Positions 1 through 64,000 are shown, numbered from the stretch's first letter. The stretch is 64,000 bases of DNA from Vicinamibacterales bacterium (GCA_038319675.1 JBBQDM010000003.1:201997-265996); one strand, 5' to 3'. Notes: generated by a model not told the origin, from the letters alone. Program-made: numbers and translations.

Positions 1-1340
1 CCCTCATCCACCACCACCGGCGCGGCCAGAGCCTCCGCTTTGTTGGCCGCTTCCGCCTTCGACAGGGCACGATACCCCTGGCGTGCCTTCACAGTGACGC
101 CGGGGTGAGTGACCTTCACCTCGATGCGGCGCAGTGACCCATCGGCCTTCTGGTTATCGGACGCGTAGCCGAGCAGGTAATACCCCTCGAACTCGCGACT
201 GACATCAATCACGCCCTGCACCAGGTCGTTGCGGTTGACGATCGGGGTCCCACCGGTGTTCGAGGCCAGCTCCATCAGTCGATCGTTCCCGCCCCCGATC
301 GCCCCGGTGCCACCGGGATTCACCGGATAGATCACCACGTTGTTCAACGCGGCATCCCGCAGAAGCTTCTGAAAACGAGGCAGGCTGTCGAGGTTCGCCA
401 GCCGAATCAACTCCAGCTCGCAGGCTGCGGCACTGCCCTCCCAGAGCGCCGTCCCGACGCGCATCTGCTGCCAGGGTTCACGCACGATCGGCGGCCCCTT
501 CGGCGGCACTCGAGTCGGACTGTTCAGCGGCGCGAGCAGGTCGGGGTTCGGCGCGAACAACGTCCATCCATGCGAGAACAGGAACAGGGTCTTGCGTCCC
601 TCCCGCACTTCACCGAGATACTCGACGGTGCCTTCCAGACTCGACAACAACTGGTCCTGCCGACGCCGGGCGATCCATTCGTGCGCGACGTTACCGGCGG
701 TTCCGTCCGACGGAAAACAGGTGGTCATGGTCAGTTCTTCTGCGTCGTTCACGGTGACGTCCGGATCCTGCAGCGTCCACCAGTCCGTCAACTGCTGCTC
801 CACCACGTCCGATCGGCGACCAAAGGTCATCTGGCGCGGATGATTGCGCGAGGTGGCGAGCGCGATCAGATCACCGGGCGCCAGAACCCGCTGGAACAGT
901 TCCACAATCGGCTCGCGCGAGTAGTAGGCACCGGCGTAGGTGCCGCGCATGCCGAGATGATGTGTGTCGAGATACACCACAAACGCGCGTGTCCGCGGGT
1001 CGGCCAGCTCCTCCATCATCTGGCGCTGATTGCCAGGCTCGCGGCGCGTCCCTTCCGTCAGCCGCTCGTCGGCACGCACATACTCGAAGGATTCAATCCG
1101 CTGCGGACGGCCGTCTTCGCGCACCTCAAAATCGGCCGCCGTCAGTCCCTCCACCACCTGTCCGTCCACAAGCGGGTACGCGTCGACCATGATGAAGTTG
1201 ACGTCGGACCGGAACACGGGTCGCTGCGGGGATTGGGGGGTGGCTGCCGACTGCGCCTGGGGAGTCGGCGAGACCATTCCGACAGCGATTAGGCCGATCA
1301 CGCACACGATTCGATTCACGAGCCATGAAAATGGTCGCAT
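1..1340 (-). CDS. secreted VWA-like protein (acidobacterial VWFA type), C-terminus cut by window edge
   Basis: Absent from the ORF track because it is open at the edge. Manual translation from ATG 1340-1338 gives MRPFSWLVNRIVCVIGLIAVG (signal peptide), then PVFRSDVNFIMVDAYPL..FEVREDGRPQRIESF and GYYLLGY..LRRIEVKVTHPG. These motifs are paralogous to 53543-54832. Confidence 0.8.
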   Translation of the reverse strand, partial: MRPFSWLVNRIVCVIGLIAVGMVSPTPQAQSAATPQSPQRPVFRSDVNFIMVDAYPLVDGQVVEGLTAADFEVREDGRPQRIESFEYVRADERLTEGTRREPGNQRQMMEELADPRTRAFVVYLDTHHLGMRGTYAGAYYSREPIVELFQRVLAPGDLIALATSRNHPRQMTFGRRSDVVEQQLTDWWTLQDPDVTVNDAEELTMTTCFPSDGTAGNVAHEWIARRRQDQLLSSLEGTVEYLGEVREGRKTLFLFSHGWTLFAPNPDLLAPLNSPTRVPPKGPPIVREPWQQMRVGTALWEGSAAACELELIRLANLDSLPRFQKLLRDAALNNVVIYPVNPGGTGAIGGGNDRLMELASNTGGTPIVNRNDLVQGVIDVSREFEGYYLLGYASDNQKADGSLRRIEVKVTHPGVTVKARQGYRALSKAEAANKAEALAAPVVVDE

Positions 1341-1401
1341 AACACCTCGATCAGGCTGGGCGGCTGGCAAACAGCATTGTAGCCCAGCTATCATCAACGT
1401 C

Positions 1402-1836
1402 ATGCGTGTTGTGAAGCTCATCTGTTCCGTGGCCCTGCTGGCCGTCTCCGTGGCGTGTGGTTCGGACACCGCCCCCCTCCCCCCCGTCCTTGACGTCCCC
1501 TTCTCCGCCACCGACATCGTCGTCGGCACGGGCACCGAGGCCGTCGCCGGGAAGACCGTGCGGGTGTATTACACCGGCTGGGTGTATTCCACCAGCGCCA
1601 CGGACAACAAGGGCAGCCAGTTCGACGCCAATACTGCGGGCCCTGGCTTCAGCTTCACCATTGGGGCCGGCGCGGTCATCAAGGGCTGGGAACAAGGCAT
1701 TGTCGGCATGAAAGTGGGCGGCAAACGCAGGCTCGTGATCCCCCCCAGCCTCGGCTACGGCGATCAGCCCGCCGGCATCATCCCAGCCAACGCTCACTTG
1801 CTCTTCGAAGTCGAGCTGCTCTCGGTCGCGGGATAG
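1402..1836 (+). CDS. FKBP-type peptidyl-prolyl cis-trans isomerase, lipoprotein
   Basis: Internal ATG of ORF 1030-1836 gives MRVVKLICSVALLAVSVACG (lipobox). FKBP motifs: YTGW, FDANT..FSFTIGAGAVIKGWEQG, LLFEVELL. Confidence 0.9.
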   Translation: MRVVKLICSVALLAVSVACGSDTAPLPPVLDVPFSATDIVVGTGTEAVAGKTVRVYYTGWVYSTSATDNKGSQFDANTAGPGFSFTIGAGAVIKGWEQGIVGMKVGGKRRLVIPPSLGYGDQPAGIIPANAHLLFEVELLSVAG

Positions 1837-1854
1837 TTGGCAGAAGCAACCCGG

Positions 1855-1914
1855 TACGGAGCGGACGGGCTTCAGCCGGTCCGACGTCCGACGGGCTAAA
1901 GCCCGTCGGCTCCG
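1855..1914 (-). repeat. REP-like double-hairpin element, copy A (inverted relative to B and C)
   Basis: TACGGAGCGGACGGGCTTCAGCCGGTCCGACGTCCGACGGGCTAAAGCCCGTCGGCTCCG is the reverse complement of the 13068 and 58269 copies. Lies just after the FKBP stop codon. Confidence 0.85.
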
Positions 1915-1939
1915 AATAGTCTGCTGTTCCCGTGCAAGC

Positions 1940-1948
1940 TGGTACAAT
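1940..1948 (+). promoter_or_regulatory. extended -10 box TGGTACAAT, 9 nt before the ABC-F ATG (near-leaderless)
   Basis: TGnTACAAT motif. Similar boxes precede the response regulator (56582-56589) and tRNA-Lys (57891-57899). Confidence 0.4.
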
Positions 1949-1957
1949 CAGTAGTTC

Positions 1958-3556
1958 ATGATCAGCGTTGCCAGTGTCTCTATGCGGTATGGGTCGAAGG
2001 TGCTCTTCGACGATGTGACGACCACGTTTTCGCCGGGTCGGCGATATGGCCTGACCGGGCCGAACGGGGCGGGTAAATCCACCTTCATGAAGCTCCTCAC
2101 CGGGGAGCTCACGCCTCAAAAAGGCACCGTCAGTCGTCCCGAGAAGCTCGGTGTGCTGAGCCAGGACCAGTACGCGTTCGACCAGTTTCGGGTGCTCGAC
2201 ACCGTCATCATGGGTAATACGCGCCTGTGGAAGACGCTGCAGGAACGCGAGCGCCTCTACGAAAAAACCGACATGACCGACGCCGAGGGCATGCGCCTCG
2301 GCGAACTCGAAGGCATCGTCGGCGAAGAGGACGGGTACTCCGCAGAGAGTGACGCAGCCATTCTGCTGCAGGGTCTCGACATTCCCGACGAGGTACACGA
2401 CCGCACGATGGCGGAGCTGCAGGGCGGCCAGAAGGTACGCGTGCTGCTGGCGCAGGCGCTGTTTGGCAATCCGGCGGCCCTGCTGCTGGACGAACCGACC
2501 AACCACCTCGACCTCGACTCCATTCACTGGCTCGAGAATTTCCTCGAACGGTATGACGGCACCCTCATCGTCATTTCGCACGACCGGCATTTTCTCAATG
2601 CGGTGTGTACCCACACGGCGGATATCGACTACGAGACGATCATCACCTACACCGGCGGGTACGACGACATGGTGATGGCGAAGACGCAGATCCGCTCGCG
2701 CATCGAGTCTGAGAACGTCCAGCGCGAAAAGAAGATCGATCAGCTCAACGACTTCATCGCCCGCTTCTCGGCCGGCACACGCGCCTCCCAGGTCGCCTCG
2801 CGTCGCAAGGAAGTGGAACGTCTGCAAACCACCGACCTGGCGCGCTCGAACATCCAACGGCCGTACATCCGCTTTCAGATGAATCGGCCCTCCGGGCGGA
2901 ATCTGCTGGAGGTGGAAAACCTCAACAAGGCCTACGGCGATCTGCGGGTCATCAAGGGTTTCGACACGATCGTGTCGCGCGGTGAAAAAATTGGCCTCAC
3001 CGGGCGCAACGGCATGGGCAAGACGACGCTGCTCAAGGCGCTGCTGGCTGAAGCGCCTGGTCAGCCCGACTCCCCTGACGACCGCGACAGCGGCCTCGTC
3101 AAGTGGGGACACGAGGCCTCGATTGGCTACTTCGCCCAGGACCACACCGGCGCGATTCGCAAGGGCATGACCGCGGCGGATTGGTTGCACCAGTTTGACC
3201 CGGACCTCACACGTCAGGACATTCATGGTCTGCTGGGCCAGATGCTCTTTCGCGGGGAGGAAGGGCTCAAACCGACGGACGCCCTGTCAGGCGGCGAGAC
3301 CGCTCGGCTGCTCTTCTGCCGCATCATGCTGCAGAAGCCGAACGTGCTGATCTTCGACGAACCGACCAACCACCTCGACCTTGAATCGATCAACGCGTTG
3401 AACATCGCATTGCAGAAGTTCGAAGGCACGGTGTTTCTCGTCACCCACGACCAGGACCTGATCGAAGAAGTCGCCACCCGTCTCTGGGTGTTCACGCCCG
3501 AGGGGATTCAGGACTTCAAGGGGACGTACGAGGAATTCTCCGCGCAGCATCCGTAG
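1958..3556 (+). CDS. ABC-F family ATPase (YbiT/EttA-like, two ABC domains, no TM)
   Basis: Two Walker A motifs (GPNGAGKST, GRNGMGKTT), two LSGG signatures (LQGGQKVR, LSGGETAR), and two Walker B regions (LLLDEPTNHLD, LIFDEPTNHLD). Confidence 0.93.
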   Translation: MISVASVSMRYGSKVLFDDVTTTFSPGRRYGLTGPNGAGKSTFMKLLTGELTPQKGTVSRPEKLGVLSQDQYAFDQFRVLDTVIMGNTRLWKTLQERERLYEKTDMTDAEGMRLGELEGIVGEEDGYSAESDAAILLQGLDIPDEVHDRTMAELQGGQKVRVLLAQALFGNPAALLLDEPTNHLDLDSIHWLENFLERYDGTLIVISHDRHFLNAVCTHTADIDYETIITYTGGYDDMVMAKTQIRSRIESENVQREKKIDQLNDFIARFSAGTRASQVASRRKEVERLQTTDLARSNIQRPYIRFQMNRPSGRNLLEVENLNKAYGDLRVIKGFDTIVSRGEKIGLTGRNGMGKTTLLKALLAEAPGQPDSPDDRDSGLVKWGHEASIGYFAQDHTGAIRKGMTAADWLHQFDPDLTRQDIHGLLGQMLFRGEEGLKPTDALSGGETARLLFCRIMLQKPNVLIFDEPTNHLDLESINALNIALQKFEGTVFLVTHDQDLIEEVATRLWVFTPEGIQDFKGTYEEFSAQHP

Positions 3557-3608
3557 CGCGGGTTTCGTTTGGTTAACGTGCTCTGCTCGCTTGGCAGCAG
3601 AGCGACCA

Positions 3609-3882
3609 ACCATGAAGCTCCATGAAGTTCCATGAAGGAATGCCTGTCACTGACCCGTGAGGGTTGGGGGCCAGGCGAAGCCTGGCCGTGCGGGAGGAGG
3701 GTGGTCGGGAACGAATACGCCGCATGAATGCGCCCGGCGCATTCGTTCCCGACCACCCTCCTCCCGCAGCTGCCGCCGTTGGCGGCACCCAACCCGCTCT
3801 CCAATCGTCCGTAACCTTGCTCTCTGGGCAACGTCGGTCACGTACGTGCCTTTCCTCATGGATCCTCATGGAACCTCATGGT
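3609..3882 (+). repeat. family-A structured intergenic element, copy 1
   Basis: Arms of 3x10-bp CATGAAGNNN (left) and CCTCATGGNN (right), AATGCCTGTCACTGAC box, and a core at 3661-3795 with a four-way-junction fold including a 33-bp hairpin. Homologous to 26321-26607 and 48337-48677. Confidence 0.9.
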
Positions 3883-3902
3883 GAATATTCCTGACGAACG
3901 CG

Positions 3903-5690
3903 TCAGCGCACTTTGCGGAGGGTGCGGATCGTGCGACCGGATGCGCCACTCTCAAGTTGCACCACGGCACGGACCGCGTAGTCGCCGGGCGCCAGCGCGC
4001 CAAGCGGCACGGTGCCGATGGCCAGGAACCGGCCGTCCCCTTCGGCACGAATCGCGAGTGGCACCGAGACGAGCGCCGGACCGTTGGTGCTGGCGGCAAT
4101 CTCCAGCAGGGCGCTGACCGCCTGCCCTTCGACCCCGCCGTAGATTTCAAACGATGCGAGCACCGACGGCTCATCGCTGAACTCAAGCCGCGGGATGAGC
4201 CGTTCGTCGCGCGACAAACCGAGCACCAGATCCCCGAGCGACAGCGGGCCCACCTGCGTGAGCGCCGCTTCAACGCGATAGTCCGCTGCCCCGGCACGCC
4301 CCGCCTCGTCTACCGCCGCCACGCGCAGACGATAGCGACCGGGAGGCACACGCATCGCGCCCATGATGGGCGACTCCCCCGCATCCACGGCGGACCAGCG
4401 CGCCACAATGCCGCCATCGTCATTGACCAACACCGCCCCGACCGACGCCAGGGCGACCGCCCGATCAAGCGGCTCGGCGACAAGCGCCACCTGCACCTGA
4501 CCATCGGAGGTGAGGCCCGCCCCCATGGTGTAGGCGGCTGCACGCAACGGCAGGTCGGAGAACGTCGACATCGAGGTAAGCATGTCGGACACGGTGAGCC
4601 GGGTGGCCGCCGTGGTGGTACGGGGACGCACGAACGTGATCTCCGGACGGGCACGAATGGTCACCTCGGAACGTGACGTCCGAATCTCAAGGCGATGGCT
4701 GCGCGGATCAAAATCCTCCAGTTCGGGTTCGATCTCCGCCACAAAATACGTGGAGGTTTCGACCGCGACGCGATCGAGCGCGTCGGTACCTCTGGCCGTG
4801 AGCGGAATGCGAATCCCCCGCGTGACACCCGAGAGGTCTTCGATCCCAATCAGCGGATTGTTCGACCCCCTGAAGCCCGAGCCGCTGATCGATTCCCCGG
4901 CGGCACCGGCGGACGCGCCGAGATCGTCCGGCTGGGCGATGTAGAAATTGGCACGAGCCACGCCGGCGGCACGTCCCACACGCCGAAAGAGCTCACTCTG
5001 GAGTTCACACATGCCCGGTGCCAGGGCCATCGGCGCGTCTCGTCGCGGAGCCGCCAGCCCCGCCGTCAGCAGAATCACTGTCGCCGGCGTGGTACGTGCC
5101 CCCATCGACTGCAGCACCGATTCCAGCGACTCAAGCAGCAGGCGTGTGCGACACGCCATCTCCGACCCGGTTTCGTCGGCTGAGCGCTGCCCTGAGGAGA
5201 GCTCAATCGCATGGCGCGCACGGGTGTGATCGTTGGTCAGGGGCACTTTGACGCCGCCGTACGGCATCCCAATCACAGTCACGTAGTCGGTGGGGCCCAA
5301 TTGGTCCAGCAGGCCGATCACCCCGTTGCGGAACGGCTGCTCCCGGCCGGCGCGGAACGAATCCTCATCAAGCACCAACACAAACAGGCGCCCACTGGCT
5401 GAGTCGGCACTGGTGCCATAGGGTGGCGCCAATCGCACGGTGGCGGCCTCCGCCCCCTCAGGCGGCGGCGCCGCCGCAATACGCCGGACGAACCGCACCA
5501 CACGCGCCTGCCCATCAATCCGCAGGTCGATTTCGGCCGGGCTCAGATCACGGACAAGAGCGCCGGCGGCATCAAACGCCTGAAAATCAATCGCGAGCAG
5601 CCGCGCAGACCGTTCCTGCGCACCGGCCGGCAACGCCAGGAGGGTCGCCAGCCCGGCGGAGGCCAGGAGGGCCTTCACAAGTCGGGACAT
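3903..5690 (-). CDS. secreted VWA-like / acidobacterial VWFA-related protein
   Basis: Internal ATG 5690 gives MSRLVKALLASAGLATLLALPAGAQE (signal peptide). Layout resembles the other VWA paralogs (RIDGQARVV, FVLVLDEDS). Lies downstream of a TBDR on the same strand. Confidence 0.75.
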   Translation of the reverse strand: MSRLVKALLASAGLATLLALPAGAQERSARLLAIDFQAFDAAGALVRDLSPAEIDLRIDGQARVVRFVRRIAAAPPPEGAEAATVRLAPPYGTSADSASGRLFVLVLDEDSFRAGREQPFRNGVIGLLDQLGPTDYVTVIGMPYGGVKVPLTNDHTRARHAIELSSGQRSADETGSEMACRTRLLLESLESVLQSMGARTTPATVILLTAGLAAPRRDAPMALAPGMCELQSELFRRVGRAAGVARANFYIAQPDDLGASAGAAGESISGSGFRGSNNPLIGIEDLSGVTRGIRIPLTARGTDALDRVAVETSTYFVAEIEPELEDFDPRSHRLEIRTSRSEVTIRARPEITFVRPRTTTAATRLTVSDMLTSMSTFSDLPLRAAAYTMGAGLTSDGQVQVALVAEPLDRAVALASVGAVLVNDDGGIVARWSAVDAGESPIMGAMRVPPGRYRLRVAAVDEAGRAGAADYRVEAALTQVGPLSLGDLVLGLSRDERLIPRLEFSDEPSVLASFEIYGGVEGQAVSALLEIAASTNGPALVSVPLAIRAEGDGRFLAIGTVPLGALAPGDYAVRAVVQLESGASGRTIRTLRKVR

Positions 5691-5716
5691 GGGAGAGAGT
5701 CTATCGAGCGCTGCCA

Positions 5717-5756
5717 CAAAAGGAAAAGGGCGGACGTCCGTGAGGACGCCCGCCCG
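5717..5756 (-). terminator. intrinsic terminator after TBDR gene
   Basis: Minus strand reads GGGCGGGCGTCCTCACGGACGTCCGCCC followed by TTTTCCTTTT. Confidence 0.6.
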
Positions 5757-5801
5757 AACACGCTCCCCGGCCCGCACGCAGCGGACCGGGGACAGGGAGG
5801 G

Positions 5802-8800
5802 TTACCAGTTGAACCGGATCATCAGCTGGCCGAGGCGGCCACCTGGGTCGTAGGTATTGCTCGGGTCGTTGTAGGCGCTGGTGACCTGGAAGATCGTCGC
5901 GCCCGTGCCGGGGTTCGAGACCGGGTTGAAGTTGACGTTGTCGAACAGGTTCAACACGTCACCGCGCACCTCAACATTCATCGTGCCTCTGAGGTTAAAG
6001 CGTTTGGTCACACCGACGTCAAAACGCGTGAACCACGGTGCACGCACGATCGTCGTCCGCGGTGCACAGTCGCCGGCGCGGATCTGCAGACAGCCATCCG
6101 AGTTCGCGGGGGCGATGTAGCGGCCTGTCGGTACCCCGAGGGTGCCGTAGCCGGTGGTGCTTGTGGTCCCGGTGGTGAACGCGCGACGGGTGTTGAGAAT
6201 CACGTCTTCGGGCAGCATCCAGATTTCGGTGCGCCCCGTGCTCGCGTTCGTCCGCTTGTAGAACTTGTACATGTCCGTCAGTTCGGCCACTGACATGCCC
6301 ACCAAGCGCACGTTACCGAAGTTCACGACCGCTGCCTGGATACGTCCGACACCGTTCATGCTCCAGCCCCCAAGGAGGGCGTCGAGCACCGGGTGCATGT
6401 CCGCGCCAAAGCGCTGGCCGCGACCGATCGGCAGCGTCCAGTCCCACTGGCCCTTGAAGGCGTGACGAGGGGAGGTCGTGCTGGTGATCATGGTGCGCCC
6501 GAAGCTGAACCCGTCGAACGCCGAGCCGCCTTCGATGGCGTACTGGTAGTTGACGTTGGCCGACAGGCCGCGCGAGAGGCGCCGCCGCAGTTCGATTTGC
6601 AGGGCGTGGTAGTCACTGAACGCGCCGGAATCAGTGACGTTCACCGCATTGACGCGCGGATTCGGGATGAAGAAGTTCGCCGGCAGGCCCGCCGCGAGGG
6701 CGTTCTGCCGCCGCGTCAGGTTGCCTTCGAGATCTCCGGCCGCACCGATGGGGCTCGCGTTGGTACGCGCCAGACGCCCCACAAACGTCGTGTTCGTCCA
6801 GTTGGTGCCGCTGTAGGCCGCCGCATTACCGGCGTCGGTTCTGGCGTTAAAGTACGCCAGGTAGATCGGCAGCGGATTGGTTCCGGTGCCGGGACCGAAG
6901 TAGCGGAACGACCCCGCACGGGCGCCGCCGGCCACGTTGTTGGCCTGCAGGTTGGCCATCGCGAGCTTGAACTCGTCGAGGAACCCGTTGTTGAGCAGGC
7001 TTTCACCGCGGATCGTGTTGTAGTTGAGCGTGGACCACTGGTCGGTGCCCCGCGTCCCGAGGTAGCGCACTTCCACAGCCATGTCCTGGCCGATCGACCG
7101 CTGGACGCCGACCGTCCACGTCTGGCCCCTGCCCACCTGAATTTCCGGAGCAAACGCGTTCAGGCTGTCCACCCGGTTCGGGCGAGTGACAATCGGAAAT
7201 GTCGGCGTCTCATCAAACGCCGCCGTATTCAGCCGATTGCGCTGGCTGAACAACACCGGCCACGAGCCCCCATCCTGCAGGCCTGTGTTCACGTCACGAG
7301 TAAGGCTGATCGTGCTGCCGGGATTGGCCCCGAACACGCCGGTGAACTGGCTCAGGCCTTCACGGGCGTACGACATCGAGTAGCCCGCACGCAGCGTGGC
7401 CTGATCGGGATTGCCCAGGATCGTACGCAGCACGCCGTCCTGCACGTTGGGTCTCCACGCCACACTGATCGACGGCGAGAAGTTGTTGTAGTCCACGTTG
7501 TAGCCCTTCGTCCCCCCAATCAGCTGGGTGTACTCAGGAATCTCCTTGCCGCTGTTTGCCCCAGGCTGGAAGAAGTTGCAGCGGTCATAGACGCCCCCGC
7601 CGCCAATGCCGGAAATGCCGCACGCATCCGCCATCGACACCGTCGTCATGATGTCGTTGGTCGCGGTGAATGGCATCTGCAGGTCGTAGCGCAGTCCGGC
7701 CGTGACGGTCAGCGTCGGTGTCGCCCGCCACGAATCCTGCATAAACCCGGAGAACGTGTCCATGTACCCCGTACGCGTGCGGGGGCCAAACGCCACGTAC
7801 TTGTTGGTCTTGGGGTCCAGCGCCGCCTGTCCGGTGACCGAGGTCACGCGACCGGTCAGCATCGCGTAGTACGCACGGGCATCAGCCAGGTCCCCCGACG
7901 AGATCCCGGGGAAGTTGGTGCTGCTGAACATGTTGGCCGCTGGATCGAGGGCCGTGTTGAACCCAAGGCCGATGCCGGGCACCATCGTCTGGGCGCTGTC
8001 CGACACCGTGGCACGCTGCCACTCACCGCCGAAGCTCAGGCTGTGTGTGCCACGCTGCCAGCTGGTGGTGTTCGCGATCTTGTAGGTCGGCGCACTGCGC
8101 CAGGACGGAAGATTCGACGTATGCCAGTTCGTCCAGGCCAACGGCAGAGTGACCGCGAAGCCCCCAAAATCCTCGAAGGTCTGGGGGCCGTTGGTGGCCG
8201 GGTTGCCGAACCGCGACTCGCCTCCCAACGCAGTGATGTTGCCGCTCAACTCGTTGACCACGTTCTGCGACAGCGTGGACCGGAGCGTCATCGTATACAA
8301 CGGCCGCTTGGAGTTGAACCGGCGGAAGTTCGGCGCGCCGGGAAACCGGGGGTCGGCTGAATTGAGATAGTCCGGATCACGTTCCGCCCAAATGATCGCC
8401 CCTGTGCCGCTCAGACGGTGCCGATCGGTGATGTTGTAGTCGATACGCGCCGTCGGCTGGTGTTCGAACAACTTGGCCGGGCTCAGGAAGACGAACTGAT
8501 TGTTGATGGGATCGCTGGTCGTGTTGATCGTGCCAGTCGTTCGGGTCGCAGCATCGATCTTCCGGAGAATCGACATGATCGTCGGGTCAGTCGCCGAAAT
8601 CTGGCCGGAACCCGCCGCCAGCGTAAGCACGTTCACCTCACGGATCACGCCTGCGCTGGTTTCATAGGGGAACCAGCCGTCCAGCATCCGCGTCGGCAGA
8701 ATCGTCCGCGTACGCGTGAAGCTGTTCGGGAACCGGATCTGCTCATAGTTCAGGAAGTAGAACATCTTGCCGCGACCGTCAAAGCCCGGCAGGATGACGG

Positions 8801-9659
8801 GGCCACCGACACGGCCGCCATACTGGTTCAACTTCACCTCGTTCTTCGGAAGCCCGTTGATTTCGTTGAAGAAGTAGTTCGAGTTCATCCGGGGATCACG
8901 GTAGTACTCGTAGAGACTGCCCGAGAACCGGTTGCCGCCCGAGCGTGTCTGGAAGGCAATCGTCACCGCGCCGCTGCCGCCCAACTGGGCACCAGCCGCC
9001 GCCATCGTCACCGTCACAGCCTCGACGGCATCCTGCCGCGGCGTGACGGAGGCGAAGAAGCCGTCCGACGACCGCAGGAAGTTGTCGTTGTTGCTCGCGC
9101 CGTCCATGGTGATCTGCACAAACGAGTCTGGCAGACCGTTAATCGATGAGTTGCGGTTCGAGCTTGTGGTGTTGACACCAGGCAGGAAGGCCACGGCGTT
9201 CAGCGCGTTGCGGGTCGGGGTCGGCATGCGGTTCAACTGATCCGAGTTCAATGTGGCCGTGACCGTCGCCGTCTGCGTGTTGATCAATTCGGAGCTGCTC
9301 GTGACGTTGACCGTCTCGGTCAACTGGCCGACTTCGAGCGTCAGATTCGCCGTGGCCGGCACTCCGATGGCCACCCGCAGGTTGCTGACCTGCGCCGTCT
9401 TGAAGCCGGTAAGGGTCGCCGACACCGTATACGTGCCGGCCTGCAGCGCCACCACGGAATAACTGCCGGTGGTGCCGGTCACCGCCTCAAACGTCGCCCC
9501 AGTGGTCGTGTTGGTAATCACCACCGTGGCGCCAGGAATGACGCCGCCGGCCGAGTCTCTGACCACGCCCGTAATGGACGCCCCCTGGGCAAACGCCAGG
9601 GTCGAGGTACACACAACGAGCGCTGCCGCCAGCAGCACACGCCAAACACTTCGTTTCAT
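5802..9659 (-). CDS. TonB-dependent receptor-like outer-membrane protein with N-terminal carboxypeptidase-regulatory-like domain
   Basis: Start moved to ATG 9659 (MKRSVWRVLLAAALVVCTSTLAFAQG, GGAGGAGG RBS upstream). SITGVVRDSAGGVIPGATVVITN is a CarboxypepD_reg motif. C-terminal ..RLGQLMIRFNW is a beta-barrel terminus. Confidence 0.88.
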   Translation of the reverse strand: MKRSVWRVLLAAALVVCTSTLAFAQGASITGVVRDSAGGVIPGATVVITNTTTGATFEAVTGTTGSYSVVALQAGTYTVSATLTGFKTAQVSNLRVAIGVPATANLTLEVGQLTETVNVTSSSELINTQTATVTATLNSDQLNRMPTPTRNALNAVAFLPGVNTTSSNRNSSINGLPDSFVQITMDGASNNDNFLRSSDGFFASVTPRQDAVEAVTVTMAAAGAQLGGSGAVTIAFQTRSGGNRFSGSLYEYYRDPRMNSNYFFNEINGLPKNEVKLNQYGGRVGGPVILPGFDGRGKMFYFLNYEQIRFPNSFTRTRTILPTRMLDGWFPYETSAGVIREVNVLTLAAGSGQISATDPTIMSILRKIDAATRTTGTINTTSDPINNQFVFLSPAKLFEHQPTARIDYNITDRHRLSGTGAIIWAERDPDYLNSADPRFPGAPNFRRFNSKRPLYTMTLRSTLSQNVVNELSGNITALGGESRFGNPATNGPQTFEDFGGFAVTLPLAWTNWHTSNLPSWRSAPTYKIANTTSWQRGTHSLSFGGEWQRATVSDSAQTMVPGIGLGFNTALDPAANMFSSTNFPGISSGDLADARAYYAMLTGRVTSVTGQAALDPKTNKYVAFGPRTRTGYMDTFSGFMQDSWRATPTLTVTAGLRYDLQMPFTATNDIMTTVSMADACGISGIGGGGVYDRCNFFQPGANSGKEIPEYTQLIGGTKGYNVDYNNFSPSISVAWRPNVQDGVLRTILGNPDQATLRAGYSMSYAREGLSQFTGVFGANPGSTISLTRDVNTGLQDGGSWPVLFSQRNRLNTAAFDETPTFPIVTRPNRVDSLNAFAPEIQVGRGQTWTVGVQRSIGQDMAVEVRYLGTRGTDQWSTLNYNTIRGESLLNNGFLDEFKLAMANLQANNVAGGARAGSFRYFGPGTGTNPLPIYLAYFNARTDAGNAAAYSGTNWTNTTFVGRLARTNASPIGAAGDLEGNLTRRQNALAAGLPANFFIPNPRVNAVNVTDSGAFSDYHALQIELRRRLSRGLSANVNYQYAIEGGSAFDGFSFGRTMITSTTSPRHAFKGQWDWTLPIGRGQRFGADMHPVLDALLGGWSMNGVGRIQAAVVNFGNVRLVGMSVAELTDMYKFYKRTNASTGRTEIWMLPEDVILNTRRAFTTGTTSTTGYGTLGVPTGRYIAPANSDGCLQIRAGDCAPRTTIVRAPWFTRFDVGVTKRFNLRGTMNVEVRGDVLNLFDNVNFNPVSNPGTGATIFQVTSAYNDPSNTYDPGGRLGQLMIRFNW

Positions 9660-9758
9660 GAAACGCTCCTCCTCCGAGATACACCTGTGTTGACTTGCAC
9701 GTCCCTCACGTCGGCGTGACGTAACGCCGAAGTAACGAGCCGATGTGAGGTGCACGGG

Positions 9759-9787
9759 ACTGTATGGCCGGGCCATTATCCTGTCAA
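9759..9787 (-). promoter_or_regulatory. sigma70-like promoter of TBDR gene (TTGACA-17-TACAGT)
   Basis: Minus strand reads TTGACAggataatggcccggccaTACAGT. It is followed by a ~95-nt leader with the inverted repeat CCTCACATCGG...CCGACGTGAGG. Confidence 0.5.
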
Positions 9788-9859
9788 TACTGGAGGAGGG
9801 CATCTTGATTCGGTCAGTACAAAGGCACACAACTCCAGGCAACACGGGAGGCCTACCCG

Positions 9860-9887
9860 ATGGAGGATGGAGGATGGAGGATGGAGG
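9860..9887 (+). repeat. (ATGGAGG)x4 heptamer tandem repeat
   Basis: Four perfect 7-bp units, 15 nt from the tRNA-Pro 3' end. Confidence 0.9.
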
Positions 9888-9902
9888 GCTGAAGAGAAGA
9901 AA

Positions 9903-9979
<77 letters not shown>

Positions 9980-9985
9980 CCGACG

Positions 9986-10447
9986 TTACTTCTTCTTCGC
10001 TCTACCCGTGCGGGCGGGCTTGGGGTCCGCCGCCAACACGAACTCGGAGGCTGGGGGGCCGCCGAGTGTCTCAAGGATCCAGTGGAGTCCTTGTCGTACT
10101 TCCGTCAGGTGCGCTTTCGCACCGTCATCAAGCCCTGGCACCGCTCGCACGGCTTCCGGGACGTCAACATCCAGGTCGCTGGTCCCGGCCCTGGCGTCTG
10201 CTTCCTCCGCCAGTCGTCTCCGGACACCCGCGAGGGTCAACCCTTCGACAAGAATCAGGCGCTTGAGGTGCAGCACCCTTTCGACATCCGCCCGCCGGTA
10301 GACCCGCGGTCCGGTCGGCGTTTTCGTGACCCCGAGGTCGGGAAACTCAGCTTCCCACCCCCGCAACACAAACGGCGGGACTCCGGCGATCTCGCAGACC
10401 TCGGTAGCCCGGAATGCCGGCCGATTGGGGATCGAAACCGCGTCCAC
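9986..10447 (-). CDS. MerR-family transcriptional regulator
   Basis: N-terminal HTH: FRATEVCEIAGVPPFVLRGWEAEF..RVYRRADVERVLHLKRLI. Confidence 0.8.
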   Translation of the reverse strand: MDAVSIPNRPAFRATEVCEIAGVPPFVLRGWEAEFPDLGVTKTPTGPRVYRRADVERVLHLKRLILVEGLTLAGVRRRLAEEADARAGTSDLDVDVPEAVRAVPGLDDGAKAHLTEVRQGLHWILETLGGPPASEFVLAADPKPARTGRAKKK

Positions 10448-10465
10448 GAGTTCGAACAGTATACG

Positions 10466-11833
10466 TCAGGTGCGCTCTCTTCTGGGGCGACGCCGCACGC
10501 TGATCCGGATGGGCGACCCGAGAAACCCGAACTTCTGCCGGAGCTGATTGATCAGGAACCGCTCGTACGAGAAGTGGAACTCGGTCGCCACGTTGGTGAA
10601 AAACACGAACCGCGGCGGCGCACTCGCAATCTGCGACGCATACATGATGCGCACCTGCCGCCGATGTTTGCTGGTGGGCGGATTGGCGGTCGTAATCTGC
10701 TCCACAAACCGGTTCAGCTCCGACGTCCCCACCCGATGCGCCCGCGCCTCGGCCACACGCACGGCCATCTCCATCACCTTGGCCGTCCGGTCGCCGGTCA
10801 GCGCGGAGATATGGATCACCGGCGCAAATTCCAGGAACTTCAGCTGAAAGCGCAGCCGGTCGTCGTACGCCTTCACAAACTCCTGCGGGTCCCCTTCCAT
10901 CTTCGCCGCCATGAGGTCCCACTTGTTCACGGCAATGACGACGCCGCAGCCCGCCTCTTCGGCTTCTCCGGCGATCGCCGCATCACGGTCGGTGGCGCCT
11001 TCGGTGGCATCGATCACCAGCACGGCCACATCGGCCTGCGCCATCGCCCGTTTGGCGAGCACCACACTGATCGACTCGACCTGCCCCGCACTCGCCACCT
11101 TGCCGGGACGCCGCATGCCGGCGGTATCCACCAGACGGATGCGTTGTTTCTGATACTGCAGTACCACGTCCACCGAATCACGCGTGGTGCCGGGCATGTC
11201 GCTGACCATCACGCGATCTTCACGCAGCAGACGATTCACCAGCGACGACTTGCCCACGTTGGGGCGTCCGACAATCGCCAGACGAATCTCCGGCTCGGCT
11301 TCAACAGAAGGCTCAGTGGACTTGACCGGCATCGCGGCGATCAACGCATCAAGCAACTCGTACACGCCCGTGCCGTGTTCAGCCGAGACGCCCATCTGGT
11401 TCGAGAACCCGAGTTTGTGAAATTCGTTCTCGCGCGCCACGGACCGTTTGTCGTCGGCCTTGTTGACCGCGAGCAACACGGGACAATTCACCGTGCGAAT
11501 CGCCTGCGCGATCTGCTCATCACCGATAACGAGTCCCTCGCGACCATCCACCAGAAAGATCAGGACGTCGGCCGACTTCAGCGCGCGCATGCCGTGATCC
11601 ACCACGAGTTCGTGCAGCGGATCGGTCGTGGCGCCGAACAGGCCGCCGGTGTCGACAAGCGTAAAGTTGCGACCCGACCACTCCGCGGGCGCCGTCACCA
11701 CGTCGCGGGTTGTGCCGGCCACGGGGGCCACAATCGAGCGGCGCACACCGGTGATGCGGTTGAAGAGCGTGGACTTGCCGACATTGGGCCGACCGACGAG
11801 AACGACGGTGGGACCCACCCCTGGAGCGGACAT
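10466..11833 (-). CDS. der: ribosome-biogenesis GTPase Der (EngA), double G domain
   Basis: Two GRPNVGKS(T/S)L P-loops, DTGG and DTAG, NKAD and NKWD, and a KH-like C-terminus. Confidence 0.95.
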   Translation of the reverse strand: MSAPGVGPTVVLVGRPNVGKSTLFNRITGVRRSIVAPVAGTTRDVVTAPAEWSGRNFTLVDTGGLFGATTDPLHELVVDHGMRALKSADVLIFLVDGREGLVIGDEQIAQAIRTVNCPVLLAVNKADDKRSVARENEFHKLGFSNQMGVSAEHGTGVYELLDALIAAMPVKSTEPSVEAEPEIRLAIVGRPNVGKSSLVNRLLREDRVMVSDMPGTTRDSVDVVLQYQKQRIRLVDTAGMRRPGKVASAGQVESISVVLAKRAMAQADVAVLVIDATEGATDRDAAIAGEAEEAGCGVVIAVNKWDLMAAKMEGDPQEFVKAYDDRLRFQLKFLEFAPVIHISALTGDRTAKVMEMAVRVAEARAHRVGTSELNRFVEQITTANPPTSKHRRQVRIMYASQIASAPPRFVFFTNVATEFHFSYERFLINQLRQKFGFLGSPIRISVRRRPRRERT

Positions 11834-11861
11834 CCAAGCAGTGTAGCAGTTACGGGGGCAC

Positions 11862-11890
11862 TTGACTCCGTAAGTAGTCGTCTTTATAGT
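11862..11890 (+). promoter_or_regulatory. sigma70-like promoter of HU/IHF gene (TTGACT-17-TATAGT)
   Basis: TTGACTccgtaagtagtcgtcttTATAGT, bracketed by the inverted repeat GTTACGGGGGCAC (11849-11861) / GTGCCCCGTAAC (11907-11918). Confidence 0.55.
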
Positions 11891-11920
11891 GACTTACAGA
11901 CATCACGTGCCCCGTAACTC

Positions 11921-12196
11921 ATGATCAAAGTCGACATCGTCAACGAGGTGTCGCGTATTGCGGACATCACCAAAGTGAAGGCCGAAGTGGCCGTCGACGC
12001 GGTGTTCGACGCCATGCGCACCTCCATGATGAAGGGGGATCGCATCGAACTCCGCGGATTCGGGGTCTTTCAGGTCAAACCCCGCAAACGTGGCATCGGC
12101 CGTAATCCCCGCACCGGCAAGGAAGTGAAGATTCCGCCGGGGCGCACGATCAGGTTCAAACCCGGCAAGGACCTGCAGAACATCTCCGGTGAGTGA
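11921..12196 (+). CDS. HU/IHF-family DNA-binding protein
   Basis: GFGVFQVKPRKRGIGRNPRTGKEVKIPPGRTIRFKPGK is the typical beta-arm sequence. Confidence 0.92.
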   Translation: MIKVDIVNEVSRIADITKVKAEVAVDAVFDAMRTSMMKGDRIELRGFGVFQVKPRKRGIGRNPRTGKEVKIPPGRTIRFKPGKDLQNISGE

Positions 12197-13040
12197 CCCG
12201 CAGCCCGTCTGGGTGTACCCGGTCACCCCGCCGCCCCCCAAGTTCCAGCACAAGCTCCGCACGCCGATCCTGCTCTTCCTCGCGACCGTCGCGACGACGA
12301 CGTTGCTGGTGGGGCCGTGGTACTCGTTTGCCATCCTGTTGATTCTGGGCGCCCACGAGTTCGGGCATTACTTTGCCTGTCGCTGGCACAACGTGGACTG
12401 CACCCTCCCCTACTTTCTGCCGGCCCCCCTGCCGATGACCGGGACGCTCGGTGCGGTCATCCGGATCCGTGAGCCGTTCCCCTCGCGCCGCGCCTTGTTC
12501 GACATCGGCGTGGCAGGTCCGCTGGCGGGGTTCGTCACGCTCCTGCCGTTTCTGGTGATAGGCATCTCGCTCTCGACCGTGGACGTGGTGCCCGAGGGCG
12601 GGTTTGGCATCTGGCTCGGCGAGCCCTACCTCTTCAAGTGGATCGCCAGACTCGTGCACGGACCGTTACTCGACGGTACGGATATCTTCATCCACCCACT
12701 GGGCTACGCTGCGTGGTTCGGGATGCTCGCCACCGCGCTCAACCTGCTGCCCTTCGGCCAACTCGACGGTGGGCACATCGCCTACGCGGTGCTCGGGCGC
12801 CGCTCGTGGGTGGTCTCGGTCGCCACGCTCGGCCTGGTGATCACCCTCGCCTGGTTTTCGCAAAGCTGGATCGTCATGGCCGTCATGCTTACCGCCATGG
12901 GCTATTTCATGGGCTTCCGCCACCCGGCCCCGCTGGACGACCACACGCCGCTGTCGCCGGGCCGCATCCTGGTCGCGCTGCTCGCGCTCGCCATTCTCAT
13001 CGCCTGCTTCACGCCGCAGCCGATCACGATTACATTCTGA
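12189..13040 (+). CDS. site-2 protease family (peptidase M50) membrane metalloprotease
   Basis: HEFGHYF (HExxH) in a TM helix, later NLLPFGQLDGGH, multiple TM segments. GTG start overlaps the upstream stop by 8 nt. Confidence 0.88.
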   Translation: MSDPQPVWVYPVTPPPPKFQHKLRTPILLFLATVATTTLLVGPWYSFAILLILGAHEFGHYFACRWHNVDCTLPYFLPAPLPMTGTLGAVIRIREPFPSRRALFDIGVAGPLAGFVTLLPFLVIGISLSTVDVVPEGGFGIWLGEPYLFKWIARLVHGPLLDGTDIFIHPLGYAAWFGMLATALNLLPFGQLDGGHIAYAVLGRRSWVVSVATLGLVITLAWFSQSWIVMAVMLTAMGYFMGFRHPAPLDDHTPLSPGRILVALLALAILIACFTPQPITITF

Positions 13041-13067
13041 TTCGCACTCGAGCACTCGCAATTCTTT

Positions 13068-13127
13068 CGGAGCCGACGGGCTTTAGCCCGTCGGACATCA
13101 GACGGGCTGAAGCCCGTCTGCTCCGTA
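13068..13127 (+). repeat. REP-like double-hairpin element, copy B
   Basis: CGGAGCCGACGGGCTTTAGCCCGTCGGACATCAGACGGGCTGAAGCCCGTCTGCTCCGTA, between the convergent M50 and priA stops. Confidence 0.85.
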
Positions 13128-13149
13128 CTACACGGTGTCCGAAGGCGCA

Positions 13150-15372
13150 CTAACTCGTCGAATACGGATCGACATCCACAGTCGTCTTGCGCCGCAACTC
13201 GGGATGATGCGCGAGCGCACGTTCGATCGCTTCACGCATCGCGCGACGATGCGTGCCCTTGAGGAAAAACTGCGCGCGATACTCGTCCTTAATCTTTGAC
13301 AGCGGCGCCGGGGCCGGACCCAGCAGCGTGGCGCGTGGACTGGCGTGGCGTGTCGCCACGGCCAGTACCTGCGCATCCTCCATCGCCTTGCCAAGCGAGT
13401 TGCCGCGCACGACCACGTTGATCAAGCCGATCGTCGGCGGATACCGCATGCGCGTGCGGAAGTCGATCTCCTGTGTGTAGAAGGTGGCGTAGTCCTGTGC
13501 CGCGGCGGCCTTGACGCTGTAGTGGTCGGGATACAAGGTCTGCACGATCGCCTCCCCTGCCATGTCGCCGCGACCAGCACGGCCCACGACCTGCGTCAGC
13601 AACTGGAACGTACGTTCGGCCGCGCGGAAGTCCGCCACGCCGAGGCCCACGTCGGCCGACACGACGCCGACAAGGGTCACTGACGGAAAGTCGTGGCCCT
13701 TGGCGATCATCTGGGTGCCGACGAGAATGTCCACGTCCCCGCGCGCCACCGCATTGAGCACCTTGGCAATCGCACCGCGGCGACGGATCGTGTCGCGGTC
13801 CACGCGCACGATGCGCGCCCCGGGAAACCGCGCGCGCACCTCGGCTTCCACTCGTTCAGTACCGAAGCCGGACTGTTCGAGAAACTCGCCGCCACACGTG
13901 CCACACGCCTTCGGGATGACCGTCGCGTAGTTGCAATAGTGGCACCGCACTTTGCGCGCCATGCGGTGATACGTCAGCGTCACCGAACAATGCGGACACT
14001 CCATCGTGGCCGCACATTGCCGGCAGAACACCACCGTGGCAAACCCGCGCCGGTTGAGCAGAATCATCGACTGCTCTCCGCGTGAGAGGCGCAGCGTGAG
14101 CGCGTCCCACAGCGGCTGGCTGATCATCACGTCCGCCCCATGCGTGGCGAACTCCTGACGCATGTCCACCAGCCGCACCTCGGCCAGCGGTCGATTCCAG
14201 ACCCGCTGCGTGAGTGTCAGGTGGTCGTAGCGACCAGCGGCCGCATTTGATGCCGACTCGAGCGAAGGCGTGGCGCTGCCCAACAGCACCACGGCCTGCT
14301 CCATGCGTCCACGCACGACAGCGACATCCCGCCCCTGATACCGCGGCGCTTCTTCCTGTTTGTAGGCGTGGTCGTGTTCCTCGTCCACAATGATCAGCCC
14401 GATGTTGTCGAGGGGGGCGAAGATCGCCGACCGGGTGCCGATCACCACTTCCACCTCACCACGCCGGATGCGATGCCACTGATCGTGGCGCTCTCCGTCC
14501 GACAGGCCGCTGTGTTGAATGGTGACGCGGCGACCGAAGCGCGCACGGAACAACCCGGCAACCGCCGGCGTCAGCGCAATCTCGGGCACCATCACCAGCA
14601 CGCGGCGTCCACGCTGCAACACGAGCTCCGCCAGCCGCAGGTACAGCTCGGTCTTGCCGCTGCCGGTCACGCCCTGCAGCAGGATCGTCTTGAACAACCC
14701 GACGACGACCGCCTCTTCCAGATGCCGGAACGCCTGCGCCTGCTCGGGCGTGAGATCACGCTTGGTCGGCGTCGTGCCGTCGAGCGTCCACCGTGTGCCG
14801 TCCGCCCCGCCGACCGCCTCGAAGGGATCACGCTCCACGATCTCGTCACGCACGCGCACAAGGCCCGCACGCTCCAGCGAGCGTACCGTCGCGGTGCTCA
14901 CACCGGCCGTGCGCAACTCTGACAGCGGCACCCCTTCCGGCCGCGCCCGCAGCACCTCGGCCGCTACACGTTGTTTCTCACCACGGAGCTCAGTCGCGTC
15001 AGCGCCCGCCCACTCGGCCACAGGCACACGACGAAACGCCGACGCCTCGCCCTTGCGCGACTTGGGTGGCAGGGCGTTGACCAGCGCGTCGCCCGGACCC
15101 GCCGCGTAATACTCGGCCACCCACAACGCGAGCGCGACCACCGATTCAGGCAGGAAGGCGTCTGCGTCAAGCACCTCCACAATGTCTTTTAATGTGCCGG
15201 ATTCAGGCGCCGCGACACCGGCCTCGATGACGCAACCGGTCACACGTCGTGAGCCGAGTGTGACGATGACGCGGGCGCCGCGCACGGGCATCGAGAGATG
15301 GGCCGGTACCCGGTATGTGAGGCGTCCCAGGCCGGGCACGGGCACCCCGACCGAGACGCAGCGCTCGCTCAC
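13150..15372 (-). CDS. priA: primosomal protein N' (replication restart helicase PriA)
   Basis: GVTGSGKTE Walker A, DEEHD box, Cys-rich zinc insert [26 protein letters not shown]. Confidence 0.95.
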
Positions 15373-16103
15373 TCGGTTGTCGTCAGGAGGGATTTCACCA
15401 GCTTCATGTCGTCCCAGACATCCCGCTTCCGATCGGGACTCCGCAACAGGTACGCCGGATGAAAGGTGGGGATGAGGATGGCGCCGCGATACTCGTACTG
15501 TTTGCCGCGCATCTGCGAAATCGGCACATCGGTGCGCAGCAGCGTATGCGCCGCATGGGTGCCAAGCGCGACGATCACCTTCGGCTTGATCACATCGATC
15601 TGCCTGAACAGGAACGGCTCACACGTGGCGATTTCATCCGGCTCCGGGTTCCGGTTGGCCGGTGGTCGGCACTTGATCACGTTCGCGATGTACACGTCTT
15701 CGCGCCGCAAATCGATCGCTTCGATGATCTTGGTCAGCAACTGCCCAGCCCGTCCGACAAACGGCACGCCTTGTTCGTCTTCATCGGCGCCAGGGGCTTC
15801 GCCGACGAACATCAAATCGGCGTTCGGATTGCCGGAGCCGAACACGATCTTCGTTCGGCCAAGGGTATGCAGCTTGCAGCGGGTGCAGTCGCCGATCTCG
15901 GAGCGAATCGCTTCAAGGGTGCTCTCGTGCTCAGGTGCTCCGGTGCTCTGGTGCTCTTGTGCGCTTGTGCTCATGTGCTCGGGTGCTCCTGTGCTCTCGT
16001 GCTCGGGTGCACCTGCGCGCTGGCGCCATGCGGGATCCGTCGTGACGCCGGCCACGCCGAGGTCGCGGTAATACTTCAAATGTTCCCGCACGTCGTCATT
16101 CAT
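15369..16103 (-). CDS. uracil-DNA glycosylase, family 4, with repeat-containing N-terminal linker
   Basis: [40 protein letters not shown] motifs. N-terminal 4x8-aa GAPEHEST repeat. Confidence 0.9.
15919..16014 (-). repeat. (GTGCTCNN)x12 8-bp tandem repeat inside the UDG coding region
   Basis: Twelve contiguous 8-bp units read directly on the plus strand. They encode 4x GAPEHEST-like octapeptides. Confidence 0.95.
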
Positions 16104-17341
16104 GTGAGCAACCGCTCTACACGGTCGAGAATCGCCGACGCGGCGGCATCCTTCGACATCAACGGCAGGGGCTCTGGGCCTGCACCGTCGACAAACGTGA
16201 TCTGGTTCGTGGCGACATCAAAACCGCTGCCCTCTGCCGAGACGTCGTTGGCGACGATGAGGTCGACACGTTTGGATTGCAGCTTCTGACTGGCGCGTGT
16301 CACCGGGTCGCCGGTTTCGGCGGCAAATCCTACAAGGACCGGCCGCGTGTTCGTGCCACGCGCCTCGCCGAGCGCGGCCAGAATGTCGACCGTGCGCTCG
16401 AGCTGCAACGTCATGGCGCCGCTCTTTTCGATTTTGGTGCCCTGTGCTCCACCAGCGGGTGTGTAGTCGGCCACGGCCGCAGCCATAATCACCACGTCTG
16501 CACTTGTGCCGGCTCCCATGACAGCCGCATGCATCTCAGCCGCAGTGCGCACACGCGTGAGTGTCGTCACCGCCGGCGGCTCCACGGTTGTGGGCCCTGC
16601 AATCAGATGCACCTCGGCGCCGCGGCGCATAGCATCGCGTGCGACAGCAAACCCCATCCGGCCGCTGGAGCGATTGCCAAGGAAACGCACGGGATCGAGA
16701 TCTTCGAGTGTCGGTCCAGCGGTCACGATCACACGACGACCCGCAAGCGAACCCGTCGCTGCGCCCTCACGGCCACGAACGACCCGCTCCACGGCGTCTA
16801 CAATCTCAGCGGGCTCAGCGAGACGGCCTTTGCCGACCCAGCCACACGCGAGGTAGCCCTCACCGGGTTCCACGAGCGTGGCGCCTCTGGTGGCGAGTGT
16901 GGCGAGGTTGGCGCGGACGGCCGGGTGTTCCCACATGACCGTGTTCATGGCGGGCGCGAGCACCAGGGGCGCACGCGTGGCGAGATACAACGCACTCAGG
17001 AAGTCGTCGGCCAGACCGTTGGCAAACTTGCCGATGACGTTGGCCGTGGCCGGCGCCACGACCAGCGCCTTCATGTCGGTGGCCAGGGCGATGTGTTCGA
17101 TGTCGGCGTTCATGCCGGCCGCCCACTGCCCGGTGATCACAGGCCGCTGCGTGATCGCCTCGAACGTCAGTGCACCGATGAACCGACGCGCGTTGCGCGT
17201 CATGATCACCTGCACGGCGTACCCCCGCTTCTGCAGCAGGCGCGCCACCTCAACGGACTTGTACGCGCCGATGCCGCCTGAGACTCCCAGCCCGATCAGG
17301 GGCGGTTGTGCATCCGGCTGCGTCATGGACGTGGAACGCAA
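16100..17341 (-). CDS. coaBC: bifunctional phosphopantothenoylcysteine decarboxylase / phosphopantothenate-cysteine ligase
   Basis: Flavoprotein N-domain ([19 protein letters not shown]) and DFP C-domain ([29 protein letters not shown]). Confidence 0.94.
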
Positions 17342-17584
17342 CTACTCGGCGGTGGTGGCCGGTGCGACCGGGACGAGTTCCTCATCGTCGGTCTTGGCCA
17401 CACGTGCGACCACGCCAGCGGCGACTTCCTGCTGCGCACGGCGCGCCGGCTGCGCGGAGCCTTCGACCTTCGGCAGGCAGCCACGCAGCAACTGGTGTGC
17501 GCGCCGCGAGGCGATCGACACGAACTCAAAACGACTTTCGGGATTGTTGATCTTTGGTGATTCAGTCATGAGATCCTCGTTCAA
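17342..17584 (-). CDS. rpoZ: DNA-directed RNA polymerase subunit omega
   Basis: NPESRFEFVSIASRRAHQL motif, in the conserved gmk-rpoZ order. The start may instead be the internal MTESP at 17569. Confidence 0.85.
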   Translation of the reverse strand: MNEDLMTESPKINNPESRFEFVSIASRRAHQLLRGCLPKVEGSAQPARRAQQEVAAGVVARVAKTDDEELVPVAPATTAE

Positions 17585-18200
17585 ACGATTCGATGATGGG
17601 CTGGATGACGTGACGACGTCGCGCCAACCTGGCGCGCTCGGCCATCACGATTCCGGCCAATTCCCCTACACAACGCTCGAGCACATCGTTGACCACCACG
17701 TAGTCGTAGGCCTCGACGGCTGAGACTTCCTGACGAGCCGTGGCGAGTCGGCGTGTCATCGCCTCCTCGGGGTCCGCGCTGCGTTTGCGCAGCCGTTCCT
17801 CAAGCACCTCGTAGGACGGGGGCAACATGAAGATGGTGATCGTCTCCGGCAACAATGCCCGCACCTGCCGCGCACCCTGCACGTCGATCACCAACATCAG
17901 GTCTTCGCCCTGCGCCAGGCGTCGTTCCGTTTCGAGGCGGCTTGTCCCGTAGAAGTTGCCGAAGACGTCGGCCCACTCCAGGAATCCCCCGTCGGCAATC
18001 TGGGCCTCGAACGCGTCCCGACTAATGAAATTATAGTCGACCCCGTTGGATTCCCCCTCACGCCGGTCGCGCGAGGTGTAGGAGCGGGACATGCGCAGGC
18101 CGGGCACCAGCTGGACGAGCTGTTCGATCACCGTGGTTTTGCCGGTCGCACTGGGCGCCGACACCACAAACAGCAGTCCCGCCGGGGCGTTATTCGGCAT
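17562..18200 (-). CDS. gmk: guanylate kinase
   Basis: SAPSATGKTT P-loop, SRSYTSRDRREGE.NGVDYNF, EWADVFGNFYGT. Confidence 0.94.
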   Translation of the reverse strand: MPNNAPAGLLFVVSAPSATGKTTVIEQLVQLVPGLRMSRSYTSRDRREGESNGVDYNFISRDAFEAQIADGGFLEWADVFGNFYGTSRLETERRLAQGEDLMLVIDVQGARQVRALLPETITIFMLPPSYEVLEERLRKRSADPEEAMTRRLATARQEVSAVEAYDYVVVNDVLERCVGELAGIVMAERARLARRRHVIQPIIESFERGSHD

Positions 18201-19074
18201 TCTGCACCTGTTCCTTGACCCGTTCGAGCTCCGCCTTGGCGGCGACCACCAGTTCAGTGACTGACAGCCCTTCGGCCTTGGAGCCGATGGTGTTGATCTC
18301 CCGATTCATCTCCTGCACGAGGAAATCCAGCTTCCGACCACACGGTTCCGGGCCGTTGGCCAGTGATCGCCAGTGTTCCACATGCCCGCGCATCCGTGCG
18401 ATTTCTTCGTGGATATCCGACCGGGCGACAAATCGCACCACCTCCTGGGAGACCGCCACCGGGTCCAACTGCAGGTCGGAGGGCATCGCCGCCAGCCGCT
18501 CCCGCAGTCGCACCTCAAGGGCCGCCTGGCCGGCTGCGGCCCCGGCTTCCACGGTATCCACAAACGTCAGGAGCGTCTGGATGCGTCGTTCGAGGTCCGT
18601 CGCAAGAAACCCGCCCTCGGTGTCGCGCATCACCACCAGCGCGTCAAGCGCCTCCCCCATCGTCGACTCCACCACGGTCGCCATCTGCGTCGGCGTCTCG
18701 GGCGCAGGGGCCAGCCGGATGTCGAGCGCGTGCGGAATGCGGAGCAAGTCGGACGCGGTCAGGCTGCCGGTGACCAGGCCCTTTTCGCGCGCCGCGTCGA
18801 TCACGGCATGCACCTGGCTGACCAGTGTTTCGTTCAGCGTGACCTCACGCACCGGCTCCGAGGTGTCGTCGCACGCGATCTGCACTTCGATCCGGCCTCT
18901 GGTGAGGCGCTGTTGAATCAGTGTCTTGATGCGGCTCTCAAGTCCGGCCAGCGATGACGGGGCTTTGATCTGAATGTCGAGAAACCGATGGTTCACCGAC
19001 TTGATGGTCACACTCACCGCGGCGCCTTCGTCCTCGCGGCTTACCGTGGCAAAGCCTGTCATCGATCGAATCAC
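18190..19074 (-). CDS. yicC: YicC-family stress-induced protein
   Basis: MIRSMTGFA start, KSVNHRFLD, and C-terminal EMNREINTIGSKA..ELERVKEQVQN. Confidence 0.9.
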   Translation of the reverse strand: MIRSMTGFATVSREDEGAAVSVTIKSVNHRFLDIQIKAPSSLAGLESRIKTLIQQRLTRGRIEVQIACDDTSEPVREVTLNETLVSQVHAVIDAAREKGLVTGSLTASDLLRIPHALDIRLAPAPETPTQMATVVESTMGEALDALVVMRDTEGGFLATDLERRIQTLLTFVDTVEAGAAAGQAALEVRLRERLAAMPSDLQLDPVAVSQEVVRFVARSDIHEEIARMRGHVEHWRSLANGPEPCGRKLDFLVQEMNREINTIGSKAEGLSVTELVVAAKAELERVKEQVQNAE

Positions 19075-20822
19075 GATTCTCCCTCACCATTCCGGTCATC
19101 AAGCACCTGCAACGCGTGCAGTCGCGCATACACGCCGCCCGGGCGATCAACCAACTCGTCGTGGCTGCCCACCTCGGCGACAAGGCCGTGTTCCAGCGCC
19201 ACGATCAGGTCGGCATTGCGCACCGTAGACAGCCGATGGGCGATCACAAACGTGGTGCGGTTGCGCATGAGATTCACCAGCGCGGCCTGTACGAGCTTTT
19301 CGGATTCGGAGTCGAGTGCTGATGTAGCTTCATCAAGCACCAGCAGCGGCGAGTTGGTCAGAATCGCACGTGCAATTGCCAGGCGCTGCCGTTGACCACC
19401 GGAGAGGCGTTGGCCGCGTTCTCCGATCCTGGCATCGTAGGCGCCGGTCAGCTGAGTGATGAACTCATGCGCGTGTGCCGCACGGGCGGCTGACTCGATC
19501 TCGGCTCTCGACGCCGTCGGCTTGCCATACGCAATATTGGCGGCGATCGTCTCGTCGAAGAGTACCGTCTCCTGGGTCACGAGCGCGATCTGGTCGCGCA
19601 GTGAGGCGAGCGTGACGTCGCGAATGTCCACTCCGTCGATCATCACCGCGCCTTCAGTGGCGTCGTAGAAACGAGGGATCAGATTCACGAGGGTGGTCTT
19701 ACCGGCGCCGCTCAGCCCAACGATGGCGACGACCTGGCCGATCTTCACGGAGAAAGACACGTGTCGCAGCACGAACTTCTCGGGGCGGTCGTCGTACGCA
19801 AAGGCCACATCGCGGAACTCGACGCCCTGCTGCGCGCGCGGCAACGCCGCGGCACCGGGTCGTTCAGTGACTTCGGTGTGCGTGTCGAGCATCTCGAAGA
19901 TACGCTGCGCGGCGGCGATGGCCTGCTGCAGACCGGCGTTCACTCGGCTGAGTTTTTTTATTGGCGCGTACATCGAGATGGCAGCGGCGAGGAACGCGGC
20001 AAACTGCGCGGTGGTCAAATCGCCCGACTCAATCTTGCGTGAGGCATAGTACAACGCCCCGGCCACACCAAGACCGCCAATAAACTCCATCAAAGGTGGC
20101 AACGCGGCCATCACACCGGTGACACGCATGTTGGTGCGATACAGGGACGCGCCCGCCGTCGCAAACCGTGTGGTCTCTCGTGCTTCTGCGCCAAAGGCTT
20201 TCACGATGCGATGGCCGGTGAGCCCTTCATTGGCCAGGTGGGTCAGGTGTTCCAGATGCTCCTGTCCCCGTCGCGTGATGCTGCGGACCCGTTGACCCAG
20301 ACGCACGAGCGGATACACCACGAGAGGAATGACGGCGACACAGATCACCGCAAGATTCGCATCGAGAGAAAACAGGAAGATCGCCAGGCCCACCACCGTG
20401 AGCGACTCACGCGTCAGGTCCGCGATGGTCTCGGATGCCGCCGTCTGGATCTGGCCCACATCATTGGTGATGCGTGAGATCAGCTGTCCTGATGTGCGCC
20501 TCGAGAAAAACGCCGCCGACTGATCGAGCATGTGGCCGTACAGTTCGTTGCGTAGCGTCATCACCACCCGCTGGCCGACATCCGTCATCAGGTACGACGA
20601 GGCATACGCCCCCAGTCCCTTGATGAGATACACGGCCAGGAGCGCGGAGATCACCAGCGCCACGTTGCCGGGATTTGGCACGAGGACCTCATCGAAGATC
20701 CGTTCGACGAGTTTGACGAATCCCAGAGCGCCGAGGGCGTATAACACCATCGCCACCACCGCGAGCGCCATCCGGCCGCGGTAGGGCCTCGCGTAGGTCA
20801 GTAGCCGACGGAATTCGATCAC
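19071..20822 (-). CDS. ABC transporter permease/ATPase (MsbA-like lipid/glycan exporter)
   Basis: TM domain followed by NBD (GLSGAGKTT, LSGGQRQRLAIARA, LVLDEATSALD). Start set to GTG 20822, overlapping the galE TGA as GTGA. The longer track ORF overlaps galE in another frame. Confidence 0.85.
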   Translation of the reverse strand: MIEFRRLLTYARPYRGRMALAVVAMVLYALGALGFVKLVERIFDEVLVPNPGNVALVISALLAVYLIKGLGAYASSYLMTDVGQRVVMTLRNELYGHMLDQSAAFFSRRTSGQLISRITNDVGQIQTAASETIADLTRESLTVVGLAIFLFSLDANLAVICVAVIPLVVYPLVRLGQRVRSITRRGQEHLEHLTHLANEGLTGHRIVKAFGAEARETTRFATAGASLYRTNMRVTGVMAALPPLMEFIGGLGVAGALYYASRKIESGDLTTAQFAAFLAAAISMYAPIKKLSRVNAGLQQAIAAAQRIFEMLDTHTEVTERPGAAALPRAQQGVEFRDVAFAYDDRPEKFVLRHVSFSVKIGQVVAIVGLSGAGKTTLVNLIPRFYDATEGAVMIDGVDIRDVTLASLRDQIALVTQETVLFDETIAANIAYGKPTASRAEIESAARAAHAHEFITQLTGAYDARIGERGQRLSGGQRQRLAIARAILTNSPLLVLDEATSALDSESEKLVQAALVNLMRNRTTFVIAHRLSTVRNADLIVALEHGLVAEVGSHDELVDRPGGVYARLHALQVLDDRNGEGES

Positions 20823-21844
20823 GCGCGGGTCCTGTACCCTTCGGGATGGCGGGTGTGCCACTGCCAGGCCGTGCGCACGATCGTCTCGAGATCCCCGTAC
20901 TGCGGCGTCCATCCAAGTTCGGTGCGCGCGCGGGCGCTTGACGCCACCAGACGTGACGGATCGCCGGCACGCCGGGGCGCCATCACATGCGGCACGGGAC
21001 GGCCAGCGACGCGTGCCACCGTGTCCACAACTTCCCGCACCGAGACGCCGTCGCCCATCCCGAGATTGTAGGCGCGGCTGCCGTCTCCCGCGAGCAGTCG
21101 ACCGAGGCCGGCCAGGTGCGCCGCCGCCAAATCGGTCACATGCACAAAGTCCCGCACGCAGGTGCCATCGGGCGTCGGGTAGTCGTCGCCAAAGACGTGC
21201 AACGGGTCGCCCCCCAGCACCGCGCCAATCGCGCGGGGGATGAGATGGTCTTCCGGCGTGTGGTCCTCGCCGATCAGTCCGCCCGGGTCGGCCCCGGCGG
21301 CGTTGAAGTAGCGAAAGATGACCGAGGTCAGTCCGGTCGCACGTTCCAGATGTGCGAGTGTGCGCTCGACCACGAGTTTGGTCTCGCCATACGGATTGAT
21401 GGGCTGCTGGGGATGCGTCTCGTCGATGGGCGTCTGCGTGGGCTCGCCGAACGTCGCCGCCGTGGAGGAAAACACGATGTGGCGCACGGCGCACTCGGCC
21501 ATCGCCTCGAGCAGCGTCAAGGTGCCAATCACGTTGGTGCGGTAATAGGCGGCGGGTTCCCGCATCGACTCGCCGACCGACAGACGGGCGGCGAAGTGCA
21601 TCACCGCCGCCGGTGCCGCCGTCCGCAACGCATCGGTGACGACGACGCGGTCCGTGATGTCGCCCTCGATCAGCGTGATCCGACGTGCGGGATGTGCCGC
21701 CTGAATCCGCGCCACCGCCTCGGCGTGACCGGCCGAGAGGTTGTCAAACACCCACACGTCGTGCCCCGCTGCCGCCAGACCCAGCACAGCGTGACTGCCG
21801 ATATATCCGGCCCCACCGGTGACAAAGACGCTAGGGGCGGCCAA
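20819..21844 (-). CDS. galE: UDP-glucose 4-epimerase
   Basis: VTGGAGYIGSH Rossmann motif, YGETK catalytic motif, about 340 aa. Confidence 0.9.
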   Translation of the reverse strand: MAAPSVFVTGGAGYIGSHAVLGLAAAGHDVWVFDNLSAGHAEAVARIQAAHPARRITLIEGDITDRVVVTDALRTAAPAAVMHFAARLSVGESMREPAAYYRTNVIGTLTLLEAMAECAVRHIVFSSTAATFGEPTQTPIDETHPQQPINPYGETKLVVERTLAHLERATGLTSVIFRYFNAAGADPGGLIGEDHTPEDHLIPRAIGAVLGGDPLHVFGDDYPTPDGTCVRDFVHVTDLAAAHLAGLGRLLAGDGSRAYNLGMGDGVSVREVVDTVARVAGRPVPHVMAPRRAGDPSRLVASSARARTELGWTPQYGDLETIVRTAWQWHTRHPEGYRTRA

Positions 21845-23165
21845 TCGAGTGGTAGGTGAATCCTGCCCCGCGCACCTGCGCGGGATGGTAAAGATTGCGG
21901 CCGTCCAGAATGAGCGGCTGCGTCATCGCCTTCTTCATCTTCACGAAGTCCGGCTCACGGAACTCGTTCCACTCCGTCACGATCAACAACGCGTCAGCGC
22001 CGGCCAGCGCGCGATACGCGTTCTTCGCATACGTGATCTTCGTGCCGAAAATCCGTCGAGCGGACGTCGTCGCTTCGGGGTCGTACGCCTGCACCTTGGC
22101 ACCACGTGCCAACAGCCCCTCGATGATCGGAATCGCGGGCGCCTCGCGCATGTCGTCGGTGCGCGGCTTGAACGCCAATCCCCACACGGCAATCGTCTTG
22201 CCGGCGAGTGACTTCGCCCCCTTGCCCGACTTGGCGGGTTTGCCGAACACGCGATCCAGCTTCACCAGCAGCCGCTGCTTCTGGATCTTGTTGACCTGCT
22301 CAACGGCCTCCAGCACGCGGAACTTGTACTTCTTGTCGGCCGAGAACTTGACGATCGCCTGGACGTCCTTCGGGAAACAGCTGCCACCGTACCCGACGCC
22401 GGAAAACAGGAACGCGGATCCGATGCGCGAGTCGGTCGCCACCGCCTGCCGCACCATGTCGACATCTGCGCCGAACAGTTCACACACATTCGCAATTTCG
22501 TTCATGAACGAAATACGCGTGGCCAGCATGGCGTTCGCGGCGTACTTGCACAATTCCGCGCTCGCACAATCCATCACCATGATGGGCGCACCGGTCCGGG
22601 TGAACGGACGATACAGCTCCACCATGATTTCGGCCGCGCGGGGATCGGTCGCACCGATGACGACACGATCGGGCTTGAGGAAATCTTCGACCGCTGCGCC
22701 CTGCTTGAGAAACTCCGGGTTCGACACCACCGAAAACGGATGCGTCGTCTCGCGGCGAATCGCCTCGCGCACCAGCTCCGACGTGCCAACGGGCACCGTG
22801 CTCTTGTCGACGACCACCTTGTAGCCGTTCATCGCACGGGCAATTTCCTTCGCCGCGCCGATCACATGCCGCAGGTCGGCAGAACCGTCTTCACCCATCG
22901 GCGTGCCGACAGCAATAAAAATCACATCGGCTTTTTTCACCGCGTCGGCGAGGTCCTTGGTGAACGTCAGTCGCTTCTCCGCAGCGTTGCGTTTGACCAA
23001 CTCCTCAAGCCCGGGTTCAAAAATTGGAATTTTACCGCGACGTAGTCCGCGGATTTTTGCGTCATCGCGATCCACGCAGGCCACCTGGTTGCCCGTCTCC
23101 GCAAAACAGGCCCCGACCACCAACCCGACGTACCCCGTACCGACCACCGCTATGCGCATACTCAC
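21831..23165 (-). CDS. ugd: UDP-glucose 6-dehydrogenase
   Basis: VVGTGYVGLV, GGSCFPKD catalytic Cys motif, GLAFKP.TDD.RE. Confidence 0.93.
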   Translation of the reverse strand: MSMRIAVVGTGYVGLVVGACFAETGNQVACVDRDDAKIRGLRRGKIPIFEPGLEELVKRNAAEKRLTFTKDLADAVKKADVIFIAVGTPMGEDGSADLRHVIGAAKEIARAMNGYKVVVDKSTVPVGTSELVREAIRRETTHPFSVVSNPEFLKQGAAVEDFLKPDRVVIGATDPRAAEIMVELYRPFTRTGAPIMVMDCASAELCKYAANAMLATRISFMNEIANVCELFGADVDMVRQAVATDSRIGSAFLFSGVGYGGSCFPKDVQAIVKFSADKKYKFRVLEAVEQVNKIQKQRLLVKLDRVFGKPAKSGKGAKSLAGKTIAVWGLAFKPRTDDMREAPAIPIIEGLLARGAKVQAYDPEATTSARRIFGTKITYAKNAYRALAGADALLIVTEWNEFREPDFVKMKKAMTQPLILDGRNLYHPAQVRGAGFTYHSIGRP

Positions 23166-23242
23166 CCCACAACAGCCTCAGGAAACTCCACACGGTACCA
23201 CGCACCTGAGAATACAGTCAATCAATTGACACACAAGGAGTT

Positions 23243-24403
23243 ATGGCTGATCATGCGCGACACTATCCTGTGCGGATCCTGCTCGATTACCGACCGGCGC
23301 TGCGCCAGCGAACCGGCGTCGGCGAATATGTGCACGAACTGGCCACTGCCCTGCTGGCCGGCTCGGGCACCCCTCCGGACGTCCTGACGCTGTTTTCCTC
23401 GTCATGGCGCGATCGGATTGATCGCGCGGCCGTGCCTGGTGCGGTGCTCGCCGACCGACGCGTGCCCGTGCGCCTGCTCAATTACGCCTGGCATCACTGG
23501 CAATGGCCTTCGATCGAACTGGTGACCGGACTCTCGTTTGATGTCGTGCATGCTGCGCACCCGATTCGCTTGCCGACCCGCCGTGCCGCGCAGGTGGTCA
23601 CGGTGCATGACCTCGACTTCCTGCGCCATCCGGAACGAACACGCGCCGAGATTCGGCGGGATTACCCGCGCCTTGCGCCGCAGCACATCCGTGACGCCGA
23701 TGCCGTGATCGCCGTCTCAGCCGCCACCGCTGCCGACATCGAGATACTCACCGGTCGGCCCGCGTCGCGCGTGGTGGTGGTGCCGCACGGACGACCAGCG
23801 TGGCCGAAACGCATGGACGAACCCGCCGACGGCGTGTTGTTGTTTTTCGGCACGCTTGAGCCTCGCAAAAACGTGGCCGGGCTACTCGACGCCTACGCCC
23901 GGCTGCTCGCACGTCGCGACTCGGCGGGACTCGCCACGCCGCGACTGGTGCTGGCGGGCGGCCCCGGCCCGGGTGCCGACGTGTTGCTGGCGCGCGCCAA
24001 AGACGCGGACCTGCAGGGGCGCGTCGATGTACTCGGGTACGTCGATCCCGATGTGCGACTCGATACCTATCGCTCCGCTCTCGCTCTGGTGATGCCCTCA
24101 CACACCGAAGGCTTCGGGTTACCCGCGCTTGAGGCGATGACCGTCGGTGTGCCTGTCGTGGCGGCGAATGCCGGCGCGCTCCCAGAGGTGCTGGGTGGTG
24201 CCGGCCTGCTGTGCGACGCCACCGACCCGGACGCGCTGTGCGCAGCACTCGAAACAGTCGTCACGGGTCGCGCGGTGCGCAATCAGCTGCGCGAGGCCGG
24301 CTGGCGTCGCGCGCAGGACTTCTCGTGGACACACACCGCCGCCCGCACCCGTGAGGCGTGGATGCTGGCACACGATGCGTTCACAAGGCGGCAACGTGGA
24401 TAA
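23243..24403 (+). CDS. glycosyltransferase family 4
   Basis: GT-B C-terminal motif: PSHTEGFGLPALEAMTVGVPVVAANAGALPEV. Confidence 0.85.
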   Translation: MADHARHYPVRILLDYRPALRQRTGVGEYVHELATALLAGSGTPPDVLTLFSSSWRDRIDRAAVPGAVLADRRVPVRLLNYAWHHWQWPSIELVTGLSFDVVHAAHPIRLPTRRAAQVVTVHDLDFLRHPERTRAEIRRDYPRLAPQHIRDADAVIAVSAATAADIEILTGRPASRVVVVPHGRPAWPKRMDEPADGVLLFFGTLEPRKNVAGLLDAYARLLARRDSAGLATPRLVLAGGPGPGADVLLARAKDADLQGRVDVLGYVDPDVRLDTYRSALALVMPSHTEGFGLPALEAMTVGVPVVAANAGALPEVLGGAGLLCDATDPDALCAALETVVTGRAVRNQLREAGWRRAQDFSWTHTAARTREAWMLAHDAFTRRQRG

Positions 24404-25493
24404 GCCGCTGCACATCGGTATCGACGCGCGCGAGCTGGCCGGGCAACCCACGGGCGTGGGACGGTATGTGGCCGGGGTGTTGCAGACGTGGGCCGCCGAA
24501 GGATTCCCCCATCGACTGCGCCTCTTCATGCACGCGCCTCCCCCGCCGTGGGTCACGGCGCTGCCACTCGACCTCACCGTGGACATCACACCTGCAGAGG
24601 TCGCCGGCACGTGGTGGGAACAAACAGTGTTGCCCGCCGCACTCCGACGCACGCACGTGGACGTGTTGCTCGCACCGGCGTACACCGCGCCGCTGCGGTC
24701 GCCCTGTCCCACGGTTTTGATCGTGCACGACGTGTCGTTTTGTGCGCAGCCGGATGGGTTCCACTGGCGCGAAGGGTTGCGACGCCGACTGCTCACTCGT
24801 GCCAGTGCACGCCGCGCCGCACAACTGCTCACCGTCTCGGCATTTTCTGCCGACGAAATAACACGCTGGTTGGGCGTGCCACGCGCGCAGATCGTGCTCG
24901 CCCCGCAAGGCGCCCCACCGTGTCAGGCTGGCCCTCCGGTCGCCGCGCGCGAACGGCTGGTGCTCTCGGTCGGCACGCTCTTCACACGCCGACATGTGCC
25001 GGAGCTGATCGCCGCCTTTGCCCAGGTCGCGACACGTGTCCCCGATGCCCGCCTGGTACTTGTTGGCGGCAACAAGACACGACCACACGTCGATCCACAG
25101 CAGCTGGCTCAGGCAGCGGGTGTCGGCGACCGTGTCACCTGGCATCCGTATGTCTCTGACGCCGAGCTCGACGCCCTGTACGACTCCGCGCGGGCCTTCG
25201 CGTTTCTCTCGGACTACGAGGGATTCGCCATGACGCCGATGGAGGCCGCTGCCCACGGTGTGCCGTCGGTGCTGCTCGACACGCCGGTCGCACGCGAGGT
25301 CTACGGAGACGCGGTCACACGAGTCCCGCTCGACGTCCCCACCATCGCTGCGGCTCTGACGACGCTGCTGAGTGACGACGCCGCGCACGCGCGGAGTGTG
25401 GAGGCGGCCCGCGAGCGATTGTCGGCCTTCACGTGGGCACACACGGCACACGTCGTGCGCACGGCTCTCGAAACGGCCGGAGCGCGCACATGA
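24375..25493 (+). CDS. glycosyltransferase family 4
   Basis: LSDYEGFAMTPMEAAAHGVPSVL. N-terminus ..PLHIGIDARELAGQPTGVGRYV. Start is ATG 24375 or GTG 24396, and both overlap the upstream gene end. Confidence 0.8.
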   Translation: MRSQGGNVDKPLHIGIDARELAGQPTGVGRYVAGVLQTWAAEGFPHRLRLFMHAPPPPWVTALPLDLTVDITPAEVAGTWWEQTVLPAALRRTHVDVLLAPAYTAPLRSPCPTVLIVHDVSFCAQPDGFHWREGLRRRLLTRASARRAAQLLTVSAFSADEITRWLGVPRAQIVLAPQGAPPCQAGPPVAARERLVLSVGTLFTRRHVPELIAAFAQVATRVPDARLVLVGGNKTRPHVDPQQLAQAAGVGDRVTWHPYVSDAELDALYDSARAFAFLSDYEGFAMTPMEAAAHGVPSVLLDTPVAREVYGDAVTRVPLDVPTIAAALTTLLSDDAAHARSVEAARERLSAFTWAHTAHVVRTALETAGART

Positions 25494-26305
25494 CCGCTCT
25501 CGACATCCTCATCGTCAACTTCAATACACGCGACGACCTGTTGGCGTGCCTTGCCTCGTTGCACGCCACGCCTCCGGCGCGGCCGCATCACATCTGTGTC
25601 GTTGACAACGCCTCGAGTGACGACAGCGTCGCCATGGTGCGTGCACAGTTTCCGGCAGTGGACGTGGTGGCGCTGGACACCAACGTCGGGTTTGCGGCCG
25701 CCAACAACGTCGGGATTCGGCGCACGAACGCGCCGCTGGTGCTGCTGCTCAATTCGGACACGGTCGTGCCGGCGGGTGCGCTGGACCGCCTTGTCGAGCG
25801 ACTCGAGACGACCGGAGCCGCCGTGGCCGGGCCCCGACTCGTGGATGCTGACGGTCAGCCGGAGATCTCGTGGGGCCCGATGCTCTCGCCGGTCGCCGAA
25901 GCCCGACAGGCCGTGCGGATGCGCCTCGCGGCTAGGCGGAGTCCCTCGACGCAGCGCATGGTGCAGCGGTGGACGAGCCAGGAGCGATGGGTGGACTGGG
26001 TGACCGGCGCGTGCCTGCTCGTCCGTCGCGACGCAGCCGTCGCCGCAGGCCTGCTCGACGAGCGGTACTTCATGTACGAGGAGGATGTGGACTTCTGCGC
26101 CACTGTGCGCGCCGGTGGAGGACGGTGCCTGTTCACCCCGGCCTCAGAGGTCATCCATCGCCGTGGCCGCTCCTTCGCCGCCACAGGCGCCCGGCCCTCC
26201 CCGCTCTACGACCGCAGCCACGTCGCCTTCTACGACAAACACCTCCCCCACTGGGCACCCGTCCTCCGTGCGTGGCTCAGACTCCGAGGGCGAGCGCCAG
26301 AGTGA
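25490..26305 (+). CDS. glycosyltransferase family 2
   Basis: MTALDILIVNFNTRDDL..VVDNASSDDS..NVGFAAANN. ATGA overlap with the upstream stop. Confidence 0.85.
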   Translation: MTALDILIVNFNTRDDLLACLASLHATPPARPHHICVVDNASSDDSVAMVRAQFPAVDVVALDTNVGFAAANNVGIRRTNAPLVLLLNSDTVVPAGALDRLVERLETTGAAVAGPRLVDADGQPEISWGPMLSPVAEARQAVRMRLAARRSPSTQRMVQRWTSQERWVDWVTGACLLVRRDAAVAAGLLDERYFMYEEDVDFCATVRAGGGRCLFTPASEVIHRRGRSFAATGARPSPLYDRSHVAFYDKHLPHWAPVLRAWLRLRGRAPE

Positions 26306-26320
26306 TCAATCGTGCGATCC

Positions 26321-26607
26321 ACCATGAGGTTCCATGAGGATCCATGAGGAATGCACGACTCGACACACAGGGAGACAAGAGTCATCGAGAGCAAAGACAC
26401 GGACACTTGGGGAGCGGGTTGGGGTGCCGCCATAGGCGGCAGATGCGGGAGGAGGGTGGCCGGGAACGAAAGAGACGTCGGGTGTCTTGTTCACGTCTCT
26501 TTCGTTCCCGGCCACCCTCCTCCCGCACGGCCAGGCTTCGCCTGGCCCCCCAACCCTCACAGTCACTGACAGGCATTCCCTCATGGAACCTCATGGAGCC
26601 TCATGGT
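26321..26607 (-). repeat. family-A structured intergenic element, copy 2 (inverted orientation)
   Basis: Reverse complement aligns with copy 1 along its whole length. Near-perfect repeat arms ACCATGAGGTTCCATGAGGATCCATGAGG / CCTCATGGAACCTCATGGAGCCTCATGGT. GATCC lies on both flanks (26316-26320, 26608-26612). Confidence 0.9.
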
Positions 26608-26669
26608 GATCCTTCCGGGGGCTACTGTTCGCGAAGCTCCACTCCTACGAGGCAGGATAAGATCCCCAA

Positions 26670-27788
26670 GTGCCGGCCCGAATCGCCATCGACGCCAGAA
26701 AACTGCATGACTACGGCATTGGCACGTACGTCAGAAATCTGGTCAGCGAGTTCGCCCGGCAGCCCACCAGCGACACCTACGTGCTCATCTGCCACCCGGA
26801 CGATGCTGAGTTTGTGCGGGCATTGGGTCCGTCGTTTGAGGCGTGGCCCGACACCTCGGCGAACTATTCCATTCGCGAACAGCTGACCGTGCCCATGGAC
26901 CTGCGTCGGGCGAAGGTGGACCTGTTTCACGCGCCCCACTACGTCGTGTCCCCCCTGGTCGGGTGCCCGGTGGTGGTGACCATTCACGACTGCATCCACC
27001 TGCGGTTTCCGCAGTATCTGCCCAACCGAATGGCGCATCTCTACGCAAAGACGTTCATGGCCATCGGGGCCAACCGCGCCAAACGTATCATCACAGTCTC
27101 GCAGGCCTCGAAAGACGACATCCAGCACTACCTGCATACGTCGGCGTCGAAGATCGAGGTGATTCACAACGGTCTGGACGCGCGCTACCACTCCGCCCCT
27201 GACGAACACGCGGTGTCGCAGGTGCGCGAGCGCTTTCTGCTCAACGCGCCGTTCATCCTGTATGCCGGTAACATCAAGCCGCACAAAAACGTCGAGCGCC
27301 TCATCGACGCCTTCGCGCTGCTGCGGCAGGACGGCCATCAGGACCTGAAACTGCTCATTATCGGTGACGAACTCTCGAAGTATCCGGGCCTGCGTCGACT
27401 CGTGCATCGCCACCACCTGCACGCCCACGTCCGTTTCTTCGGCTTTGTGCCCGACGCCACCCTGGCCGCGTTGTACAAACTCGCGTCCATCTTTGTGTTC
27501 CCGTCCCTCTTTGAAGGGTTTGGTTTTCCACCGCTTGAGGCGATGGCCAGCGGCACACCGGTGATCACGTCCAACGTGTCGTCGCTGCCTGAAGTCGTCG
27601 GCGACGCCGCGCTGCTTGTGGATCCGCACGACCCGAAGGCGATCGCGGCGGCGATGGCCCGCGTCCTCAACGAGCCGACGCTGCGCCGGGAGTTGATCGC
27701 CCGTGGGTATACCCGGGCGCGCGCCTTCTCCTGGACCGACGCCGCCGCCCGCACGCGTGAGGTGTATCACTCGGTGCTCAATGCGTGA
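26670..27788 (+). CDS. glycosyltransferase family 4
   Basis: [35 protein letters not shown] start gives [12 protein letters not shown]. Confidence 0.85.
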
Positions 27789-28905
27789 GGCCCTCGCAGG
27801 ACGTCGCGTCGTGCTCGTGCACGACTGGCTCACCGGCATGCGCGGCGGCGAAAAGGTGCTTGAGTCGTTGTGCCGGCTCCTGCCCGACGCCGACCTGCTC
27901 ACGCTCGTGCACACGCCCGGGTCGGTGTCTGCGCTGATCGAACAGCGGCGGATCCGCACCTCCTGGATCCAGCATCTGCCCCTGCCCGCGCGTCTGTACC
28001 GCCACTACCTGCCCTTGTTTCCCCTCGCCATCGAACAGTTCGACCTCGACGATGTGGATGTGGTGATTTCGACGAGTCACTGTGCTGCGAAGGCCGTGGT
28101 GCCCACCGGCCGGGCCGTGCACATCTGCTACAGCCATTCCCCCATGCGCTACGCGTGGGACCAGTTCGAGGCGTATTTCGGGGTGGCGAGGCTGGGTCGG
28201 CTCGGGCATGCCGCTGCGCGACCGGTCATGGCCGCCCTGGCCCGCTGGGATCGCGGCACCGCGCCTCGCGTGGATCGCTTTTTGGCCAACTCCGCGCACG
28301 TTGCGGGCCGGATCACGCGGTACTATAATCGGCAGGCAACCGTCCTGCACCCGCCCGTGGACACGCACTTTTTCACGCCGGGTACAACCGGACCGGGTGC
28401 CTATTTTTTGGTGGTGTCCGCGCTGGTGCCGTACAAACGTCTTGAAACGGCCATTCGCGCAGCCGCCCTGCTGGGAGTCCCATTGACGATCGTCGGAACC
28501 GGTCCTGACGCCGAGCGCCTTCGTGCCCTCGCGGGTCCCGATGTCACTTTTCTGGGCCACGTGTCTCCCGAGGCCCTGCGCGAACTCTACCGCGGCGCCC
28601 GCGCCACCCTCCTGCCCGGCGAAGAAGACTTCGGCATCACGCCGGTGGAAGCGCTGGCGTGTGGACGCCCGGTCATCGCACTCGCGCGCGGCGGCGCCCT
28701 CGAAACGGTGGAACACGGCGTGTCCGGCCTGCTCGTGGACGATGATGACCCGGCCGCGCTTGCTGACGCCATGGCTCGCGTTGATTCGTTGCCACTGTCG
28801 GCCGCCGAGTTTCAGGCGCACGCGGCCCGCTTCAGCGTCGAACGGTTCGAACAGGGGGTCACGGCGCGTGTCACCGAAACACTGCAGACGGCGGGCGCAT
28901 GGTAA
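27781..28905 (+). CDS. glycosyltransferase family 4
   Basis: Internal ATG gives [46 protein letters not shown]. Confidence 0.82.
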   Translation: MREALAGRRVVLVHDWLTGMRGGEKVLESLCRLLPDADLLTLVHTPGSVSALIEQRRIRTSWIQHLPLPARLYRHYLPLFPLAIEQFDLDDVDVVISTSHCAAKAVVPTGRAVHICYSHSPMRYAWDQFEAYFGVARLGRLGHAAARPVMAALARWDRGTAPRVDRFLANSAHVAGRITRYYNRQATVLHPPVDTHFFTPGTTGPGAYFLVVSALVPYKRLETAIRAAALLGVPLTIVGTGPDAERLRALAGPDVTFLGHVSPEALRELYRGARATLLPGEEDFGITPVEALACGRPVIALARGGALETVEHGVSGLLVDDDDPAALADAMARVDSLPLSAAEFQAHAARFSVERFEQGVTARVTETLQTAGAW

Positions 28906-30350
28906 AACGCTTCAGCCGCCTCTTTGTCCTCCTGCACATCCTCGGCGACATCGCCTGCGCGGCCGGCGCGTTTGTCCTCGCCTACCTCATTCGCTTTGAA
29001 ACCGGCCTGATCGAGGTCACCAAGGGACAACCACCGCTCGAGCAGTACCTCGCCGTACTGCCGTTTGTCGCGCTGACGGTGCCCATCGCCTTCCACGTAC
29101 AGCGGTTGTATCGCTTCCGCCGCGGCCGCACCCGCCTCGACGACTTCTTCGCCGTGTTGGTCGGCACCCTGCTGACGGTGCTCGTCGCCGTCGCCGGCAC
29201 GCTCTACGTGCAGACCTATTACCTGCCGATCACACTCAAGGACCAAGGCTACCTGGAAGTCTCCCAGGCGGTGTGGGTGTTGTTCCTCGCGCTCAACGTG
29301 TTGCTGACGTTTGGGATGCGCGAGGCCGTCCGCTCCCAGCTGCGTCGCCGATGGCGTGCCGGCATCGGGCTGCGGCGGGTATTGATCGTCGGCGCCGGAG
29401 AACTCGGACGTCTGGTGGCTGACCGCATCCTCGAACACGGAGAACTCGGCTTCCGGCTCGTCGGCTTCATCGACGACCGCTTCACCACCACCGACGGCAT
29501 TGGATATCGCGGCATGCCGATTCTCGGCTCCCTGGCCGACTCGCCTGATGTGTGTGCACGGGAACACATCGATGAGCTCTACATCGCGTTGCCGCTCGAT
29601 GAACACGTCAAGATGTTGAGCGTCGTCGAGTTCGCCAGCCGTGAAGTCATCGAAGTGCATGTGGTGCCGGACCTGCTGCAGTTCATCGCGCTGCGGTCAC
29701 GGCTTGAGGATCTCGACGGCCTGCCCATCATTTCGATCAACGACGTCCCGCTGCGCGGCTTCAACAGCCTGATCAAACGCGCCGTGGACGTGGCGGTCTC
29801 GCTGCTCGTTGTGCTCGTGGGTGCCATTCCCGGACTGCTGATCGCCCTGGCGATCAAACGCAGTTCCCCCGGTCCCATCTTCTACACCCAGGAACGGATG
29901 GGCCTCGACGGCAAGAGTTTCACGGTCTACAAGTTCCGGTCGATGCCGATCGACGCCGAAGAAGTCACCGGCCCGATCTGGGCGCGCGACGATGACCCGC
30001 GGGCGACACGCATCGGGCGCTGGCTGCGCAAGACCGACGTGGATGAACTGCCGCAGTTCTGGAACGTGCTGGCCGGCGACATGTCGATCGTGGGCCCCCG
30101 CCCCGAACGTCCCTTCTTCGTGGAACAGTTCAAACACCAGATTCCGCAGTACATGCTGCGGCACAAGGTGAAGGCCGGCATCACCGGCTGGGCGCAGATC
30201 AACGGCTGGCGTGGCAACACGTCGCTCGAAAAACGCATCGAATTTGACTTGTATTACATCGAGAACTGGTCGATCGGACTCGACCTCAAGATCATGTGGC
30301 TGACGGTGATGCGTGGACTGCAACGCGCGGCCGTGGAAGGCGGACAGTAA
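28899..30350 (+). CDS. polyprenyl-phosphate glycosyl-1-phosphate transferase (bacterial sugar transferase, EPS priming enzyme)
   Basis: N-terminal TM helices. C-terminal motifs [37 protein letters not shown]. Confidence 0.9.
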
Positions 30351-30351
30351 C

Positions 30352-31281
30352 GTGCGTGTAGTGATCACCGGCGCCGCCGGCTTCATCGGTTCCCACCTGA
30401 GTGAGACGCTGCTCGATGGCGGGCACAGCGTGGTGGGCATCGACAACCTGCTGACCGGGGATCTCAATAACCTCGCACATCTGCGTGACCGCGACTTTCA
30501 GTTCATCCGGCACGACGTCACGCACTTCATCGACGTCTCCGGCCCGGTGGATCTCGTGCTGCACTGGGCCAGCCCGGCCAGTCCCATCGACTATCTTGAA
30601 CTGCCGATCCCCACGCTCAAAGTCGGCGCCCTGGGCACCCACAATGCGCTGGGCCTGGCCAAAGCCAAAGGCGCCCGGTTTGTGATCGCCTCCACCTCGG
30701 AGGTCTACGGTGACCCCCTCGAACATCCGCAGAAGGAAACCTACTGGGGCAATGTGAACCCCATCGGCCCGCGCGGCGTGTACGACGAAGCGAAACGGTT
30801 CGCCGAAGCCATCACGATGGCCTATCACCGGTTTCACGGGCTCGACACGAAGATCATCCGCATCTTCAACACCTATGGCCCGCGCATGCGCATCAACGAC
30901 GGCCGCGCGGTGCCCACCTTCATCGCGCAGGCGCTGCGCAACGAGGACGTCACCATCTTTGGCAGTGGGGATCAGACCCGCAGCTTCTGCTACATCACCG
31001 ATCTGGTGGACGGCATCCTGCGGCTCGCGGCGTCCGACACCAACGACCCGGTCAACGTCGGCAATCCGCACGAAATGTCGATCGAAGACATCGCCCGCAC
31101 GATCATCCGCATGACCGGCTCCAAGAGTCAGCTCGTCTTCAAGCCGCTGCCGACCGACGACCCCAAGGTGCGTCGACCCGACATCACCCGCGCACGAACC
31201 CTCCTCGGCTGGGAGCCCAAGGTTGGCCTCGAAGAGGGACTGACGTCCACCATCGCGTACTTCAAGAACAAGATCGGATAG
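30352..31281 (+). CDS. uxs: UDP-glucuronate decarboxylase (UDP-xylose synthase), SDR family
   Basis: GTG start gives [40 protein letters not shown]. Confidence 0.85.
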
Positions 31282-31289
31282 AACGACCT

Positions 31290-33839
31290 CTACGCCTGTT
31301 TGCGCTCTGTGAGGCTCGTGCGGGAGCGCAGTGTCTTGATGCCCTGCTCGATGCGTTCGGCCAGCGCACGCTCGGCCTGCAGCGCCTTGAGCGTGCCCTG
31401 GGCGGCCTGCGTCATGTCGTCGAGCTTGGCGAGGTTGACGAGCACATGGTCGAGGACGGCGCGCTGTTCGCCCACCGTCTCCAGATTCACCCGCACATCA
31501 TCGAGCATCGCGGTAATGACGTTGACCTTGAGCTGCACTTCGTCCACCACGCGGCGACGGGCATTGATGTCGGAGAGGCGCTCGTCGGTCGCACGGGCGG
31601 TGGCGAGCAACTCGTCCACACGGGCACGCAGGGTTGAGACGGCCCCACGCTGCACGTCGAGATGTTCGAGATCGGCCTTCGACCGCGCGGCGACTTCGTG
31701 TACGCCATCCACCTCGCGGCGCAGCGCGTCGAGCGCGTCTGCCTGTCCGGTGAGTGACGCCATCCGTGTTTCAACCACGCCCGTCAGCGCTTCGAGATCG
31801 CGCAGGCGGTCCTGGAAAGTACCGATGCGCCGCTCGGCAAACGCGACCTGATCGCGTCGTTCCTCGATCTGCGTAAACGCCTGCTCAAGTTTCGCAATCT
31901 GATGCTCGGCAGTCACCAACTGCCCTGCGACTTCGCGCTGACGGCCCTGCACGGTCGACAGTTCCTGCATGAGCGCATCTTTGATTATCGTGGAGCGCTC
32001 GACGGCAGCATCGAGGCCTTCAACCTGCGTCAGCCGTTCAGACGCTTCACCGGCCAGCCGACGCACCGACTCAAGCATGCCGGCGACGCGTGTTTCTTGC
32101 GCAACAAGCTCACGTTCGTCCCTGAGCGCCGACGCCAGACGCGTCTGCGCACGTTCAACACCCGCTCGCAGGTCGGTCACCTGCGCGGTGATTGGCAGCA
32201 GCGTGGTCTGCGTCTGACTGACGCCTTCGAGTTTCTGCCGGATGTCGGTCACCTGCAGGTTCACACCGTCACACAGGCTGCGCAGTGCCTCGATCTCGGA
32301 CCGCCGGGCGATCTGCTCATCAAGCTTGCGATCAACGTCAGTGGTCATCACGTTAAGTGCATTGAGGCGGCCCTCCACGCGCTCCACGAACTGCTGATAC
32401 CCGGCCAGGCGTGTCATCTGCTTGTCGAGATTGTCGGCAATGGACACCAGATTCGACGCCTTCTGAGTGCCTTCATCCACCGACGACAATTTTTCGCGCA
32501 CGGCGTTGAGCCGCGCATCGAGCTCGGGCATGGTGCCGGCGAAGGCCGTGGCGCGATCCAGGAACGATTCAAGCGTCGCGCGATCGGCTGAGAGCCGGTC
32601 ACGCAGCTGCGCGGCCTCGCCGTGTTCCTTGTAGAAGGCCTGAATGTCTGCGCGCAGGTCTTCCAGATCCTGGCGGGAGCCCTTGAGGCTCTCCATCTGC
32701 CACGCGGTACGTCGCGCCATTTCGTCGAGCCGCGTCAGCTCCGCCTTGATGGTTTCGATCACGGTGACCTTGCGACCAAACTCCTCGGTCGTGGTGGCGA
32801 ATGTCGTCACCTGCCCATCGAGTGCCGTAAGGCGCACCGCCAGTGCCTCGACATCGCGCTCGCGCAGGGCCAACGCCTCGTGCGCCACCGTCAGCCGGGT
32901 CACCGATTCCTGCAGGTTGGCCAGGCGCACCTGTGCGCCGTCCATCTCGCGGCGATCACCGGCGAGTCGGTCTTCATACCGCACCACAAACTGCTGCACG
33001 CGACCCCGGTCTTCATCAAGCCGCACCAGTTCGGCCAGGAACGACTCTTTCTTACGATTCGCGTCGTCGAGCTGCTGGCCTGATTCACGCACCAGACGTT
33101 CGACGCGATCGACCTGTTCCTCAGCCCGCTGCGCCTGCCGTGTGCTCTCCTCGAGCTTGGCCACCTGCACGTCCATCGTGGACACCATTTCGTTGAGGCG
33201 GTGCGCCCCGACGATAGCCTGTTCGACCGTGTGTTTCTGTTGTTCGAGCACCTTGGACTTCTGCGTGACGTGTTCGGCGAGCGCATTCAGCGCTCCGACC
33301 CGCTCATCAAGTGTGCGAGCCACATCCTGCAACCGCGTCAGCCCCGAAAGCTTCTGCTCCACCTCACGCACGGCCGCCGCTGCGGCCTCGGCGTCATCAC
33401 GGGCCTGGCGGGCATTCAACCGGAGCCGCTCTTCATCGGCCACGATGCCGGCGACGGCCTCACGCATCTTGAGCAGGCCCGTGTTGGCTTCAGCTGTCGC
33501 TTCGCGCGCCTCATGCAGTTCAGCAACCGAGCGCTGCACATCCGAGCGCAACAATTCCAGGGCTTCACGCTCTTCCGCGAGGGTGTCGAGGGTGGCACGC
33601 GACTGCAGGGACTGCGCCGCAAGCTGCTGGGTGACCTGACGCTGCTTCTGCGCATCGGCCTCGGCGGCGGTCGCTGCCGTGCGCGTCGCCTCCTCCAAAC
33701 GCCCGATCTCGGCCGTCACCCGTTCGAACATCGCGGTGACTTCGGCCTTCTCGCGGCGGACCTCCAGCAACACAGGGTCCTGGTTGTCGGTCTGGGGGCC
33801 CGGCTTCTGGCCTCCCATCCGTTTGAGTGCTTCCAACAT
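31290..33839 (-). CDS. 849-aa coiled-coil protein of unknown function
   Basis: Single long ORF rich in E/R/A/L/Q/T with heptad-like character throughout. No TM segment, P-loop or other recognisable motif. Confidence 0.75.
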   Translation of the reverse strand: MLEALKRMGGQKPGPQTDNQDPVLLEVRREKAEVTAMFERVTAEIGRLEEATRTAATAAEADAQKQRQVTQQLAAQSLQSRATLDTLAEEREALELLRSDVQRSVAELHEAREATAEANTGLLKMREAVAGIVADEERLRLNARQARDDAEAAAAAVREVEQKLSGLTRLQDVARTLDERVGALNALAEHVTQKSKVLEQQKHTVEQAIVGAHRLNEMVSTMDVQVAKLEESTRQAQRAEEQVDRVERLVRESGQQLDDANRKKESFLAELVRLDEDRGRVQQFVVRYEDRLAGDRREMDGAQVRLANLQESVTRLTVAHEALALRERDVEALAVRLTALDGQVTTFATTTEEFGRKVTVIETIKAELTRLDEMARRTAWQMESLKGSRQDLEDLRADIQAFYKEHGEAAQLRDRLSADRATLESFLDRATAFAGTMPELDARLNAVREKLSSVDEGTQKASNLVSIADNLDKQMTRLAGYQQFVERVEGRLNALNVMTTDVDRKLDEQIARRSEIEALRSLCDGVNLQVTDIRQKLEGVSQTQTTLLPITAQVTDLRAGVERAQTRLASALRDERELVAQETRVAGMLESVRRLAGEASERLTQVEGLDAAVERSTIIKDALMQELSTVQGRQREVAGQLVTAEHQIAKLEQAFTQIEERRDQVAFAERRIGTFQDRLRDLEALTGVVETRMASLTGQADALDALRREVDGVHEVAARSKADLEHLDVQRGAVSTLRARVDELLATARATDERLSDINARRRVVDEVQLKVNVITAMLDDVRVNLETVGEQRAVLDHVLVNLAKLDDMTQAAQGTLKALQAERALAERIEQGIKTLRSRTSLTERKQA

Positions 33840-33863
33840 GATGCAGAGAAGAATAGCCGAATT

Positions 33864-34030
33864 CGTTCATGGTTCCGCGGTTCATGGTTCCTGGTGCCGT
33901 TCGGGGTGCGTGGTGCTGGGTGCCTGGTGCTGGGTTCAGGGTCGGTGCCGAGTTCCCGTGCACTTCGCACCCCGAACCAAGCACCTCAGAACCCAGAACG
34001 GCACCGCGGAACCATGAACCGATGAACCAT
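33864..34030. repeat. palindromic intergenic element with tandem-repeat arms (element E)
   Basis: Left arm GTTCATGGTTCCGCGGTTCATGGTTCCTGGTGCCGTTC mirrors right arm GAACGGCACCGCGGAACCATGAACCGATGAACCAT. Inner inverted repeat GGGGTGCG...CGCACCCC. Confidence 0.8.
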
Positions 34031-34066
34031 TAACCGTCAGGCGAAACACCCTGCCGGGAGGGTCCG

Positions 34067-34615
34067 TCAGCCGCGCATGATGCGGCGGAGGTAGTCGGCG
34101 GCCGAGACGAGTGTGATCGCGGCGGAGGCGTAGATGAGCACATCGAGCATCCACAGCGGGAAGGGGCCGTAGTTGGCGTAGAGGGTCGCGCAGCCGGTGA
34201 CCAGAAAGGTGGCCGTGGCGAGTTTGCCCAGCCATGACGAGGTGAACGTGCGCGGCGCCACCGCGAGGTTGATGATGGCGACCGTGAGCACAATCCCCAC
34301 ATCGCGGCTGATCACCAGCACGGTCAGCCAGATCGGCAACCGGTGCGTTAATCCAAACCCGGGCATGGTGAGGATCACAAACACCGTCAGCAGCAGCAGT
34401 TTGTCGGCCATCGGGTCGAGCCAGGTGCCCAATTGGGTCTGCTGACCCGTCCAGCGCGCGATGAGACCGTCGAGCAGGTCCGTGACGGCGGCAACGATGA
34501 ATGTGAGGAGGGCCCAGCCGGGATGGCCGTACAACATGAAGAGGGCGAACACGGGCACGAGCACCATGCGCGAAATCGTGAGCAGGTTGGCCGGAGTAAA
34601 GACCTCTGACGTCAT
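34067..34615 (-). CDS. pgsA: CDP-diacylglycerol--glycerol-3-phosphate 3-phosphatidyltransferase
   Basis: CDP-alcohol phosphatidyltransferase motif: DLLDGLIARW.....G..LDPMADKLL. Confidence 0.88.
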   Translation of the reverse strand: MTSEVFTPANLLTISRMVLVPVFALFMLYGHPGWALLTFIVAAVTDLLDGLIARWTGQQTQLGTWLDPMADKLLLLTVFVILTMPGFGLTHRLPIWLTVLVISRDVGIVLTVAIINLAVAPRTFTSSWLGKLATATFLVTGCATLYANYGPFPLWMLDVLIYASAAITLVSAADYLRRIMRG

Positions 34616-35985
34616 CGTCGGCCGCCGGCGATTTGTTCAAGTCGAGCGATGGCCGCAATCGCCTCGGCGCCGGTGACCGCACGGCCCGGGCCGAAGCGGT
34701 TGTCATCGCCCGCGCTCATGGCGCCGCTGGCCACCACTGCGGCGATCGCGTTGGCCGCGAGGTGTGCACGCGGCACGTCCACAAGCGTGGGGCGCGCCTC
34801 CCGCCATCGTGCGATGTCGGCCGTCCGGTGGCTGCCCAGCACCTGCATCGCCTGCCACAACACGAGTGCCAGATCGGAGCGGCGCACGACCGCGTTTGGC
34901 TGAAAGGTGTGATTGGGCAGCGGGTCCATGATGCCCGCACGTGTGACAGGCAGGATCCACGCTGCGGCCCAGTGACTGCGCACATCGGTCAGCACGACGG
35001 TGACCCGTCGCGGGGCACGCTCAATGGCGGTCTGCAGACGTGAACCAAGCAACGCCGCCAACTGCCCACGCGTCAACGTCTGCGCCGATGGAATCCCACG
35101 GAATTCGGCAGGCAGCGCGTTGAAGTCTGCACGACTGTTGATCGTCGCCACCCGCTCGCGCCATTCGGAGCGTGGGTCAATCGCGATCGCCCGCTCGAAC
35201 GCCGCCGCCGCTTCGCGCAGCCGTCCGTGGGCCTCAAGCACTTCGCCGAGCACGGCGTGGGCTTCGGGGTCACCTGCATCCAGCGCGATGGCTTCCCGTG
35301 CGTGCTGCTCTGCTTCGTCGAAGGCCCCGCGTGCGGCTTCCACCCGCGCCACTTCGCGCAACACGACGGCACTCTGTGGGGCCATCTCTCGCGCGCGGTC
35401 GAGTGCCGCCTGTGCCTCGTCGAGACGGTTCGCTTGCCGCGCCGTCATGGCGGTGTTCAACTCGGCCTGCACGGCCCGCAGGCGCAACACATCCAACCGA
35501 CTGCGCACATCGTCACGCGCCGGCCCCTCGGGTTCCGTGGTCAGCCACAACTCCAACGCACGAATCGCTCCCACAGGATCGTTGGCTGACAGCGCCGTCT
35601 CCACGCGGCCAGACAGGGCCGGGCGATACGCAGGATTCCGAGCGAGCGCCGCATCAAACGCGCGAGCCGACTCCTCCCACCGCCCTTCGGTGAACGCGAC
35701 GTAGCCCAAGCCCACCTCCGCGGGATAAAACGCAGGGTCAGCCGTGAGTGCCGCCTGATAGTCCCGTGTCGCGCCGCGCAGATCGCCGGACTGAAACCGT
35801 CGCCACGCTGAGTCATGTCGCGCGAGGACGTCCGCCGACGCCGTCACTGGGGCAGGCACCACCAGCGCCGGCACATCCGGATACCGCGGCGCTGAGGGCA
35901 TCGCCGGCGGCAACGGTGCGCCACACGCGGCCACCCCGGCCGCGATCACGATCCCGATGACGGCGCGATGCCACAGTGACGTCAT
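34612..35985 (-). CDS. TPR-repeat lipoprotein
   Basis: Lipobox VAACG. Several TPR-like A..YQ.AL..DP motifs. The C-terminal region is possibly SLH-like. Confidence 0.7.
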   Translation of the reverse strand: MTSLWHRAVIGIVIAAGVAACGAPLPPAMPSAPRYPDVPALVVPAPVTASADVLARHDSAWRRFQSGDLRGATRDYQAALTADPAFYPAEVGLGYVAFTEGRWEESARAFDAALARNPAYRPALSGRVETALSANDPVGAIRALELWLTTEPEGPARDDVRSRLDVLRLRAVQAELNTAMTARQANRLDEAQAALDRAREMAPQSAVVLREVARVEAARGAFDEAEQHAREAIALDAGDPEAHAVLGEVLEAHGRLREAAAAFERAIAIDPRSEWRERVATINSRADFNALPAEFRGIPSAQTLTRGQLAALLGSRLQTAIERAPRRVTVVLTDVRSHWAAAWILPVTRAGIMDPLPNHTFQPNAVVRRSDLALVLWQAMQVLGSHRTADIARWREARPTLVDVPRAHLAANAIAAVVASGAMSAGDDNRFGPGRAVTGAEAIAAIARLEQIAGGRR

Positions 35986-37271
35986 GCTGGAGTTCTCACG
36001 CGGCCCGACCGCTCGAGCCAGCGCCTGGGCACCTCGGCCTCGACGGTGACCTGGTCGCCCATGGAGACCTGGCTGGTGACCTGCCCGTGCCGATGCACGT
36101 CGGCGAGAAACTGGCGGTCAGTCGCATCGGTGTAATCGAGTTCAAAGACGGCCGTCTCGGTATCCATCGCCAGTCGCGACGTCACCAGATCCAGCAGGCC
36201 CCGCAGGCCCTGCTTCTTCGTGGCCGACACACAGACGGCGTTGGCCGACGATGCGGCGAGTCGGTCGCGGTCACGGGGGTCGAGGCGGTCACACTTGTTG
36301 TAGACCTCAAGCGTCGGCACTTCGGCGGCACCGATCTCGGTGAGCACGTCACGCACCGCACGGTCGCGGCGTTCGCGGTCGTCTGCCGACGCATCCACCA
36401 CGTGCAGCAGCAGGTCTGCATCGATCACTTCTTCGAGTGTCGCGCGGAACGCCGCCACCAGTGCGTGTGGCAAACGGTCGATGAATCCGACGGTATCGGC
36501 GATCATGATCTGTTGCCCGTCGGGCAACCGCACCCGCCGCACGAGGGGATCGAGTGTGACGAACAGCGCGTCCGACACCACAGCCTCATCACCTGTGAGC
36601 GCGTTAAACAGCGTCGTCTTGCCCGCGTTGGTGTAACCGACAAGTGCCACCGTCGGCACTTCCCCACGACGCCGACGGGCGCGCAGGTAGCTGCGACGTC
36701 CACTCACTTCGGCGATGTCACGTTTGAGCGCGGCAATCCGGTACCGGATGCGGCGTCGATCCGTTTCGAGTTTGGTTTCACCCGGGCCTCTGGTGCCGAT
36801 GCCACCGCCCAGACGCGACAGCGCCGCACTCGAGCCCACCAGGCGCGGCAGCAGGTACTGCAACTGCGCCAGTTCCACCTGCAGCTTGCCTTCCCGTGTG
36901 CGCGCGCGCAGCGCGAAGATGTCGAGAATCAGCTCGGTGCGGTCGATGACGCGGCGGTCGAAGACTTTTTCCAGATTGCGAGCCTGCGCGGGCGACAACG
37001 TGTGATCGACGACCACGAAGTCGATCTCCGCCTCCTGGCACGCGGCTGCCATCTCCTCGGCCTTGCCCTTGCCAAACAATGTGGCGGGATCAGGCGATGG
37101 ACGCTCCTGCATCGCGCGCAGCGCGACTTCGCCACCGGCAGCCGTCACCAGGCCGGCGAGTTCGTCAAGGGAGCTATCGGGATCAATACCACGCGTCGCG
37201 CGTGTGCTGAGGGTTAACAGCGCCGCACGCTCGACGCCGGACCGGTTCGTCGTGCCGCGGCGAGTACTCAT
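35982..37271 (-). CDS. hflX: GTPase HflX
   Basis: Start at ATG 37271 (MSTRRGT). LIL.IF..RA.T.EGKLQVELAQL, GYTNAGKTTLFN, DTVGF, NKCD. Confidence 0.92.
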   Translation of the reverse strand: MSTRRGTTNRSGVERAALLTLSTRATRGIDPDSSLDELAGLVTAAGGEVALRAMQERPSPDPATLFGKGKAEEMAAACQEAEIDFVVVDHTLSPAQARNLEKVFDRRVIDRTELILDIFALRARTREGKLQVELAQLQYLLPRLVGSSAALSRLGGGIGTRGPGETKLETDRRRIRYRIAALKRDIAEVSGRRSYLRARRRRGEVPTVALVGYTNAGKTTLFNALTGDEAVVSDALFVTLDPLVRRVRLPDGQQIMIADTVGFIDRLPHALVAAFRATLEEVIDADLLLHVVDASADDRERRDRAVRDVLTEIGAAEVPTLEVYNKCDRLDPRDRDRLAASSANAVCVSATKKQGLRGLLDLVTSRLAMDTETAVFELDYTDATDRQFLADVHRHGQVTSQVSMGDQVTVEAEVPRRWLERSGRVRTPA

Positions 37272-37302
37272 GGATGATTCGAGTTTAGCATGCACTTTCC
37301 GC

Positions 37303-38493
37303 TCATCGCATCCTTCGTCGCACGCCCCACGCCACCAGACCGAGTCCGATTGCATCCACCACAAAAATCCCGCGCATGGTCACCGCCCCGAGCAACCCGG
37401 ATAGCACCGGGCTGAGGGCCAATCCTGTCAGCGACGCGGTGGTGAGGTATCCAAATGCCACGCCGCGAGACTCGGCCGGCACCCGCTGCCCTGCCGTCGT
37501 GTAAATCGTGGTGAACGAGACGCCCAGCCCCGCGCCAAAACCCGCCGAGGCGACCAGCAACATCGGCACTGTGGGGCCCCACGCAAACACCAACGCCGAG
37601 ACAGCCGCCACGGTGGTACCAATGGTGACCAAACGACGAGCCGGCATCCGTTGCAGCAGCCATTGGCATGTCTGATTGCCGAGTGCACCTGACGCCGCCG
37701 CCACGCTGAAAATCAGCCCGGTCAGCACAGGCACACGCCCCGACGCGAGCCCAATCTCGCGCAGGTACAGCGGCAGCACCGGTCCAAAGCTGCGGTCCAC
37801 CATCTGCAGGGCGAAGATGGTGCCCAGGAACATCAGGAAGTTCGGCACCGACAGCAGGTCTTTGAGCCGGACAGGTATGCGCGGCGGCGCCGCGGTGCGA
37901 GCCTTCCGCTCTGCGCCTTCGCGGTAGCCGACAAGCACCAGCACAAACGCGCCGAAGAACATGATCGCGGCACCGATGAATGCCATCCGCAATCCCACAG
38001 CCTGCGCGAGTGCGCCGCCAATCACTGGCCCCAGTGCCGGCCCCAGTCGTTGGGCCGTCTGCACCCACCCGATCGCACTCGCCATCTGCGCTTCGGGTGC
38101 CGACTCGGCGGCCATGGTCAACGCCAACATGCCGTAGCCGGCGAAGAATCCCTGCACGCCGCGCAGCGCCACCAGATGCCAGGGCTCGGTGACAAATGCC
38201 ATGGCCGCCATGATGACGACGAAACTGAAGAGGGAGCGGGCGACCATCAGCTTGCGGCCGTACGCTTCCGCGACGCGGGCCCACACCGGTGCCATCAGCG
38301 CAGTGATGGCCGGGGTGATGCCGAGTGCAAGCCCGGCCCAGATAGCGATCAGGCCGGTATCTCGCACACCGAGTTGTTCGAGGTACAGGGGCAGGAACGG
38401 CATCACCAGCGTGAAGCCGGTGAAGCCGATGAATGTGGCAACCGTGACCGCGACGAGATTCCGTCTCCAGTCGGGCGCGCCCTCAGCCGACAT
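37303..38493 (-). CDS. MFS transporter
   Basis: About 12 predicted hydrophobic segments. A motif resembling MFS signature A (GRKLMVARSL) lies after TM2. Confidence 0.85.
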   Translation of the reverse strand: MSAEGAPDWRRNLVAVTVATFIGFTGFTLVMPFLPLYLEQLGVRDTGLIAIWAGLALGITPAITALMAPVWARVAEAYGRKLMVARSLFSFVVIMAAMAFVTEPWHLVALRGVQGFFAGYGMLALTMAAESAPEAQMASAIGWVQTAQRLGPALGPVIGGALAQAVGLRMAFIGAAIMFFGAFVLVLVGYREGAERKARTAAPPRIPVRLKDLLSVPNFLMFLGTIFALQMVDRSFGPVLPLYLREIGLASGRVPVLTGLIFSVAAASGALGNQTCQWLLQRMPARRLVTIGTTVAAVSALVFAWGPTVPMLLVASAGFGAGLGVSFTTIYTTAGQRVPAESRGVAFGYLTTASLTGLALSPVLSGLLGAVTMRGIFVVDAIGLGLVAWGVRRRMR

Positions 38494-38504
38494 GATGCCG
38501 GGCG

Positions 38505-39488
38505 TCAGAAGCGGATGCGCAGATCATCACCTTTTTCGGTGACATGGATCGTGTCGATGAAACGAATCTGATGTGGATTTGTCTGCATGACGATCGAGCT
38601 GGTGCGGGTGCCGTGGCCGAAGAAGCGCACGCCCTTCATCAACGTGCCGTCGGTGACGCCGGTGGCCGCGAAGGTAATCGAGTCGCCCGCCGCGAGATCT
38701 TCCGCGGAGTAAATGCGCCGGAAGTCTTCGATGCCCATCTTGCGGCAACGCTCTTCGTCTTCAGGCTTCTTGATGACAAGCCGTGCGTAAATTTCGCCGC
38801 CGAGACACCGCATGGCTGCGGCAGACAGCACCCCTTCGGGTGCCCCGCCGGTGCCCATCACGGCATGAATACCCGAGCCGTCCACGGCTGCCGCGATGCT
38901 GGCCGACAAGTCGCCGTCACCAATCAGTTTGATGCGTGCGCCTGCAGCACGAATGTCGGCGATCAGTTTTTCGTGGCGCGGACGGTCGAGCACGATGATG
39001 ACCAGGTCGTCCACGTCGCGATCGAGCGCTTTGGCGATGGACTTGAGGTTGTCCTTGACCGGCCGATCGAGGCTCACCGCGTGTTTGGAGCGCGGACCGA
39101 CGATCAGCTTCTCCATGTAGAGGTCCGGCGCGTGCAACATGCCGCCTTTGGGCGCGGCGGCGAGCACGGCAATGGCGTCTGGTTCCCCGAGCGCACACAG
39201 ATTGGTGCCTTCCAGCGGATCCACGGCAATGTCCACCTGCGGCAGTCCGGCGACGCCTGTCACGGCCCGACCGACCTTCTCGCCGATGTACAACATCGGC
39301 GCCTCATCCCGCTCACCTTCGCCGATCACAATCGTGCCGTCGATGTTCACGGTGTCGAGCACCTTGCGCATCGCCTCCACAGCGGCCATGTCGGAACCGT
39401 GGCGGTCACCCTGCCCCATCGTGTGGCCACAGGCAATGGCGGCCTGTTCGGCCACGCGGAGCATCTCGAGCGAAAGGTCAGTCGGCAT
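38505..39488 (-). CDS. glpX: fructose-1,6-bisphosphatase class II
   Basis: [32 protein letters not shown] motifs. Confidence 0.93.
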
Positions 39489-39511
39489 ATTGACTAAGGA
39501 TACCCCGGTCG

Positions 39512-40306
39512 TCAGGCCCGGGTCACAGAAACCGGTGCGCCCACCGCCACCCCGAGCACCTCAGCCGCACTGGCGGCATGGGACGCACACTCGAGGTGAT
39601 CGGTACTGCCATACAGGGCACAGACCTCCCCTGCCGAAATTTCAGAGAAGGTATTGACGAATCGGGCCACCGTGCCGCCGCCGATGCCGACCGACAGCGC
39701 CTCGCCCGTGGGACTGAGTCGCTCACAGAGCTTGCGATCGATGTTGGTCACCACGTTGCCGAACCTGTCGATCCGCACCACTTCCCCGCGAATCTCCGTG
39801 CCCTCAAACTCCGGCTGCACCAGCGAGAGCTGCACATAGTCCGTGACCGGGCGTCCCAGCGCTGACAGCTGAATACCTTTGGCCAACCAGGCCCCGGCGG
39901 GCGCAAACCTGTCGCGCCCCTCAAAGGTGCGACTCACGGTGGGCCGGGCGTACCGACGTTCGGTCAACTCGACCACTTTTTTTGGGGCCGTCTCCGCGAA
40001 CACCGACGTCAACACCCCGTTGTCGGGGGCCACGAACTTCCAGTCACCCACTTCAGCGGCGATGCCTCGACGCGCTGACCCGACACCAGGATCAACGACA
40101 ACGACGAAGATCGTGCCGGCGGGAAAATATTTGTACGTGGCTGCCAGTTCGAGCGAGGCGAACGGAATATCGTGGGCGGGCAGGTCGTGCGACAAATCCA
40201 CGAGCACGGCGTCTGGACAGATGCTGAGCGCGACGCCCTTCATCACCCCGGCGTAATGGTCGCGTGTGCCGAAATCACTCAGAAACGCGACAATGGGTTT
40301 GGCCAT
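39512..40306 (-). CDS. SAM hydrolase / SAM-dependent halogenase family protein (DUF62)
   Basis: [39 protein letters not shown] motifs. Confidence 0.88.
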
Positions 40307-40339
40307 GCCTGCGACGATATCGCAGTTTGGACTCGCGAG

Positions 40340-40990
40340 TCAGGCGTCGAGGCGTCGAAAAAGGGTCTCGCGGGTGCTGCTCTTCAGCAACACGGACTCA
40401 GAGACGCTGAGACCTTCGAACATCTTCGTGATGTCGCGCGTGAGCAGCACCGTGCGTTTCACCGGTGTGGCGGGAGTGTGCTTCAAACGAAACCGGTCAT
40501 CGGCCTCGATCACATACCGCGTGTATTGGCGCAGTTCAATTGGCGTGGTGCCAAAAAACCCGTACACGGCCCCACCCGGACGCAGGACACGTGCGAGTTG
40601 CCCAGCCAGTTGTTTGCCGGTCTTGGGGTCGATGAAGTCGAACAGGTCCCAGCAGAGAATGCCGTCGAACATGTCGCTGGCGTGGCTCAATCGCGTGAGA
40701 AACGTCTCAGCGAGTCCATCGGTTGACCCCTTCTGTCGGGCCGCTTCCAGATCGAGATAGAGATTCTCGACGTAGAGCTTGCAGTCAAGTCGCTCGCCGA
40801 AATATTCGACGTTGGAGCCCACCACCGGACCGAGGTCAAGCAGGACGGGTCGCACCTGCTGCGCCTGCTGGGCGACGGCGGAGAGAAAGCGTGGAAACAC
40901 CTTCGACGTGGTCGTGACCTCGTCGACCGCCGCCGGAGACGGGATAACCGCCTCCGGCGCAGGTTTCTGGCTCCAGGAAAAAACGGCCAC
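40340..40990 (-). CDS. class I SAM-dependent methyltransferase
   Basis: VLLDLGPVVG (motif I-like), FDGILCWDLFDF, LRPGGAVYGFF. Confidence 0.7.
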   Translation of the reverse strand: MAVFSWSQKPAPEAVIPSPAAVDEVTTTSKVFPRFLSAVAQQAQQVRPVLLDLGPVVGSNVEYFGERLDCKLYVENLYLDLEAARQKGSTDGLAETFLTRLSHASDMFDGILCWDLFDFIDPKTGKQLAGQLARVLRPGGAVYGFFGTTPIELRQYTRYVIEADDRFRLKHTPATPVKRTVLLTRDITKMFEGLSVSESVLLKSSTRETLFRRLDA

Positions 40991-41008
40991 GAGCGCGTGG
41001 TCGTCCTT

Positions 41009-41506
41009 CTAACGTGCCACCGACGGCACCGGCGCAGGGGCCGGTTTGCTCTCGGGGGCGAGGGGTTTTACATCACCCGGTTTCGTACCGGCCTTCTGCA
41101 TGTCAATCGAGCCGCGGAAGTGTGCGCCTTCCGAGATGGCCACACGCGGCGCCACCACATCCCCGTCGACCGATCCCGACTCGCGCAGATCGACCTTTTC
41201 GGTAGCGGTGATGTTGCCGTGTACTTCGCCCTGCACGATGACGGACTTGGCAAACACCTGCGCCTTGATCTTGCCGTTGGGCCCGATCGTCAGCACGTTC
41301 TGCCGGAGCTCGATCTTGCCTTCGACTGTGCCCTCGATCGTCAGATCTTCGGACCCGCTCAGTTCACCTTTGATGATGACGCTTTTTCCGATGTTCACCA
41401 TGTCCCTCTCAGTTGTGCGCCCTGTCGTTGGTTCCGGCACGCTCGCTGGCGGGCTGCCGGGGGATGTCGCTGTCGGTGGCCGTACGGCCTCGTCTCGTTT
41501 CCACAT
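41009..41506 (-). CDS. bactofilin (polymer-forming cytoskeletal protein)
   Basis: Beta-helical repeat pattern: IIKGELSGSEDLTIEGTVEGKIEL..VIVQGEVHGNITA..GSVDGDVVAPRVAISEGAHFRGSIDM. Confidence 0.9.
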   Translation of the reverse strand: MWKRDEAVRPPTATSPGSPPASVPEPTTGRTTERDMVNIGKSVIIKGELSGSEDLTIEGTVEGKIELRQNVLTIGPNGKIKAQVFAKSVIVQGEVHGNITATEKVDLRESGSVDGDVVAPRVAISEGAHFRGSIDMQKAGTKPGDVKPLAPESKPAPAPVPSVAR

Positions 41507-41577
41507 TGTTCATGGCCTCCACCACATTGACCGCTCTGTGAGTTGGGGAGTCAGGTAGCCGGAAGTATAACGCGGGA

Positions 41578-42768
41578 GTGCTACGATGGAGCGACGCCGT
41601 GCGCATTTATCTTGATTACAACGCCACCGCACCGGTCGCGCCGGGTGTGGCCGACGCGGTGTGCCGCGTGCTCACCGACGAGCCGGGCAACCCCTCCTCG
41701 ATCCACGCCTTCGGCCAGCGCGCCAAAGCGAGGCTCGACGACACGCGTCACGCCGTCGCCGCCCTGATCGGGGCGGGCGCCGGGGAACTGGTGCTCACCG
41801 GCGGCGGCACCGACGCCATCAACCTCGCCCTGAGAGGCGCAGCCGAGGCCACCGAGCCCTCCGGCCGCCGTCATCTCATCGCCTCCGCCATCGAACACGA
41901 AGCCGTCCTCGCCACGTTCAAAGCCCTCGAACGGCGCGGGTGGACAACATCGCTCATCCCGGTGGATCGCTCGGGCCGGGTGTCCCCTGCCGACCTCGAT
42001 GCCGTGCTCACCGACGACACCGCGCTGGTGTCGGTCATGCACGCCAACAACGAGATCGGCACAATCCAGCCGGTGGCTGAACTGGCCGCGCTCGCCCGGG
42101 CGCGTGGTGCGTTGTTCCACTGTGATGCCGTCCAGAGCGCCGGCAAGATTCCCGTGGATGTCACAGCGCTCGGTGTGGACCTGCTTTCGATCTCGGGCCA
42201 CAAGTTCGGAGCGCCCAAGGGCACAGGCGCGTTGTGGGTGCGTCGCGGTGTGCGCCTCACGTCGCAGACCACCGGTGGTCGTCAGGAACGCGGTCGTCGT
42301 GCCGGCACAGAGAACACATCCGGCCTCGCGGGTCTTGGCGTCGCCGCACGGTATGCGCTCGACACAATGGCGGAGACCGGCCCACGCGTTGGCGCGTTGC
42401 GCGACCGTCTTGAAAGCGCGATTCTGCGCACGGTGTCAGGCACCAGCGTGAACGGCGATCCCGATCACCGTGTGCCGAACACGTCGAACATCAGCTTTGA
42501 TGGCATCGAGGCCGAGTCGCTGCTGATTGCGCTAGACCTGGAAGGCATCGCCATTTCCACGGGCTCCGCCTGTTCGTCGGGCACGCTCGAGCCTTCGCAT
42601 GTGCTCAAGGCGATGGGCCTGCCCACCGCACGCACACGCAACTCGTTGCGCTTCAGTCTCGGGCCTGCCACCACGGAAGACGAGATCGACACGGTGGCGG
42701 CAAAGATTCCCGCACTGGTGGAGAAACTGCGCCGACTCACCCGTCGCGTCGCCGAGGTGACGCGCTGA
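41578..42768 (+). CDS. cysteine desulfurase (IscS/NifS family)
   Basis: IYLDYNATAP, HANNEIGT, SGHKFGAPKGTGAL (PLP Lys), STGSACSSG active-site Cys loop. The exact start is uncertain. Confidence 0.9.
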   Translation: MLRWSDAVRIYLDYNATAPVAPGVADAVCRVLTDEPGNPSSIHAFGQRAKARLDDTRHAVAALIGAGAGELVLTGGGTDAINLALRGAAEATEPSGRRHLIASAIEHEAVLATFKALERRGWTTSLIPVDRSGRVSPADLDAVLTDDTALVSVMHANNEIGTIQPVAELAALARARGALFHCDAVQSAGKIPVDVTALGVDLLSISGHKFGAPKGTGALWVRRGVRLTSQTTGGRQERGRRAGTENTSGLAGLGVAARYALDTMAETGPRVGALRDRLESAILRTVSGTSVNGDPDHRVPNTSNISFDGIEAESLLIALDLEGIAISTGSACSSGTLEPSHVLKAMGLPTARTRNSLRFSLGPATTEDEIDTVAAKIPALVEKLRRLTRRVAEVTR

Positions 42769-43841
42769 TGCGTGTCGTCGTTGCGATGTCCGGCGGTGTG
42801 GACTCGTCGGTGGCGGCTGCGTTGATGGCTGAAGCCGGGCACGAGGTGATCGGGCTGTCGATGCAGCTCTACGATCAGCGTGAGACCGTGGATGGTGCGC
42901 CCGCGTTTGGCTCGTGCTGCAGTCTCGACGATCTGCACGACGCCCGACGAGTGGCCGCTCAAATCGGCATCCCCCACTACATCGTCAACTTCGAGCGCGA
43001 GTTCCAGGCCACCGTCGTCAACAACTTTGTGCAGGAGTACGCCGCGGGCCGGACGCCGATTCCGTGTGTGCACTGCAATGCCGACCTGAAGTTTGCGACC
43101 TTGGCCGAGCGCGCGAAGGGCCTTGATGCTGCGGCCGTGGCGACCGGTCACTACGCGCGTGTGCACTACGACGAAGACCTGCGCCGGTATCGGCTGCAGC
43201 GTGGCGTCGATCCGGGCAAGGACCAGTCGTATTTTCTTTTCACGCTCACACAGGACCAGCTCGCGCACGCGCTGTTTCCGGTCGGCCACCTCACCAAGCC
43301 CGAAGTGCGTGCCTATGCCGAGCGGCTCGGCCTGTCAGTGGCGGATAAACCCGACAGTCACGAAATCTGTTTTGTGCCTGATGGCAACACCGCGAAGTTT
43401 GTGGAGCGACAGCTCACCTCCGCCATGCCCGTCGGCGAGATCGTCAACAGCGACGGCAAGGTGCTGGGTGAACATCAGGGGCTTCATCACTTTACCGTCG
43501 GCCAGCGCAAAGGCCTCGGCCTCAGCACACCGAAACCGATGTACGTGCTCAAGCTGATGCCCGCTGAACAGCAGGTGGTCGTGGGTGCCCGCGAAGACCT
43601 CGGCGGCACCGTGCTCGACGCCACAGGAGTGAACTGGGTCTCGGGTGCTACGCCCGATGGCCCGACCCGCGTGACCGCCCGCATCCGGCATCGGCATCAG
43701 GACGCACCCGCCACCGTCGAATCCACCGGCGACGCCACCGCGCACCTCGTCTTCGACGAACCCCAGACCGCGATCACGCCTGGGCAGGCGGTCGTGTTTT
43801 ATCAGGGCGACGACGTCGTTGGGGGTGGGTGGATTCGCTGA
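42768..43841 (+). CDS. mnmA: tRNA 2-thiouridine(34) synthase
   Basis: VAMSGGVDSSVAA PP-loop, CVHCN, DQSYFL, and a typical C-terminus. Confidence 0.94.
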   Translation: MRVVVAMSGGVDSSVAAALMAEAGHEVIGLSMQLYDQRETVDGAPAFGSCCSLDDLHDARRVAAQIGIPHYIVNFEREFQATVVNNFVQEYAAGRTPIPCVHCNADLKFATLAERAKGLDAAAVATGHYARVHYDEDLRRYRLQRGVDPGKDQSYFLFTLTQDQLAHALFPVGHLTKPEVRAYAERLGLSVADKPDSHEICFVPDGNTAKFVERQLTSAMPVGEIVNSDGKVLGEHQGLHHFTVGQRKGLGLSTPKPMYVLKLMPAEQQVVVGAREDLGGTVLDATGVNWVSGATPDGPTRVTARIRHRHQDAPATVESTGDATAHLVFDEPQTAITPGQAVVFYQGDDVVGGGWIR

Positions 43842-43857
43842 GCGCAGCGACGCTGCG

Positions 43858-44781
43858 CTACCCTTCGGTGTGTTCGAGAAACCGCTCCGCATCAAGCGAT
43901 GCCATACACCCCGAGCCCGCGGCGGTGATCGCCTGGCGATAGACGTGATCCTGCACGTCGCCGCAGGCAAAGACGCCTTCCACACTGGTACGGGAGCCGT
44001 TGTGCGTGATGAGATAGCCGGTCGCGTCCATCTCGAGCTGCCCCGCGAATAGCACGGTGTTTGGTGTGTGGCCGATAGCCACAAACACGCCGTCAACTGG
44101 AATGGTCTTCTCAACACCGGTCAGCGTATTGCGAATGACGATGCCTGAGACGGCACCGGCCTCCGGATCGAGCATCCTCAGGACTTCGGCGTTCCACTCG
44201 AAGGTGATCTTCGGATTGGCCATCGCCTTGTCCTGCATGATCTTGGAGGCGCGCAGGGTGTCGCGCCGGTGAATGAGCGTCACCTGCGATGCAAACCGCG
44301 TCAGGAAGATCGCTTCTTCGAGCGCGGAATCGCCACCGCCGACGACGGCAATGGGTTTGCCGCGGAAGAAGAACCCGTCACACGTGGCACACGTCGAGAC
44401 GCCATGCCCCATCAACGCACGCTCACTCGGCAGCCCCAGCAGTTTGGCCGAGGCACCCGTCGCAATGATCAGGGTTTTGGTCGTGATTGTTTCTTCACCC
44501 ATCGTGATGCGAAACGGTCGCACCGACAGGTCCACCGCCGACACATGACCACGCACGATCTCGGCGCCGAAACGTTCGGCCTGTGTGCGCATCGCCGCCA
44601 TGAGGTCGGGCCCCATGATGCCGTCGGCAAACCCCGGAAAGTTTTCGACTGCGGTGGTCAGCATGAGCTGGCCACCGGCTTCGAGACCTTCGATCACCAG
44701 TGGTTTCAGGTTGGCACGCGCGGAGTACAACGCGGCAGTCAGTCCGGCAGGACCGGACCCGATAATCGTTACGTCACGCAC
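43858..44781 (-). CDS. trxB: thioredoxin-disulfide reductase
   Basis: [14 protein letters not shown] redox centre, [14 protein letters not shown]. Confidence 0.94.
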
Positions 44782-44789
44782 GGGAAACC

Positions 44790-45119
44790 TCAGAGGTGTT
44801 TGTCGATCGCCTTCTTGAACTCAGCCTTGTCGGCCATGCCGACAATCTGATCCACCACTTCGCCACCCTTGAAGACCATGACGGTGGGAATGCCGCGCAC
44901 CTGGTACTGCGTCGTCACTGTCGGATTTTCGTCGACGTTAAGCTTGCCGACCGACACCTTGCCCGCATATTCGCTGGCCAACGCGTCAATGGTCGGTCCG
45001 AGTGCGCGGCAGGGGCCACACCACTCCGCCCAGAAGTCCACCAGCACCGGTGTGCTCGACTTCAACACACTCTCGCTGAAATTGCCGTCCGTAAATGTTG
45101 CCACGTGCTCCGAAGCCAT
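44790..45119 (-). CDS. trxA: thioredoxin
   Basis: Start at ATG 45119 (MASEHV). WAEWCGPC active site. Confidence 0.93.
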
Positions 45120-45144
45120 ATCCGTGTCGTCCTCTCTTGTCGTG

Positions 45145-46668
45145 CTACTCGTCGCCCCACCGGATGGCGGCCGCGTGACGAGCCCGTCGATACACTTTGA
45201 CATATTCGCGGGCCGACGTGCCCCACGAGTAATCCCCCGCCATCCCCCGCCGCATGAGGGCCTTCCACCTGTCGGGCTGCCGATATTGCCGCACCGCCTG
45301 CTTCAGCGCCTGCACCAGCGCCTCTGGCGTCGCCTCGCGAAACTTGAACCCGTTCGCCTTCTTCGCACGCGGCGTCCACGACTGCACGGTATCCTCAAGC
45401 CCGCCCACGGCCCGCACCACCGGCACGGTGCCATACCGCAGGCTGTACATCTGATTCAGCCCGCACGGCTCAAAACGTGACGGCATCAGAAACACATCCG
45501 ACCCGGCTTCCACCAGGTGCGCCAGGCCCTCATCAAATCCGATGAACACCGCTACCCGCGCCGGATGCGCCGCCGCCAGCGCCAACAACTGCGCCTCGTA
45601 CCGCGCATCGCCGCTGCCCACAAACACCCACGTCGCGTCGAGTTTCAACCACTCAGGCGCCGAGGCCAACACCAGGTCAATCCCCTTCTGGTCCACCAGT
45701 CGCGAGACCAACCCCACCACCGGCCGCCCCATCGCATCGTCGCCCACCGGCAACCCCATGCGTTGCAGCAGCGCACGTTTACACGTGCGTTTGCCGGAGA
45801 GGTCATCCGCCGTGTAGTGCGCCGGCAGATATGAGTCAGATGCCGGGTTCCACACAGAGGTGTCAATGCCGTTGAGAATCCCAACGTAGTCGTCGGCGCG
45901 TGACCGCAACACGCCGTCAAACCCGAAGCCATGCGCAGGCTGCACGGTTTCGAGGGCGTAGGTGGGGCTCACGGTGGTGATGACGTCGCTGTAGGCGAGG
46001 CCAGCCTTCAGAAAGCTGAACTGGCCCCAGAATTCGCCGGTGTCCATCGTGAACGCCTGCCACTCCAACCCCACGGTCGGCACGACGTCCTTAGGGAACG
46101 TGCCCTGATACGCAAGGTTGTGCACGGTATGCACAAGGCCCGCACGTGCCACACGGGGCCACCGTTCTGGCTGTGTTCGCAGCAGCGCCGGCACCAACCC
46201 GGCCTGCCAGTCGTGGGCATGCACGATGTCGATGCGCCCGGCGTCCGGCGACTCCTGCGCCCACGCGAGCGCCGCATGCGCGAGCCCGGCAAACCGCACG
46301 GCGTTGTCGGGATGGTCTGTGCCGTCCACGCCATACAACCCGTCGCGATCGAACCACTCAGGCACATCCACAAACACCGTGCGCCGACGAGGCGAATGGG
46401 TCACCACCAGCCACGTGCCAGACCACGTGCGGTCGCCAAATTCAAGTGTGAAGGGATGTGCGGTCGCGCCCTCGGGCTTCACCCCGCGATACCGGGGCAA
46501 CACGACGGTGACGGTGTGGCCAAGGGCCTCGAGGGCTTGTGGCAATGCCGCGGCCACGTCGGCAAGGCCGCCGGTTTTGGCCCAGGGGGCCACTTCAGAC
46601 GCGATATGAAGAATGGACAGCCGCGGAGTGCGGCCGGCTAACGGGGATCGTGTTCGGGGCGCCGGCAC
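45145..46668 (-). CDS. glgA: glycogen (starch) synthase
   Basis: SEVAPWAKTGGLADV (KTGGL motif), PSRFEPCGL, and a GT5 layout. Confidence 0.92.
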   Translation of the reverse strand: MPAPRTRSPLAGRTPRLSILHIASEVAPWAKTGGLADVAAALPQALEALGHTVTVVLPRYRGVKPEGATAHPFTLEFGDRTWSGTWLVVTHSPRRRTVFVDVPEWFDRDGLYGVDGTDHPDNAVRFAGLAHAALAWAQESPDAGRIDIVHAHDWQAGLVPALLRTQPERWPRVARAGLVHTVHNLAYQGTFPKDVVPTVGLEWQAFTMDTGEFWGQFSFLKAGLAYSDVITTVSPTYALETVQPAHGFGFDGVLRSRADDYVGILNGIDTSVWNPASDSYLPAHYTADDLSGKRTCKRALLQRMGLPVGDDAMGRPVVGLVSRLVDQKGIDLVLASAPEWLKLDATWVFVGSGDARYEAQLLALAAAHPARVAVFIGFDEGLAHLVEAGSDVFLMPSRFEPCGLNQMYSLRYGTVPVVRAVGGLEDTVQSWTPRAKKANGFKFREATPEALVQALKQAVRQYRQPDRWKALMRRGMAGDYSWGTSAREYVKVYRRARHAAAIRWGDE

Positions 46669-46680
46669 GTGGCCCGAGCC

Positions 46681-47592
46681 CTACCGGTGGATCGTTTCGT
46701 TGCTGCCGTCCAGACCACTTGTGCGTCCGACGACCCAGTTGAACAGGTGCCCCACTTCGGCAAACCGCAACGAGCTGTTCGCCGCACCGAGCACCACCAC
46801 GGCCACCTGGCTGCCCTCCGGAATCTGGAGGATCGTGGCCAGGCAATAACCCGCTTTGCGGATGAATCCTGTTTTGCCGCCCACCACATCCACGCCTGTG
46901 CCGAACAACGTGCGCAGCGTGCTGCGCACGGTGACCGCGCGCCGATTGGTGCGCACTTCGTAGGTGGCCTTGCGCATCACCTCGGCCAACTGGGGATCCG
47001 CGCTGGCGGTGGTGATCAGATGCGAGATGTCGTAGGCCGACGCCACGTTCCGGGCATCCAGGCCTGATGGATCATAAAACTCGGCGCTGGTCAGCCCCAT
47101 GAGTTTCGCCCGGGCATTCATCCGGCGAATAAACGCCGCCGATCCGCCTGGGGATGTGCGGGCCAACAGGCGTGCCGCGCCGTTGTCGGACGCAATCATC
47201 GTCAAATGCAGCGCATCGCGCAGACTGACCACTTCCCCTGAGCGCAGATACGTGACTGACGCGTTCCGAACGTCGGCGGTCGCCACCGTCAGCTTGCGGT
47301 TCAGGTCCGGCGCGTCGGCCAGAACGGTCAGGCCGGTCATCAGCTTGGTGAGGCTCGCAATCGGGCGCTGCTCATGAGAGTTCTCTTCCCACAACACCTC
47401 GTTGGTTTGCGGGTTAAACACAATGGCGGCGGCGGCGCGCACGTCGGGGATCACGTTCCCGAGCAGGTCCGTCTTGAATCTCGGTGCGGTCGTCTGGGCG
47501 ACGACGGATGCAGGGACCGAAACGACCATAACGGTCGAGAAGGCCACAGCCAGCACGAGGGATGATTTGTTCAGTCGGCCGAGTCCGTTCAC
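46681..47592 (-). CDS. D-alanyl-D-alanine carboxypeptidase (peptidase S11)
   Basis: Signal peptide, SLTK (SxxK), SDN, GGKTGF (KTG). Confidence 0.88.
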   Translation of the reverse strand: MNGLGRLNKSSLVLAVAFSTVMVVSVPASVVAQTTAPRFKTDLLGNVIPDVRAAAAIVFNPQTNEVLWEENSHEQRPIASLTKLMTGLTVLADAPDLNRKLTVATADVRNASVTYLRSGEVVSLRDALHLTMIASDNGAARLLARTSPGGSAAFIRRMNARAKLMGLTSAEFYDPSGLDARNVASAYDISHLITTASADPQLAEVMRKATYEVRTNRRAVTVRSTLRTLFGTGVDVVGGKTGFIRKAGYCLATILQIPEGSQVAVVVLGAANSSLRFAEVGHLFNWVVGRTSGLDGSNETIHR

Positions 47593-47696
47593 TACGTATT
47601 ACCTCCGGCGGCAAATTTTTCAGAACCCGGCGGATAGTACCACACGGCCTCCGCTATAGACTATCGGCAGCATAGCAGCCTCACCCCAGTGCCCTG

Positions 47697-48290
47697 ATGG
47701 ATCATTTTGCACACGCCCCGCCCGTCGGCTCCGCCGAGCCCCGACCTGCCCCGCTCAGGACAGAGGAATACGCGGCGCTCCGGGCAACGATCCGGGAGCG
47801 CGGCACCCGGCGGATGACGCTGGTTGTGGCCACAGTGGTCGCCTGGGCGAGCCTGGCGCTCGTGGCCGACATCTGGCTGGGCACCCCGGTATCGAGCCTT
47901 GTGCCGCTGCTGGTGCTTGTGGCCGGCTTTGAAGTCACGTTTGCGCTGCACGTGGGTGTGGAACGGGTCGGCCGTTACCTGCAAGTGCACTATGAGGGGA
48001 CTCCTGACGCCCCTGCCTGGGAACACACGGCGATGCGGTTCGGCACGGTGCCCACACCTGCAGCCGGACGGGTGGACCCATTGTTCTCGACGCTCTTTAT
48101 CTTCGCGACTGCACTCAACCTCGTGCCGGTTGTGCTCGCCACCGTGGGGCTGCCTGGCGGCCTGCTCGAACTTGGCGTCTTCGGCGTGCTGCATCTCGTC
48201 TTTGTCGTGCGCATTGCCCGCGCCCGTGCCTACGCCTCTCGCCAGCGGCAGCTCGACCTTGCGGCGCTCACCGATCACGCATCCGCATAG
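47697..48290 (+). CDS. hypothetical membrane protein
   Basis: Four hydrophobic segments and GC3-rich codons. No recognisable motif. Confidence 0.55.
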   Translation: MDHFAHAPPVGSAEPRPAPLRTEEYAALRATIRERGTRRMTLVVATVVAWASLALVADIWLGTPVSSLVPLLVLVAGFEVTFALHVGVERVGRYLQVHYEGTPDAPAWEHTAMRFGTVPTPAAGRVDPLFSTLFIFATALNLVPVVLATVGLPGGLLELGVFGVLHLVFVVRIARARAYASRQRQLDLAALTDHASA

Positions 48291-48336
48291 ATTTCCGAAG
48301 CGGGGCCGCTCCCTGTTCGCGGCAGCAGAGCCTTTT

Positions 48337-48677
48337 AACATGAAGGTCAGTGAAGGTCATGAAGGTCATGGAGAAATGCCTGTCACTGACCCGTGAGGGT
48401 TGGGGGCCAAGCGCAGCTTGGCCGTGCGGGTGGAGGGCGACCGGGAACGAATACACCGGGGCGCCTTCATGCGGTGCATTCGTTCCCGGTCGCCCTCCAC
48501 CCGCATCTCTGCCGCCTGTGGCGGCACCCAACCCGCTGTCCATCGTCATCCCCCAAGATCGGGATGTCTCTGCCCCCTTCACGACCATCACGACCTTCAT
48601 CGTCCTTCACGTCAAAGCTCTTGCCTTTCCTCCGACCGAGAGTGCCTTGCTCCATGGCCCTCCATGTTCTACATGGT
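48337..48677 (+). repeat. family-A structured intergenic element, copy 3 (longer, nested arms)
   Basis: Same box and core (48397-48534) as copy 1. Inner arms CATGAAGGTCAGTGAAGGTCATGAAGGTCATGG / CCTTCACGACCATCACGACCTTCATCGTCCTTCAC. Outer right arm CTCCATGGCCCTCCATGTTCTACATGGT. Confidence 0.88.
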
Positions 48678-48911
48678 GAAAAACAAGTTGCGACTTGGGC
48701 AAACAATCCAACCGATTGTTGTCAAGAATCCAACACTCGTCGCGAAAACGACACAGCCGTACGCGATCCTGTCGGCAGTTGTACTGCACGAACGGACGTG
48801 ATCGGCCGATTACTCACTGTAGAACCGACAGTGACGACCCGGCTGATGATTCTCGGAACGAATCTCCAGTCGGGCACGTCGCTTGCATAGAAGGTTTTGT
48901 GAAGGGGGGCC

Positions 48912-49124
48912 ATGTTAATGAGCCTGGTTCGTTTGTTGGGGTTCACCACGCTGACGTGTGGGTGTGTCACGGGGCGCTACCGCGAGGTTGGTAGCGAGCG
49001 CGAAATCACCTACATCGAGGAAAAAGGCACTGTGTGTGCCAGCTCGAGTCACGTGAGGAATCAGCCTGTGAGTGCCGGCCGCGTGGCGCACGGGTTTACA
49101 CCAACTGTGGCAGTACGCGCGTAA
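48912..49124 (+). CDS. small Cys/His-containing hypothetical protein (70 aa)
   Basis: AAGGGGGG RBS 2 nt before the ATG. Sequence ..GFTTLTCGCVTGRYREV..ITYIEEKGTVCASSSH.. Sits in a lower-GC patch 52 nt upstream of the DNA methyltransferase. Confidence 0.4.
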   Translation: MLMSLVRLLGFTTLTCGCVTGRYREVGSEREITYIEEKGTVCASSSHVRNQPVSAGRVAHGFTPTVAVRA

Positions 49125-49175
49125 ATTGTTCTATCAGGGGGTCTGTACTCGGGACCTCAAACGACCGAGAAGCCA

Positions 49176-50102
49176 GTGTGCATGGCTCTCGCACTTCGAT
49201 CAACGACTCGTCCGGTTGCGCGGCGTTCCGCCCGATCGGCCCCTCGCTCGGTAGACCGGCCCCGACACCAGTTCTCGATCGGCCGCTCCACCTTCCGTTT
49301 TTACCTCGGCGACTGTGTCCCGGTGATGGGGAGGCTTGCGCCCCACAGCATCGACGCCATTGTCACCTCCCCGCCCTACAACCTCGGGATCAAATACCGA
49401 ACCTACGAGGATGACATTCCGCGCTCGGAATACCTCGCGTGGACCGATCAGTGGCTGCGCGCGGCGTCAAAGCTGAGTCAGCCGGGTGGCTCGCTGTTCC
49501 TGAACGTTGGCGCCAAACCCACCGACCCGTGGATTCCACTTGAGGTGGCACAGGTCGCGCGACGCTACTTCAAGCTGCAGAACACGATTCACTGGGTCAA
49601 GTCGATTGCCATCGATCGCGAGTCCACCAGTGATGCGTCGGGCATCGACCGCGACCTGGCCGTGGGTCACTACAAACCGATCAACAGCGACCGGTTCGTG
49701 AACGATTGCCACGAATACATCTTTCACCTCACGCCGGCCGGCACGACCAAACTGGACCGCCGCGCCGTGGGTGTGCCCTATCAGGACAAGTCCAACGCCG
49801 CGCGCTGGGCCACTGGAGGCGACGGCAAACGCTGCCGCGGCAATACCTGGTTCATCCCGTACGAAACCATCCAGAGCCGCGACCGTGACCGTCCGCACCC
49901 GGCGTGTTTCCCGCCCAAGGTGCCCGAGCAGTGCCTGCGCCTGCATGGGGTTGACCGTGTCACCACCGTGCTCGACCCCTTCCTTGGCCTCGGCAACACG
50001 GCGATCGCCGCCGGTCGCCTCGGGTTGAATTTTGTGGGGATCGAACTGGACGAACACTATCTGGAAGAAGCCGTCTCGCGGGTCCGCGAAGCGCTCAAAT
50101 AA
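49176..50102 (+). CDS. site-specific DNA methyltransferase, beta class (motif IV SPPY before motif I), possibly N4-cytosine
   Basis: FYLGDC..IDAIVTSPPYNL (motif IV), HPACFP, VLDPFLGLGNTAIAA (motif I). No adjacent endonuclease ORF is seen. Confidence 0.85.
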   Translation: MCMALALRSTTRPVARRSARSAPRSVDRPRHQFSIGRSTFRFYLGDCVPVMGRLAPHSIDAIVTSPPYNLGIKYRTYEDDIPRSEYLAWTDQWLRAASKLSQPGGSLFLNVGAKPTDPWIPLEVAQVARRYFKLQNTIHWVKSIAIDRESTSDASGIDRDLAVGHYKPINSDRFVNDCHEYIFHLTPAGTTKLDRRAVGVPYQDKSNAARWATGGDGKRCRGNTWFIPYETIQSRDRDRPHPACFPPKVPEQCLRLHGVDRVTTVLDPFLGLGNTAIAAGRLGLNFVGIELDEHYLEEAVSRVREALK

Positions 50103-50155
50103 CAGTCCGCAGTCCGCAGTCCGCGGTCCGCGGTCCGGCCAGAGGCCTGGCTCTC

Positions 50156-50183
50156 ACAACGGCTAAAGCCCTTGTGCTCCGTA
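50156..50183 (+). repeat. REP-like element, half copy D
   Basis: ACAACGGCTAAAGCCCTTGTGCTCCGTA resembles the second hairpin plus tail of copies B and C. Confidence 0.55.
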
Positions 50184-50184
50184 C

Positions 50185-50232
50185 GAAAAAACGCCCCGAC
50201 CAGCACTTGCTGATCGGGGCGTTCGTGTTTTC
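50185..50232. terminator. bidirectional intrinsic terminator between convergent MTase and TBDR genes
   Basis: AAAAAACGCCCCGACCAGCACTTGCTGATCGGGGCGTTCGTGTTTTC: a GC stem flanked by an A-tract and a T-rich tract. Confidence 0.65.
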
Positions 50233-50266
50233 GGACTGCGGACCGCGAACTGCGGACCGCGGACTG

Positions 50267-53200
50267 CTAGAACCGGAGGCGTCCGCCCAGCTGCATCTGC
50301 CACCGCGACCGGAGGTCGTCGCGGTTGAACGGACGGAAGCTGGAGCCGGTCAGGAAGCTGACGTTGTAGGCCGTGATCACGCCGTTGCTCAATGTCGCGG
50401 TCACCGGGGCGACCGAGTTGAACGTGGCGTATTCCTGCTGGCCCCAACCTGAGTTGAGCAGGTTGAACACGTTCAGCACGTCGAGCGTCACTTCCGCCTT
50501 CACGCGCTGGAACGGCAGGGCCACGTTGAGCCGGAAGTCGAGCGTGTTCGACCACGGCGCGCGGCAGACGTTACGCGGGATGATCTGACCGATGAAGTCG
50601 GTCAGGCAACCGCTGTTCTGGAGGTAGTTGATCAGGTTCTGGTGCGTGCCACCCGTGAACGGGATCTCGCTGGCGCTGGCTGGGATGTAGAGCAGGTCGC
50701 TCGACCGTCCGTCGCCGTTGACGTCATTAAAGAACCGCAGCGTGTAGGGACGACCCGACTGACCCGAGTAGTACAGCGAGGTGGTCGCCGTGGCCCCACC
50801 AAACAGCGGGATCTCCTTCGACATCGAGAACGTCACGCGGTGACCGGGATCGTAGACCGAGGTGGCCAGTTCCGGCTCGTTGGGGTTGGTGCGAATCAGG
50901 GTGTTGCCCCAGTTCGACGCGGCCTGGCTCGACGTGCCGTCCATGATCGACTTGGACCGGCCGTAGAGGTAGGAGCTCGAGAAGTACCAGCCGTTGCTGA
51001 ACGGACGCCGCAGTTCGGCCACGCCGCTCCACGAGTAGCCTTCACTCGAGTTGGTGAGGAAGATCACATCGCTGAAGTCGTTGTTCACGCGCGTATAGCG
51101 CGGGATGTTGCCCACCGGCTGCACGAGGCCGGAGGCCACGCGGTTCAGGTTCTGGTACTTGACGTCCTGAATGTCCTTGGTGAACAGACCTTCCACCGAG
51201 CCCACCAGGCCCCACGGCAGTTCGCGCTCGTAGGCGAGGTTGCCACGCAGCAACACCGGGTAGCTGTAGTCAGGATCGACCAGGTCAATCTCGTTGGTGA
51301 ACGACGACCCACCGGCCCCAGTCACGGTCGTGGGCTGTCCGGCGGCGTTGGTCACGTACGGAATGCGGTTGTTGCCGTTGTTCGACGCCCCGATGCGCTG
51401 GAACTCGATGCCGGTGTTGCCGTACTGGTTCGACAGCCACACGTACGGCGTGCGACCCGAGAACATGCCGAGGCCGCCGCGCAGCTGCTGCGTGCCGTCC
51501 GACTTGATGTCCCAGTTGAAGCCGAGACGCGGCGAGTAGTTCAGACCACCAGGCGTCGTGTCGGTCGCGTAGCCGAAGTTGGCTACCGCTGCGGGGTTCG
51601 CGGTCGGCTTGTCCGGGAAGAGCGGCACGTCGACACGCGCGCCCATCGTCAGCGTCACGTTCGGACGCACCCGCCACTGGTCGCCGATGTAGAGGCCCAG
51701 CGAGCGCACGGCAAACGCCGCGGCCGGCTTGCCCGGATCCACCGGGTAGCTGTAGTCGAACTGCTGCGCCAGCCCCTGGTCGAAGAAGTCCAGCGAGTTG
51801 AACGTGTAGGTGCCGAAGTTGTCACGGATGAACAGGTTCCGGAACTTGAAGAACTCGTTGTGCGTGCCAATCGTGATCGTGTGCTGGCCGCGGATCATCG
51901 TGAAGTCGTCGTGGATTTCCACAATGTCCTGGTCGAGTTCGTTGGCCGTCGAGAAGTTCTCGCGACCGACCGTCATCTGAATGCCGCTGGCGATGCGCAC
52001 CGTTGTGCGCGGGAACGCCTTCGTCTCGAACGGCTGTCCTCCACGACGGTCGCGCACGCGCGTGTACGCCACACGGAACTCGTTCACGGCGTTGCCGAAC
52101 GTCGAGTTGAGCTGCATCACCGAGCTGTTGGTCTTGGACCGGATCCGGTAGAACCCATCAGGCGTCGTGTACGACGTACGGCCCGTGCCGCCGATGTCGT
52201 TCAGGCCGTCCACGTAGTTATGACGCACCGTCAGCCGATGCTGGCTGTTGAGGTTGACGTCGATCTTGCCGAGGAACTTGTCGGAGTCGGTCGTGCGGCT
52301 GAACGTCTCACGCGCGTTCGGCACCGTGTAGCCGTACTTCGACTCGAGGATGTTGAAGAAGCGATCGACATCGGCCGGGGCGCCGGCAAACGTCTGGCCG
52401 CAGCCCGTGATGCAGAAGCCGGTCGGCGTGGAGCGACGACCCCAGTCGGCGCTACCGAAGAAAAACGCCTTGTTTTCGATCAGGCGGCCACCGACGGTCC
52501 CGCCCATCTGCTGGTCCTTGAAATTGGCCACAGGCGTCCCGGTGATGCCCTCGCCAATCCAGTCCTGGTTGCGGCCGAAGTAGAACACCGTGCCGCTGAG
52601 CTGGTTGGAACCACTCTTGGTCACAGCATTGATGCCGCCACCCGAGAAGCCGCCCTGACGCACGTCGTACGGCGACACCACGAGCTGAATCTGCGCGATC
52701 GCATCAAAGCTGATCGGCTGCGTATCGGTCTGGCCACCGGGGGTGCCGGTCGCCGCCAGGCCGAACAGGTCGTTGTTCACCGCGCCGTCGATCTGGATGC
52801 TGTTGTAGCGTTCGTTGCGCCCCGCCACCGACACGGCCGTGACCGAGTTGTTCTGCGTGATCGCGTTGAAGTACGGGTTGGAGCGCACGACGTCGATCAG
52901 GCTGCGCGAGATCGTCGGCAGGGTTTCCTTGACTTCGGTCGAGATGTTCGCCGACGTGCCGGCACGCAGGGTGTCGATCACCGGCGCGGCGCCCGTGACG
53001 GTCACGGTCTCGGCAACCGATTCGAGCCGCAGGGTGAAGTTGAGCGCACGTTCCTCACCGAGGTTGACCGTGATACCCGTCTGTTCGTCCACTCGGAAAC
53101 CCGGCATGGTGACGGTCACCGTGTAGGGTCCGCCCGAACGCACGTTCAGGAGCGAGTAGCGGCCATCGGCCTGCGTCACGCTCTCGTACGTCGTGCCGGT

Positions 53201-53374
53201 CGGCACATGAATCGCGACAACCGTCGCCCCGGGCAGCACGCCGCCCTGTGGGTCAACGACCGCGCCCGAAATGACACCGGTCGTAACGGTCTGCGCGGTC
53301 GCAGGAACCGACCCGACCAGCGCCAGACCCAGCACCAGGCTGAGGCACAGCGTAGCCTTGCTCAACAACTTCAT
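50267..53374 (-). CDS. TonB-dependent receptor-like outer-membrane protein with carboxypeptidase-regulatory-like domain
   Basis: Signal peptide MKLLSKATLCLSLVLGLALVGSVPATAQ. ISGAVVDPQGGVLPGATVVAIH. C-terminal ..WQMQLGGRLRF. Confidence 0.9.
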   Translation of the reverse strand: MKLLSKATLCLSLVLGLALVGSVPATAQTVTTGVISGAVVDPQGGVLPGATVVAIHVPTGTTYESVTQADGRYSLLNVRSGGPYTVTVTMPGFRVDEQTGITVNLGEERALNFTLRLESVAETVTVTGAAPVIDTLRAGTSANISTEVKETLPTISRSLIDVVRSNPYFNAITQNNSVTAVSVAGRNERYNSIQIDGAVNNDLFGLAATGTPGGQTDTQPISFDAIAQIQLVVSPYDVRQGGFSGGGINAVTKSGSNQLSGTVFYFGRNQDWIGEGITGTPVANFKDQQMGGTVGGRLIENKAFFFGSADWGRRSTPTGFCITGCGQTFAGAPADVDRFFNILESKYGYTVPNARETFSRTTDSDKFLGKIDVNLNSQHRLTVRHNYVDGLNDIGGTGRTSYTTPDGFYRIRSKTNSSVMQLNSTFGNAVNEFRVAYTRVRDRRGGQPFETKAFPRTTVRIASGIQMTVGRENFSTANELDQDIVEIHDDFTMIRGQHTITIGTHNEFFKFRNLFIRDNFGTYTFNSLDFFDQGLAQQFDYSYPVDPGKPAAAFAVRSLGLYIGDQWRVRPNVTLTMGARVDVPLFPDKPTANPAAVANFGYATDTTPGGLNYSPRLGFNWDIKSDGTQQLRGGLGMFSGRTPYVWLSNQYGNTGIEFQRIGASNNGNNRIPYVTNAAGQPTTVTGAGGSSFTNEIDLVDPDYSYPVLLRGNLAYERELPWGLVGSVEGLFTKDIQDVKYQNLNRVASGLVQPVGNIPRYTRVNNDFSDVIFLTNSSEGYSWSGVAELRRPFSNGWYFSSSYLYGRSKSIMDGTSSQAASNWGNTLIRTNPNEPELATSVYDPGHRVTFSMSKEIPLFGGATATTSLYYSGQSGRPYTLRFFNDVNGDGRSSDLLYIPASASEIPFTGGTHQNLINYLQNSGCLTDFIGQIIPRNVCRAPWSNTLDFRLNVALPFQRVKAEVTLDVLNVFNLLNSGWGQQEYATFNSVAPVTATLSNGVITAYNVSFLTGSSFRPFNRDDLRSRWQMQLGGRLRF

Positions 53375-53542
53375 CCTCGTCTCCAGTAATAAAAGTAACG
53401 GGTAGCGATCCGACGGTCACGTGGTGGGACTCACCCGCCCGATGACCGCCCGCCAGTATAGCAGGAGCCGGGGCGGCCCAGGACCGGGCCAATGTCACAG
53501 CCAGGTTAAATCGAGACGCTGCCCGGGAACGGGCACGGCGCG

Positions 53543-54832
53543 TCAGCGGCGGCGCGGAATAGGCAGGGCCCACTGCGTGCGGTGCACCACCTCAAGGTCG
53601 GGCCGGTTGACCGTCACCTCGATATTCCGCACCCGGCGCATGGGGTCCGGGTTGTTGGAGTAGTACCGCAGCATGTAGTAGTCGCTGGTTTCGGCGTCGA
53701 TTCGCTCCAACCCCCGCTTGAAGTCGTTGGAATTGCAGATGCAGAACCCACCAGTCAGGTCCGCAATGGTCTTGAGGGAATCCACCGTCGTCTGCACGTA
53801 GCCGCGCCACTCCGCCGTCGACAGCTGTGGGCCACCGATATCCGGACCGGCAATCAGGCCGCGGGGATCGATGGTGTAAAACGTGGCGTTGGCACGGTTG
53901 GCCGCACGCGTCAGCTCCGCCAGCTGCGACACCAGATCCGACTGGGAAAATCCAAAGCTGCCCGACTGGAACGGATTGATCGTGGTGCTGTTGGATTGAT
54001 CGTCGCCGCTTGCCCCACCGGTGCCCGAGCCGTCGTCGCGCGGAGAGGGCCGCGAATACCGCTCCTGCTCCTGCTTCCAGCGGGCATCGGTAAAGGGATT
54101 AAAGTCGTAGCCCGCACTCAGGTAGATAAACGCCTTGCGCCGCGTGTTGAGCGACTTGAGCTGCTCGAGCAGATCGTACGCGGTCGAAAAGGCCACGTTC
54201 ACGCGGTGGCGAATTTCCTGCGGACCGGAGGTCGAGGAGGGCGCCTCGAGAATTTCCTGCACGGACATGCCGTTGCCCATGACCTTCCGCACGGCTTCCC
54301 TGATTCGGCTGCGGTCGTAGGTCGGGCTGATTTCGATCGAGGACGGGCCCGTCGACACGATGGCAAACTGGTCGCCGTCATGAATGAGCGTGTTGGTGAT
54401 TTGCGTCAACAACTGGCGCACCCGCGGCGAGTCGGATGCCAGTAGATGCAAATCGTCAATAAACAGAATAAAAAAACGCCCGGCGACGTCAGCGGCAGGC
54501 CGTGTGGGCGGCAGGATGATGCCTTCAGGTGCCGGTGTCGGCGAGGCCAGCACTTCCACGGACAGTTCCCGGCCACCGTGATTGAGCCGGAAGTCGGTCA
54601 GGCTCTGCGGCACTCCATCTTCGAGCACGACAAAGTCGGAGGACCGAAGGTCCGGCACGAACTGGCCGTTTTTGTCCCGGACAATGACGTCCAGACTGAC
54701 GAGGTCAACCTGGCTCGTGAAAATCGGGCGCTGGGGTGACTGCGTGGTGCTCTGCTGCCCGCTCAGGCTCGCGGTCGCCAGCAGGGTCATCAACAACAGT
54801 GACAGAGGGGTCAGGCGCGGTGTTACGTGCAT
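53543..54832 (-). CDS. secreted VWA domain protein (acidobacterial VWFA type)
   Basis: Signal peptide. RPIFTSQVDLVSLDVIVRDKNG..VVLEDGVPQ, FFILFIDDLH, FYTIDPRGL, DYYMLRYYS..IEVTVNRP. Confidence 0.88.
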   Translation of the reverse strand: MHVTPRLTPLSLLLMTLLATASLSGQQSTTQSPQRPIFTSQVDLVSLDVIVRDKNGQFVPDLRSSDFVVLEDGVPQSLTDFRLNHGGRELSVEVLASPTPAPEGIILPPTRPAADVAGRFFILFIDDLHLLASDSPRVRQLLTQITNTLIHDGDQFAIVSTGPSSIEISPTYDRSRIREAVRKVMGNGMSVQEILEAPSSTSGPQEIRHRVNVAFSTAYDLLEQLKSLNTRRKAFIYLSAGYDFNPFTDARWKQEQERYSRPSPRDDGSGTGGASGDDQSNSTTINPFQSGSFGFSQSDLVSQLAELTRAANRANATFYTIDPRGLIAGPDIGGPQLSTAEWRGYVQTTVDSLKTIADLTGGFCICNSNDFKRGLERIDAETSDYYMLRYYSNNPDPMRRVRNIEVTVNRPDLEVVHRTQWALPIPRRR

Positions 54833-55439
54833 CGGTATTGTCTCGCTCTCCGATTATGACATCGCCAGAGTCCGTCTGGTCTTTTCCGCCTCGTCGGCCA
54901 CGCCGACGTTTGGGCAATTGCGCCGACACCGCGTCCAACACACGGTCGGCCCCACGCCCACGCTGGGCGATCGTGTCTGGGTCGGTCCACCCCTCCGGAT
55001 TGGCGGCGGCCAGTTCCCCCATCAGTCGATCCCGCTCTTCGGGCGTCCGGGCGCGGCGGCTCACCCGTTGCGCCACCTCGGCATACCGGTGCCGCAAACG
55101 CGCGGCCTCCGCAGCCCCCACCACCTGTCCCAACGGGGAATCATCGTCAGGCACCCGCGGGGCACTGGGCCGTTCGGCCCGAGGTGCCGGTCGCGCCGTG
55201 GCTCCCCCGCTGGTGCGACCGGGCTTCTGGGGCCGTGCCCCTCGGCCGCCCCGCCCACGTTCGCGTGGGTCACTGGGATCCACCCGCGGCTGCCGGGCCG
55301 GCATCGGATTGTCGCGCAGCAGCCCGTTCCAGTCGAACGTCAGATCCGGATGGGTGTGCTCGAGCGCTTCGCGGACTTCCGAGTCGAGGGGCTGACGCCC
55401 GACCTGCACATGCGACGGCGACCGGAACAGATACAACAC
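54705..55439 (-). CDS. Arg-rich hypothetical protein; coding signal probably extends upstream to 55538
   Basis: GC3-rich ORF. The first canonical start is GTG 55439, but the 33 codons upstream (to the TAA of the preceding gene, same frame) also look coding. The 3' end overlaps the VWA gene by 128 nt. Confidence 0.6.
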   Translation of the reverse strand: MLYLFRSPSHVQVGRQPLDSEVREALEHTHPDLTFDWNGLLRDNPMPARQPRVDPSDPRERGRGGRGARPQKPGRTSGGATARPAPRAERPSAPRVPDDDSPLGQVVGAAEAARLRHRYAEVAQRVSRRARTPEERDRLMGELAAANPEGWTDPDTIAQRGRGADRVLDAVSAQLPKRRRGRRGGKDQTDSGDVIIGERDNTDARNTAPDPSVTVVDDPAGDREPERAAEHHAVTPAPDFHEPG

Positions 55440-55538
55440 CTTCGTGCTGGGCTGCCCGGTGGCCGGACGTGAGGCATGCAGGACGTACGTGCTGTCGTAC
55501 CCACGCTTGTCGTGGGCGTGGCGGATAAACGGCAGAAC

Positions 55539-56480
55539 TTACCTCTTCTTCGACTTCGCGGTCGGCTTTTTCTTGACCGCGGTCTTTTTGGCGGCCACCT
55601 TTTTGGCGGCCGGCTTCTTCGCGATGGTTTTTTTGGCGACAGCCTTTTTCACGACGGTCTTTTTGGCTGGCGCCTTCTTGACTGGAGCTTTTTTTGTAGG
55701 GGCCTTGGCCTTGGCCGCCTTGGCTGGCGGCGCGGGCTTTGCGGCCGCCTTGGGTGTCTTGGCCGCCTTGGCTGGCGGTGCCACCTTCACGGGCGCGACA
55801 GGTGCCGGAGTCGGAGTGGCGGCCACCGGGGCCACCGCTGCAGCCTTGGGGGCCTTCGGTGTGGTCTGTGTGCGTGACGCACGGTTCTTGCTGGCGAGCC
55901 GGGCGGCTTCGCGACTGGCCTGCTTGGCGGCTTCGCGCGACCCGATACGCGCCAGAATCTCTTCGACCGCTTCGAGCGCCGGTTGTGGTTTCGGCGCGTC
56001 AGCGACCTTGGGCATGACGACCACTTTGGCCGCCGGCCCCTTGCCGGCCTTGCCGCTGGCCTGCGGATCGTCAAACACGCGCACAAGATCAAACCCGTCA
56101 AACAACGGTCGATAGGTCCAAATCTCGGCGACCGCCACCTGATGCTGTTCGCAGAACCGGCGCGCGGCGTCGTACATCAAGACCGGCACGTACAGCGAAA
56201 ACGGCACTTTCGACTTACCGAAGTGCACCCACTGCGCCAGGGCTTCGAGTTTGTTGGTGGACTCCCCGGTCTCGATTTCGATGACCCGGACCGGCTTTTT
56301 GGAGTCCTGCAGGATCAAGTCCGGAAAGTACGTGCCGGTGCCGACCTTGAGGGCAAAGTCCCGGGCATCGCCCTTATTGGTCAGGACTTCGTACTTCTTG
56401 TCATGGGCGGCCTCAAGGAACCCGATCAAACGATCGTGCTCGGCCTGTTCACGCGCGGGGCGAATATAGATGGGCGACAC
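55539..56480 (-). CDS. PD-(D/E)xK-like N-terminal domain protein with histone-H1-like Lys/Ala/Pro-rich C-terminal tail
   Basis: GTG 56480 is preceded by GGAGG (alternative TTG at 56540). YFPDLIL..VRVIEIETGES is a nuclease-like motif (inference). The tail has repeated AKKxxAKK/PAKAAK over about 110 aa. Confidence 0.7.
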   Translation of the reverse strand: MSPIYIRPAREQAEHDRLIGFLEAAHDKKYEVLTNKGDARDFALKVGTGTYFPDLILQDSKKPVRVIEIETGESTNKLEALAQWVHFGKSKVPFSLYVPVLMYDAARRFCEQHQVAVAEIWTYRPLFDGFDLVRVFDDPQASGKAGKGPAAKVVVMPKVADAPKPQPALEAVEEILARIGSREAAKQASREAARLASKNRASRTQTTPKAPKAAAVAPVAATPTPAPVAPVKVAPPAKAAKTPKAAAKPAPPAKAAKAKAPTKKAPVKKAPAKKTVVKKAVAKKTIAKKPAAKKVAAKKTAVKKKPTAKSKKR

Positions 56481-56595
56481 GAGGCCTCCGACGCCGTTAG
56501 GGCACACGCCAAATCGGGCCAACTGCCTACCTGGCAGCAAGATAACGGCGATGACATCGTAACACTAAACGCCTGCGGGCCTGTACAATTCCCAT

Positions 56596-56967
56596 GTGGC
56601 GCATATCCTCATCGTCGATGACGACCGTGTGGTCGGCGAGACATTTGCGAGGATGTTGACCCTGGAAGGCCATCGGGTCACAACTGTGCAGAGTGCGGAA
56701 TCGGCTCTCACAGCGGCCGGGGCCGACCTGCCGGATGCGTTGATCCTCGACATGCGCATGCCGGTCGTCAGCGGTCTCGATTTTCTTCGGCAGCTCCGGC
56801 GCGACCCGCACCTGCGCGAGATGCCGGTGGCCATTGTGACCGGCGACTATTTTCTGAATGAGCCCGTGTTGGCCGAGATGCGGGCCCTGGGCGCGACGGT
56901 GCGCTACAAACCGCTGTGGATGGACGACTTGAGCGCACTGGCGCAGTCACTCCTGACGAAAGGCTGA
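56596..56967 (+). CDS. single-domain response regulator (CheY-like receiver)
   Basis: ILIVDDD, ALILDMRMP (phospho-Asp), VAIVTG, YKP. GTG start lies 6 nt after a TACAAT box. Confidence 0.9.
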   Translation: MAHILIVDDDRVVGETFARMLTLEGHRVTTVQSAESALTAAGADLPDALILDMRMPVVSGLDFLRQLRRDPHLREMPVAIVTGDYFLNEPVLAEMRALGATVRYKPLWMDDLSALAQSLLTKG

Positions 56968-56972
56968 CCCAC

Positions 56973-57890
56973 ATGTCCCCTCGTACCGTGCATCTGCTTG
57001 GCGCGCCACTCGACCTGGGTGGTGGTCGGCGTGGTGTGGACATGGGTCCGTCGGCGGTCCGCATTGCCGGCCTCGGGGAACGCCTGATGGCCCTGGGCTA
57101 CACGGTGGTGGACAAGGGCGACCTGCTCTCGCCGATTCCGGAAACGCGCGTGGCGCGTGACCCGAGCAAGCGCTACATCAAGGACATCGCGCGTGTGTGC
57201 CAGAAGGTGTATCAGCAGACCTGGCAGTCGTTGTCGGTCGGCGCAGTGCCGCTCGTGATCGGCGGCGATCACTCTGTGGCGGCCGGGTCGGTGGGGGCGT
57301 CAGCAGACTACGCCGCGGCCCAGGGTGGTTCGCTCGGCGTCCTGTGGGTTGATGCACACGGCGACATGAACACGCCGCAAACCACCACGTCGGGCAATGT
57401 GCACGGCATGCCGCTGGCGGCGCTCGTGGGCACCGAGCCGACGGAACTCGCCCAGTTGGGCACGGCGCGATCCCCTAAACTCCGGCCGGAGTCGGTGGTC
57501 CTGATCGGCATCAGAAATCTGGATGAGGCCGAAAAGCGTCGGATTCGGGAATCCGGCGTGCACGTCTTCACGATGAAGGATATCGATCGCGACGGCATCG
57601 CCCGCGTGATGGAGCGCGCGCTGGCGATCGCCACGGCCGGGACCACGGGCTTGCATGTGTCGTTTGATCTCGACGTGTGTGATCCGGCCATTGCGCCCGG
57701 CGTGGGCACCCCAGTGAAGGGCGGCCTCGACTACCGCGAAGCACACATGGTGATGGAGATGATCGCGGACTCGGGCAAGTTGACCGCGCTCGACCTGGTC
57801 GAGATCAATCCGATTCTCGATCACCAGAATCAAACGGCGGTGCTCGGCACGGAACTGGCCCTCTCGGCGTTGGGCCAGAAAATTCTGTAG
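56973..57890 (+). CDS. rocF: arginase (ureohydrolase family)
   Basis: Start at ATG 56973. GGDHSVA, WVDAHGDMNTP, VSFDLDVCDP, and E..N manganese-ligand motifs. Confidence 0.85.
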   Translation: MSPRTVHLLGAPLDLGGGRRGVDMGPSAVRIAGLGERLMALGYTVVDKGDLLSPIPETRVARDPSKRYIKDIARVCQKVYQQTWQSLSVGAVPLVIGGDHSVAAGSVGASADYAAAQGGSLGVLWVDAHGDMNTPQTTTSGNVHGMPLAALVGTEPTELAQLGTARSPKLRPESVVLIGIRNLDEAEKRRIRESGVHVFTMKDIDRDGIARVMERALAIATAGTTGLHVSFDLDVCDPAIAPGVGTPVKGGLDYREAHMVMEMIADSGKLTALDLVEINPILDHQNQTAVLGTELALSALGQKIL

Positions 57891-57899
57891 TGCTACAAT
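57891..57899 (+). promoter_or_regulatory. extended -10 box TGCTACAAT upstream of tRNA-Lys
   Basis: Lies 14 nt before the mature tRNA 5' end. Confidence 0.45.
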
Positions 57900-57913
57900 C
57901 GTCCTTCTCAGTG

Positions 57914-57988
57914 GGGCCGCTAGCTCAGTGGTAGAGCACCTGGCTTTTAACCAGAGGGTCGGTGGTTCAATCCCACCGCGGCCCACCA
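57914..57988 (+). tRNA. tRNA-Lys (anticodon TTT), CCA encoded
   Basis: GGGCCGC/GCGGCCC acceptor, GCTC-AGTGGTA-GAGC D arm, anticodon loop CTTTTAA, GGTGG-TTCAATC-CCACC T arm. Confidence 0.92.
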
Positions 57989-58004
57989 ATCCCCTCCCTC
58001 GCTG

Positions 58005-58241
58005 ATGGCCACCTGCCCCAAGTGTCGCGGACACCTGACCTCCGGCCACCGCTGCCGCCGCACCCGTGTGCAACAGACGGTTGACTTGGCCGTGGCCGGG
58101 GTCGTCGGTGGCGTCACGGCCATGGTGATGACCGCCATCTTCGATCGCGCTCAGGTGGTCACCGACTATGACGGCTACATTCTCGCCGGCGGTATCGCGC
58201 TCGCGATGTTGACGCAGTCACTGTTACAGCAGAGCGACTAG
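58005..58241 (+). CDS. small hypothetical membrane protein with N-terminal CxxC..H.C knuckle
   Basis: MATCPKCRGHLTSGHRC followed by two hydrophobic segments. Confidence 0.5.
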   Translation: MATCPKCRGHLTSGHRCRRTRVQQTVDLAVAGVVGGVTAMVMTAIFDRAQVVTDYDGYILAGGIALAMLTQSLLQQSD

Positions 58242-58268
58242 ACGTTTTCGGATTGGACGTAGTGTTTT

Positions 58269-58328
58269 CGGAGCCGACGGGCTTCAGCCCGTCGGACATC
58301 AGACGGACTAAAGTCCGTCTGCTCCGTA
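58269..58328 (+). repeat. REP-like double-hairpin element, copy C
   Basis: CGGAGCCGACGGGCTTCAGCCCGTCGGACATCAGACGGACTAAAGTCCGTCTGCTCCGTA, between convergent stops. The second stem carries compensated changes (GACGGAC/GTCCGTC versus GACGGGC/GCCCGTC). Confidence 0.85.
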
Positions 58329-58350
58329 CTGCACGCGTGTCGAGAGTGCC

Positions 58351-59490
58351 CTAGTCCCCTCGTATCGCATCAAAACATCGTCCTGCTTCGACGAGGCCCG
58401 CGGCAAAGATGTCCGGCCGCTGCCCGATGCCCAACCGCAGATGATGTTCGTAGCCGAAGGCGGAGCCTGGCGCGAGCATCACGGAATGATCGATCGCCAA
58501 CCGGTCGGCGAGTGTCAGGGAATCCAGCGGCAGGTCGTACTTGAGCAGGGCCAACAGCCCGCCACGCGGAGCCGTCCACGACAGGTGATCGTGGCGGCCC
58601 TCAATCCAGTGCGTTGCGGCCTGGAGGTTCGCCTGAATGATGTCGTGGTTACGCGCCATAATGCGGTCGTGATGGCGCAGCGCGAGACACGCCAGTGCGT
58701 CGTTCAGTTTGCCGGGACTCAACGTGATGTAGTCACGTAATCCCCAGCACCGCTGCACGATCGCCTCAGGCGCGGCCATCCACCCGATGCGTAACCCCGG
58801 CAGGCCGTACGGTTTCGACAAGGTGCCTACACTGATACCGCGCGGCCCATGGGTGATCATGGGCTCCGCAAACGGCGCACCGTCGGGTACCGCCAGCCAG
58901 CGGTAGGCTTCGTCACCGAGCACCCACGCACCCACCTGATCGGCCATCGCATACACTCGGGCCGCGTCCTCGGGCGACAACATCGCGCCGGTCGGGTTGT
59001 GCGGCGTGTTCACGATGATCAGTTTCGTGCGGGGCGTGATCAGCGCTTCGAGGCGATTGAGGTCGTACTGGTAATCGGTCTCCGGCCCCACGGGCCACAG
59101 CGACACCTCACACCCGATCGCTTTCGGCACGCTGTAGAGCTGCTGATAGGCCGGGTACGGGGCGATGACGTGATCGCCGGGTTCGAGCAACTCATGGAAA
59201 AGCAGAAAGTTGGCTTCGATGGCGCCCGTCGTGACGAGAATCTGCTCCGCCGAGACGCCGGTGTAGGTCGAGGCGAGCGCCTCACGCAGCGCCTGGGTAC
59301 CGCGCGCCTCGCTGTAGCCGAGCGGCAACTGCAGCAGACTGTCGAGCACCGTCGCTCGTGCATCCGGCAACTCGAAGTTGAGCAGGTCCTGCACCGACAG
59401 CGGCAGGATGCCACTCTCGGCGATGTCGTACTTCACATGCGTCTCGTGACGCGTCATCCATCGTTCGAGCAAAAAAGGTTCAATCTTCAT
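58351..59490 (-). CDS. PLP-dependent aminotransferase, class I/II
   Basis: NTPHNPTG, GTLSKPYGLPGLRIGW (PLP Lys). Confidence 0.88.
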   Translation of the reverse strand: MKIEPFLLERWMTRHETHVKYDIAESGILPLSVQDLLNFELPDARATVLDSLLQLPLGYSEARGTQALREALASTYTGVSAEQILVTTGAIEANFLLFHELLEPGDHVIAPYPAYQQLYSVPKAIGCEVSLWPVGPETDYQYDLNRLEALITPRTKLIIVNTPHNPTGAMLSPEDAARVYAMADQVGAWVLGDEAYRWLAVPDGAPFAEPMITHGPRGISVGTLSKPYGLPGLRIGWMAAPEAIVQRCWGLRDYITLSPGKLNDALACLALRHHDRIMARNHDIIQANLQAATHWIEGRHDHLSWTAPRGGLLALLKYDLPLDSLTLADRLAIDHSVMLAPGSAFGYEHHLRLGIGQRPDIFAAGLVEAGRCFDAIRGD

Positions 59491-59493
59491 CAG

Positions 59494-60462
59494 TTACACC
59501 ATCCAGCCAGCCAGGTTGAAATAGATCAGCAGCGTACACAGGTCGGCACTCGCGAGCACGATGGGGCCGGCCGCGATTTTCGGATCACGTCTGGCCACAT
59601 GCAACATCGTCGGCAGCAACAACCCGAGCAGTGCGGCGGTCACCATCGAGGCGGTGATGGCCAGGCCGATCGCCGCCGCCAGCGCGACACTCCCCTTCCA
59701 GATGCCCGCCACGCCGCCGACGATCGTGCCGCACCCGGCGCCCAACATCGCCGCGGTGGCGCACTCGCGTCGCAGCGCGGGTCCCACAAGCGCCCAGGTC
59801 ACGCCGGTCGAGTGCAGGCCCTGCAACGTGAGCGTCACAGACTGGATACTGACACTCTCGGCCAGCGCCAGCACCACGGGGATGAACAACGCGAGCACAA
59901 TCACGGCGTCGAGTAACCCTTCGTACTGGCTGGCCATCCACGCGCACAACATGCCACCGGCCACGTTGGTCAACAACCAGGGAAACCGATCCAGAAACCC
60001 CGACCACGCGGTGCGCCCCTGCGTGGCGTGCACGCCGATGATCTGGAAAATGTCGTCAAACGACCGGCGCGCGTGCGAGATCACTTCGTCAGTGAACACC
60101 GACACATCCACATAACCGAGCAACTCCCCGCGCGCGGACACGACCGGAAACGCCAGAAACTTCTTGCTCACGAAATATTCGGCAGCCACCAGCACCGTGG
60201 CCCATTCCGGAATGGCCACCACGTCGCGCAACATGATGTCGGCAATCGGCACGGTCGGCTCCGCCGACAGCAGCGCGCGCGTGGGCACCACCCCGATCAG
60301 CATGCGGGACTCGTCCACCACATACAGGTACAGCACATCGCGGCTGGAACCTTTGGCACGCAGTTGGTCGAGCGCTTCACCGACCGACTGGTCGGGCAAG
60401 AGCGTCACGGGATCGCGCTGGACGCAGGTCAGGACGGAGGCGTGCAGATCCAGCATGGGCAA
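59494..60462 (-). CDS. MgtE-like divalent cation transporter (CBS pair plus MgtE TM domain, no MgtE_N)
   Basis: CBS-like segments (VVDESRMLIGVVPTRAL, FPVVSARGELLGYV). C-terminal TM domain with PIVLASADLCTLLIYF. Confidence 0.8.
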   Translation of the reverse strand: MPMLDLHASVLTCVQRDPVTLLPDQSVGEALDQLRAKGSSRDVLYLYVVDESRMLIGVVPTRALLSAEPTVPIADIMLRDVVAIPEWATVLVAAEYFVSKKFLAFPVVSARGELLGYVDVSVFTDEVISHARRSFDDIFQIIGVHATQGRTAWSGFLDRFPWLLTNVAGGMLCAWMASQYEGLLDAVIVLALFIPVVLALAESVSIQSVTLTLQGLHSTGVTWALVGPALRRECATAAMLGAGCGTIVGGVAGIWKGSVALAAAIGLAITASMVTAALLGLLLPTMLHVARRDPKIAAGPIVLASADLCTLLIYFNLAGWMV

Positions 60463-60515
60463 AATGGTACCCCAGCCCCGCGAATCTGGTAGACTTGTCA
60501 GGTTTCGCCTCCGGA

Positions 60516-60591
60516 GTCCCCATCGTCCAGAGGCCTAGGACGTGGCCCTTTCAAGGCCAAGACCCGGGTTCGAATCCCGGTGGGGACGCCA
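60516..60591 (+). tRNA. tRNA-Glu (anticodon TTC), CCA encoded
   Basis: GTCCCCA/TGGGGAC acceptor, anticodon arm TGGCC-CTTTCAA-GGCCA, CCGGG-TTCGAAT-CCCGG T arm. Confidence 0.92.
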
Positions 60592-62185
60592 CTAGATGGA
60601 CGAGACCATCCAGTAAATTATCGGCCTGAATCGGCGCTTCCCATCGAGCGCCGCCATCGGGCTGATCCCACAGCGTCAGAGGGCCGACGACCTTACGTAG
60701 CAGGAGCCGCGCGACCTTCGGTTCGCCCCTCAAGATCGCCTTCCACGAGGTCACCCGCTGTTCCAAGGCGGCGCGGAGCTGCTCGATATTGGGCCGCTCG
60801 GTCCGGGGCCGACGAAGTTCCACGTCGAGGCGGGCCACCTCGGCCTGATGGGCGCGTACAACCGGCCCGATCGCCTCGGCAGGCATCCCCTTGGCGACTG
60901 ACTCTACGAGGTTCGTGATCGCCGTCTGCAGCCGTGCGCGTTCCGCTTCGAGAGAGGCGGTCTGATCCGGCGTGGTGTCTACGAGGGCCAGCAGCTCTTC
61001 GAGGTAGCGCGTGCCGAGGGCCTCGCCCTCCACGATGCCGAGTACGTCTTCGTCGGTTTCCGCGATCGGGAGTGCGAGGGTGTTCGTGCAGCACCCCGGT
61101 TTCCGGCGGCGCGTGCTGCAGATATACACGTTCGCCTGTCCCTTCCACGGCGCGATCCGCGCCTCGAAATGCCCACCGCAGGTCGGGCAGATCAACAGCC
61201 CGCCTGACAGCAGATACTTCCCATGCGCCCGTTCCGGCACTCGCCCACTGCCGTTCGCCACGGAGGCCTGGTAGCGGGTGCGTCGGTCGAGGCGTCGGGC
61301 GTCCACGCGCCTTGCCAAGTCCTCGTCGACGATCCGCAGAGCCGGGTCGTCACGGCGAAGCCACCGCTCCTCCGGCACCGCGATCATGCCCTTCTCGCGC
61401 GTGGATCGTTTGCCGAGTTCGCGGCCGTAGGCTTTCTTCGTCCGGCCGTAGATGACCTCGCCGCGATAGAGCGGGCGTTCGAGGACGGCGCGGATCGTGG
61501 ACGCCGACCAGCCTGACGGCCGACCCTGCTGCGCTCGTGGCGACGGCACGCCTCGCTTGTTAAGCAGGGCCGCGATCTGCCGGTTCCCGTCGCCGCTGGC
61601 CGCGCGTTCATAAATCTCGCGCACGATCGCGGCTTCGGCTTCGTTGATGCGTCGTTCGGCGTGGCCCTTACCGATCCGCTCGTTGTCGTAGCCGAAGACC
61701 TTGCCACCCGTCACGTAGCCCTGCTCGTGCTTTCGGTACATCGCGTCGGTGGTCACCTTGCGGATCTGGTCCTTGTACTGCTGGTCGAACTCCGCTTTCA
61801 AGATCGTCGGGAGCCGATTCTCGAACGTGTCGAGTGCAATTTGACGGCCAGTGGAGGAATCCCACACCGCGATGCCGAGGTCCGCTAGATCGTGGAGCGC
61901 GGTCATCGTCTTGTGGCCGTCGCGGCCGAGCCGGTCAAGATCGTAGATAACCAAGGCCTCGAACGCGCCAGCCTCTGCATCTCGCATCATCCGTTGATAT
62001 CCAGGCCGAGTCACGAACAGCGCACCACTGACGCCGTCGTCGGTGTAGATATGTGCCTCGTCGAGCGTCCAGCCCTTCGCGGCGATGAACGCTCTCGCGC
62101 CATCGACTTGGCGCGTAACGGACTTGGCGTCGGAAGCGACGTCGGATTGGTCGGTCGATTTTCTGGAGTAGACGGCCGTGATCAT
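60551..62185 (-). CDS. large serine recombinase (integrase)
   Basis: N-terminal resolvase domain AVYSRKSTDQ (catalytic Ser), DLDRLGRD. Recombinase domain, zinc ribbon CPTCGGHF..CSTRRRKPGCC, coiled-coil. The last ~13 codons are antisense to the tRNA-Glu 3' half. Confidence 0.9.
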   Translation of the reverse strand: MITAVYSRKSTDQSDVASDAKSVTRQVDGARAFIAAKGWTLDEAHIYTDDGVSGALFVTRPGYQRMMRDAEAGAFEALVIYDLDRLGRDGHKTMTALHDLADLGIAVWDSSTGRQIALDTFENRLPTILKAEFDQQYKDQIRKVTTDAMYRKHEQGYVTGGKVFGYDNERIGKGHAERRINEAEAAIVREIYERAASGDGNRQIAALLNKRGVPSPRAQQGRPSGWSASTIRAVLERPLYRGEVIYGRTKKAYGRELGKRSTREKGMIAVPEERWLRRDDPALRIVDEDLARRVDARRLDRRTRYQASVANGSGRVPERAHGKYLLSGGLLICPTCGGHFEARIAPWKGQANVYICSTRRRKPGCCTNTLALPIAETDEDVLGIVEGEALGTRYLEELLALVDTTPDQTASLEAERARLQTAITNLVESVAKGMPAEAIGPVVRAHQAEVARLDVELRRPRTERPNIEQLRAALEQRVTSWKAILRGEPKVARLLLRKVVGPLTLWDQPDGGARWEAPIQADNLLDGLVHLVASPPGFEPGSWP

Positions 62186-62270
62186 CGTAGGTGCCTCTTC
62201 TGCGGCGAGTCGGCCCCCGATACAATCTCAGGAAGCCCGCTTCGCTCGCTCATACCGAGTGGACGGGTTA

Positions 62271-62304
62271 GGGGCCGTCGCGTGTTAGAGCACGCGACGG
62301 TCCC
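62271..62304. other. GC-rich hairpin between the small-ORF operon and the integrase gene
   Basis: GGGGCCGTCGCGTG-TTAGAG-CACGCGACGGTCCC. No clear U-tract on the coding (minus) strand. Confidence 0.3.
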
Positions 62305-62340
62305 GTTTCTGAACGTCCACATCATAGCTCCGGGTTGACG

Positions 62341-62553
62341 CTAGGGTTCGCGGTCCGCAAACCAGTTAGGGGTGCTATGCCCGATGTGCCAACTCCGGCA
62401 CAGTGGGCATCGGTAGGCGTGCAAGCCGGGGCGGCCGATCACCCGTGCGCGGGCCGACGCGTTCTTTTTGCTTGGGAAACGCGTCTTTCCGCACCCGCGC
62501 CGGTCAGCGGTGGTGGCCCGGCCGAGGAAAAGTCGTGCCCTCTGGTCGTTCAT
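62341..62553 (-). CDS. small hypothetical protein with CPLC zinc-knuckle-like motif
   Basis: ..RFPSKKNASARARV..HAYRCPLCRSWHIGH. ATGA overlap with the upstream gene. Confidence 0.5.
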   Translation of the reverse strand: MNDQRARLFLGRATTADRRGCGKTRFPSKKNASARARVIGRPGLHAYRCPLCRSWHIGHSTPNWFADREP

Positions 62554-63317
62554 CGTGTCTTCGCCTCAAACCACGTAAACGCCGAGCGCTCTGGTTCGGT
62601 CAGTGTCGCGAGGTCGCGCTCCTCGCCGTCCTCGTCGACCACGACGAGCCCAGTGCCCTCGCTGTTGTTCCGGATGTTCATCCCGTTGAGGGTCGCGCGA
62701 TACCTGGCGTGTTCAGTCTCACGCGCCGCGCGGTCCTCGTCGGACAGAAGCGCCTCGTCCAGTGCGGCCTGTGCCTCGGCGCGGCGCGTGGTCAGGTCCT
62801 TGATGAGCTTTTCCACTTCCGGCATCGAGCCGAGCCAGCCGTTCGGTCCGCGCAACGCCGGTCCGGCCACGTCATAGCCAGCGGCGATCATCAGCTGGCC
62901 GATCCTCAGCGGCGATAGGTCGACGACCGGACCGAGACGCCGCTGGCCTGCATTGAGCCCGCGATAGGTCAGGTCGAGCGAAAACATCAGGTTCGCTTGC
63001 AGATCGAGTGTCGCTCTGTCGCGGATGCGCCGAGGTAGTGACAGCAGCTCGCTGCTGATCGTGTCGCGCCCGGTGGTCAGAAGGTCGAGCCACTTCGTAT
63101 AGGGCTCTATCGGGGGCAAGGACGCCAACGTGGACGAGGCGACTTCGATCGCACGGATGCGTCGATCGAGTTCTGCGGTGATCGCGTGGTACGAGTTGCG
63201 CTCGCGTGGCGTCATAGAGCCGGGCAGGTCGAGGTCGTCCTTGCGAGTGGCGCGTTGCTCGCGCAGTTGCTTGAGTGCGGTGTCGATCATCTTGGTGGTG
63301 TTCATCGGGTGCTCCAT
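62550..63317 (-). CDS. hypothetical protein (255 aa), element cargo
   Basis: GC3-rich ORF with no recognisable motif. Confidence 0.6.
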   Translation of the reverse strand: MEHPMNTTKMIDTALKQLREQRATRKDDLDLPGSMTPRERNSYHAITAELDRRIRAIEVASSTLASLPPIEPYTKWLDLLTTGRDTISSELLSLPRRIRDRATLDLQANLMFSLDLTYRGLNAGQRRLGPVVDLSPLRIGQLMIAAGYDVAGPALRGPNGWLGSMPEVEKLIKDLTTRRAEAQAALDEALLSDEDRAARETEHARYRATLNGMNIRNNSEGTGLVVVDEDGEERDLATLTEPERSAFTWFEAKTR

Positions 63318-63514
63318 TTCGAGATGCGATCCAGTTCATATGGATCGGGTGGTGTGTAGTCAGGTGCGGCTTCGGCAGTTTTGAGGGGCGACGTGGCGCG
63401 GAGGTAACGCGAGTACGCGACAGGCGTCATGCCGAGCACGTCGTAGTACTCCTGGCAATTGTTCGGATCACTGCAGGTCGACAGATGCTTGCCGAGTGGG
63501 TGAATTGATCTCAT
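63302..63514 (-). CDS. small hypothetical protein (70 aa)
   Basis: ATG 63514 is preceded by AAGGAGA at 7 nt. Begins MRSIHPLGKHLSTCSDPNNCQEYYDVLG. Confidence 0.55.
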   Translation of the reverse strand: MRSIHPLGKHLSTCSDPNNCQEYYDVLGMTPVAYSRYLRATSPLKTAEAAPDYTPPDPYELDRISKWSTR

Positions 63515-63815
63515 GTGTTGGTCTCCTTCTAAAAGAGCGCTTGGCAAGCAGCCGAACGCGTAGACTGTCGCGCTGCTCGTCGTTGAGCAGTGCGGTACGT
63601 AGGCGTGAAATAAACCGATCGTGCGGGAGGCCATATCGGCCGCGCTGCTCGATCGCGTCGAGCAGGAACGACAGCGCGTCGAAGTCGGCGTGACGTAGGA
63701 ACTGCAGACACGCAGCCCGCACGTCACTGTGTCGGCTGCGTCGTCTAGCGCAAAAAGTGATCACCAGATCGGTGTCGCGCTGCAGGCGTTCGACGTAATC
63801 CTTCGGGCGCTTCAT
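63468..63815 (-). CDS. hypothetical protein (115 aa)
   Basis: Begins MKRPKDYVERLQRDTDLV. Good GC3 bias. ATGA overlap with the upstream partial ORF. Confidence 0.5.
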   Translation of the reverse strand: MKRPKDYVERLQRDTDLVITFCARRRSRHSDVRAACLQFLRHADFDALSFLLDAIEQRGRYGLPHDRFISRLRTALLNDEQRDSLRVRLLAKRSFRRRPTHEINSPTRQASVDLQ

Positions 63816-64000
63816 AGCACGTCCCCGACTAAGGGACGACCGACCATCGCCATCATCACGGCCGTGGCCTCTGCGTCCCGACGTTTCTGTTCTTCTGGGT
63901 CAAGCGCGTGCAACACGGCGAAGGCGTGATGCTCGCGACCTATGCACGGTGCTCTACGGCACCACTGACACGGTTTCGGTGCTGGCGTCGTCCGCTCGGC
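63812..64000 (-). CDS. partial hypothetical ORF (N-terminus beyond window)
   Basis: Open frame from the window edge: ..KPCQWCRRAPCIGREHHAF..MMAMVGRPLVGDVL, stop at 63812. Confidence 0.35.
   Translation of the reverse strand, partial: AERTTPAPKPCQWCRRAPCIGREHHAFAVLHALDPEEQKRRDAEATAVMMAMVGRPLVGDVL

Follow-up and report, generated by a model that had tools for sequence, protein, structure and literature searches.

A probable new family of non-coding, nested-palindrome DNA repeats in Vicinamibacterales-like Acidobacteriota

Family A is an intergenic element with three copies in the 64,000-nucleotide stretch of DNA analyzed here, in the following called the window. We conclude that it is probably a new family of non-autonomous, non-coding DNA repeats built from nested palindromes, MITE- or REP/BIME-like in kind, which would be mobilized in trans. 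Family A resembles MITE and REP elements without being a strict member of either named family. A sequence-only reading of the window had offered three options for the element, i.e., a structured ncRNA, a MITE-like mobile module or a protein-binding DNA architecture. The MITE-like option was best supported, namely by site polymorphism, dispersed copies, inverted arms, internal-deletion derivatives and the lack of coding capacity. The hosts of family A are a Vicinamibacterales-like lineage of acidobacteria and a few further uncultured bacteria. The window is an ordinary acidobacterial chromosome with 64% GC, and its closest ABC-F homologues are named Vicinamibacterales or Acidobacteria.

All three copies were present where they had been claimed (Table 1). 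The limits initially given for them were right in position but too short, because two conserved end sequences, GGCAGNAGAGC and CCGGAWTATTCA, extend past the arms. The conserved 16-nt box AATGCCTGTCASTGAC was found exactly three times in the window, once per copy, as expected from the first description. Arms of three repeat units on each side, also described there, were seen in copies 1 and 2, but copy 3 has different arm units. The arm pattern CCATGARGNNCCATGARG matched 11 times in the window, always within the three copies, compared with 1.6 matches expected, and no shuffle reached 11. Moreover, the hairpin signature CGGGAACGAA...TTCGTTCCCG occurred three times in the window against an expectation of zero.

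Table 1. Positions of family-A parts in the window, and of two further sets of repeats
Feature	Position	Strand	Remarks
Copy 1, whole element	about 3580-3891	+	
Copy 1, G-end	3580-3603	+	GGCAGCAGAGC (3593-3603) pairs back to GCTCTGCT (3580-3587)
Copy 1, left arm	3610-3637	+	3 x CCATGAAG, 10-nt spacing
Copy 1, box AATGCCTGTCACTGAC	3639-3654	+	unpaired; holds palindrome GTCA-C-TGAC
Copy 1, core	3661-3795	+	closing helix 3661-3668 with 3788-3795
Copy 1, hairpin 1	3669-3687	+	tip GCGAAGC
Copy 1, long hairpin	3690-3767	+	invertible apex 3717-3740
Copy 1, hairpin 3	3771-3787	+	
Copy 1, spacer from core to right arm	3796-3853	+	poorly conserved
Copy 1, right arm	3854-3881	+	3 x CCTCATGG, inverse of left arm
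Copy 1, C-end TGAATATTCC	3882-3891	+	
Copy 2, whole element	26312-26618	-	read on the - strand
Copy 2, end CCGGAAGGATCA	26618-26607	-	
Copy 2, arm 3 x CCATGAGG	26606-26579	-	
Copy 2, box	26577-26562	-	
Copy 2, closing helix	26556-26548 with 26424-26416	-	
Copy 2, hairpin 1	26547-26529	-	
Copy 2, long hairpin	26526-26445	-	perfect, 34 bp
Copy 2, hairpin 3	26441-26425	-	
Copy 2, arm 3 x CCTCATGG	26349-26322	-	
Copy 2, end TGGATCGCAC	26321-26312	-	
Copy 3, whole element	about 48321-48684	+	
Copy 3, G-end GGCAGCAGAGC	48321-48331	+	
Copy 3, left arm	48339-48373	+	CATGAAGGTC/AGTGAAGGTC units
Copy 3, box	48375-48390	+	
Copy 3, core	48397-48534	+	closing helix 48397-48404 with 48527-48534
Copy 3, hairpin 1	48405-48423	+	tip GCGCAGC
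Copy 3, long hairpin	48426-48504	+	apex orientation opposite to copy 1
Copy 3, hairpin 3	48510-48526	+	
Copy 3, inner right arm	48576-48611	+	pairs with left arm
Copy 3, inverted G-end GCTCTTGCC	48617-48625	+	after inner right arm; arrangement shared with L117
Copy 3, degenerate extra outer arm	48650-48684	+	CTCCATGG...CATGG (set 48650-48676) plus C-end-like TGAAAAAC
Double-hairpin family, first copy	1854-1923		inverted
Double-hairpin family, second copy	13065-13134		
Double-hairpin family, third copy	58266-58335		
Iteron array, L129	2509-2536		IMG/VR contig
Iteron array, L130	410-437		IMG/VR contig
Iteron array, L131	5460-5487		IMG/VR contig

A family-A element measures about 280–360 bp. Its arms are 28–45 nt long, consist of 10-bp iterated CCATGARG units and have inverse orientation at the two ends. 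The units are phased at exactly one helical turn, with conserved 8-mer blocks and spacers that are not conserved; pairing between the arms is confined to blocks of 7–8 nt, and the 2-nt spacers between them are mismatched. Among copies, the arm 8-mer varies and reads CCATGAAG, CCATGAGG, CCATGGAG or GTGAAGG. Of the two conserved sequences beyond the arms, the G-end GGCAGNAGAGC is also found in copy 3, L117, L118, L120 and L121, where the flanks are unrelated. The other, the C-end (CCGGAWTATTCA, read inward), is shared by copy 1 with L115, L116, L117, L118 and L119.

Copy 1 is located between two convergent genes, which encode an ABC-F protein and a protein of 624 aa. Copy 2 lies between co-directional glycosyltransferase genes, GT2 (stop at 26305) and GT4 (start at 26670), and copy 3 upstream of a DNA methylase gene. 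All copies had been called intergenic, which is clear for copies 1 and 2, but copy 3, which starts after position 48290, abuts a region with two overlapping ORFs. These ORFs, 47661–48341 (−, 226 aa) and 47697–48290 (+, 197 aa), both have coding-like GC3 and are without Pfam match; depending on which one is real, copy 3 either follows the end of a gene or precedes the start of one. ORFs that cross the element itself differ in frame between copies and contain no Pfam domain, in agreement with their earlier interpretation as palindrome artefacts. In some public assemblies such ORFs are annotated as genes (P0001–P0011, none with a Pfam domain), which makes family A a source of spurious ORF calls. 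Across loci, the flanking genes are unrelated housekeeping genes and no neighbor recurs. A Pfam scan of about 30 window ORFs detected neither a transposase nor a RAYT (Y1 transposase), and at the fetched loci the only transposase was that of an IS110-family element interrupting the copy in L120. No parent autonomous IS sharing the family-A ends was found in the window or at the fetched loci, nor was a promoter-like site or a terminator found inside the element.

Nine more copies were obtained from other assemblies, i.e., in total twelve copies at nine independent loci. L115 and L116 are orthologous to each other and lie between BcrAD/BadFG-type genes, with flanks that are 89% identical. L117, L119 and L124 all originate from MAG GCA_964630735.1, which has 93–95% nucleotide identity to the window. 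L118 is the same locus as L093 and comes from a record titled Acidimicrobiia, and L120, L121 and L122 are from JGI metagenomes. The productive search used a spurious ORF through the element as protein query, and a chimeric six-frame protein query found P0004 alone among the matches listed. When the 16-nt box alone was searched against 596 Gb of genome contigs, 113 of the 114 loci were chance matches and only L093 was real (nhmmer); the box pattern is too short for a search of this size. A metagenome scan with hairpin 1 plus GTGCGG yielded one locus, L118, and one with the box plus the closing helix yielded nothing, as did two viral scans with core patterns and BLAST searches against plasmids and phages. 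Core identity amounts to 85–89% between copies from apparently distant hosts, which could reflect purifying selection for a host function and not recent transfer.

When viral sequences were scanned with the arm pattern, three direct 10-nt CCATGRRGNN iteron arrays were detected on IMG/VR contigs (Table 1), all of which lack the family-A core. L130 carries three units of TTCCATGAGG, which is identical to a family-A arm unit. These arrays are probably chance occurrences among tandem arrays.

Comparison of orthologous loci, proposed in the sequence-only reading as a check, showed that the copy-1 site at the junction of the ABC-F and the convergent gene is occupied in some relatives and empty in others. 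The window and L124 (93–95% nucleotide identity) have the element there. It is absent from L123 (82–86% nucleotide identity, ABC-F 98%), where a 4-nt spacer is found, and from L125–L128 (about 72–76% identity, ABC-F 91%), where the spacer has 40 nt. As two successive outgroups are without the element, the parsimonious reading of these alignments is that it would have been gained in the window lineage rather than lost at the empty sites. Insertion polymorphism together with target-site duplications had been named as the signature of an ordinary MITE. The polymorphism was observed but the duplications were not seen: at copy 1, L115, L116, L117, L118 and L119 there was no direct repeat outside the conserved ends, the termini being approximate. 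Copy 2 is flanked by GGATC on both sides, which may equally well be an extension of the inverted repeat.

The proposed four-way-junction core was reproduced in structure prediction, where each copy folds into arms plus a closing helix GGGTTGGG/CCCAACCC around three hairpins. The long hairpin, first described as 33 bp, varies in length: copy 2 has 34 bp, and copies 1 and 3 have 27 bp extended by another 5 bp. Predicted RNA folding energies were between −171 and −199 kcal/mol (z = −10 to −15.5), predicted DNA folding gave z values of −13.3 and −14.3, and strong folding was predicted on either strand. For copy 1, the − strand was predicted to fold better than the + strand by 18 kcal/mol, because arm mismatches become G·U there; the mismatches remaining between its arms are A·C on the + strand and G·T on the −.

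We analyzed covariation in alignment A4, which contains nine full cores with 50 pairs in four helices, and used shuffled and slid alignments as controls. In this enlarged alignment, the four helices were 98.7% paired, and double-sided changes were seen at 15 pairs (2, 1, 10 and 2 per helix). None of 500 shuffles scored as high and the slid controls came nowhere close. As the covariation is far above the controls, we conclude that the four-helix junction is maintained. The exceptions in the nine cores were three G·U cells, about four A·C and two other mismatches. G·U and A·C are thus about equally rare and neither strand is favored, whereas G·U would be in excess if an RNA were made from one strand. 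Moreover, every hairpin loop is a triloop. All twelve copies have GCGNAGC at the tip of hairpin 1, with GAA as triloop in ten of them, GCA in copy 3 and GTA in L121, i.e., G and A are invariant and the middle position is free. GCGNAGC is an extraordinarily stable DNA mini-hairpin, and its RNA counterparts are much less stable (PMC13037366; PMC3201870).

The palindromes have been inverted, lost and altered between copies. In L115, the 24-nt apex of the long hairpin is the exact reverse complement of that in the orthologous L116. Apices of the copy-1 type have one orientation in three cases and the other in four, with differing inversion end points. The interior from box to core has one orientation relative to the end types in copies 1 and 3, L117 and L118, and the opposite one in copy 2, L115, L116 and L119. 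In L124, at the copy-1 locus, the long hairpin alone is cleanly gone (...GGCCGTGCGG|CTGCCGCC...), with the alignment break at 3694–3765. Two further copies have internal deletions, L119, where the apex is joined to the last arm unit, and L121, which is without the long hairpin and hairpin 3. L122 and L117 contain uncorrected transitions, in both arms. Strand symmetry, loop flips, hairpin loss and the GCGNAGC tip fit palindromes that extrude or fold in DNA.

Small hairpin-loop inversions are known from chloroplast DNA, and correction of quasipalindromes by template switching has reportedly been described in E. coli by Ripley and by Lovett. Family A is similar to both, as its stems are perfectly Watson–Crick with both arms changing together, and its loops exist in both orientations, even between orthologous loci. 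It differs from the quasipalindrome case in that the mechanism is read from a comparison of copies. Template switching from arm to arm or gene conversion inside the palindromes would keep the stems perfectly Watson–Crick, and from this we infer that apparent 'compensatory' changes would arise without selection on an RNA. Recombination between the inverted arms could flip the apex and the whole interior. The helices may matter, or be maintained, at the level of DNA, as cruciforms or as single-stranded hairpins during replication or transposition, and not in a transcript. A recombinase acting in trans would recognize the iterated arm units and the box and copy the element. Since a target-site duplication is not visible and a DNA mini-hairpin is present, a hairpin-recognizing or duplication-free recombinase (HUH/RAYT-like, serine or DEDD) would be a likelier mobilizing enzyme than a DDE cut-and-paste transposase, which is the weakest step in this proposal.

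A structured ncRNA, either as a gene of its own or as a 3′-UTR element, would have a functional four-way junction, with the arms as a long closing stem and the box as a single-stranded recognition site. The very stable predicted folds and the covariation in all four helices would agree with this, as would the conservation of the unpaired box, the better predicted fold of the copy 1 − strand, where arm mismatches become G·U, and the location of all copies just 3′ of a stop codon, where they would be co-transcribed. We nevertheless consider an ncRNA unlikely. Its covariation is strand-symmetric, with core G·U (3) no commoner than A·C (about 4), and both orthologues and other copies carry loop sequences that are reverse complements of one another. 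About half of the copies have their interior turned around with respect to the ends, and relative to the upstream gene the element has the canonical orientation at three loci and the reversed one at six. Furthermore, a relative with 93–95% identity has lost the largest helix at the corresponding locus, the orthologous site is empty in near relatives, and the triloops include the DNA-specific GCGNAGC. A promoter-like site, an internal terminator and an Rfam match are all absent. The Rfam scan, a check suggested at the outset, yielded no family at gathering thresholds, i.e., just three tRNAs in the window and nothing at eight other loci. Lax thresholds gave just generic long-hairpin (miRNA precursor) matches far below gathering.

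Another improbable option is a module of folded single-stranded DNA, in which the canonical strand, with its invariant GCGNAGC mini-hairpin, its junction of three hairpins and the iterated sites in the arms, would be the substrate of an undescribed hairpin-recognizing, duplication-free recombinase, or a dispersed priming or restart signal. A new class of large structured RNA with a four-way junction is less likely than such a module.

It appears quite unlikely that family A is a DNA signal used by the host, i.e., that the arm iterons bind a protein, or that the three hairpins on one strand form a priming/restart site or a site for nucleoid or cruciform-binding proteins. The helical phasing of the arm units with their conserved 8-mer blocks and unconserved spacers would be in line with this, and so would the 85–89% conservation of the core across hosts. 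GCGNAGC mini-hairpins are also typical of the G4-type and ssiA single-strand priming signals (PMC13037366). However, near relatives do without the element at the orthologous site, deletion derivatives persist, the arm 8-mer differs between copies, and no candidate binding protein recurs nearby. GC skew has one sign up to about 48 kb, a stretch that contains copies 1 and 2, but the three window copies are oriented +, − and +. Although all twelve copies have the GCGNAGC motif of single-strand initiation signals, this mixed orientation argues against a priming role.

In L120, the family-A element is split by a complete 1.2-kb IS of the IS110 family (312–1514; DEDD_Tnp_IS110 and Transposase_20), whose left end measures 213 nt and whose right end is short. 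The insertion point, ...GACAGGCATTCCTT|CTTCATG... or, in another notation, GGCATTCCTT|CTTCATG, is the junction of box and arm, and the complement of the family-A box is part of the IS110 target. A fold with two internal loops was predicted for the left end of the IS. The 5′ side of loop 1, GGCAUUUCU, has the same sense as the left target at 8 of 9 positions, and its 3′ side, CAUGAAG, is antisense to the right target at 7 of 7. The 5′ side of loop 2, ACGGUAUC, corresponds to the right end of the IS together with the core. In the published bridge-RNA geometry, the 5′ side pairs with the bottom strand and the 3′ side with the top strand, and natural targets of bridge-RNA IS include REP elements (PMC11208160). 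IS621, ISPpu9 and ISPpu10 insert in REPs, and for ISPpu10 a structured hairpin target has been described. As the guide loops in L120 match the box/arm junction in this geometry, family A is to be seen as an IS target and not as an IS derivative. Judged from the predicted guides, it serves as the putative programmed landing site of the IS110-family element in L120.

Conversely, family A might be a remnant or miniature of the IS110 family, which would have kept the ends and the bridge-RNA region but not the recombinase, or the IS110 and the family-A halves might be one mobile unit. Both are highly improbable. In L120 the family-A halves do flank the IS and the recombinase gene adjoins the element. 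But this insert is complete by itself, its donor guides correspond to the ends of the IS and not to family A, and in none of the eleven other copies is a recombinase nearby. Neither a bridge-RNA region nor IS ends were found in family A; the recombinase is present in L120 alone and the guides are in the left end of the IS. Family A also has long inverted arms. To our knowledge, IS110-type elements, as described in ISfinder, do not have such arms. Subterminal inverted repeats are likewise described as absent from the IS110 type in the seekRNA paper PMC11187229.

Other candidates were rejected. A retron ncRNA (msr–msd) lacked an RT-family match among neighbors (Pfam in the window, precomputed Pfam with some '?' or '-' entries at other loci), and an attC/integron site lacked the cassette context. 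Copies at the 3′ ends of unrelated genes spoke against a riboswitch or leader, and the variation of the arm motif between copies against a Shine–Dalgarno/AUG decoy reading of CCATGAGG. A PhoB, CRP or LexA-like box showed half-site resemblance only.

The window and related loci contain further repeats and mobile features. A second intergenic repeat family is a REP/BIME-like double hairpin of 70 nt, CGGAGCCGACGGGCTTnAGCCCGTCGG-ACATCA-GACGGGCTnAAGCCCGTCTGCTCCG, with three copies that are 76–93% identical (Table 1). A third palindromic intergenic element at 33864–34030 is designed like family A, with direct-repeat arms of two GTTCATGGTTCC and two GGAACCATGAAC units around a 116-nt interior. It has a relative in L123 (20766–20831) between Peptidase_M50 and PriA, and the corresponding site in the window holds the double-hairpin copy 13065–13134 instead. 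At 15911–16026, between the coaBC stop (16100) and the start of a uracil-DNA-glycosylase domain, there is a tandem array of about 14 copies of the 8-nt GTGCTCNN. A 15-nt periodic repeat (TTTTTGGCGGCC...) at 55570–55680 lies within ORF 55539–56540 (−), which is without Pfam match. At 60516–62185, a large serine recombinase gene (60551–62185, −) abuts a tRNA gene (60516–60588, +), and this junction is probably the edge of an integrated element. In L126 (ABC-F 91%), a phage-type integrase and a DnaB-like helicase follow a TonB-dependent receptor gene at 8401–11971, which suggests an integrated element; this was not seen in the window.

Family A illustrates that DNA palindromes can mimic RNA covariation, which calls for caution in RNA-discovery pipelines on GC-rich uncultured phyla. 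The L120 insertion would be a natural IS110 bridge-RNA element programmed against a structured intergenic repeat, outside the model Proteobacteria. Family A could also serve as a strain-level marker in Vicinamibacterales-like Acidobacteriota.

Compared with known systems, family A shares with G4-type and ssiA signals several adjacent hairpins on one strand, as predicted, including a mini-hairpin of GCGNAGC/CCGAAGG type. In contrast to these signals, it is chromosomal, multi-copy and of mixed orientation, and the similarity is limited to the 7-nt motif. With bacterial MITEs such as Correia, ERIC, RUP and Nezha it has in common that it is small (below about 600 bp), non-coding, bounded by terminal inverted repeats and dispersed in several copies; it is polymorphic between relatives and has internal-deletion variants and spurious ORFs. 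It differs from MITEs, which have a target-site duplication at each copy, in that no such duplication is visible and no parent IS with the same ends was found. Moreover, its arms are three iterated 10-bp units and not a simple inverted repeat, and its interior is a conserved set of perfect palindromes.

REP elements, which come in hundreds of copies, are imperfect palindromes of 20–40 bp with a single stem, compared with about 300 bp and hairpins nested within a closing helix in family A. They are classified by a GTAG or CGTC head tetranucleotide (PMC3733652), and this head was not seen in family A; nor was a RAYT gene among the roughly 30 window ORFs scanned. Like REP/BIME elements and rhizobial RIMEs, however, family A is extragenic, palindromic and a mosaic of modules that can be exchanged in either orientation. 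As with REP/BIME elements, its copies are found after stop codons and between convergent genes, and in L120 it is the specific, predicted landing site of an IS110-family element, as REPs are for IS621, ISPpu9 and ISPpu10.

What the first reader, a model, noticed from the sequence alone, without database searches (positions are those of the whole stretch)
48397..48534. Every stem of the family-A core is preserved by compensatory substitutions between copies
Long hairpin, 5' arm: copy 1 is GCGGGaGGAGGGtGgtCGGGAACGAATACgCCG and copy 3 is GCGGGtGGAGGGcGacCGGGAACGAATACaCCG. All five differences are matched by complementary changes in the 3' arm (CGGtGCATTCGTTCCCGgtCgCCCTCCaCCCGC). Copy 2 has GGTGGCCGGG/CCCGGCCACC, plus a completely different but fully paired distal stem (GAAAGAGACG/CGTCTCTTTC). 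In the small hairpin, GGCCAGGC/GCCTGGCC becomes GGCCAAGC/GCTTGGCC in copy 3. Loops drift freely (GTT/TAT/TGT, GAA/GCA). The same single A-opposite-C mismatch is kept in copies 1 and 3. This points to selection on pairing rather than on primary sequence.
Basis: seen in the sequence. Interest (0 to 1): 0.75.

Follow-up and report, generated by a model that had tools for sequence, protein, structure and literature searches.

The report
Cloverleaf palindromic repeat element of Acidobacteria
The flagged stretch is the core of a non-coding, roughly 280-base palindromic repeat, present three times in this soil-bacterium window, whose four stems stay paired through matched changes on both arms; it belongs to a previously undescribed wider family in Acidobacteria and probably acts as folded DNA rather than as an RNA gene.

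Summary
Window 48397-48534 is the 138-nt core of one of three copies (cores 3661-3795 +, 26416-26556 inverted, 48397-48534 +) of an intergenic palindromic element in a Vicinamibacterales-like (Acidobacteriota) contig. Either strand of the core folds into a four-way junction:
- an 8-9 bp outer stem;
- an 8-bp hairpin with a GNA triloop;
- a 33-35 bp hairpin carrying an invariant CGGGAACGAA/TTCGTTCCCG box;
- a 7-bp triloop hairpin.

Inverted arrays of 9-10 bp CATGRRG units flank the core. All five arm differences between copies 1 and 3 are compensated.

New evidence:
- Orthologous sites in close relatives are filled, empty, or lack exactly the long hairpin.
- Divergent elements in other Acidobacteriota MAGs keep the same architecture and box with different stem sequences (50 of 56 pairs change on both sides).

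Several points favour a DNA-level explanation, meaning hairpin or cruciform recognition plus arm-to-arm templated repair:
- G·U pairs are no commoner than A·C or transversion mismatches.
- The long-hairpin tip is inverted between copies.
- Whole arm segments are replaced in a paired way.
- The small hairpin carries the GCGNAGC DNA mini-hairpin motif.
- Copies lie in both orientations relative to genes.
- There is no Rfam match.

I read it as a mobile or selfish structured DNA repeat, a new variant of the MITE/REPIN/bcr1 kind. The mobilising enzyme is unknown.

The parts
48397..48534 (+). Copy 3 core, the flagged stretch: a four-way junction. Outer stem 48397-48404 with 48527-48534; H1 48405-48423; H2 48426-48504; H3 48510-48526.
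   Evidence: CM R1 scores it 138.5 bits.
48405..48423 (+). H1 of copy 3: GGCCAAGC-GCA-GCTTGGCC, an 8-bp hairpin with a GNA triloop (GCGCAGC mini-hairpin motif). One pair is compensated relative to copies 1 and 2.
   Evidence: Motif literature: PMC13037366 and PMC3201870.
48426..48504 (+). H2 of copy 3: a 33-bp long hairpin. The invariant box CGGGAACGAA is at 48442-48451 and TTCGTTCCCG at 48479-48488. There is an A·C mismatch at pair 28. The tip is inverted relative to copy 1.
48510..48526 (+). H3 of copy 3: TGCCGCC-TGT-GGCGGCA, a 7-bp triloop hairpin.
48375..48396 (+). Conserved unpaired spacer AATGCCTGTCACTGACCCGTGA. It is identical in copies 1 and 3, with 1-3 changes in copy 2, L124 and L129.
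48339..48373 (+). Copy 3 left array of 9-10 bp units (CATGAAGGT type).
   Evidence: The same variant array and flank occur in L129 at 1515-1560.
48577..48611 (+). Copy 3 inner right array (CTTCACGACC type). It is the inverted partner of the left array; all differences between them are A/G transitions.
48650..48678 (+). Copy 3 outer right array (CTCCATGG type). It is shared with the orthologous copy in L124, so it is the original right end.
48308..48331 (+). Small hairpin module ending in GGCAGCAGAGC, just outside the left array. It also occurs next to copy 1 and in L129.
3610..3883 (+). Copy 1, whole element. Left array 3610-3638 (CCATGAAG x3); spacer 3639-3660; core 3661-3795; variable spacer; right array 3854-3883 (CCTCATGG x3). 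It lies between the stop codons of two convergent genes.
26322..26608 (-). Copy 2, whole element, inverted relative to copies 1 and 3. Arrays 26322-26349 and 26579-26608; core 26416-26556; spacer 26557-26577. It lies between two co-directional glycosyltransferase genes. It is the most perfectly paired copy.

Best explanation
The flagged stretch is the core of a non-coding, non-autonomous palindromic repeat element, about 275-340 bp long. It belongs to a MITE/REPIN-like class and to a wider Acidobacteriota family.

Anatomy. The element has an inverted array of two to four 9-10 bp CATGRRG units on each side and a conserved 22-nt spacer. Its 135-141 nt core can fold on either strand into a four-way junction: an outer stem, a GNA-triloop mini-hairpin, a long hairpin with the invariant box CGGGAACGAA/TTCGTTCCCG, and a second triloop hairpin.

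Proposed mechanism.
- The element is gained and lost in intergenic DNA just 3' of genes.
- Its stems matter as DNA, either as hairpins in single-stranded DNA or as an extruded cruciform. A still unidentified mobilising or processing protein recognises that form together with the box and the flanking unit arrays. A structure-specific enzyme such as an HUH/Y1 (RAYT/TIRYT-like) transposase is the leading candidate.
- Arm-to-arm templated repair (intrastrand template switching) copies changes from one arm to the other. Combined with selection for an intact fold, this produces the 'compensatory' pattern.

Shown: repeat status; anatomy; paired changes; gain, loss and deletion polymorphism; distant relatives with the same architecture; lack of an RNA-type wobble signature; tip inversion.
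Inferred: DNA-level recognition, template switching, and the nature of the enzyme.
For: Repeat status and anatomy.

Gain and loss at orthologous sites:
- The copy 1 site is filled in the 99% relative L116, but with H2 deleted exactly. It is empty in the 98%, 91% and 88-89% relatives.
- The copy 3 site is filled in L124 and empty in L122 and L123.

Structure is kept while sequence changes:
- Close copies.
- Families in L052, L101 and L043/L057/L111 fold into the same junction on their own. They match the covariance models over their full length at 46-92 bits.
- 50 of 56 pairs change on both sides.
- Stems evolve more slowly than loops between orthologues, p = 0.02.

DNA rather than RNA:
- Mismatch classes are about equal: G·U 20, A·C 12, transversion 17, against 601 Watson-Crick pairs.
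- 3 of 7 compensated pairs in the close family are transversion-type.
- The adjacent CG-to-AT double change in H3 of L129 and the wholesale replacement of the distal stem in copy 2 are each mirrored on both arms.
- The H2 tip is inverted between copies.
- H1 carries GCGAAGC or GCGCAGC, the DNA mini-hairpin motif. It is much more stable as DNA than as RNA and is found at single-stranded-DNA priming sites (PMC13037366).
- Both strands fold equally well as DNA.
- Copies lie in both orientations relative to flanking genes.
- No promoter or terminator consensus is present. Rfam gives nothing above generic hairpin hits.

Flanking arrays: forward units on the left and reverse units on the right also occur in the Ww172 family.

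Precedent: RAYT-like HUH transposases with TIR repeat families form a distinct group in Acidobacteria (PMC3733652).
Against: - No target-site duplication or clean empty-site junction could be defined at any of the four loci.
- No transposase with matching ends was found. No transposase domain was found among the 20 window ORFs scanned against Pfam, roughly 40% of the likely genes; the neighbours of the distant copies were also negative.
- The data set is small: four independent loci in the close family and about five distant families.
- The distant families were found with a pattern that required the box, so conservation of the box is partly a product of how they were found.
- In copies 1 and 3, all transition differences between the left and right unit arrays, and the position-28 mismatch, read as G·U on one strand. 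That strand's RNA fold is 16-18 kcal/mol better. An RNA reading would predict this.
- Every copy lies within about 55 nt of a stop codon, so read-through transcripts must contain the element.
Confidence: 0.55

Rival explanations
1. The element is a structured RNA. It is transcribed, usually by read-through from the upstream gene, and selection acts on RNA pairing. It could be a 3'-UTR stabiliser, a terminator or an RNase target, or a small RNA, as proposed for ERIC, Correia and bcr1 repeats.
For: - Folding is very strong and significant: -171 to -201 kcal/mol for whole elements, z-scores -11 to -13.
- Covariation is deep.
- All copies start within about 55 nt of a stop codon.
- In copies 1 and 3 every arm asymmetry is a G·U on the same element strand.
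- Precedent: bcr1, where compensatory changes are reported to keep an RNA cruciform-like fold (PMC3184786).
Against: - There is no excess of G·U over A·C or other mismatches (p = 0.2).
- Transversion-type and multi-base paired replacements occur.
- The tip is inverted between copies, and position 28 reads G·T on that strand in L129, against A·C in copies 1 and 3. The favourable strand is therefore not constant.
- Copies lie in both orientations relative to flanking genes.
- Triloops of the DNA mini-hairpin type are weak in RNA.
- No promoter or terminator consensus was found.
- No Rfam family matches.
Confidence: 0.25
2. The element has no function. It is a selfish or neutral palindrome whose arms stay identical only through DNA-level homogenisation (template switching or gene conversion between arms). 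The apparent compensation is a by-product.
For: - The tip is inverted between copies.
- H2 is deleted exactly in an orthologue.
- Paired multi-base replacements occur.
- Related genomes fill the same intergenic sites with other hairpin and tandem-repeat sequences.
Against: - Homogenisation keeps arms alike, but it does not explain why the number, order and size of hairpins, the triloops, the box and the flanking arrays persist across families whose stems share almost no sequence.
- It does not explain why the same position-28 mismatch persists in four copies.
- It does not explain why an unpaired 22-nt spacer is conserved.
Confidence: 0.13
3. The element encodes a small protein. ATG codons in the flanking units open reading frames that run inward in all frames.
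For: ORFs of 70-110 aa cross every copy on both strands.
Against: - The translated frames have no homologues in 5.8 billion proteins (a six-frame concatenate of all three copies).
- One frame of copy 2 had none in 1.84 billion proteins, apart from a single weak low-complexity hit.
- Loop-length differences shift the frame between copies.
- Paired arm changes alter the amino acids.
- The ORFs are explained by the 64% GC content.
Confidence: 0.01

Closest known systems
bcr1 repeats of the Bacillus cereus group (Okstad 2004; Klevan 2007, as summarised in PMC3184786)
   Same: Both are short (~155 bp in bcr1), non-coding, interspersed repeats with a non-conserved genomic distribution between close strains. 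Both fold into a cruciform-like multi-hairpin structure kept by compensatory base-pair changes.
   Different: bcr1 has 5-bp direct repeats at its ends and is shown to be transcribed. Here no target duplication was found and transcription is unknown. This element has a four-way junction with a long box-bearing hairpin and flanking arrays of 9-10 bp units, and it occurs in a different phylum.
REP/REPIN/BIME elements mobilised by RAYT, and the TIRtron/TIRYT repeat families (PMC3733652; PMC2817692)
   Same: All are intergenic palindromes that form hairpins in single-stranded nucleic acid. They are often modular or nested, lack target duplications, and are thought to be handled by HUH/Y1 transposases that recognise folded DNA. 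A sharply defined TIRYT group exists in Acidobacteria, and some of those genes are flanked by TIR repeat families.
   Different: REPs are 20-40 nt long and carry a GTAG or CGTC tag. This core is about 138 nt, has no such tag, has three hairpins inside an outer stem, and has tandem-unit arrays. No RAYT or TIRYT gene was seen next to any copy.
Classical bacterial MITEs (Correia/NEMIS, ERIC, Nezha, Chunjie)
   Same: Size, terminal inverted repeats, intergenic position close to gene ends, very stable predicted folds, and filled-versus-empty sites in related strains.
   Different: Those MITEs have defined TIRs matching a known IS, and target-site duplications. Here the ends are arrays of short tandem units that vary in type between copies. 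No duplication and no parent IS were found. The conserved part is the internal core rather than the ends.
Hairpin signals in single-stranded DNA that carry GNA mini-hairpins: phage G4 origin, RSF1010 ssiA, phage N4 promoters (PMC13037366)
   Same: H1 contains the GCGNAGC (or CCGNAGG) mini-hairpin motif. Several hairpins sit side by side, as in G4-type origins.
   Different: Those signals are single-copy elements of phage or plasmid replicons. This is a dispersed chromosomal repeat. No replicon context and no priming function are shown.

Membership tests
[quoted passage not shown] | Small, non-coding, present in several copies | tested here: met
   Three copies of 275-340 bp occur in 64 kb. The translated frames have no protein homologues.
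[quoted passage not shown] | Terminal inverted repeats | tested here: met
   Inverted arrays of two to four CATGRRG units lie at both ends. They are imperfect and differ in type between copies.
[quoted passage not shown] | Target-site duplication flanking the element | tested here: not met
   No consistent direct repeat is seen at copies 1-3 or L124. Where the site is empty in a relative, the flanks do not align across the junction.
[quoted passage not shown] | TIRs shared with an autonomous IS whose transposase acts in trans | tested here: inconclusive
   The 20 window ORFs scanned against Pfam and the neighbours of distant copies show no transposase domain. The only transposase found, an IS110-family one in L129, is an insertion into the element. 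The rest of the genome could not be searched.
[quoted passage not shown] | Presence/absence polymorphism at orthologous sites | tested here: met
   Copy 1 site: filled in L116; empty in L115, L120, L136-L138 and L118. Copy 3 site: filled in L124; empty in L122 and L123.
REP/REPIN (RAYT-mobilised) or TIRtron repeat (TIRYT) | Short palindrome with a GTAG or CGTC tag (REP), or TIRs flanking a Y1/HUH transposase gene | tested here: not met
   The core has no GTAG or CGTC tag. No Y1 transposase lies next to any copy examined.
REP/REPIN (RAYT-mobilised) or TIRtron repeat (TIRYT) | Hairpin kept by correlated changes in both arms; no target duplication | tested here: met
   No duplication was found.
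bcr1-type structured repeat | Cruciform-like fold kept by compensatory changes | tested here: met
bcr1-type structured repeat | 5-bp direct repeats at the ends; element is transcribed | tested here: not met
   No direct repeats were found. Transcription cannot be tested with these tools.
Any described RNA family (Rfam 15) | Match to a covariance model at the gathering score | tested here: not met
   The window yields only three tRNAs. At E <= 10 the element gives only generic miRNA-precursor hairpin hits far below their cut-offs.
Integron attC site | R''(RYYYAAC)...R'(GTTRRRY) order, extrahelical bases, position at the 3' end of cassettes in an array next to an integrase | tested here: not met
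   The outer stem reads GGGTTGGGG...CCCAACCC, which is the opposite order. The fold is a four-way junction and not a single bulged hairpin. There is no cassette array and no integrase.
Single-strand initiation or hairpin-promoter signals with GNA mini-hairpins | GCGNAGC or CCGNAGG mini-hairpin in a multi-hairpin signal | tested here: met
   H1 is ..GGCGAAGCC.. in copies 1 and 2 and L129, and ..AGCGCAGCT.. in copy 3 and L124. L101 has GCGAAGC, Ww172 has CCGCAGG, and L052 and L111 have CCGGAGG.
Single-strand initiation or hairpin-promoter signals with GNA mini-hairpins | Acts on a single-stranded replicon or is recognised by a primase or RNA polymerase | not testable with these tools
   This needs biochemistry.

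The most novel reading that the evidence does not exclude
The element represents an undescribed, phylum-wide class of structured DNA elements in Acidobacteriota. Each is a four-way-junction ('cloverleaf') palindrome with an invariant 10-bp box in its long arm, a DNA mini-hairpin, and iteron-like arrays of 9-10 bp units on both sides. It would be the substrate of a still unknown structure-specific mobilisation, priming or recombination system. One candidate is the Acidobacteria-specific TIRYT branch of HUH transposases. The architecture also recalls hairpin-plus-iteron origins of HUH Rep proteins.
Probability: 0.3. Interest if true: 0.7.

Novelty: new variant of a known kind. Interest (0 to 1): 0.5.

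Why it matters
Acidobacteriota are among the most abundant soil bacteria, yet almost nothing is known about their repeats or mobile DNA.

If the wider family and its conserved box hold up, three things follow:
- There would be a defined sequence-plus-structure signature to search for in genomes and MAGs.
- That signature is a handle for finding the enzyme that recognises it.
- It would be a natural case for separating two causes of 'compensatory' change in palindromes: selection on a fold, and mechanical arm-to-arm copying.

There is also a practical point. Such elements generate spurious ORFs, break or mislead assemblies, and can be mistaken for structured-RNA candidates in covariation screens.

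Tried and rejected
1. The single genome-contig scan used the pattern CGGGAACGAA N8-38 TTCGTTCCCG, which was too loose. It did later prove useful for distant relatives.
2. The first metagenome scan, on the spacer plus outer stem, found nothing. L124 later showed that the spacer is not invariant.
3. The second metagenome scan, on one arm, gave one true copy (L129) and two chance hits.
4. A six-frame concatenated translation of the three copies was searched against 5.8 billion proteins and found nothing. The candidate cap may have crowded out true hits.
5. One frame searched against 1.84 billion representative proteins gave one weak low-complexity hit.
6. BLAST of copy 2 against plasmids and phages gave no match.
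7. Viral scans turned up three unrelated things: a 10-bp tandem array in a phage contig (L121), a hairpin in small 38%-GC contigs, and a single unrelated hairpin in L134.
8. An exact look-up of the window's ABC-F protein failed because it is not on record.
9. I first thought one fixed strand was favoured for RNA, because of G·U pairs on the minus strand of copies 1 and 3. I dropped this as a general rule. At H2 position 28, L129 carries G·T where copies 1 and 3 carry A·C on the same element strand, and the wider set shows no G·U excess.
10. I considered attC, retron ncRNA, tRNA-like RNA, CRISPR and IS200/IS605 ends and rejected them on anatomy.
11. A second, broader covariance model (R2) found no further members in about 360 kb of Acidobacteriota DNA. 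So I could not test conservation of the box free of the bias from how the relatives were found.

Full report
**What is at the coordinates.** Window 48397-48534 reads GGGTTGGG / GGCCAAGC-GCA-GCTTGGCC / GT / a 79-nt long hairpin / ATCTC / TGCCGCC-TGT-GGCGGCA / CCCAACCC. Two further copies of the same core lie at 3661-3795 (same orientation) and 26416-26556 (inverted; its two small hairpins are swapped on the + strand). The five differences between the 5' arms of copies 1 and 3 are each matched by the complementary change in the 3' arm. The same A-opposite-C mismatch is kept in both copies. Copy 2 has a different but perfectly paired distal stem. One pair of the small hairpin is G-C in copies 1 and 2 and A-T in copy 3. 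The chance that five 3'-arm changes would fall on the partner positions with the right bases is about 2e-8. On a MAFFT alignment of five close copies, 97.5% of cells pair and the covariation score is 0.223, against 0.090 in shuffles (0 of 500 reach it) and at most 0.05 with slid partners.

**The core is part of a larger element.** Each copy is flanked by inverted arrays of two to four tandem 9-10 bp units: CCATGAAG or CCATGAGG in copies 1 and 2, and CATGAAGGT-type units in copy 3. On the H1 side there is a conserved 22-nt spacer, AATGCCTGTCACTGACCCGTGA. On the H3 side there is a variable 40-65 nt spacer. Whole elements fold at -171 to -201 kcal/mol as RNA, with z-scores of -11 to -13 for copy 3. 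The cores fold as DNA into the same four-way junction on both strands, with equal energy and z-scores of -13 to -16. All three copies are intergenic and begin 17-54 nt after a stop codon. Copy 1 lies between convergent genes, copy 2 between two co-directional glycosyltransferase genes, and copy 3 after a 197-aa ORF. Relative to the upstream gene, the element is in one orientation in copies 1 and 3 and in the other in copy 2.

**Host.** The flanking ABC-F protein places the contig in Acidobacteriota, near Vicinamibacterales MAGs. GC content is 64%.

**Orthologous sites, copy 1.** The site is filled in a 99% relative (L116), but there the long hairpin is missing exactly: GTGCGG|CTGCC. It is empty in two 98% relatives, where 4 bp separate the two stop codons. 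It is also empty in 91% relatives and in 88-89% relatives.

**Orthologous sites, copy 3.** The site is filled in a relative whose flanking peptidase is 92% identical (L124). That copy has canonical CCATGAGG arrays on the left and a CTCCATGG array on the right. The same right array also survives in the window at 48650-48678, outside the CATGAAGGT-type pair. The site is empty in 90% relatives. So the element is gained or lost on short time scales and its ends are modular. I could not find a target-site duplication or a clean empty-site junction. The empty sites carry other short hairpins or tandem units instead.

**Constraint between orthologues.** Copy 3 and L124 differ at 1 of 112 paired positions (an uncompensated G·A) and by 3 events in 26 unpaired positions. 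Fisher's exact test gives p = 0.02.

**More copies.** The collection scans yielded one further close copy, L129. It adds two adjacent compensated pairs in H3 (GCCGCC/GGCGGC becomes GCATCC/GGATGC), a T·G intermediate at H2 pair 13, and an uncompensated A·C at pair 4. In L129, an IS110-family transposase gene with its non-coding leader is inserted between the spacer and the left array. The array resumes after the insertion.

**A wider family.** Sixteen of the 114 loci returned by my over-loose genome scan are Acidobacteriota. That is far more than the few percent expected from the phylum's share of species; the share is my own estimate, and p < 2e-4 even if it is 5%.

Several of these loci are clearly related elements.
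- L052, L101 (subdivision 6) and three loci of MAG Ww172 each fold on their own into an outer stem enclosing a short triloop hairpin, a long hairpin with the CGGGAACGAA/TTCGTTCCCG box, and a second short triloop hairpin.
- They match covariance models built from the close family over their full length: 46-76 bits with R1 and 65-92 bits with R2.
- The Ww172 loci also carry forward units on the left and reverse units on the right at about 9-nt spacing.
- Bryobacteraceae loci carry the box hairpin alone, inside inverted repeats that contain CTCCATGAGG.

On the model-fitted alignment, 95.5% of cells pair and 50 of 56 pairs change on both sides. The covariation score is 0.595, against 0.133 in shuffles and at most 0.10 with slid partners.

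Four caveats apply.
- That alignment is fitted to the structure and holds both strands of each locus.
- The distant loci were found by a pattern that required the box, so the constancy of the box is partly a product of that search.
- A GTAG-tagged, REP-like hairpin family in an Oscillatoria MAG that happens to share the box scores 40-48 bits without having the junction. Bit scores alone therefore do not prove the architecture.
- A broader model found no additional, box-free members in about 360 kb.

**DNA or RNA?** Several observations point to DNA.
- On one strand per locus there are 601 Watson-Crick pairs, 20 G·U, 12 A·C and 17 transversion mismatches. A selected RNA helix normally tolerates G·U far better than the other mismatch classes. 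Here all classes are about equally rare, and the strands counted were those the model preferred.
- Three of the seven compensated pairs in the close family are transversion-type, which cannot pass through a wobble intermediate.
- The adjacent double change in H3 of L129 and the complete replacement of the distal stem in copy 2 are mirrored on both arms. Copying one arm from the other explains this more economically than many independent point changes.
- The tip of the long hairpin in copy 1 is the reverse complement of the tip in copy 3, L124 and L129. Alignment scores are 14-20 against the reverse complement and 2-4 in the same orientation. At position 28, L129 reads G·T on the strand where copies 1 and 3 read A·C. 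This could be a second inversion or an independent change. Inversion between the arms of a palindrome is a DNA event.
- An orthologue has lost exactly the long hairpin, the usual fate of long DNA palindromes.
- H1 carries GCGAAGC or GCGCAGC, and relatives carry GCGAAGC, CCGCAGG or CCGGAGG. This is the 'mini-hairpin DNA' motif. It is markedly more stable as DNA than as RNA and is known from single-stranded-DNA priming and promoter hairpins (PMC13037366, PMC3201870).
- No sigma-70-like promoter or intrinsic terminator is present. Rfam gives only generic hairpin hits.

Three observations count for RNA.
- In copies 1 and 3, all transition differences between the left and right arrays, and the position-28 mismatch, are G·U on the same strand. 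That strand's RNA fold is 16-18 kcal/mol better.
- All copies sit in probable 3' UTRs.
- Comparable repeats (bcr1, ERIC) have been interpreted at the RNA level (PMC3184786).

Homogenisation alone cannot explain everything. It does not account for the persistence of the architecture, the triloops, the box and the flanking arrays across families whose stems share almost no sequence. It also does not account for the survival of the position-28 mismatch in four copies. Some selection on the fold is needed.

**Best reading.** This is a mobile or selfish, non-coding, structured DNA repeat. Its hairpins, box and unit arrays are recognised in folded (single-stranded or cruciform) DNA by an unidentified enzyme, and arm-to-arm templated repair contributes to the compensatory pattern. 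I put this at about 0.55.

The leading candidate class for the enzyme is the RAYT-like HUH transposases with TIR repeat families (TIRYT/TIRtrons), which form a distinct group in Acidobacteria (PMC3733652). No such gene was seen next to any copy, so this step is inference.

The rivals are a structured RNA (0.25), a function-free palindrome kept only by homogenisation (0.13), and a small protein (0.01).

**Comparison with known kinds.** The element works like bcr1, REPIN/BIME and classical MITEs. It fails defining features of each: it has no target duplication, no GTAG or CGTC tag, no associated transposase and no parent IS. It also differs in three ways: the four-way junction, the conserved box, and ends made of tandem units. 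I therefore class it as a new variant of a known kind and not as a member of a named family.

**Verdict.** The inference 'selection on pairing' is partly right. The RNA emphasis is probably wrong. Interest is moderate at 0.5. It would be higher if the phylum-wide family and a dedicated enzyme were confirmed.

Noticed in passing
window 1854-1923, 13065-13134, 58266-58335: A second repeat family: about 70 nt made of two inverted GACGGGCT-NNN-AGCCCGTC hairpins inside an outer CGGAGC/GCTCCG stem, resembling REP doublets (REPIN-like). Three copies, 76-93% identical.
   Followed up: no
L129 311-1514 (transposase ORF 483-1499): An IS110-family insertion sequence (Pfam DEDD_Tnp_IS110 plus Transposase_20) with a ~215-nt non-coding leader sits inside an element copy, between the spacer and the left unit array. 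This fits the known habit of that family of targeting repeated palindromes.
   Followed up: partly
L116 5869-5927 (orthologue of window 3661-3795): The 99%-identical relative carries copy 1 with the 75-nt long hairpin removed exactly, leaving GTGCGG|CTGCC. This is either a palindrome deletion or, less likely, an assembly artefact.
   Followed up: partly
window 3580-3603 and 48308-48331; L129 ~1550-1580: A small hairpin module ending in GGCAGCAGAGC lies 6-7 nt outside the left array of copies 1 and 3 and of L129. A related TTCGCGAA-centred sequence lies next to copy 2 in the opposite orientation. The repeat unit may extend beyond the arrays.
   Followed up: partly
L118 11590-11750; L136 11600-11640: At the site that holds copy 1 in the window, other relatives carry different fillers. 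L118 has about ten tandem CGGCACYT units between two GGCACCCCTGAAGGGGTGCC hairpins. L136 has four CAAAGGY-type units. Short tandem-unit arrays seem to be a general feature of 3' intergenic DNA in these genomes.
   Followed up: no
L122 9275-9318: The empty copy 3 site holds a mini-palindrome, AACCATGAACC-9 nt-GGTTCCTGGTT, whose arms resemble a single flanking unit. It could be a deletion footprint or chance.
   Followed up: no
L004, L009, L012, L019, L032, L046, L049, L053, L056, L058, L070, L086, L092, L100, L105, L108 (Oscillatoria sp. SIO1A7): A high-copy, GTAG-tagged, REP-like hairpin family in a cyanobacterial MAG: GTAGG(G/T)..GGCC-CGGGAACGAA-ACCCAAC...loop. It happens to contain the same 10-bp box. 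It has no cloverleaf.
   Followed up: partly
L130-L133, L135 (viral contigs, 4-6 kb, 38% GC): A set of related small viral contigs shares a hairpin with the same 10-bp box around a TCCAA..TTGGA inner stem. This is probably coincidental.
   Followed up: no
L121 350-480 (viral contig): About ten tandem 10-bp repeats (CCATGAGGTT, CCTTGAGGTC and similar) lie near the end of a phage contig. The unit is the same as the element's flanking unit, but the repeats form a plain direct array.
   Followed up: no
window 24089-24359 and 27495-27765: The two glycosyltransferase genes on either side of the copy 2 region are paralogues, with 71-81% identical stretches 3406 bp apart.
   Followed up: no
window 49176-50102: An N6/N4 DNA methylase gene lies about 500 bp to the right of copy 3, after a lower-GC spacer. 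It is conserved in relatives that lack the element, so it is not linked to it.
   Followed up: partly
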